Assembly (NCBI GenBank): GCA_042216675.1
Contig: JBDGTS010000044.1
Span: forward strand, 1-16,418
From: Halobacteriaceae archaeon
Lineage (GTDB): Archaea > Halobacteriota > Halobacteria > Halobacteriales > Halobacteriaceae
Direction of reading: 5' to 3'
Length of the DNA stretch: 16,418 nt
Below, piece by piece: positions 1 through 16,418 of this stretch. The notes below the pieces were generated by a model, which was not told the origin of the DNA, did not search any database, and saw only the letters and a program-made list of their open reading frames with translations. Within the stretch, counting starts at the first letter, position 1, and every line of letters begins with the position of its first letter. A program made the translations under genes and the position numbers.

Positions 1-118
1 TCACGACCGGCGGGCCTGCGCTCGCTTCGCTCACGCAGACTCCGTCCGGACGTTCTTTCGTTTCCCTGTCACGTCCGACGAGCCCACGGCTCGCGCCGTG
101 GACTCCGTCCGGACGTTC
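1..118. repeat. Two tandem REP-like palindromic units (about 50-55 nt each), possibly continuing left of the window
   Basis: GACTCCGTCCGGACGTTC is identical at 38-55 and 101-118. The left arms TCACGACCGGCGGGCC (1-16) and TCACGTCCGACGAGCC (69-84) are related. Each unit has a central hairpin (CTGCG 16-20/CGCAG 34-38; CCACGGC 84-90/GCCGTGG 95-101). ACGTCCG 71-77 pairs with CGGACGT 110-116. Confidence 0.8.
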
Positions 119-129
119 ACTCACCACAT

Positions 130-1566
130 TCAGAGGACGATGCTCTTCGTTCGCAGATAGTCCTCGATGCTCGTGTGGAGGCCCTCGCGACCGATGCCGG
201 AGTCGCCGTTGCCGCCGAAGGGGATGTCGCCGAGGCCGTGGCTGGGGGCCCCGTTGATGCGGACGGCGCCCGCGTCGATGCGCCGAGCGACGTCCATCGC
301 GCGGTCGTAGTCGGCGGTGAAGACGGCGCCGTCGAGTGCCAAGTCGCCTTCGTCGACGAGGGCCAGTGCGTCCTCGCGGTCCGCGAACGTCGTCACCGGG
401 CAGACGGGCCCGAACTGCTCGTCGTGGACGATGCGGGCGTCCCGTGGCACGTCGGCGAGCAGGGTCGGCTCGAACCAGTTGCCCTCCCGGTCACCGCCGC
501 GGACGAGTTTCGCCCCCGCGTCGCGGGCGTCGGAGACGAGGCCCTCGACCCACTCGGCCTGTCCCTCGTCGATGAGCGGGCCGATGTCGGTGTCGGCGTC
601 GAACAGGTCGCCGAGTTCCCAGTCGGCCATCTCGTGGTCGATGCGGGCCACGAGGTCGTCGTGGATCGACTCGTGCGCGAGGACGCGCGAGACGGCCGAG
701 CAGCGCTGGCCCGCGTACGAGAGCGCCCCCGACGTGATCGCGCTGGCGGCGGCGTCGAGGTCCGCGTCCGGAAAGACGAGGACGGGCGCGTTGCCACCGA
801 GTTCCATGTGGAGATTCACCAACCCGCTCTGGCGGGCGACGCGCTTCCCGGCACCGGTGGAGCCAGTCATCGCGATGGCGTCGACCCGGTCGTCGCTGGC
901 GAGCGTCTCGCCGATTGCGCTCCCCCGGCCGGGGACGTAGTTGAGAGCGCCGTCGGGGACGTCAGTGTCGGCGACGACGTCGGCGAGGATGGCCGCGGTG
1001 ACCGGCGTGTTCGAGGAGGGCTTGAGGACGACGCCGTTGCCGGCCGCGAGGGCCGGGGCGACCTGCAGTGCGGTCGTCGCGAGGGGATAGTTGTAGGGCG
1101 TGATACAGAGGACCGTGCCGATGGCCTCGGGCGTAACGACGGCCTCCCAGCCCTCGTGGCTCGCGGTGGTGCCACGCCGGTGTTCGCCCCGGATGGACCG
1201 GGCCTCCTCGACGGCCCGGCGGAAGCGCTCGGCCGCCGAGTCGACCTCCGACCGGGCCGACGAGACGGGCTTTCCCGCTTCCCTGACGATTGCCTCGACG
1301 AGGTCCTCACGGCGCGCCTCGATACCGTCCGCGATGGCCGTCAGCCAGTCACACCGCTCCGGGACGGTCGACGTGCGCAGTCGCGGCTGGCACCCCGCCG
1401 CCGCCGCGAGTGCCGCCCGCGCCTCGGCGGGACCCGCCGCCGACACCTCCGCGAACACGGATCCGTCGGTCAGGTCGGTGACTGTCAGCGTCTCCTCGCC
1501 GTCGTGCCACTCCCCGTCGATGTACGGCCCTTTGTTCCGCGTCTGACCCGCTCTCTCTGGTGCCAT
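130..1566 (-). CDS. NAD(P)-dependent aldehyde dehydrogenase, GAPN-like subfamily
   Basis: 478-aa acidic ORF with ALDH motifs: ITPYNYP, LKPSS, MTGSTGAG, MELGGNAP (general-base Glu), AGQRCSA (catalytic Cys), EQFGPV, PFGGNGDSGIGREG. Confidence 0.93.
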   Translation of the reverse strand: MAPERAGQTRNKGPYIDGEWHDGEETLTVTDLTDGSVFAEVSAAGPAEARAALAAAAGCQPRLRTSTVPERCDWLTAIADGIEARREDLVEAIVREAGKPVSSARSEVDSAAERFRRAVEEARSIRGEHRRGTTASHEGWEAVVTPEAIGTVLCITPYNYPLATTALQVAPALAAGNGVVLKPSSNTPVTAAILADVVADTDVPDGALNYVPGRGSAIGETLASDDRVDAIAMTGSTGAGKRVARQSGLVNLHMELGGNAPVLVFPDADLDAAASAITSGALSYAGQRCSAVSRVLAHESIHDDLVARIDHEMADWELGDLFDADTDIGPLIDEGQAEWVEGLVSDARDAGAKLVRGGDREGNWFEPTLLADVPRDARIVHDEQFGPVCPVTTFADREDALALVDEGDLALDGAVFTADYDRAMDVARRIDAGAVRINGAPSHGLGDIPFGGNGDSGIGREGLHTSIEDYLRTKSIVL

Positions 1567-1593
1567 TGACTGGGCAGTGATACACCCTCCCGC

Positions 1594-1607
1594 ACCATTA
1601 ACTTATT
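1594..1607 (-). promoter_or_regulatory. Putative TATA region of the aldehyde dehydrogenase gene
   Basis: Minus strand reads AATAAGTTAATG about 30-40 nt upstream of the ATG at 1566, in an otherwise GC-rich background. Confidence 0.5.
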
Positions 1608-1790
1608 GGTGGTACCGGGTGCGACGATAAATTAATAGTGAGCGCCGGACACCCGTACCACCGAACGCGAGTACCTGTCGTCTGGAAACCCCGTTTGGCA
1701 CGGCGGGATGGTGAAAGAGGTCGCGTGGTAAGAGTCAGGTTCCTGATAGGGCGCCGAAACCGATTGGTGTTCACCGACCAACAAGACGGC

Positions 1791-2126
1791 ATGGGAACCA
1801 CCGAAGCCGTCAATCGCGGTGCGCGCGCCGTCGCGGAGTTCGGGGTCTCCGCACTTCTCGTCGTCCTCGCGTCCTACCTCCCGAAACCGAGGTACAGCGA
1901 GTCGCGTCTCCTGCTGTTCGGCCTCGTCGCGGGCGCGGCACTCCTCGGCGGGGTCGGCGTCGTTCGTCGGCGACCCGCGCTCACCCTCGCCGGCGCGGTC
2001 GGCCTCCTCCTGCTGGGGTTCTCGCAGGCCACCCTCGGTGTGTACGCGGTGCCGGTCGCCGTCCTCCTGCTGTTCGCCGGGTTCCTCGAACACGAACTGA
2101 CCGGCCGGCGGCCCGTGTTCGGATAG
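1791..2126 (+). CDS. Small hypothetical integral membrane protein (about 111 aa, 3-4 TM)
   Basis: From the ATG at 1791 (MGTTEAVN...) it has several Leu/Val/Gly/Ala hydrophobic stretches and GC3-rich codons. The upstream extension to 1638 is Arg-rich and looks non-coding. Confidence 0.7.
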   Translation: MGTTEAVNRGARAVAEFGVSALLVVLASYLPKPRYSESRLLLFGLVAGAALLGGVGVVRRRPALTLAGAVGLLLLGFSQATLGVYAVPVAVLLLFAGFLEHELTGRRPVFG

Positions 2127-2166
2127 ACCCCCCAAGACACTTGTCGCGCTACCAACTTTTTGGGCC

Positions 2167-2610
2167 GTGCCGAACACGATTACCCTCCGTCGCTCCGTCG
2201 CGCTGGGACTGCTCCTCCTCGTCGTCGGCGGCGGCGTCTACGGCTACGCCGCCCATCAGGAGGCGCTCCGAGCGAACGAGGCCGGCATCGCCGTCGAACC
2301 TGTCGAGACGACTGAACCGGCGACGAACGCCTCGGCGCTCCCCCGCGACCAGCGTGCGCTCTTCCTTCTCGCCGTCACCCCGGGCGAAACGAACTACTTC
2401 GTCACGCCGGACGACAGACTACAGGCCGCCGCGGACGACATCCCGGAACGCGTCGGCTACGAGGGAGTGACCTACGACGTCCAGCGGACGCACAGCGACA
2501 GTCTCGGCGGCGCGCTCTCCTCCCTCGTCGGCATCGTCGTGACCGGGCTGGGTGCGCTGACGCTCCTCGGCGCGGGACTGGGGAGCGCGGCGCGACGGGT
2601 GCGGTCCTGA
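2167..2610 (+). CDS. Hypothetical membrane protein with N- and C-terminal TM helices and an acidic extracellular loop
   Basis: 147 aa with GTG start. RRSVALGLLLLVVGGG N-terminal anchor, acidic middle part, hydrophobic C-terminal helix followed by RRVRS. Confidence 0.75.
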   Translation: MPNTITLRRSVALGLLLLVVGGGVYGYAAHQEALRANEAGIAVEPVETTEPATNASALPRDQRALFLLAVTPGETNYFVTPDDRLQAAADDIPERVGYEGVTYDVQRTHSDSLGGALSSLVGIVVTGLGALTLLGAGLGSAARRVRS

Positions 2611-2669
2611 CCCCCGAGGCCAAGACATTTGTCCGCAGGCAAACCAGTGTCGGGTGATACGTCGCCGCC

Positions 2670-3368
2670 ATGAGCCTGTTCCCCCGCCGAGCTGACGCCG
2701 AACCGAGCGAGGACCGGGCCCCGCGCCTCGTCGACGTGGACGAGGACGCCGCCGACGAGGTGTTCGACGCGCTCTCCTCGGCGACGGCCCGGACGATTCT
2801 CGCGGCCCTCCACGAGGAGCCACGCACCGCGTCGGACCTCGCCGACGTCGCCGACACGTCGCTCCAGAACGTCTCCTACCACCTCGGCAAACTCCGGGAC
2901 GCGGACCTCGTGGAGGTCGTGGACACGTGGTACTCCGAGCGCGGCACCGAGATGAAGGTGTACGCGCCCGCCGACGAGTCGCTCGTGGTGTTCGCCGGGG
3001 ACGACGCCGAGGGGACGTTCCGGGCGCTCCTGACGAAACTACTCTCGGCCGTCGCCGTCGTCGGCGTCGCGTGGTTGGCGCTCGACCGCCTGTTCGACTG
3101 GTTCGGCGGTGAGGCGGGCGGTGGGGCCGGTGGCGAGCCGGTGTCGCCGGGGTCGGGGCCAGTCGCCGACGGCACTGAGACTGTCGCACAGGGCGGCACG
3201 GGGACGGCCGCGGAGGGCACCGGCGGCGCCGTGGAGGCGACGACGAACGCGACGACGACGACTGCACAGACCACCGTCACGGAGCAAGCGGCCGCGCTCC
3301 CGCCGGAGGCGGTGGTCGTCGCCGCGGCGGTGCTCGTCGCGGTGCTGTACGTGCGCCGCGGCGGATGA
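2670..3368 (+). CDS. ArsR/SmtB-like winged HTH transcriptional regulator with C-terminal membrane segments
   Basis: VFDALSSATARTILAAL...TASDLADVADTSLQNVSYHLGKLRDADLVEV...YSERGTEMKVY is an ArsR-type wHTH. It is followed by a TM helix, a Gly/Thr-rich linker and a second TM helix ending VRRGG. Confidence 0.88.
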   Translation: MSLFPRRADAEPSEDRAPRLVDVDEDAADEVFDALSSATARTILAALHEEPRTASDLADVADTSLQNVSYHLGKLRDADLVEVVDTWYSERGTEMKVYAPADESLVVFAGDDAEGTFRALLTKLLSAVAVVGVAWLALDRLFDWFGGEAGGGAGGEPVSPGSGPVADGTETVAQGGTGTAAEGTGGAVEATTNATTTTAQTTVTEQAAALPPEAVVVAAAVLVAVLYVRRGG

Positions 3369-3431
3369 GGAGGCTTCAACGACCGCCGAAGTCTGTGCGG
3401 CGCCTATGCGGTCGAGGCCGTGAACGGGGAT

Positions 3432-3902
3432 ATGGGCAGACACGCGCTCGGTCTCGCACTCCTCTCGCTGGCACTTCTTTCGGCCGGGTGTGCCGGCGTC
3501 TCGTCGGGCGGTGACGCCGGTCCGGCGACGCCCACCGGCACGGCCGAGATGACGGTGCCGCCGGAAGCGTGCCCCGACCCGCCCGCGAACCTGAGCGAGA
3601 GCGCCGTCGAGAGCGCCGCCATCGCCCACGCGAAGGCGCGCCTGCACAACCGCCTCCGGAACGACAGCGACGTGACGTACTTCTCCATCGGGTACACGAT
3701 GCCGCCGTCCGCGACGGTGCTGAACCGGAGCGACGGCGGCGCGTCCGTCGCCGTGGAGGTCCACTACGCCTACGGCACCGGCGACGTGGACGCCGACGGC
3801 GTGCCGGTCCGAGCGCTCTACGTCGTCTCCGAGACGGAGATACGGCGCGTGGGGGAACTCGACACGTACCCGCCGAGGACCACCGCCGGAGAGGGGCGAT
3901 GA
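3432..3902 (+). CDS. Putative lipoprotein
   Basis: MGRHALGLALLSLALLSAGC is a signal peptide ending in a lipobox-like SAGC, followed by a Pro/Thr/Gly linker and an acidic domain. Confidence 0.75.
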   Translation: MGRHALGLALLSLALLSAGCAGVSSGGDAGPATPTGTAEMTVPPEACPDPPANLSESAVESAAIAHAKARLHNRLRNDSDVTYFSIGYTMPPSATVLNRSDGGASVAVEVHYAYGTGDVDADGVPVRALYVVSETEIRRVGELDTYPPRTTAGEGR

Positions 3903-3972
3903 CATCGGTGTTATCAGGTGACCCGAGGGTTCGGGAAGCCCTATTCGGGGCAGGGACCTAGGACCAGTGACG

Positions 3973-4602
3973 ATGAACGTACTCCTCCTCGGAGCGAGCG
4001 GCCGAATCGGCCAGCGAATCACCACGGAGCTCCTCGACCGCGGCCACAGCGTGACCGGCGTCTCCCGGAGCGGCGACTTCGACGTCGACGACCCCGACTT
4101 CACGGGCGTCGCCGGCGACGCGACGGACCCAGAGAGCGTCGCGGCCCTCGCGGCGGGCCACGACGCCGTCGGGTCGGCGCTCGGCCCCGCCGACGACGTC
4201 GACGAGTTCGAACCGATGACCGAGGCCGTCATCGAGGGACTCCGCGAGGCGGGCGTCCCCCGCCTCGTCTGGACCGGCGGCGCGGGCGGCCTCAGCGTCG
4301 GTCCCGACACGGACCTCATCGAGACCGAGGAGTTCCCGGACGAACTCGTCGACCTCGCGCAGGTCCACATCGACGCCCTCGAACTGATCCGGGGCGCCGA
4401 CGACCTCGAGTGGTCGTACCTCGCGCCCCCCGCGGTCATCGAACCCGGCGACCGGCGCGGCGAGTACCGCACCGCCGAGGGCTCCCTCGTCGCCGACGAC
4501 GACGGCGAGTCCTACATCTCGATGGCCGACTTCGCCATCGCCTTCGTCGACGAACTGGAGACCGACGACAACGTCCACACGCAACTCGGCGTCGGCTACT
4601 GA
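3973..4602 (+). CDS. NAD(P)-dependent oxidoreductase (NADH-flavin reductase/BVR-B-like atypical SDR)
   Basis: LLGASGRIG Rossmann motif, GGAGGL, WSYLAPPAVIEPGDRRGEYRT and SYISMADFAIAFVDELE are typical of this family. Confidence 0.9.
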   Translation: MNVLLLGASGRIGQRITTELLDRGHSVTGVSRSGDFDVDDPDFTGVAGDATDPESVAALAAGHDAVGSALGPADDVDEFEPMTEAVIEGLREAGVPRLVWTGGAGGLSVGPDTDLIETEEFPDELVDLAQVHIDALELIRGADDLEWSYLAPPAVIEPGDRRGEYRTAEGSLVADDDGESYISMADFAIAFVDELETDDNVHTQLGVGY

Positions 4603-5369
4603 CCGAGAATCGCGGCGTAGCCCTCCCGATACGTCGGATACGCCGGCTCCCACCCCGTCCCTCGTAAGCGCTCGTTCGAACAGCGCTTGTTCGAGCGCTC
4701 CACCGCGTCGACCAGTTCGCCCGGGTCGCGCCCCGTGAACTCCGCGAGCCATCGCGAGAGGTCGTGGCGGTGGACCGGTTCGTCGTCGACGGCCAGATAC
4801 AGGTCCCGGTCCCCGTCGGCGGCGGCACGGAGGGCGCTCGCCGCGTCGTCGCGGTGGAGGAGATTCAGGTAGCCCGCCGGCACGCGGGCGCCGTCGAGAT
4901 ACCGGTCCCCGACGAGGCGGCCCGGCCCGTACAGCCCCGAGAGCCGAACGACGGTGCCGCCCGCGTCGCGCGCCACGTCCTCGGCGTCGAGGAGAACGCG
5001 CGAGCGCTCGGCGTCGCGGTCCGGCGCCGTCTCCTCGTCCACCCACGAGCCGTCGGCCACGTCGTAGACGCCGGTGCTGGAGGCGTACACGAGGTCGGCG
5101 TCCGGGCAGGCCGTGACAGTGTGTTCGAGGCCGTCGACGTACGCCGCGCGGTAGGCGTCCACGTCCCGGGAGCCGGCACCGACGAGGTAGAAGACGCGGT
5201 CGGCCGGGGGGAGGTCGAGGTCCGAGTCGGTCACGTCGCGTTCGAGGCTCTCGACGCCCTCGATGGCGACGCCGGAGCGCGAAACGGCGATCACGTCATC
5301 GCCGTCAGCGACGAGGGTTCGAGCGAGTTCGCTCCCGACGTAGCCACAGCCGACGACGAGCGCGGTCAT
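4596..5369 (-). CDS. NAD-dependent epimerase/dehydratase family (atypical SDR)
   Basis: From the ATG at 5369: LVVGCGYVG, YASSTGVY, WVDEET, RLSGLYGPGR, NLLHRDD, NKRCSNERL, YPTYREG. Overlaps the convergent neighbour by 7 nt. Confidence 0.9.
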   Translation of the reverse strand: MTALVVGCGYVGSELARTLVADGDDVIAVSRSGVAIEGVESLERDVTDSDLDLPPADRVFYLVGAGSRDVDAYRAAYVDGLEHTVTACPDADLVYASSTGVYDVADGSWVDEETAPDRDAERSRVLLDAEDVARDAGGTVVRLSGLYGPGRLVGDRYLDGARVPAGYLNLLHRDDAASALRAAADGDRDLYLAVDDEPVHRHDLSRWLAEFTGRDPGELVDAVERSNKRCSNERLRGTGWEPAYPTYREGYAAILGQ

Positions 5370-5445
5370 ACGCACCGTTGGCGCGCCGCGAAAATGACGC
5401 TGGCGGTCGGACAGACGGAAGTGGCCGGCGCCCGAACGCCCGACC

Positions 5446-6498
5446 ATGACGCTGTACGAGCGCCTCGCTGACCTGCCCCTCGTCGTGGAAGACTGCGGGT
5501 TCGACCTGCGCGAGGCCGAGACGTCGTCGGGGTTCACGCGCACGACGACGGTCGTCACCCTCGCCGGCGACGGAGTGCGCGGCCACGGCGAGGACGTGAC
5601 CTACGAGAGCGAGAGCCACTACGCGCTGGTGGACGCCCCGCCGGACTTCGGCCTCGCGGGCGAGTGGACGTTCGAGGAGTTCGCGGCGCGACTGGACGGC
5701 GTGGACCTGTTTCCGAACCACCCGCCCGAGCAGGCGCTGGCGCGGAACTACCGGCGCTTCGCCGTCGAGAGCGCGGCGCTCGACTTGGCGCTCCGGCAGG
5801 CCGACACGGACCTCGCGAGTGCGCTCGACCGGTCCTACGACCCGCTTCACTTCGTCGCCAGCACGCGTCTCGGGGAGCCGCCGAGCCCCGAACGGGTCCA
5901 CGCCCTCCGCGACATCGTGCCCGGGCTGGAGTTCAAGCTCGACCCCACCTCGGCGTGGACGCCGGAACTGGTCTCGGACCTCGCGGCGACGGGCGCCGTC
6001 CGCATCGTGGACCTCAAGGGCCAGTACGAGGGCACGGAGGTCGACCAGCCGGCGGACCGGGACCTGTACGAACTGGTCATCGAGTCGTTCCCGGAGGCCA
6101 TCGTCGAGGACCCGGAACTGACGGCGGAGACGCATCCGCTCGTCGAGCGACACGCCGACCGGCTGAGCTGGGACTACCCCATCACCGGCCCGGAGAGCAT
6201 CGACGCGCAGGGGCTCCGCCCGGCGTGGGTCAACGTCAAGCCGTCGCGCTTCGGCGCCGTCGAGGACCTGCTGGCGACTGTCGAGCGCTGTGAGCGCGCG
6301 GGCATCGGCCTCTACGGCGGCGGGCAGTTCGAACTCGGCGTGGGCCGCGACCACGTGCAGGCGTTCGCGTCGGCGCTCTACCCCGAGGCCCCGAACGACG
6401 TGGCGCCGCGGGCGTTCAACCGCCCGTCGCCGCCGCCGGACCTGCCGGCGAGTCCGCTCGCCCCGCCGGAACGCCCCCGCGGACTAGGGTGGTCCTGA
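5446..6498 (+). CDS. Enolase-superfamily (MR/MLE-like) protein of unknown function
   Basis: N-terminal GVRGHGED and AVESAALDLAL capping-domain motifs. Barrel motifs EFKLDP, IVDLKG, IVEDP, SWDYP and VNVKPSRFG. Confidence 0.8.
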   Translation: MTLYERLADLPLVVEDCGFDLREAETSSGFTRTTTVVTLAGDGVRGHGEDVTYESESHYALVDAPPDFGLAGEWTFEEFAARLDGVDLFPNHPPEQALARNYRRFAVESAALDLALRQADTDLASALDRSYDPLHFVASTRLGEPPSPERVHALRDIVPGLEFKLDPTSAWTPELVSDLAATGAVRIVDLKGQYEGTEVDQPADRDLYELVIESFPEAIVEDPELTAETHPLVERHADRLSWDYPITGPESIDAQGLRPAWVNVKPSRFGAVEDLLATVERCERAGIGLYGGGQFELGVGRDHVQAFASALYPEAPNDVAPRAFNRPSPPPDLPASPLAPPERPRGLGWS

Positions 6499-6854
6499 TG
6501 AACGCCGCCGAGCGTGCGGCCGCGGCGCTCGCGAACGCCGGCCACGAGGACGCGGCGCGCGAGGTTGCCGAGTCGCCGGCCGAGGGGCCGACGCTGGCCG
6601 AGTTAGACCTCGACGCGGCACTCGTCGCGGCCGCGCCGCTGGCCGAGTCGCTGGGGCTGGACCGCGAGCCGATCGCCGCGGGCGTCGACTTCGCGCGGGC
6701 GGACCTCGACGACGGCGACGAGGGGAGCGACTTCGTGACGTTCGTCTGGGACTTCGTGCAGGAGCCGGAGCGCCGCGGCATCGTGTATCAGCGCCTCAGC
6801 GAGCGAGTGCAGCGGCGACGAATGCGAGAGGAAGACGTCGAGGGCCTCTTCTGA
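6498..6854 (+). CDS. Hypothetical acidic protein (118 aa), translationally coupled to the enolase-like gene
   Basis: TGATG stop/start overlap at 6496-6500. Acidic composition typical of real haloarchaeal proteins. Confidence 0.72.
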   Translation: MNAAERAAAALANAGHEDAAREVAESPAEGPTLAELDLDAALVAAAPLAESLGLDREPIAAGVDFARADLDDGDEGSDFVTFVWDFVQEPERRGIVYQRLSERVQRRRMREEDVEGLF

Positions 6855-6864
6855 GGGCGCGTCG

Positions 6865-8343
6865 TCACCGCCAGTTCGCCCGTTCCGCCCACTGCTCTTC
6901 GAGGCCGAGGTCGTGGACGTAGGACTCGGGGTCGGGATGGAACGGGTCGCCGATGGCGTCCAGCCGGTCCGCGAGTCGGGCGTCGAGCGCGTCGACGACG
7001 GCCTCGTAGTCGGGGTCGTAGACGCGGTTCCGGAGCTGATAGGGGTCCTCCCGGTTGTCGAACAGCAGCCACGCCGGCGACTGCGGCGGCGCGTGCTCCG
7101 CCATGAACTCCTCGGTGACTCGGGCGTACGTGTAGCGCTCGGTCCGGAGGCCACGCCAGCCCGCGGCGACGTTCATCAGGAGCGCCGCGTCGGTGGCCGC
7201 CGCCGAGTCGTCGCCGCGCAGCGCCGGTGCGACGTCGGTCCCTTCCATCGCCGCCGGCACCTCGACGCCGGCGAGGCCGAGGAGCGTCGGCGCGACGTCG
7301 ACGATTCCAAACGGGTCGTCGCGGACGTGCCCCGCAGGAATCTCGGCGGGCCACCTGATCACGAACGGGACGTTGACCGCCTCCGCGTACGGGTTCCCCT
7401 TCTGGTTGAGCCCCTGCGACCAGAAGTTGTCGCCGTGGTCTGAGGCGTAGGCGACCACCGTGTCGTCGGCCACACCCTCCCGGTCGAGGGCGGCCACGAG
7501 TCGGCCGAACTGGTCGTCGAGCGCAGTCACGTGGGCGTCGTAGTCGGCGAGGGCCTCACGCACGCCATCGTACTCGTAGGGCACCGGTTCGTCGTACACG
7601 TCGCCCTCGTTGGAGAACTCGCGGATCGGGGGTGCCTGCGTGTGTGCGCCGCCGGGGTGGTCGGGATGCGCGGGCATGATCGGTTCGACGTTGGGCCGGA
7701 CCGACAGGTCCTCGGCGTCGTACAGGTCCCGATACTCCTCCGGGACCATCCGGTACGGGTCGTGGGGCGGGCCGTAGGAGAGGAAGAGACAGAACGGCCG
7801 GTCGTCGTCCGGGCCGTCGGTGCCGACCGCCCCGGTCACGAAGTCGATCGCGAGGTCGGTCTGGTGGACGGGTTCGTAGCCGTCGATTTCGACGAGTTCG
7901 TCGTCGTCGCGGTAGTAGCCCGCGTCCATGTAGTCGTGCGAACAGTTGTACACCGCCCAGAAGTCGTCGAACCCCTGTCGTCGCGGCCCCGGCAGCGTGA
8001 ACTTGTCCCGCGGGACGCCGTCGATGTGCCACTTCCCGATGTAGCCGGTCCGGTATCCCGCCTCCCGGAAGGCCTCCGCCACCGACGGCGCGTCGGCCGA
8101 TAACTGGAGGTCGTTGGTTATCACCCCGTGCGTCGTCGCGTGTTGCCCGGTCAGGAGCGCCGCCCTGCTCGGCGAGCAGACCGGGTAGTTCGCGCAGGCG
8201 TTCGAGAGCCGGGTCCCCTCGCTCGCCACCCGGTCGAAGTGCGGCGTGATGACGTCGTCGTTGCCCGAACAGCCCATCGCGTGGGCGCGATGCTGGTCGG
8301 AGAAGACGAACACGACGTTTGGCCGGGCCCGGTCGGCACTCAT
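6865..8343 (-). CDS. Formylglycine-dependent (Cys-type) sulfatase
   Basis: RPNVVFVFSDQHR, CSPSRAALLTG (CxPxR signature), GYRTGYIGKWH, PPHDP, ASDHG, LFDNREDPYQLRN. No signal peptide. Confidence 0.93.
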   Translation of the reverse strand: MSADRARPNVVFVFSDQHRAHAMGCSGNDDVITPHFDRVASEGTRLSNACANYPVCSPSRAALLTGQHATTHGVITNDLQLSADAPSVAEAFREAGYRTGYIGKWHIDGVPRDKFTLPGPRRQGFDDFWAVYNCSHDYMDAGYYRDDDELVEIDGYEPVHQTDLAIDFVTGAVGTDGPDDDRPFCLFLSYGPPHDPYRMVPEEYRDLYDAEDLSVRPNVEPIMPAHPDHPGGAHTQAPPIREFSNEGDVYDEPVPYEYDGVREALADYDAHVTALDDQFGRLVAALDREGVADDTVVAYASDHGDNFWSQGLNQKGNPYAEAVNVPFVIRWPAEIPAGHVRDDPFGIVDVAPTLLGLAGVEVPAAMEGTDVAPALRGDDSAAATDAALLMNVAAGWRGLRTERYTYARVTEEFMAEHAPPQSPAWLLFDNREDPYQLRNRVYDPDYEAVVDALDARLADRLDAIGDPFHPDPESYVHDLGLEEQWAERANWR

Positions 8344-8397
8344 GTCGGGGGTCTCGGAGAGGGAGACGAAAAGAACTGGGTCGGCCCCGGACGGCTC

Positions 8398-9162
8398 TCA
8401 GTTCTCGACGACTCGCTCCTCGCCATCGAAGTGCGCGCTGTTGTCCTTGGGCTGGTAGTCCAGCACCTCGCGGGCCGTCTCCAGCGAGTAGTACTTCCGG
8501 TCGTTGTCGGAGATGCCGTAGACGATTTCGAAGCCGTAGTCGGCCTGCAAGGAGCAGTCGAAGAGGTGCGCGCAGTCCCGATGCGAGAGCCACATCGCCT
8601 GTCCCCGCTCGTAGTCGATGGGGGGGTGGCCCTTCGTGAGGTTGCCGATGCGGACGACGAGGCCCGCCATGCCGTGTTCGTCGTGGTAGTAGCGCGTGAG
8701 AATCTCGCCGGTGGCCTTCGAGACGCCGTAGAAGTTGCCGGGGCGGGGGAACTCCGAGCCGTCGAGCATGAAGTCGCTCTCGGTGCGGTAGATGTCGGGC
8801 GTGCGCTCCGTCTCGAAGTGGCCGACGGCGTGGTTCGAGGAGGCGTAGACGAACGTCTCGATTCCCGCCTCGGCGCAGGCGTCGAGGAGGACTTTCGTGC
8901 CGTGGATGTTGTTGTCGAGGACGCTCTCCCACGGCGCGTCGCGGCGCGGGTCGCCCGCGAGGTGGACGACGGCCTCGACGCCGTCGACGGCCTCGCGCAT
9001 CGCGTCCTCGTCGACGAGGTCGCCGACGAGGTAGGGATGGTCGGGCGTCTCCTCGGGCTCGCTGTGATAGAGGAGTCGCCAGTCGTACTCGTCGGCGATG
9101 CCGTCGAGGATGGCTCCGCCGACGCGCCCCCCGGCGCCGGTGAGCAGGACGGACTCGGTCAT
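8398..9162 (-). CDS. azf: NAD-dependent glucose-6-phosphate dehydrogenase Azf (archaeal zwischenferment, SDR fold)
   Basis: LLTGAGGRVG, HLAGDP, ASSNHAVG, PRPGNFYGVSK (YxxxK), RIGNLTKGHPP, YERGQAMWLS and YGISDNDRKYYS match my recollection of haloarchaeal Azf. Confidence 0.85.
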   Translation of the reverse strand: MTESVLLTGAGGRVGGAILDGIADEYDWRLLYHSEPEETPDHPYLVGDLVDEDAMREAVDGVEAVVHLAGDPRRDAPWESVLDNNIHGTKVLLDACAEAGIETFVYASSNHAVGHFETERTPDIYRTESDFMLDGSEFPRPGNFYGVSKATGEILTRYYHDEHGMAGLVVRIGNLTKGHPPIDYERGQAMWLSHRDCAHLFDCSLQADYGFEIVYGISDNDRKYYSLETAREVLDYQPKDNSAHFDGEERVVEN

Positions 9163-9185
9163 CGAGAGACACTGCGGCCAGCGCG

Positions 9186-9195
9186 GTTAAGTAAG
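9186..9195 (-). promoter_or_regulatory. Putative TATA box for leaderless azf
   Basis: Minus strand TTACTTAA about 25-32 nt upstream of the azf ATG at 9162. Confidence 0.5.
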
Positions 9196-9269
9196 GTGCG
9201 GATTCACTACTGCGCCGCGAGTGAACGCTGAGCGACACGACTAACAGCGTCGCGCCGCCGGGGTCGGAC

Positions 9270-9635
9270 GTGAGCCGACACTCCGCCGAACGCGCCGTCG
9301 TCGCCCTGCTCGTCCTCGTCGGAACGGTGCAGGCGGGGGCCGCCGCCTTCGCCCTGCAGACGCCGCCCGGCGGACCCGCCGTGCTGGCCCTCCGCGTCGT
9401 CGCCGGCCTCGGCGGACTGGTGGTCGTCGCCGTCGCGGCCCTCGTCAGGGCCGGTCGGGTCGGCGGCGAACCACTCGTCGCGGTGGCCGCTGGTGCCGTC
9501 GCCGTTTCGGGCGCGGCGTTCTCCGTCGACGCCGCACATCCGGCGTGGCTCCAGTACGGGATGCTCGCGTCGCTGGTGGCACTCTACGCGGGCCTCGTCG
9601 CCCTGACCGTCGGCGTCGCGAGCGACACGCCTTAG
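9270..9635 (+). CDS. Hypothetical membrane protein (4 TM)
   Basis: 121 aa with GTG start and four Ala/Val/Leu-rich segments. It fills the gap between azf and the aldolase gene. Confidence 0.7.
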   Translation: MSRHSAERAVVALLVLVGTVQAGAAAFALQTPPGGPAVLALRVVAGLGGLVVVAVAALVRAGRVGGEPLVAVAAGAVAVSGAAFSVDAAHPAWLQYGMLASLVALYAGLVALTVGVASDTP

Positions 9636-9659
9636 CCCCCGCCGCCCGCGTCGTGGCGT

Positions 9660-10010
9660 ATGGTCACCGACGCCGAGCGGGCGTGTTTCGAGGCGGGCGT
9701 GAAGTTCGGGTCGCTCTACCACCAGTTCGCGGGCGCGCCGGTCGGCCCCGAGAGCGTCGAGAGCCTCGCGGCGGCGATAGAGGAGAGCATCGAGAATCAG
9801 CCGTACTGCGAGTCGGTCACCGTCGAGCCACAGATGGACGTGCTGGCCGACGCCATCGCGGCGGGGAGTGCCGACTACGTGGAGTTCACTGGTCGCTTCG
9901 TCGAGGTGGAGATCGTCGTCGTCCACGAGGGCGTCGAAGTCGTCGCGGAGATGGCGATGGACGACGGCTACCCGCTGATGGAGCCGGTATCGGTGTCGGA
10001 TCGGGGATAA
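9660..10010 (+). CDS. mptD: Archaeal dihydroneopterin aldolase family (MptD/DUF372)
   Basis: ACFEAGVKFGSLYHQFAGAPV, AIEESIENQPYC and the C-terminal GYPLM are characteristic of the family. Confidence 0.85.
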   Translation: MVTDAERACFEAGVKFGSLYHQFAGAPVGPESVESLAAAIEESIENQPYCESVTVEPQMDVLADAIAAGSADYVEFTGRFVEVEIVVVHEGVEVVAEMAMDDGYPLMEPVSVSDRG

Positions 10011-10041
10011 AACCAAATGACAGGCCCGCGAAGAGGGCGGT

Positions 10042-10428
10042 ATGAGTCAGCGCACGCTCGACGACGAGGACCTCTTCGGTGAGGCCGCCGAGGAGATTCG
10101 AAGCGACGTGGAGAACAGTCTCGCGGCCGCCCGCGACGAACTCCCAGACCCCGACGACGTGTGGGAGGTCGAGGCCGACAACGTGCTGGGCGTCCTGAAC
10201 GGCCTCAAGTCGGCGCTCGACGCCGACGCGGCGCGCGAGGAGTTCCGCGACGCGAAGAAGTGGTACACGATGGGCGAACGCGCGGGCGCCTTCGACGAGG
10301 ACGACGAACTGGCCGACGAGATGGACGCCCTCGAAGACGTGCTGGACGACGTGGAGGCCGCCAGCGAGGACGTCACCGACCTCGTGGAGACGCTCCCCGA
10401 ACTCCGGAGCGCCCTCGCCGAGGACTAG
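10042..10428 (+). CDS. Haloarchaeal DUF5790-family protein
   Basis: MSQRTLDDEDLFGEAAEEIRSDVE...VWEVEADNVLGVLNGLKSALD...AKKWYTMGERAGAF. Highly acidic and helical. Confidence 0.75.
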   Translation: MSQRTLDDEDLFGEAAEEIRSDVENSLAAARDELPDPDDVWEVEADNVLGVLNGLKSALDADAAREEFRDAKKWYTMGERAGAFDEDDELADEMDALEDVLDDVEAASEDVTDLVETLPELRSALAED

Positions 10429-11156
10429 CGGTGTGGCGGGGGCGTCGGGTCCCTGTCGGCCACCGCAGCGAGCAAGTCGGCCAGCGCCGCGCCGGCCTCG
10501 GCCAGCAGCGCTTCGCCGCGCTCGGCGTCGCCGTCGCGGGGGTCACCCACAGCGCCGTTTTCACTGAACGCGGCGCTGTCGTGCGCGAGGTTCGTCCCCG
10601 ACACCCACTCGCCCCACGTCTCAGCCGCGCCCGCCGCCGCCTCCTCGACGCGGCCCTCGCGCACCAAGTCGGGGGCGACGTGGCGCAGGAGCGCCGTCTC
10701 GACGGGACCGCCGTGACCCATGTCGGGCGCCTCGACGGCCTCGAACCACGTGAACGGGAGCGTGTACGCCACCTCCTCTCTGGTGAGACCCGCGGCCACC
10801 TCGCGCACCGCCTCGGCGTTTCCCCCGTGGCCGTTGACGATGACCACCCGGTCCCAGCCGTGACTCGCGAGGCTCGCCGCCGTCTCGCGGACGTAGGCGC
10901 GAAACGTCTCCGGTGACACCCACAGCGTCCCGGTGAACTGCCGGTGTTCGGCGGCGATGCCGACGGGGACTGGCGGCGCGACTGCCACCTCGCCCTCGTA
11001 TGCCGTCGCCCCGGCGTCTGCGACGGCCGCGGCGCTCAACGCGTCCGTTCCGAGCGGTGCGTGTGGCCCGTGCTGTTCCGTGCTGCCGACCGGCAGGAGC
11101 GCGAGGTCCGTGTCGAGGGCGTCGGCGTCCGTCCACGTCGCCTCCGAGAGATGCAT
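10425..11156 (-). CDS. Creatininase/ArfB-like amidohydrolase family protein
   Basis: From the ATG at 11156: LPVGSTEQHGPHAPLGTD, AEHRQFTGT, VNGHGGN and GHGGPVET metal-binding motifs. Confidence 0.92.
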   Translation of the reverse strand: MHLSEATWTDADALDTDLALLPVGSTEQHGPHAPLGTDALSAAAVADAGATAYEGEVAVAPPVPVGIAAEHRQFTGTLWVSPETFRAYVRETAASLASHGWDRVVIVNGHGGNAEAVREVAAGLTREEVAYTLPFTWFEAVEAPDMGHGGPVETALLRHVAPDLVREGRVEEAAAGAAETWGEWVSGTNLAHDSAAFSENGAVGDPRDGDAERGEALLAEAGAALADLLAAVADRDPTPPPHR

Positions 11157-11237
11157 GCCGGCGCTTCGGGCCGGGCGGACTTGTAGCCGACGCCGGGCAC
11201 AAGGCGTATCAACGTGGCGAGTCTGTAAGGAATTGTA

Positions 11238-11537
11238 ATGAACGACTCGCGAGAAGGTGGCGTCGAGTTCGGCGACGTTCGGAATCAGTTGCGAGACCTG
11301 TCGTATCCGCTCACCGGCGCCGACGTCATCGCGGCGTGTGGCGACGGGACGATGGACCTCGCCGACGGCACGCGGACGGTGAGCGAGGCCCTCAAACCGT
11401 GCCGCGACCACACCTTCGAGTCGCCCGCCGACGTGGAGGCGACGCTGTTCTCGATGGTCCCCGTCGGCGCCGTCGGGCGAAAACACTACACCGACCGGGG
11501 CTGTCTCAGCACGTTCAGAGCAGTCGGGTCGCTTTAG
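11238..11537 (+). CDS. Haloarchaeal DUF5789-like small protein
   Basis: SREGGVEFG..LSYP..TFESPADV..AVGRKHYTDRG resembles this family. Overlaps the convergent ABC gene by 4 nt. Confidence 0.7.
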   Translation: MNDSREGGVEFGDVRNQLRDLSYPLTGADVIAACGDGTMDLADGTRTVSEALKPCRDHTFESPADVEATLFSMVPVGAVGRKHYTDRGCLSTFRAVGSL

Positions 11538-13480
11538 TCGTCGCCGATTTCCGCCTCGTACTCGTCCTCGTCCACGTCGGCCTCGGCTTGTCGCTCCTGT
11601 GCGCGTTGGACGAACTCCTCGGGCAGTTCCTCGATTTCACCGGCCTGCACGCCCCAGAGGTGCGCGTAGAGGCCGTCCTCGTCGATGAGTTCCTCGTGGG
11701 TGCCCCGCTCGACTACCTGCCCGTCTTCGAGGACGACGATCTGGTCGGCGTCCTTGATCGTCGAGAGGCGGTGGGCGATGGAGAGGGTGGTCTTGTCGGC
11801 GCTCAGCCGGTCCAGCGAGCGCTGGATGAGCATCTCCGTCTCCGTGTCCACGTCGGACGTGGCCTCGTCGAGGATGAGGATTTCGGGGTCCTTGAGGATG
11901 GCCCGCGCGATGGAGATGCGCTGGCGCTGGCCGCCGGAGAGTTTCACGCCGCGCTCCCCGACCATCGTGTCGTAGCCCTCGGGGAGGTTCATGATGAACT
12001 CGTGGGCCTCCGCGGCCTTCGCGGCCTCCCGAATTTCCGCCTCGCTCGCGTCGAACGTGCCGTACTCGATGTTCTCCTTCACCGTGCCGTAGAACAGGAA
12101 CGTCTCCTGTGACACGTAGCCGATGGCTTCGCGGAGACTCGGAATGGTCACGTCGGTCAGGTCCTGCCCGTCGATGCGGATGTGGCCCTCGTCCACGTCG
12201 TACATCCGCAAGAGGAGTTTGAGCACCGTCGACTTCCCGGCTCCCGTCGGGCCGACGAGCGCGAGGGTGTCGCCGCCGGGCACCTCGAAGGAGATGTCCT
12301 CGACGATTGGCTCCTCGTCGTAACCGAAGGTCACGTCGTCGTACTCGACGCGGCCGTCCTCGACGACGAGGTCCTCGGCGGCGGGGTCCTCCTCGATGCG
12401 CGTGGGTTCGTCCATCAGGCCGAAGATGCGCGCCGCGGAGGCCCGCGCCCGCTGGTACATGTTGATGATCATCCCGAACTGGGCCATCGGCCAGATGAAC
12501 CGCTGAGTGTAAAGGATGAACGTGACGAACTCGCCGACGCGGAGGGTGCCGGTGAAGGGGCCCGGCCCCTCGCCGTTGAACACCCAGAGGCCGCCGACGA
12601 TGAACGTCGTCAGGAAGCCGATGCCGGCGATGATGCGGAGCGCCGGGAAAAAGCGGATGCGGAGCGTGATGGCCCCCCAGTTCGCGTCGAAGTACCCCTC
12701 CGAGACGTCCTCGACTCTGTCGTCCTCGAAGTCCTCGGTGTTGGACGTCTTGATGACCTGAATCCCGCCGAGGTTGTTCTCCAAACGGGAGTTCATGTCA
12801 CCGACGCTCTCGCGGACGTCCTGATACTTCGGCTGGATGGCCTCGATGAAGCGCCACGTGAACAGGGCGATGAGCGGCACCGGCAGGAGAGCGACGAGGG
12901 CCAACTGCCAGTTCATCCAGAACAGGATGGCCGCGATGCCGATCACCATCATCGACAGGCGGAACACGGAGTTCAGGCCCCCGTTGAGGAACCGTTCGAG
13001 GCGGTTCACGTCGTTCGAGAGGATGGACATCAGTTCCCCGGTCTGCTTGTCCGAGAAGAACTCCATGTTCAGGCGCTGCATCTGCTCGTAGGTGTCCACC
13101 CGAATCGAGTGCTGGATGTTCTGCGAGAAGGAGTTCCAGCCCCAGTTGCGGCCCCAGTGGAACATCGCACCGCCGAAGAAGGAGACGGCGATGAGGCCGA
13201 TGGTCAGCCAGAACTGCCCCTCGCGCGTCGCGGGAACCCACGCGTGGGGCAGCAACGGGAGACTGTACGCGGCGTCGGTCCGGAACACTGCGTCCACGGC
13301 GACGCCGAGGAGGAGGGGCGGCAACAGGTCGAGGCCGCGGGCGAACATGCTCCCCGCGAGTCCGACCGCGAACTGGCGCCAGTTCTCGCGGCCGTACGTG
13401 GCGAACAGGCGCCGCATCGGGTTGTCGACCTGTTCCCGTTGTTCCTCGAACGGGTCGTCTTCGTCTTCGGGAACAGCCAT
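11534..13480 (-). CDS. ABC exporter, fused permease + ATPase (MsbA/MdlB-like)
   Basis: Six-TM N-terminal domain, Walker A GPTGAGKS, Q-loop VSQE, signature LSGGQ, Walker B ILILDEATS and H-loop AHRLS. Start taken at MAVPEDEDD (13480). Confidence 0.95.
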   Translation of the reverse strand: MAVPEDEDDPFEEQREQVDNPMRRLFATYGRENWRQFAVGLAGSMFARGLDLLPPLLLGVAVDAVFRTDAAYSLPLLPHAWVPATREGQFWLTIGLIAVSFFGGAMFHWGRNWGWNSFSQNIQHSIRVDTYEQMQRLNMEFFSDKQTGELMSILSNDVNRLERFLNGGLNSVFRLSMMVIGIAAILFWMNWQLALVALLPVPLIALFTWRFIEAIQPKYQDVRESVGDMNSRLENNLGGIQVIKTSNTEDFEDDRVEDVSEGYFDANWGAITLRIRFFPALRIIAGIGFLTTFIVGGLWVFNGEGPGPFTGTLRVGEFVTFILYTQRFIWPMAQFGMIINMYQRARASAARIFGLMDEPTRIEEDPAAEDLVVEDGRVEYDDVTFGYDEEPIVEDISFEVPGGDTLALVGPTGAGKSTVLKLLLRMYDVDEGHIRIDGQDLTDVTIPSLREAIGYVSQETFLFYGTVKENIEYGTFDASEAEIREAAKAAEAHEFIMNLPEGYDTMVGERGVKLSGGQRQRISIARAILKDPEILILDEATSDVDTETEMLIQRSLDRLSADKTTLSIAHRLSTIKDADQIVVLEDGQVVERGTHEELIDEDGLYAHLWGVQAGEIEELPEEFVQRAQERQAEADVDEDEYEAEIGDD

Positions 13481-13531
13481 TAACAACAGTGTCAGTCGAC
13501 CGCTACGCAAAAGCGTTGCTCTACCGGACAG

Positions 13532-14038
13532 TTAGCCGGTGTAGTTGATTGCGACGCGGTCCCCCACGGTGACGCCGTTGCGGTCGGTCCAGCCCCGGTT
13601 CACTTCGAGCACCCACTTCGCGGTGCCCCGATAGCGTGTGAGGTTCGCCTCGTCGGTTCCGGGTGGCGGCAGGGGCGCCTCGTGGATGGCCGTAATCGTG
13701 TGATTGGCGCCGACGAAGACGATGTCGAGGGGGAAGTCCATGTCCCGCATCACGTAGGCCTGTTCGCCCGCCCGGACGTGGACGAACAGCATGCCGGTGT
13801 TCTTCGGGAGCGAGTCGGTGTCGCTGAGTCCGGTGATCCGTTCGCTCCGCGTGTCCGCGATTCTCGTGTCGACGACTCCGAGTTCGGTGCCGTTCTCGCC
13901 GACGACGGTCACGGTTGCGGAGCCGTACGCGTCCCCGGTGTGCAGGAGCGTCGCCGGGACGTAGGCGGACGCCACGAGCGCCACCGCGAGAAGCGCCGCG
14001 AGGCCGGCGACGGCCGCGCCGAGGTGTCGGGCCTCCAT
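13532..14038 (-). CDS. DUF192 family membrane-anchored/secreted protein
   Basis: N-terminal TM, then IADTRSERITGL, GMLFV, MRDMDFPLDIVFV, WVLEVNRG and GVTVGDRV. Confidence 0.9.
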   Translation of the reverse strand: MEARHLGAAVAGLAALLAVALVASAYVPATLLHTGDAYGSATVTVVGENGTELGVVDTRIADTRSERITGLSDTDSLPKNTGMLFVHVRAGEQAYVMRDMDFPLDIVFVGANHTITAIHEAPLPPPGTDEANLTRYRGTAKWVLEVNRGWTDRNGVTVGDRVAINYTG

Positions 14039-14086
14039 CGCCGGAACGTGGGCACGACGCGGCCTAAGCGTTGCGGGGCGAGAGGG

Positions 14087-14098
14087 CAAACGTTTAGG
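14087..14098 (+). promoter_or_regulatory. Putative BRE/TATA of tRNA-Val
   Basis: CAAACG-TTTAGG about 25-35 nt upstream of the mature tRNA 5' end. Confidence 0.5.
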
Positions 14099-14122
14099 GC
14101 GCGCACGGGTAGTCTCGGGTAC

Positions 14123-14196
14123 GGGTTCGTGGTCTAGTTGGTCATGACGCGGCCTTTACAAGGCCGAGATCGGTGGTTCAACTCCGCCCGAACCCA
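14123..14196 (+). tRNA. tRNA-Val (anticodon TAC), intronless, CCA not encoded
   Basis: Acceptor GGGTTCG/CGAACCC plus discriminator A. D arm GTC..GAC. Anticodon arm CGGCC-TTTACAA-GGCCG (TAC at 14157-14159). T arm GGTGG-TTCAACT-CCGCC. Confidence 0.97.
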
Positions 14197-14425
14197 CTCT
14201 TCTTCCGTCGAGGCGTTGCATCGCCGAGACGCTCGTGTGGGGAGCGCGGAGTTGAAGCAGGGAGTGGAGCCTTGCGGAACGACCGTGGTTCAACTCCGCC
14301 CGAACCCACTGCATTTTGCTGCGAGCAAACCGCGAGCGGCAAATCCGTGTGTGAGGACGGATTGAACCGGACGGCGGCGAGCGGATGCAAGCCGACGGCG
14401 TTGTTCAACTCCGCCCGAACCCACT
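14173..14425 (+). repeat. tRNA-3'-end direct repeat array (3 x 26 nt)
   Basis: GTGGTTCAACTCCGCCCGAACCCACT at 14173-14198 (in the tRNA), 14285-14310 (identical) and 14400-14425 (1 mismatch). Spacers are 86 and 89 nt. Confidence 0.95.
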
Positions 14426-14471
14426 CGCATTCTGCGACGAACGGGAGCAACGTGGGTCGACTCCTCACGGT

Positions 14472-15257
14472 TCAGACGTCCCGCCGGACGAACCACGCCT
14501 GACTGGCGAGAACGAGGACAGCCGTCATCCCGAGGAGGACGGCCGCGTCGGCGAGGTCGTAGGTGCCTTCGAGGAGGACGTCGTTCGGGTCGAAGTACCG
14601 CATCGGCGCGACCGCGCCCAGCACCGCGTAGTCCGTGCCGCTCAGGAGCGACTCGACGAGATAGCTGCCGAACGTGACCCCGAGCGCGACGCGTTGGGCG
14701 ATGCTCGCGCGGTCGAAGAGAACCGACGCGAGGAGCCCGATTGCCCCACAGGCAAACAGGTACGGAATCGACAGCAGATGGAGCGCGACGAGGTCGGCGA
14801 CGGACAGCGACTCCCCGATGAGGGTGGCGCTGGCGAGGACGGCGACGGGCGTGACGGCGTTCACCACCAGAATCGGGACGCCGAGCGCGACGAACCGTTC
14901 GGCGGCGAGTCGCGGCCGCGACACCGGCATCGACAGGATGGTGTCCATCCGCCCGCGGTCGACGTCGTCGGCGATGATGCTCGCGGCGCTGTACGCGAGG
15001 TACAGCCCAAGCAGGATGACCCAGCCGAACATGTACAGTTCGACCGCCAGAAACCCTTCGAGCGAGGCCATCGTCTGAATGTTGAAGGCCCGAATCATCG
15101 GTTCGGGAAACGCCTCACGGAGTTGCGCCATGTCCATCGCTTGGCTGTAGGACGGGTACGCCCACACGGCGAACGCGGCCAGCAGCGACATTCCGACGGC
15201 GAGATACACGCTGCCCCTGACCCGCTTGGCGGCGTCGTACCGCGTGAACTCAAACAT
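14472..15257 (-). CDS. ABC-2 type transporter permease
   Basis: From MFEFTRYDAAKR: about 6 TM and the IIADDVDRGRMDTILSMPVSRPRL motif typical of ABC-2 permeases. Overlaps the ATPase stop by 8 nt. Confidence 0.9.
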   Translation of the reverse strand: MFEFTRYDAAKRVRGSVYLAVGMSLLAAFAVWAYPSYSQAMDMAQLREAFPEPMIRAFNIQTMASLEGFLAVELYMFGWVILLGLYLAYSAASIIADDVDRGRMDTILSMPVSRPRLAAERFVALGVPILVVNAVTPVAVLASATLIGESLSVADLVALHLLSIPYLFACGAIGLLASVLFDRASIAQRVALGVTFGSYLVESLLSGTDYAVLGAVAPMRYFDPNDVLLEGTYDLADAAVLLGMTAVLVLASQAWFVRRDV

Positions 15258-16170
15258 CCTCGTCACCGCCGTAGAACTGCAGGAAGACGTCTTCGAGCGG
15301 CGCTTCCTCGATGGACACGTCGACCATCTCGTAGTCGGGAAGCCGGCCGAGGAGTTCGTTGATGTCGCCGGTGAAGGTGAACGTGCACTCGGTGAATCGG
15401 TCCGAGTCGGCGTCTCCATCGCCCGAAACGCTGGTTTCGAGGTCGTGAACGCCGTCGAGAGCGACGAACTCGGTGGGAATCGGTTCGGCGCTGTCGATGC
15501 GGACGACTTTGCCACTCCGGCTCAGGAGCGTCTCGACCGGATCGACGGTGACCAGCCGACCGTCGCGGATGATGCCGACGCGGTCACAGAGCCGCCTGAC
15601 CTCGCTCAAGATGTGTGAGGAGAGGAACACGGTCACCCCCCGGTCACGCTCCGCTCGGAGGAACTCGGCGAACTGATGTTTCACGAGAGGGTCGAGACCG
15701 CTCGTCGGTTCGTCGAGGATGACGAGGTCCGGGTCGTGCATGAAGGTCGTCACCAGCCCCAACTTCTGGACGTTTCCCGTGGAGTAGTCCCGAACGCGCC
15801 GGTCGAGCGGGGGGTCGAACAGGTCGAGCAGCGCCGCCCGTCGCTCGTCGCCTTTCACCGCGGCGTGGAGGTCGAGGATCTGCGCGCCCGTCGCCTGTTC
15901 GTCGAAGGCCTGACTGTCGGAGAGGTGTCCGATGCGGCGTTTGGCCTCCACGAGCGCCGTTCGGTTCCGGACGTCGGTCCCGAGCACCCGCGCCGTTCCC
16001 GCGGTCGGCTTGATGAGGCCGAGGAGCATCCGAATCGTCGTCGTCTTCCCCGCGCCGTTCGGCCCGAGGTAGCCGAATATCTCGCCGGTGTCGACTGTGA
16101 ACGAGACGGCGTCGTTGGCGAGGACGGCCCCGTAATCCTTGGTCAAGCCGTCGAGTTCGACTGCGCCCAT
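15250..16170 (-). CDS. ABC-2 type transporter ATP-binding protein
   Basis: From MGAVELDGLTKDYG: Walker A GPNGAGKT, signature YSTGN, Walker B VILDEPTSGLDP, LSSHIL and C-terminal PLEDVFLQFY. Confidence 0.93.
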   Translation of the reverse strand: MGAVELDGLTKDYGAVLANDAVSFTVDTGEIFGYLGPNGAGKTTTIRMLLGLIKPTAGTARVLGTDVRNRTALVEAKRRIGHLSDSQAFDEQATGAQILDLHAAVKGDERRAALLDLFDPPLDRRVRDYSTGNVQKLGLVTTFMHDPDLVILDEPTSGLDPLVKHQFAEFLRAERDRGVTVFLSSHILSEVRRLCDRVGIIRDGRLVTVDPVETLLSRSGKVVRIDSAEPIPTEFVALDGVHDLETSVSGDGDADSDRFTECTFTFTGDINELLGRLPDYEMVDVSIEEAPLEDVFLQFYGGDEDV

Positions 16171-16418
16171 ACCTCGTTGTTCGCAGGCCCCCCTTTCGGT
16201 GTACCGGCGTCGGGACCGATTCGGCGACGCGGCGTGACTGAGCGACGCCGGTCCCACAAAGCGTATGGCCGGCTCTCGTGATTGATGGGGAAACGTGACC
16301 AAAATACGACCCCGGGCGCTCCGGGTCGGCCACGAGCGTGAGCCGGAAACCATCGCCGCCGACCCCCGCTTCGAGTGGCGCCTCGACGCGGACAGCCGCG
16401 GCGCGGCACAGAGCGCGT

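What the first reader, a model, noticed from the sequence alone, without database searches (positions are those of the whole stretch)
14173..14460. Repeat-spacer array built from the tRNA-Val 3' end
Seen: a 26-nt repeat (most of the T arm, the acceptor 3' strand, the discriminator and CT) occurs three times at 112/115-nt periods. The repeats are nearly perfect (0 and 1 mismatch), while the 86- and 89-nt spacers differ in sequence. A third, truncated spacer follows copy 3 (14426-14457). Known: tyrosine integrases duplicate tRNA 3' ends as att sites, and tRNA-linked repeats exist in bacteria (e.g. E. coli tyrT). Inference: the spacers are far too small to encode an integrase and are not degenerate copies of the tRNA 5' part. 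This looks like serial acquisition of about 110-nt non-autonomous cassettes at a tRNA att core, or an array processed by tRNA-maturation nucleases into small RNAs. It is a candidate undescribed tRNA-anchored cassette system.
Basis: partly seen in the sequence, partly recalled or inferred. Interest (0 to 1): 0.78.

Follow-up and report, generated by a model that had tools for sequence, protein, structure and literature searches.

The report
Hairpin mini-elements stacked behind tRNA-Val
Behind a haloarchaeal tRNA-Val gene sit two and a half small hairpin-rich DNA units, each ending in an exact copy of the tRNA's tail, and related units follow other tRNA genes in other salt-loving archaea, which suggests a family of tiny tRNA-targeting mobile elements for which I found no published description.

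Summary
tRNA-Val(TAC) lies at 14123-14197, and its last 26 nt recur at 14285 and 14400 (0 and 1 mismatch; 0 of 200 shuffles give 3 matches).

The "spacers" are not arbitrary. Each is built as a hairpin (H1), a degenerate inverted copy of the tRNA 3' end ("anticore"), a second hairpin, and then the exact direct copy.

The same architecture follows other tRNA genes:
- tRNA-Val(TAC) in three other haloarchaeal genomes
- tRNA-Val(GAC)
- tRNA-Val(CAC) on a Natronorubrum plasmid
- tRNA-Lys(CTT)

In these units the direct copy matches the host tRNA, and in 6 of 7 the inverted copy matches it best. A 69-nt version interrupts a tRNA-Cys gene at the T-stem/T-loop junction.

The window's three spacers are unrelated to each other (z 1.5). 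Each has significant relatives in other genomes (z 7.3, 8.8, 9.6). tRNA-Val loci sharing the upstream genes carry 0, 1 or 2+ units. No integrase, transposase or cas gene lies nearby.

Best reading (0.45): these are stacked insertions of miniature, non-autonomous, tRNA T-loop-targeting hairpin elements mobilised in trans. Main rival (0.2): a co-transcribed structured trailer RNA.

Eight literature searches found no description. Verdict: new variant of a known kind, interest about 0.7.

The parts
14123..14197 (+). tRNA-Val(TAC) gene, the anchor of the array
   Evidence: ARAGORN; Rfam RF00005, 65.3 bits
14173..14198 (+). Core copy 1: the tRNA's own T-arm 3' part, acceptor 3' strand, discriminator and CT
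14206..14231 (+). Unit 1 hairpin H1: stem, GA, inner stem-loop, GA, stem
   Evidence: RNA fold; GA-hairpin scan
14235..14258 (+). Unit 1 anticore: degenerate inverted copy of the core (an 11-nt exact complement of the T-loop and T-stem, plus GTGGG)
   Evidence: inverted repeat I2; score 11, p 0.006; alignment
14259..14284 (+). Unit 1 apical segment and pre-core; shares its flanking motifs with the units of L014 and of tRNA-Lys in L011
14285..14310 (+). Core copy 2 (26 of 26 identical)
14315..14343 (+). Unit 2 hairpin H1 (T4 run plus GA-type hairpin); homologous to the hairpin after the last full core in L004 and L005
   Evidence: z 8.8 and 6.2
14347..14368 (+). Unit 2 anticore (degenerate inverted copy of the core)
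   Evidence: score 9, p 0.056; alignment
14369..14399 (+). Unit 2 apical hairpin
   Evidence: fold
14400..14425 (+). Core copy 3 (25 of 26 identical)
14426..14471 (+). Truncated start of a third unit (H1-type loop without its 3' stem), cut off at the stop codon of the convergent gene
   Evidence: z 9.6 against L014 trailing sequence
13532..14089 (-). Upstream flank: DUF192 gene, syntenic with tRNA-Val(TAC) in related genomes
   Evidence: Pfam; tblastn
14472..15515 (-). [quoted passage not shown]
   Evidence: Pfam; tblastn

Best explanation
The array is a stack of two complete units (112 and 115 bp) and one truncated unit of a family of miniature, non-coding, non-autonomous insertion elements. 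These elements home to the T-stem/T-loop boundary of particular tRNA genes in Halobacteria.

Each unit consists of:
- a short pyrimidine tract and a hairpin (H1)
- an imperfect inverted copy of the tRNA's T-loop-to-3'-end segment (the anticore)
- a second hairpin
- an exact direct copy of the T-loop-to-discriminator segment (the core)

Insertion therefore leaves an intact tRNA gene followed by unit plus core, and further insertions at any core build a repeat-spacer-like array.

Shown: the architecture, its recurrence at five tRNA species in several genera, the match of core and anticore to the host tRNA, the compensatory changes in H1, and the presence/absence and copy-number differences among tRNA-Val loci sharing the upstream genes.

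Inferred: mobility itself, and the enzyme. I think the most likely route is site-specific recombination at the shared core by a trans-acting recombinase; tyrosine integrases with T-loop or 3'-end att sites are known in haloarchaea. The anticore::core hairpin may present the site in folded single-stranded form, as in integron attC or CTX phage attP, or as the hairpin ends of IS200/IS605-derived PATEs do.
For: (1) Architecture is shared.
- Seven full units were aligned: window x2, L004, L008, L014, L016, and L011 tRNA-Lys. All have H1, anticore, apical hairpin and core in the same order.
- An nhmmer profile of them finds only these units plus partial copies in 114.5 kb of held DNA.

(2) The core is an exact copy of the host tRNA's tail.
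- Exact copies by locus: 26 and 23 nt (window), 24 nt (L014, Val-GAC), 23 nt (L011, Lys-CTT), 18 nt (L005), 16 nt (L008).
- In L016 (Val-CAC) the copy differs at 1 of 21 positions, as I read it.

(3) The anticore matches the host tRNA.
- The spacer's best match among four tRNA 3' segments is its own tRNA's reverse complement in 6 of 8 spacers.
- L016 scores 9 against its own segment (p 0.028) but 10 against another.
- For tRNA-Lys the match is a perfect 15-mer (z 7.9). The miss is the 69-nt L018 insert, whose 8-nt anticore was seen only in the fold.
- Column pair 77/141 switches from G-C to U-A with tRNA identity.

(4) The window's units are of different subfamilies.
- S1 against S2 gives z 1.5.
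- S1 against L014 gives 7.3, against L004 5.8, and against the Lys unit 4.6.
- S2 against L005 gives 8.8, and S3 against L014 trailing sequence gives 9.6.
- This is expected for separate insertions and not for local duplication.

(5) Units are present in some tRNA-Val loci and absent in others.
- Loci that share upstream genes with the window (ABCB in L002, L008, L010, L011 and L013; DUF192 in L004, L008, L011 and L013) carry 2+ units (window), 1 (L004, L008) or 0 (L010, L011).
- In L008 the last core, and in L005 the last partial core, is followed by TCC, as is the unit-free tRNA in L010 and L011.
- Of 8 haloarchaeal loci with readable downstream DNA, 4 have a unit (L004, L005, L008, L014) and 4 do not (L009-L012).

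(6) A 69-nt unit-like insert (H1-like hairpin, short anticore, H2) splits a tRNA-Cys gene exactly between T-stem and T-loop in L018. Removing it gives a 74-nt cloverleaf.

(7) Hairpin H1 shows compensatory change.
- It has 14 pairs, 96.4% of cells paired, and 7 pairs changed on both sides.
- 0 of 500 shuffles reach this, and slid controls pair only 14-44%.
- GA/GA-type hairpins appear as 8 rows (6 distinct hairpins), all on the tRNA-sense strand of the units (unit DNA is my estimate of about 0.9 kb), out of 68 rows in 195 kb of strand scanned.

(8) The site is recombination-prone.
- Orphan cores occur without a tRNA (L001, L007). The one in L007 begins exactly at the T-loop after AT-rich DNA.
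- L004 and L005 diverge inside the T-loop remnant of a third core.
- In 3 of 12 haloarchaeal loci the contig ends at or inside the repeat.
- Gene order downstream differs from L002 and L010 by an inversion.

(9) Haloarchaeal SNJ2-type integrases use the 3' ends of tRNA genes, tRNA-Val included, as att sites (PMC5861418, passages and supplement).
Against: - No integrase, transposase or Cas gene appears among 18 window ORFs or among 28 ORFs flanking the core in 10 related loci.
- No free, circular or plasmid- or virus-borne copy was found. There are no halovirus hits, and the only plasmid hits with unit-like architecture are L016 and the L018 insert.
- Double-stranded circles of 105-143 bp would be strongly strained.
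- The comparison set is small: 7 full units, and one genome per species. No strain-level polymorphism was seen, so true mobility is unproven.
- The conserved-loop, variable-stem pattern of H1 is what long-term structural selection gives, rather than a recent burst of copies.
- L018 has the insert without any core duplication, which a simple core-crossover model does not predict.
- The window's genome itself was not found in the collection (no locus has 3 cores), so its other tRNA genes could not be examined.
Confidence: 0.45

Rival explanations
1. The units are a functional, structured 3' trailer of the tRNA transcript. They would be co-transcribed from the tRNA promoter and folded into stable hairpins (H1, and a long hairpin made of the anticore and a tRNA-tail copy). 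They would act in tRNA 3'-end processing or termination, or as a small RNA. Arrays and spread to other tRNAs would come from occasional duplication and recombination.
For: - The units start directly after the discriminator with a pyrimidine tract and a hairpin.
- A T4 run follows the second core in the window, L004, L005 and L016.
- GA/GA tandem mismatches lie only on the tRNA-sense strand of the units.
- H1 has compensatory changes.
- Unit folds are more stable than shuffles: z -1.1 to -4.1 on the sense strand.
- E. coli has a precedent. The tyrT-tyrV operon is followed by 178-bp repeats that include 19 nt of the tRNA 3' end, and the small RNA RttR is annotated over part of them.
Against: - Distribution is patchy among tRNA-Val loci sharing the upstream genes: 0, 1 or 2+ units.
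- Units within one array belong to different subfamilies.
- Mismatches in the long hairpin show no G-U over A-C excess (2 against 3).
- Antisense folds are about as stable as sense folds.
- The H2 hairpin appears inverted in L014, as I read it. Its 22-nt loop also occurs in a non-tRNA block on 148 plasmids.
- In L018 the insert breaks a tRNA gene.
- Whole-transcript folding pairs the tRNA's own 3' half with the anticore, which would compete with the cloverleaf.
- No Rfam family matches the units.
Confidence: 0.2
2. The units are passive scars. Large integrative elements (proviruses, plasmids) repeatedly integrated at the tRNA 3' end and were lost by imprecise deletion. This left attL/attR core copies with short remnants of the elements' att arms, and the units have no mobility or function of their own.
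For: - The duplication spans T-loop to discriminator, the classical sublocation of integrase att sites (recalled from Williams 2002).
- Haloarchaeal integrases target tRNA 3' ends (PMC5861418).
- Partial tRNA genes from element integration are common in archaea (PMC9897764, passages).
- L007 and L004 show larger foreign or non-syntenic DNA joined at or in the T-loop of a core.
- As I read, L001 carries closely spaced degenerate core fragments without hairpin modules.
Against: - Independent deletions would not leave the same ordered architecture and similar size (105-143 bp) at five tRNA species.
- They would not leave an anticore that changes with the tRNA.
- They would not leave hairpins with compensatory changes.
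- The AT-rich arm next to the L007 orphan core has none of the unit's modules.
Confidence: 0.15
3. The array is a local tandem duplication of the tRNA tail plus downstream spacer by slippage or unequal crossing-over, as in the E. coli tyrT-tyrV 178-bp repeats, followed by divergence of the spacers.
For: The period is regular (112 and 115 nt) and both units share one architecture. The E. coli example was verified here: 3 copies at 178-nt spacing, 95% identical.
Against: - S1 and S2 are not significantly similar (z 1.04; z 1.5), whereas the cores are 100% and 96% identical.
- Each spacer is closer to units in other genera than to its neighbour.
- Tandem Repeats Finder finds nothing.
Confidence: 0.05
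4. The array is a CRISPR-like or neo-CRISPR array, with the tRNA tail acting as the repeat.
For: The layout is repeat-spacer. In L014 a true type I-B-like CRISPR array (10 repeats in the held part) starts 100 nt past the last full core. Four of 7 anticores end in TTGAAGC, which is also the end of that CRISPR repeat.
Against: - The spacers are 86-89 nt, share a fixed architecture and have homologues at other tRNA loci.
- The window has no cas gene.
- Similarity of the L014 CRISPR repeat to the units and to the tRNA is not significant: best z 2.3, p at least 0.056 in 10 spacers, both strands.
Confidence: 0.01

Closest known systems
attL/attR duplication of tRNA 3' ends by tyrosine integrases. 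This includes haloarchaeal SNJ2-type integrases (PMC5861418, passages and supplement read). It also includes tandem accretion of integrated elements and integrase-less cis-mobilizable elements (CIMEs). For CIMEs I saw only search listings and abstract starts: PMC5704250, PMC6323972, PMC3146451.
   Same: Direct repeats identical to the tRNA's 3' part, starting at the T-arm. The tRNA gene stays intact. Several copies can pile up at one tRNA. tRNA-Val is among the known haloarchaeal targets.
   Different: The DNA between repeats is only 86-123 nt, has no gene, holds an inverted copy of the att core, and has a conserved hairpin architecture. No integrase lies in 16 kb of the window. Known CIMEs and islands are, from recall, kilobases long.
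E. coli tyrT-tyrV tRNA-linked 178-bp repeats with the RttR small RNA (checked in NC_000913.3)
   Same: The last nucleotides of a tRNA gene recur at a fixed period downstream of the gene, in an array of about three units.
   Different: In E. coli the whole 178-bp unit is duplicated (95% identical). Here only the tRNA-derived 26 nt are conserved, the rest differs between neighbouring units, and each unit holds an inverted tRNA-tail copy.
Small non-coding mobile elements of haloarchaea: PATEs (IS200/IS605-derived, with near-terminal palindromes, down to 52 bp) and about 110-bp SMR-A repeats that insert into palindromes (PMC3119063, passages read; its supplementary tables could not be opened)
   Same: The size class is 50-150 bp, there is no coding capacity, hairpins lie near both ends, the target is a palindromic structure (here the T-arm), and no enzyme gene is on the element.
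   Different: No sequence relation could be tested. The units are tied to tRNA 3' ends, duplicate 16-26 nt of target, and contain a target-complementary segment. None of these is described for PATEs or SMRs in the passages read.
Recombination sites that work as folded single strands: integron attC sites and CTX phage attP(+) (recalled, not checked with tools)
   Same: An imperfect inverted repeat with bulges and a variable apical structure lies next to the crossover core. Arrays of short units each end in such a site.
   Different: No IntI or Xer-type gene was seen. The core is 20-26 nt of a tRNA and not a GTTRRRY box or a dif site. Integrons are, from recall, not known from Halobacteria.
CRISPR arrays
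   Same: Short direct repeats are separated by different sequences of similar length.
   Different: The repeat is a tRNA tail. The spacers are about 3 times too long, structured and homologous between genomes. No cas genes are present, and repeat similarity is not significant.

Membership tests
Integrase att-site duplication at a tRNA gene (integrated mobile element) | Direct repeat identical to the 3' part of the tRNA gene, one copy completing the gene | tested here: met
   26-nt copies at 14173, 14285 and 14400
Integrase att-site duplication at a tRNA gene (integrated mobile element) | An integrase gene and element cargo between or beside the repeats | tested here: not met
   The DNA between repeats is 86 and 89 nt. 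No recombinase domain in 18 window ORFs or in 28 ORFs of related loci.
Integrase att-site duplication at a tRNA gene (integrated mobile element) | Excision to a circle and re-integration | not testable with these tools
   This needs outward PCR or a capture assay in a carrier strain.
tRNA-linked tandem repeats of the E. coli tyrT type | The whole unit (tRNA tail plus spacer) is tandemly duplicated with high identity | tested here: not met
   S1 against S2 gives z 1.04 and 1.5. TRF finds no array. The E. coli units are 95% identical.
CRISPR array | Repeats of 23-50 nt with unique spacers of about 26-72 nt taken from foreign DNA | tested here: not met
   The spacers are 86 and 89 nt, share an architecture and have homologues behind other tRNAs.
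CRISPR array | cas genes or a leader nearby; repeat family related to known repeats | tested here: not met
   No Cas domain in the window. Similarity to the L014 type I-B-like repeat is not significant.
MITE / PATE / SMR-type miniature mobile element | Short non-coding unit with terminal inverted repeats or near-terminal palindromes | tested here: met
   Hairpin H1 lies 7-10 nt from the left junction (my reading). In the H2-bearing units a hairpin lies 4-9 nt from the core (my reading).
MITE / PATE / SMR-type miniature mobile element | Many dispersed copies in one genome, with presence/absence differences between strains | tested here: inconclusive
   Units were seen only behind tRNA genes: 7 full units in 6 genomes. 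Presence and absence were seen between species. No whole genome or strain pair was available.
Integron cassette array | intI gene, attI, and attC sites with R/L boxes (GTTRRRY core) | tested here: not met
   No integrase in the window. By reading, the core sequence does not fit GTTRRRY. The imperfect inverted repeat is the only shared trait.
Archaeal tRNA intron (bulge-helix-bulge) | Two 3-nt bulges separated by a 4-bp helix at the exon-intron junctions | tested here: inconclusive
   For the 69-nt insert in the L018 tRNA-Cys I found no BHB by inspecting the fold. No dedicated BHB search tool was available.

The most novel reading that the evidence does not exclude
The units are a new class of guide-bearing miniature mobile elements. 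In this reading a roughly 70-140-nt hairpin element travels as single-stranded DNA or RNA. Its internal antisense segment (the anticore) reads the T-loop and 3' end of a chosen tRNA gene, and it inserts at the T-stem/T-loop junction while supplying a replacement tRNA tail. Retargeting to another tRNA would happen by changing the anticore, as seen for Val-TAC, Val-GAC, Val-CAC, Lys-CTT and Cys-GCA. The widely conserved 22-nt hairpin shared with 148 haloarchaeal plasmids would be the handle for a still unknown host or plasmid enzyme.
Probability: 0.15. Interest if true: 0.9.

Novelty: new variant of a known kind. Interest (0 to 1): 0.7.

Why it matters
If the units are mobile, they would be the smallest known elements that home to tRNA genes. 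They would do so without carrying an enzyme, while keeping the tRNA intact and carrying a sequence complementary to their target.

That would give a directly testable case of how target specificity is stored in a non-coding element. It would also show how repeat-spacer-like arrays can arise without CRISPR machinery.

There are practical consequences too:
- These arrays create extra partial tRNA copies.
- They probably break metagenome assemblies at tRNA genes. In 3 of 12 haloarchaeal loci the contig ends at or inside the repeat.
- They mark recombination hot spots, since the downstream flanks are not syntenic.

If instead they are trailer RNAs, they would be a new structured RNA class tied to tRNA expression in Halobacteria.

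Tried and rejected
- Degenerate tRNA copy. The last 50 nt of spacer 1 plus the core equal a tRNA in length, but similarity to the tRNA 5' part is at chance (z 0.61), and the other units differ in length.
- CRISPR origin. The shared TTGAAGC and the adjacent CRISPR array in L014 looked suggestive, but repeat-to-unit and repeat-to-tRNA alignments are not significant.
- Intron reading. I found no bulge-helix-bulge motif for the 69-nt insert in the L018 tRNA-Cys, nor for a window "intron" running from core 1 to core 2. This was by inspection of the folds only.
- K-turn or box C/D reading of the GA hairpins. The internal loops are symmetric 2x2 or 3x2 and lack the 3-nt bulge geometry (by reading). 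Rfam gives no match.
- Source element in viruses or plasmids.
  - The window query found nothing in plasmids and only two Vibrio phage tRNA-like hits.
  - The L004 unit hit no halovirus.
  - The Lys unit and the L018 insert found only themselves or nothing in plasmids.
- Integrase search around related loci: none in 28 ORFs.
- G-U against A-C asymmetry in the long hairpin as a test for RNA-level selection: 2 against 3, uninformative.
- Literature. Eight searches found no description of tRNA-tail repeats with an inverted copy and hairpins in Halobacteria. The library lacks most subscription journals. The supplementary tables of PMC3119063 (PATE end sequences) could not be opened.
- Unchecked.
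Full report
**1.

The window (69% G+C) has a single tRNA gene. It is tRNA-Val(TAC) at 14123-14197, and Rfam's tRNA model scores 65.3 bits over it.

Its last 26 nt cover most of the T-arm, the acceptor 3' strand, the discriminator and CT. They recur at 14285-14310 (26 of 26) and at 14400-14425 (25 of 26), at spacings of 112 and 115 nt. With 3 mismatches allowed there are exactly these 3 matches. None of 200 shuffled windows had any.

The 86- and 89-nt spacers are not significantly similar to each other (z 1.04; z 1.5). They are not similar to the tRNA 5' part either, and Tandem Repeats Finder sees no array.

The array fills the gap between a DUF192 gene (13532-14089, minus strand) and the stop codon of an ABC-2 permease gene (14472, minus strand). 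None of 18 window ORFs has a recombinase, transposase or Cas domain.

**2. The spacers have a fixed anatomy**

Each unit reads, on the tRNA strand, as follows (coordinates):
- a pyrimidine tract
- a hairpin H1 of the form stem, GA, short stem-loop, GA, stem (14206-14231 and 14315-14343)
- a degenerate inverted copy of the repeat, the "anticore" (14235-14258 and 14347-14368)
- an apical segment that folds on itself
- the exact repeat, the "core"

The anticore matches the reverse complement of the tRNA tail better than shuffled spacers do. Unit 1 scores 11 (p 0.006) and unit 2 scores 9 (p 0.056).

The anticore can pair either with the following core or with the preceding one. In the fold of the whole array, each core pairs with the anticore that follows it, with H1 at the tip.

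**3. The same thing occurs elsewhere**

Twelve are haloarchaeal. None has three cores, so the window's own genome is not in that collection.

Among 8 haloarchaeal loci with readable downstream DNA, 4 carry a unit:
- L004, tRNA-Val(TAC), second core at 132 nt
- L005, a close relative of L004, whose contig starts inside a unit and which also has a 48-nt short unit
- L008, Halosimplex salinum, 133 nt, second core degenerate
- L014, a Salinarchaeum MAG, tRNA-Val(GAC), 126 nt

The other four (L009-L012) carry none.

By luck, L011 also holds a tRNA-Lys(CTT) gene. It is followed 105 nt downstream by an exact 23-nt copy of its own tail. Before that copy lies a perfect 15-nt complement of the tRNA's T-loop and T-stem, together with the same short motifs that flank the apical segment of window unit 1 and of L014.

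A plasmid search added two more cases:
- L016 (Natronorubrum bangense) has tRNA-Val(CAC) followed by a 143-nt unit with its own core and anticore.
- L018 (Haloarcula halophila) has a tRNA-Cys(GCA) gene split between T-stem and T-loop by a 69-nt insert. The insert holds a hairpin, a short anticore and the H2 hairpin, with no core duplication. Cutting the insert out in silico gives a 74-nt cloverleaf, and Rfam's tRNA model spans the whole 143 nt at 36.9 bits.

Seven full units align into one architecture. A profile built from them finds nothing else in the 114.5 kb held, apart from partial copies.

**4. What varies and what does not**

- Cores. They are exact or near-exact copies of the host tRNA's tail.
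- Anticores. In 6 of 8 spacers the anticore matches its own tRNA best among four candidates. L016 matches its own tRNA (p 0.028) but scores one point higher against another. The miss is the short L018 insert. One anticore-core column pair switches from G-C to U-A with tRNA identity.
- H1. In four genomes H1 keeps a 23-nt loop while its stem changes completely yet stays paired. It has 14 pairs, 96.4% of cells paired, and 7 pairs with changes on both sides. No shuffle of 500 reaches this, and slid controls pair 14-44%.
- GA/GA motif. In the units it lies only on the tRNA-sense strand, as 8 rows (6 distinct hairpins). The scan gave 68 rows in 195 kb of strand overall.
- H2 loop. This 22-mer is identical in L004 and L005 and differs at one base in L008.
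  - It is also 100% identical in at least 49 haloarchaeal plasmids.
  - On plasmids it belongs to a conserved non-coding block beside an OB-fold protein gene, at 148 plasmids and 223 places.
- Long-hairpin mismatches. They show no G-U over A-C bias (2 against 3), so they do not tell RNA from DNA.

**5. Evidence bearing on origin**

The window's three spacers belong to different subfamilies:
- S1 is closest to L014 (z 7.3), L004 (5.8) and the tRNA-Lys unit (4.6).
- S2 is closest to the hairpin after the last full core of L005 (8.8) and L004 (6.2).
- S3 is closest to the sequence after the last core of L014 (9.6).

This argues against local tandem duplication and for separate arrivals or inter-locus recombination.

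The upstream genes (DUF192, an ABCB transporter) are conserved next to tRNA-Val(TAC) in L004, L008, L011 and L013, and partly in L002 and L010. The downstream side differs everywhere. [quoted passage not shown]

In L008 the last core, and in L005 the last partial core, is followed by the same TCC start that follows the unit-free tRNA in L010 and L011. This is expected if units were inserted between tRNA and native flank.

Other signs of a recombination-prone site:
- L007 has an orphan core that starts exactly at the T-loop after AT-rich DNA.
- L004 and L005 diverge inside the T-loop remnant of a third core.
- Three contigs end at or inside the repeat.

No integrase or transposase was found in 28 ORFs flanking these loci.

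**6. Mechanism**

I commit to stacked insertions of a family of miniature non-autonomous elements that target the T-stem/T-loop boundary and carry, or regenerate, the tRNA tail (confidence 0.45).

The order core, H1, anticore, apical hairpin, core is what a single crossover in the core gives for a small circle. That circle's att site would be flanked on one side by anticore plus hairpin and on the other by H1. The anticore would let the site fold as a hairpin in single-stranded form.

Which enzyme acts is inference. Haloarchaeal SNJ2-type integrases do use tRNA 3' ends, tRNA-Val included (PMC5861418). Haloarchaea also carry 52-110-bp enzyme-less elements with near-terminal palindromes (PMC3119063).

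Against this reading:
- No enzyme gene lies nearby.
- No free copy was found in plasmid or virus collections.
- The sample is small.
- L018 lacks the duplication.

The rivals are:
- a co-transcribed structured trailer RNA (0.2)
- passive scars of large elements (0.15)
- local tandem duplication as in E. coli tyrT-tyrV, which I verified has 178-bp units that are 95% identical and is therefore unlike this case (0.05)
- a CRISPR-like array, rejected

**7. Novelty**

Eight full-text searches found no description of this architecture. The library misses most subscription journals, and one relevant supplement could not be opened.

I rate the finding a new variant of a known kind (tRNA-anchored att repeats, miniature mobile elements), with interest 0.7.

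The boldest reading still open is a guide-bearing, tRNA-retargetable mini-element (probability about 0.15).

Noticed in passing
window 1-118, minus strand (3' of the aldehyde dehydrogenase gene at 130-1566): A second repeat-hairpin array. A perfect 18-nt direct repeat lies at 38-55 and 101-118 (63-nt period). Each copy forms the 5' arm of a long imperfect hairpin with a different apical hairpin. One of these is a GA-type hairpin holding the GAGCGAAGCGAG motif, which recurs with small variations in the H1 and H2 loops. The 3' arms are degenerate. The logic matches the tRNA array, but no tRNA is involved. The array is cut by the window start.
   Followed up: partly
window 14049-14065 versus 14139-14155: A 17-nt stretch 90 nt upstream of its counterpart resembles the tRNA's D-arm and anticodon-stem region. 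It is 88% identical, and the local alignment gives z 5.6, p 0.003 before correction for 20 comparisons. It could be a relic of a tRNA 5' fragment or chance.
   Followed up: no
L018 (Haloarcula halophila plasmid NZ_CP119561.1), 54-2180: A dense array of 13 ARAGORN-predicted tRNA genes lies next to a TROVE (Ro-like) protein gene. A 14th gene, tRNA-Cys(GCA) at 1114-1256, is split at the T-stem/T-loop junction by a 69-nt unit-like insert flanked by a 4-nt direct repeat.
   Followed up: partly
L015 1490-1590 (Haloferax volcanii pHV4) and L017 (Halobacterium pNRC100): A non-coding block of about 100 nt holds the same 22-nt hairpin as H2, followed by a G-rich tract. It lies just past the 3' end of an OB-fold "DNA-binding protein" gene. 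It is found on 148 haloarchaeal plasmids at 223 places. No Rfam family matches it, and its function is unknown.
   Followed up: partly
L014 4-626: A type I-B-like CRISPR array has 10 identical 30-nt repeats in the held part. It is transcribed towards the tRNA-Val(GAC) locus and ends 100 nt from the last full core. Between the two lies a partial unit whose anticore fits a different tRNA T-arm and which lacks its core.
   Followed up: partly
window 11534-16353 compared with L002 and L010: Gene order differs by an inversion. In L002 and L010 the ABC-2 permease and ATPase genes lie beyond the ABCB gene, on the tRNA's upstream side. In the window they lie downstream of the array, and DUF192 is absent from L002 and L010.
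   Followed up: partly
L001 3997-4110: An orphan exact 26-nt core without a tRNA gene is followed within about 80 nt by two degenerate core-like fragments. It is preceded by a palindrome made of acceptor-stem-like sequence. All of this is by eye.
   Followed up: no
L003 and L006: The exact 20-nt core also occurs once each in contigs labelled Hyphomicrobiales and Elusimicrobiales MAGs, without a tRNA gene. This could be chance, mis-binning or transfer. It was not examined.
   Followed up: no
L016 1-94: A perfect 45-bp tandem repeat lies at the edge of the fetched Natronorubrum plasmid stretch.
   Followed up: no

Follow-up and report, generated by a model that had tools for sequence, protein, structure and literature searches.

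The intergenic stretch behind the tRNA-Val(TAC) gene described here belongs to a class-wide family of tRNA-tail repeat units in Halobacteria, whose hairpins fold on the sense strand of the tRNA and carry tandem G.A pairs. The window analysed is one entire 16.4-kb contig from a haloarchaeal genome bin that is about 80% complete. A first-pass annotation of this DNA had drawn attention to five hairpins with tandem GA/GA mismatches, lying in what it called spacers. The last 26 nt of tRNA-Val(TAC) occur here three times, and these spacers are what separates the copies. That the repeats are tRNA 3' ends, a point which the annotation had left unremarked, is the key to the anatomy of the array.

The array behind tRNA-Val(TAC)

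The array occupies the whole of the gap between the tRNA-Val(TAC) gene and the stop codon of a convergent gene for an ABC-2 permease, and a divergent DUF192 gene lies upstream of the tRNA gene. Four neighbouring genes were profiled, of which three were assigned to DUF192, ABC-2 permease and ABC exporter families and the fourth had no family match. The repeated segment, or core, is the last 22–26 nt of tRNA-Val(TAC), comprising the T-loop, the 3' strand of the T-stem, the 3' strand of the acceptor stem and the discriminator. Repeat and pattern searches placed three 26-nt copies of the tail with starts at 14173, 14285 and 14400, and 3' of the tRNA gene there are two units of 112 and 115 nt, each closed by a tail copy. 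In order along the window, the features are:

14123–14197, + strand: tRNA-Val(TAC) gene, called by ARAGORN and matched by the Rfam tRNA model at 65.3 bits
14173–14198, + strand: reference copy of the 26-nt tail repeat, from the direct-repeat search
14199–14310, + strand: unit 1, 112 nt, closed by core copy 1
14206–14231, + strand: hairpin A of unit 1, with a 4-bp stem, GA/GA, a 4-bp stem and a 6-nt loop; folds with both DNA and RNA parameters
14246–14256, + strand: left arm of unit 1, the complement of the T-loop and of the 3' strand of the T-stem, with its partner at 14289–14299
14258–14291, + strand: hairpin B of unit 1, of the class-wide type, CAGGGAG ... GACCGTGGTTC, an exact pattern match
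14285–14310, + strand: core copy 1, 100% identical to the tRNA tail
14311–14425, + strand: unit 2, 115 nt, closed by core copy 2
14315–14343, + strand: hairpin A of unit 2, with an 8-bp stem, GA/GA, a 2-bp stem and a 5-nt loop
14355–14368, + strand: left arm of unit 2, a decayed complement of the T-loop and T-stem
14375–14394, + strand: hairpin B of unit 2, with a 4-bp stem, GA opposite AA, a 2-bp stem and a 4-nt loop
14400–14425, + strand: core copy 2, identical to the tRNA tail at 25 of 26 nt (96%)
14426–14471, + strand: terminal stretch containing hairpin 5 (14433–14449), reaching directly up to the permease stop codon
14472–15515, − strand: convergent ABC-2 permease gene (Pfam PF12679)

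The order of elements in a unit is hairpin A, then the complement of the T-loop and T-stem, then hairpin B, and finally the new copy of the tRNA tail. Folding and inverted-repeat searches show that the left arm pairs with the tail copy, hairpin B thereby coming to lie at the tip of a longer hairpin; in unit 1 the left arm forms an inverted repeat that is 88% complementary. Folded as RNA, the whole of unit 1 reaches −53.6 kcal/mol (z −2.93) and unit 2 −47.3 kcal/mol (z −2.16), and for both units the complementary strand gives the less stable RNA fold.

All five of the hairpins reported earlier lie in the sequence exactly where they had been placed and with the letters as written, including the fourth, in which GA had correctly been set opposite AA. 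As drawn, hairpins 1, 3 and 4 form under both DNA and RNA parameters, with RNA fold z-scores of −3.12, −2.48 and −1.79 respectively, and this part of the earlier description stands. In isolation, hairpins 2 and 5 are weak: the former has an RNA z-score of 0.10 and forms no fold with DNA parameters, while the inner stem of the latter is a single pair. Weak as it is by itself, hairpin 2 (14260–14284), whose internal loops are GA/GA and GGA/GGA, is yet one copy of a motif conserved throughout the class, being enclosed within hairpin B of unit 1. Hairpin 5 is a shortened member of a hairpin-A family (TTCTGCGACGA...) that is found directly 3' of tRNA-Val(TAC) in some relatives.

Among contigs of four DNA runs, one in X1 and one in X2 join position 14196 to 14281 or 14284 and so lack 84 or 87 nt; such junctions, which are given no weight here, could represent a variant that lacks unit 1, or an effect of the 26-nt repeat on assembly.

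Distribution of the units in Halobacteria

ARAGORN made 32 tRNA calls in this genome, three of them spurious, leaving 29 real genes. In fifteen of these 29 the tail of the gene recurs one to three times within 340 nt downstream, on the sense strand, which makes 20 units; several of the other tRNAs lie at contig ends or have decayed units behind them. Upstream of the tRNAs, no tail copy was found for any of the 32 ARAGORN calls. Relatives within the family have units of like anatomy behind tRNAs for Ser, Arg, Ile, Cys, Gly, Pro, Lys and Val.

An exact search with the flank pattern of the type-I hairpin B found it in 280 of 401 Halobacteria genomes, representing 79 of 91 genera (the related genomes in this class sample being non-independent), and the reversed pattern, used as a control, had no match in the same 401 genomes. 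In a species-wide genome collection the type-I motif had at least 119 matches, and the 80 titled ones among those listed were all from haloarchaea. Viral contigs gave 19 exact type-I matches, all of them unrelated chance occurrences in coding or low-GC DNA from which the haloarchaeal context is absent.

The units are tied closely to tRNA genes. When 83 copies of the motif were inspected with 400-nt flanks, a tRNA on the same strand was present within 400 nt upstream of 73 of them, and a tRNA on the opposite strand was present beside none. The other ten lie mostly behind an intron-bearing tRNA-Trp that ARAGORN had missed, or are cut off at contig ends, and three of these ten copies adjoin larger inserts. 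Whatever the tRNA species, the tail copy matches that of its own neighbouring tRNA, mostly at 18–21 of 20–21 positions. The tail copies that bound units are 20–26 nt long, the inserted DNA amounts to about 75–135 nt per unit and is gene-less, and the units occur in arrays of one to four.

A literature search, which took in parts of the genome papers for Haloferax volcanii and Haloquadratum, found no published description of such units. A survey of tRNA-like elements in Haloferax volcanii reportedly appeared in 2012, and may include some of them. The units do not themselves resemble tRNAs: ARAGORN and Rfam call only the true tRNA, and of the 7 positions of the acceptor 5' strand the left arm agrees with 2.49, against 2.08 in controls.

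Hairpin structure, strand bias and covariation

In a genome-wide comparison with dinucleotide shuffles, such as the earlier proposal called for, a loose stem-GA-stem-loop-stem-GA-stem pattern was counted 989 times, and about 804 times in the shuffles; because this loose pattern is so frequent by chance, single small GA hairpins prove little. Enrichment is a local matter. Within 300 nt 3' of tRNAs the pattern reaches 2.61 per kb on the sense strand but 0.52 on the antisense strand; upstream of tRNAs it stands at 0.23 per kb, and in the genome as a whole at 0.45 per kb. At 53 sites of this genome GA hairpins lie away from tRNAs, some of them in tandem arrays; relative to genes, by crude gene calls, 5 were sense, 4 antisense, 5 both and 17 without an adjoining 3' end.

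Since the type-I class sample had been chosen by the motif itself, statistics on GA pairs and loops were taken instead from 49 units picked by the tRNA-tail repeat alone. In their minimum-energy folds, GA/GA makes up 74 of 87 2x2 internal loops; three-fold shuffling gives 5 of 79, and the antisense strand has 2 of 68. Counts of this kind lean on an energy model that favours GA/GA, an objection to which the shuffled and antisense controls are addressed. The tandem GA stands in a pyrimidine-GA-purine context. These loops are symmetric 2x2 loops, those of 3x2 or 2x3 form being far fewer, which rules out a kink-turn or box C/D motif, where tandem sheared G.A pairs adjoin a bulge of 3 nt on one strand. 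A tRNA intron with a bulge-helix-bulge was likewise ruled out by inspection, because the helix between left arm and T-loop lacks 3-nt bulges.

The hairpin loops are also distinctive. Triloops account for 54 of 102, about 29 of these being GNA closed by C-G, while only 1 of 19 tetraloops in the 49 units is GNRA, and G.T wobble pairs show no excess in the sense fold (82 versus 92). The heptamer GCGNAGC is present in 26 copies on the unit sense strand (5751 nt) and in 7 on the antisense strand, that is, at 4.52 and 1.22 per kb respectively, compared with 0.44 per kb in the genome; overall, GNA triloops and GCGNAGC are about tenfold enriched, on the sense strand only. According to part of a published account (PMC13037366), GCGNAGC forms an exceptionally stable DNA mini-hairpin with a much weaker RNA counterpart, and is found in nature at single-strand replication sites and promoters. 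The units contain the element that defines the d(GCGNAGC) mini-hairpin, a GNA triloop closed by C-G within GCGNAGC. Like tandem sheared G.A, however, the mini-hairpin is an element of structure rather than a genetic system, and its presence is silent on which nucleic acid folds. The earlier remark that tandem G.A pairs are especially stable in single-stranded DNA is borne out to the extent that the whole repertoire of tandem GA, GNA triloops and GCGNAGC is that known for very stable DNA hairpins. Of the 49 units, 40 have the more stable fold on the sense strand when RNA parameters are used, and 36 when DNA parameters are used. The mean advantage of the sense strand is −4.8 kcal/mol for RNA; for DNA the asymmetry, −1.5 kcal/mol, is small, which counts against serial insertion.

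Pairing was counted in 24 distinct 41-nt copies of the type-I hairpin B. Its four free inner-stem pairs are paired in 23–24 of the 24 copies, with CG/GC and AT/GC swaps, and over all free or half-free pairs in the type-I copies 304 of 336 cells are paired, against 267 ± 4.3 when shuffled. Hairpin A of unit 2 likewise has a compensatory change, GC/GC to AC/GT, in homologues from other genera. The pairing of left arm with T-stem is weaker, each pair being kept in 14–23 of 24 copies. The claim that shape is conserved while sequence varies is thus upheld, as the stems covary and, by both counts and folds, GA/GA is strand-specific; taken together, covariation and strand-specific GA/GA point to a structure formed by one strand. 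Both the single-strand fold and its strand bias are therefore supported by covariation and by counts.

Against the T-stem strand of its own tRNA, the left arm matches at 3.49 of 5 positions, with 2.60 in controls. This modest match, and the near absence of one to the acceptor strand noted above, count against serial insertion.

Behind tRNA-Leu(CAA) of Halorubrum, a unit and a second, shorter unit are near-invariant in eight species, across which the 5' leader and the outer flanks are unalignable. The near-invariance of this unit argues for selection at the host locus, and against insertion.

Origin of the units

The arrays preserve signs of order. Among the 53 arrays that have at least two copies, comparison of the last tail copy with the first shows greater decay of the last in 31, lesser decay in 3 and no difference in 19, with a mean of 2.40 mismatches in the last copy and 0.91 in the first. 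The hairpin-A family to which hairpin 5 belongs lies directly 3' of tRNA-Val(TAC) in four loci of relatives (L009, L010, L014 and L022), after one core copy in three others (L017, L020 and L021), and after two in the present array. Among the species of one genus, at least three unrelated tRNA-proximal units occur, and some species have none. Distal decay, the shifting position of this hairpin A and the heterogeneity among congeners fit repeated insertion beside the tRNA, with older units displaced outward. One genome (G212) has three identical copies behind three tRNA-Met paralogues, while in another (G227) the three copies differ from one another. In the two genomes checked, no hairpin-B variant was shared by two tRNA species, nor was an identical unit seen behind two of them, and recent movement between loci is thus not shown.

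Larger inserts with the same boundaries are known from relatives. In Natronorubrum (L198), tRNA-Val(CAC) is parted from a displaced copy of its tail by a 2.56-kb insert, which encodes a tyrosine integrase of 335 aa (PF00589); the arm beside the displaced copy has a stretch like the left arm and a GA/GA hairpin with a GCA triloop, and an ordinary mini unit then follows the insert. Haloterrigena salina has a decayed relative of this element at the same tRNA-Val(CAC). The integrase family is present in 107 of 121 Halobacteria genomes, and in 17 of 30 loci there is a tRNA-tail core at a distance of 130–600 nt past the start of the integrase. The boundaries of the core are thus common to the mini units and to genuine inserts that carry an integrase. 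The integrase gene cannot lie inside the present units, since their 112 and 115 nt are filled by hairpins and left arm. Two other candidates were set aside. Integrase relatives of the pleolipovirus/pHK2 type, at 34–42% identity, have attachment sites that are short and lie at the opposite end of the integrase gene, and their attP regions are without a T-loop core or GA hairpins. An 811-bp insert in another genome has a frame of 187 aa that recurs, weakly, in 1 of 401 genomes, and so gives no sign of a travelling gene cassette.

The best reading of these observations, to which a rough and tentative probability of 0.45 is given, is that gene-less hairpin cassettes have been inserted serially and site-specifically at the tRNA tail. 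The units would be small attachment-site cassettes, added singly by site-specific recombination, and the core targeted would be that of the widespread haloarchaeal family of tyrosine integrases. With one-by-one addition at the tRNA tail, the newest unit would lie beside the tRNA and older ones would be pushed out and decay. The left arm and the tail copy may fold back with hairpin B at the tip, to give a one-strand hairpin imitating the duplex target, and tandem sheared G.A pairs with GNA triloops would stabilise this fold on the tRNA-sense strand only. That a recombinase acts, that the folded strand is DNA and not RNA, what form the donor takes and that there is a single-stranded stage are all points that we infer. 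Serial insertion accounts for the core and the polarity of arrays, for an old hairpin that shifts in position, for the differences between congeners and for the DNA-type motifs. A link to recombination, proposed in the first-pass annotation, gains circumstantial ground, in that the repeated segment is an attachment core of tyrosine integrases and the arrays show the polarity of insertion. Further observations count against serial insertion. The units are gene-less, and the sole close match to the integrase in this genome is on a different contig (C30); the arms of many elements with an integrase have neither GA hairpins nor a T-loop complement; and the differently placed attachment sites of the pleolipovirus-type relatives, the GA hairpins at 53 sites away from tRNAs and the failure to see one unit shared between tRNA species weigh on the same side. 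Neither a protein partner nor a circle, an empty-site read or a single-stranded intermediate was observed.

Comparison with known systems brings out both likenesses and differences. Target choice by archaeal tyrosine recombinases at tRNA genes has been reviewed, as part of that review sets out (PMC8371274). The units resemble elements that integrate at tRNA genes in having a direct repeat from T-loop to discriminator, with an intact tRNA on one side and a displaced copy on the other. They differ in having no integrase gene inside, a gene that is present in the Natronorubrum relative. They differ from integrase-borne inserts, too, in their stereotyped pair of hairpins and T-loop complement, and in standing behind about half of all tRNA genes. 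The attC sites of integrons and the folded attP of phage CTX are single-stranded hairpin substrates of tyrosine recombinases. In integrons, new cassettes adjoin attI and older ones are distal, the mismatches of attC are extrahelical bases, and its stem imitates a duplex target. By analogy, the units may be likened to attC and CTX attP in their imperfect inverted repeats around a variable centre, in a strand-specific fold and in an order with new units proximal and old ones distal. Unlike integrons, they would have a tRNA gene as primary site, they lack a reading frame, and they have tandem G.A in place of extrahelical bases; no attI or promoter was found beside the array, and no intI among the four neighbouring genes profiled. 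It seems unlikely that the units belong to an integron-like system with tRNA genes as primary sites, in which the attachment site would be the stretch from T-loop to discriminator of most tRNA genes and folded single-strand cassettes, usually gene-less and occasionally gene-bearing, would be serially inserted by a tyrosine recombinase; the G.A pairs and GNA triloops would then fix the folding strand, as the extrahelical bases do in attC.

The RtT repeats, of 178 bp (Rfam RF00391), are arranged in tandem behind the tyrT tRNA-Tyr operon of E. coli and each contain a tRNA 3' end. They resemble the present units in this placement and content, and differ in organism group, unit length (about 110 nt here), hairpin motifs and the occurrence of the haloarchaeal units at many tRNA species. 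A cmscan of positions 13500–15000 gave no match to RtT at E-values up to 10, but only the tRNA and four weak, unrelated matches. The units also share with REP/BIME elements and their RAYT, and with the haloarchaeal PATE elements as described in part of PMC3119063, the character of small, gene-less palindromic repeats in many copies per genome. They are unlike these in being tied to tRNA tails and bounded by tail copies, and in that a Y1 transposase was not found here.

On balance improbable, though it must be taken seriously as the chief rival, is an explanation in which the unit is a structured RNA, a 3' trailer of the tRNA transcript that acts through its hairpins and its pseudo tRNA end and is selected in the host, with the tail copy kept identical by gene conversion with the tRNA. 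Such a trailer might serve as a back-up signal for termination or processing, or as a stabiliser or decoy for the enzymes of the tRNA 3' end. It would explain why the units always share the orientation of the tRNA and lie immediately 3' of it (none upstream in 32 calls; same strand in 73 of 83), and the covarying stems, the more stable sense RNA folds (mean −4.8 kcal/mol) and the conservation, in the eight Halorubrum species, of the unit and not of the 5' leader all favour it. Termination in archaea follows an oligo-T rule. As TTTT occurs within 12 nt after the discriminator in only 19 of 70 tRNAs of the class sample, and in 4 of 15 here, read-through into the unit is probable. Stable trailers do exist in Haloferax volcanii: part of one report (PMC3495736) describes 10 tRNA genes whose 3' trailers accumulate as stable RNAs, each with a read count above 1000, and a northern blot that shows the trailer of tRNA-His, about 60 nt long. 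Against this, the C-G-closed GNA triloops and the single GNRA among 19 tetraloops suit DNA hairpins better than a typical selected RNA, there is no surplus of G.T wobble in the sense fold (82 versus 92), ARAGORN and Rfam models find no match in the units at E-values up to 10, and neither distal decay nor proximal units that vary between congeners would be expected of a fixed RNA function. An RNA trailer and serial insertion are compatible, since inserted units could later be retained for a role in the transcript.

Two further explanations dispense with a tyrosine recombinase. The tail might have been duplicated without any dedicated enzyme and followed by replication slippage and template switching at quasi-palindromes, which would lengthen and correct hairpins made of low-complexity sequence of the GAGC/GCGA type, so that GA/GA would be a by-product of repeat composition. 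This appears quite unlikely, despite hairpins that are runs of 2-bp stems alternating with GA/GA (as behind tRNA-Leu(TAG) of this genome), hairpin tips that grow between orthologues by nested GA-xx-GNA-xx-GA insertions, identical tandem units at 87–113 nt spacing in several genomes, and the GA hairpins and tandem arrays found away from tRNAs in this genome. The units of one array usually have unrelated hairpins A and B, which excludes simple tandem duplication; 280 of 401 genomes have exactly conserved flanks of hairpin B, inserts that carry an integrase have the same core boundaries as the units, and strand specificity relative to the tRNA is strict. Retroposition of the mature tRNA was ruled out because the copies are not followed by CCA. 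An HUH nuclease had been offered in the first-pass annotation as one candidate for a protein acting on the folded strand, and REP-like palindromes, or palindromes of the PATE kind derived from IS200/IS605, could in principle be moved in single-stranded form by a Y1 HUH transposase targeting tRNA T-loops. The strand-specific, imperfect, DNA-type hairpins would suit such an enzyme, as would the GA hairpins dispersed elsewhere in this genome and the Y1_Tnp genes in 81 of 121 Halobacteria genomes, and gene-less palindromic elements are numerous in haloarchaea (PMC3119063, in part). Here the earlier suggestion fares badly, and we regard it as very improbable. Y1_Tnp (PF01797) was not found in this 80% complete genome nor in 40 of the 121 genomes, some of them rich in units: the Y1-negative genomes G073, G084 and G032 carry 9, 8 and 3 copies of the type-I motif respectively. 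Moreover IS200/IS605 elements insert without target duplication, whereas the units are bounded by tail copies of 20–26 nt, and no pair of subterminal palindromes with a 4–5 nt target was identified.

What the arrays record looks like the stacking of small folded DNA inserts onto tRNA genes, a phenomenon that is apparently undescribed. If serial insertion is the true explanation, the tRNA genes of a whole archaeal class would hold a readable, ordered record of small recombination events, and the units would represent a minimal folded attachment site of about 110 nt, possibly usable in tools for site-specific integration in haloarchaea. If the units act instead as RNA, most haloarchaeal tRNA genes would have a structured trailer module that has gone unrecognised, which would bear on the formation of tRNA 3' ends and on the stable trailer RNAs of Haloferax volcanii. 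In either case the hairpin grammar of GA pairs and GNA triloops offers a clean natural case of strand-specific folding, and annotation pipelines overlook a feature that stands behind about half of the tRNA genes.

Units behind other tRNA genes

Type-I units, those carrying the hairpin B class with conserved flanks, are also located downstream of intron-bearing tRNA-Trp genes at four loci (L080, L090, L112 and L116), where the tRNA genes themselves are not called by ARAGORN. In the tRNA-Val loci of genus g5 (L008, L012-L014, L017, L020 and L021), the T-loop GTTCGAAT is replaced in the tail copies by GTGAGAAT, and pairing with the left arm thereby gains an extra tandem GA/GA pair; in the tRNA-Val itself the normal T-loop is retained.

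A different arrangement is seen at locus L036 (G002 C1:442000-444600). The promoter and the 5' part of tRNA-Arg(CCG), as far as the T-stem, have been duplicated, and this duplicate runs straight into a unit whose tail is decayed. The fusion constitutes a hybrid pseudo-tRNA, and the intact tRNA-Arg(CCG) is located downstream of it.

Junction contigs and inserted sequence

Over window positions 14196-14284, one contig assembled from each of two metagenome runs (X1 and X2) connects the end of the tRNA with the beginning of core copy 1, a repeat of the tRNA-Val(TAC) tail, and omits 84 or 87 nt. These contigs represent either a variant lacking unit 1 or an assembly artefact arising from the 26-nt repeat.

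At L200 (G434 C67:303000-304300), an 811-bp low-GC insert is flanked by tRNA-Ser(TGA) on one side and by a left arm and type-I hairpin B on the other. The insert contains a 187-aa reading frame that matches no Pfam family and has a weak match in only one of the 401 genomes. At L210 (G057) and L217 (G135), a partial tRNA-Val(CAC), spanning the anticodon arm to the 5' strand of the T-stem, adjoins an integrase gene, and hairpins totalling about 75 nt are inserted exactly 5' of its T-loop.

GA/GA hairpins distant from tRNA genes

The genome to which the window belongs (G000) houses 53 GA/GA hairpins outside tRNA trailers. Clusters and tandem arrays are present among them, including one group of three copies spaced 73 nt apart. 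Certain of these clusters or arrays overlap stop codons, and particular forms recur, such as GA-AC-GNA-GT-GA within a 5-bp G/C stem.

Clusters and arrays of non-tRNA GA/GA hairpins in G000
Site 1, C13:46260-46450
Site 2, C2:39317-39450
Site 3, C45:3400-3560
Site 4, C9:26590-26670
Site 5, C22:24310-24370
Site 6, C2:111730-111860

The window itself begins with a GA/GA hairpin, and a direct repeat lies within the same 120 nt.

Features at the start of the window
14-40, minus strand, GA/GA hairpin
Within 1-120, 18-nt direct repeat, two copies about 63 nt apart

Positions 1-120 may be the margin of another repeat array, severed by the end of the contig.
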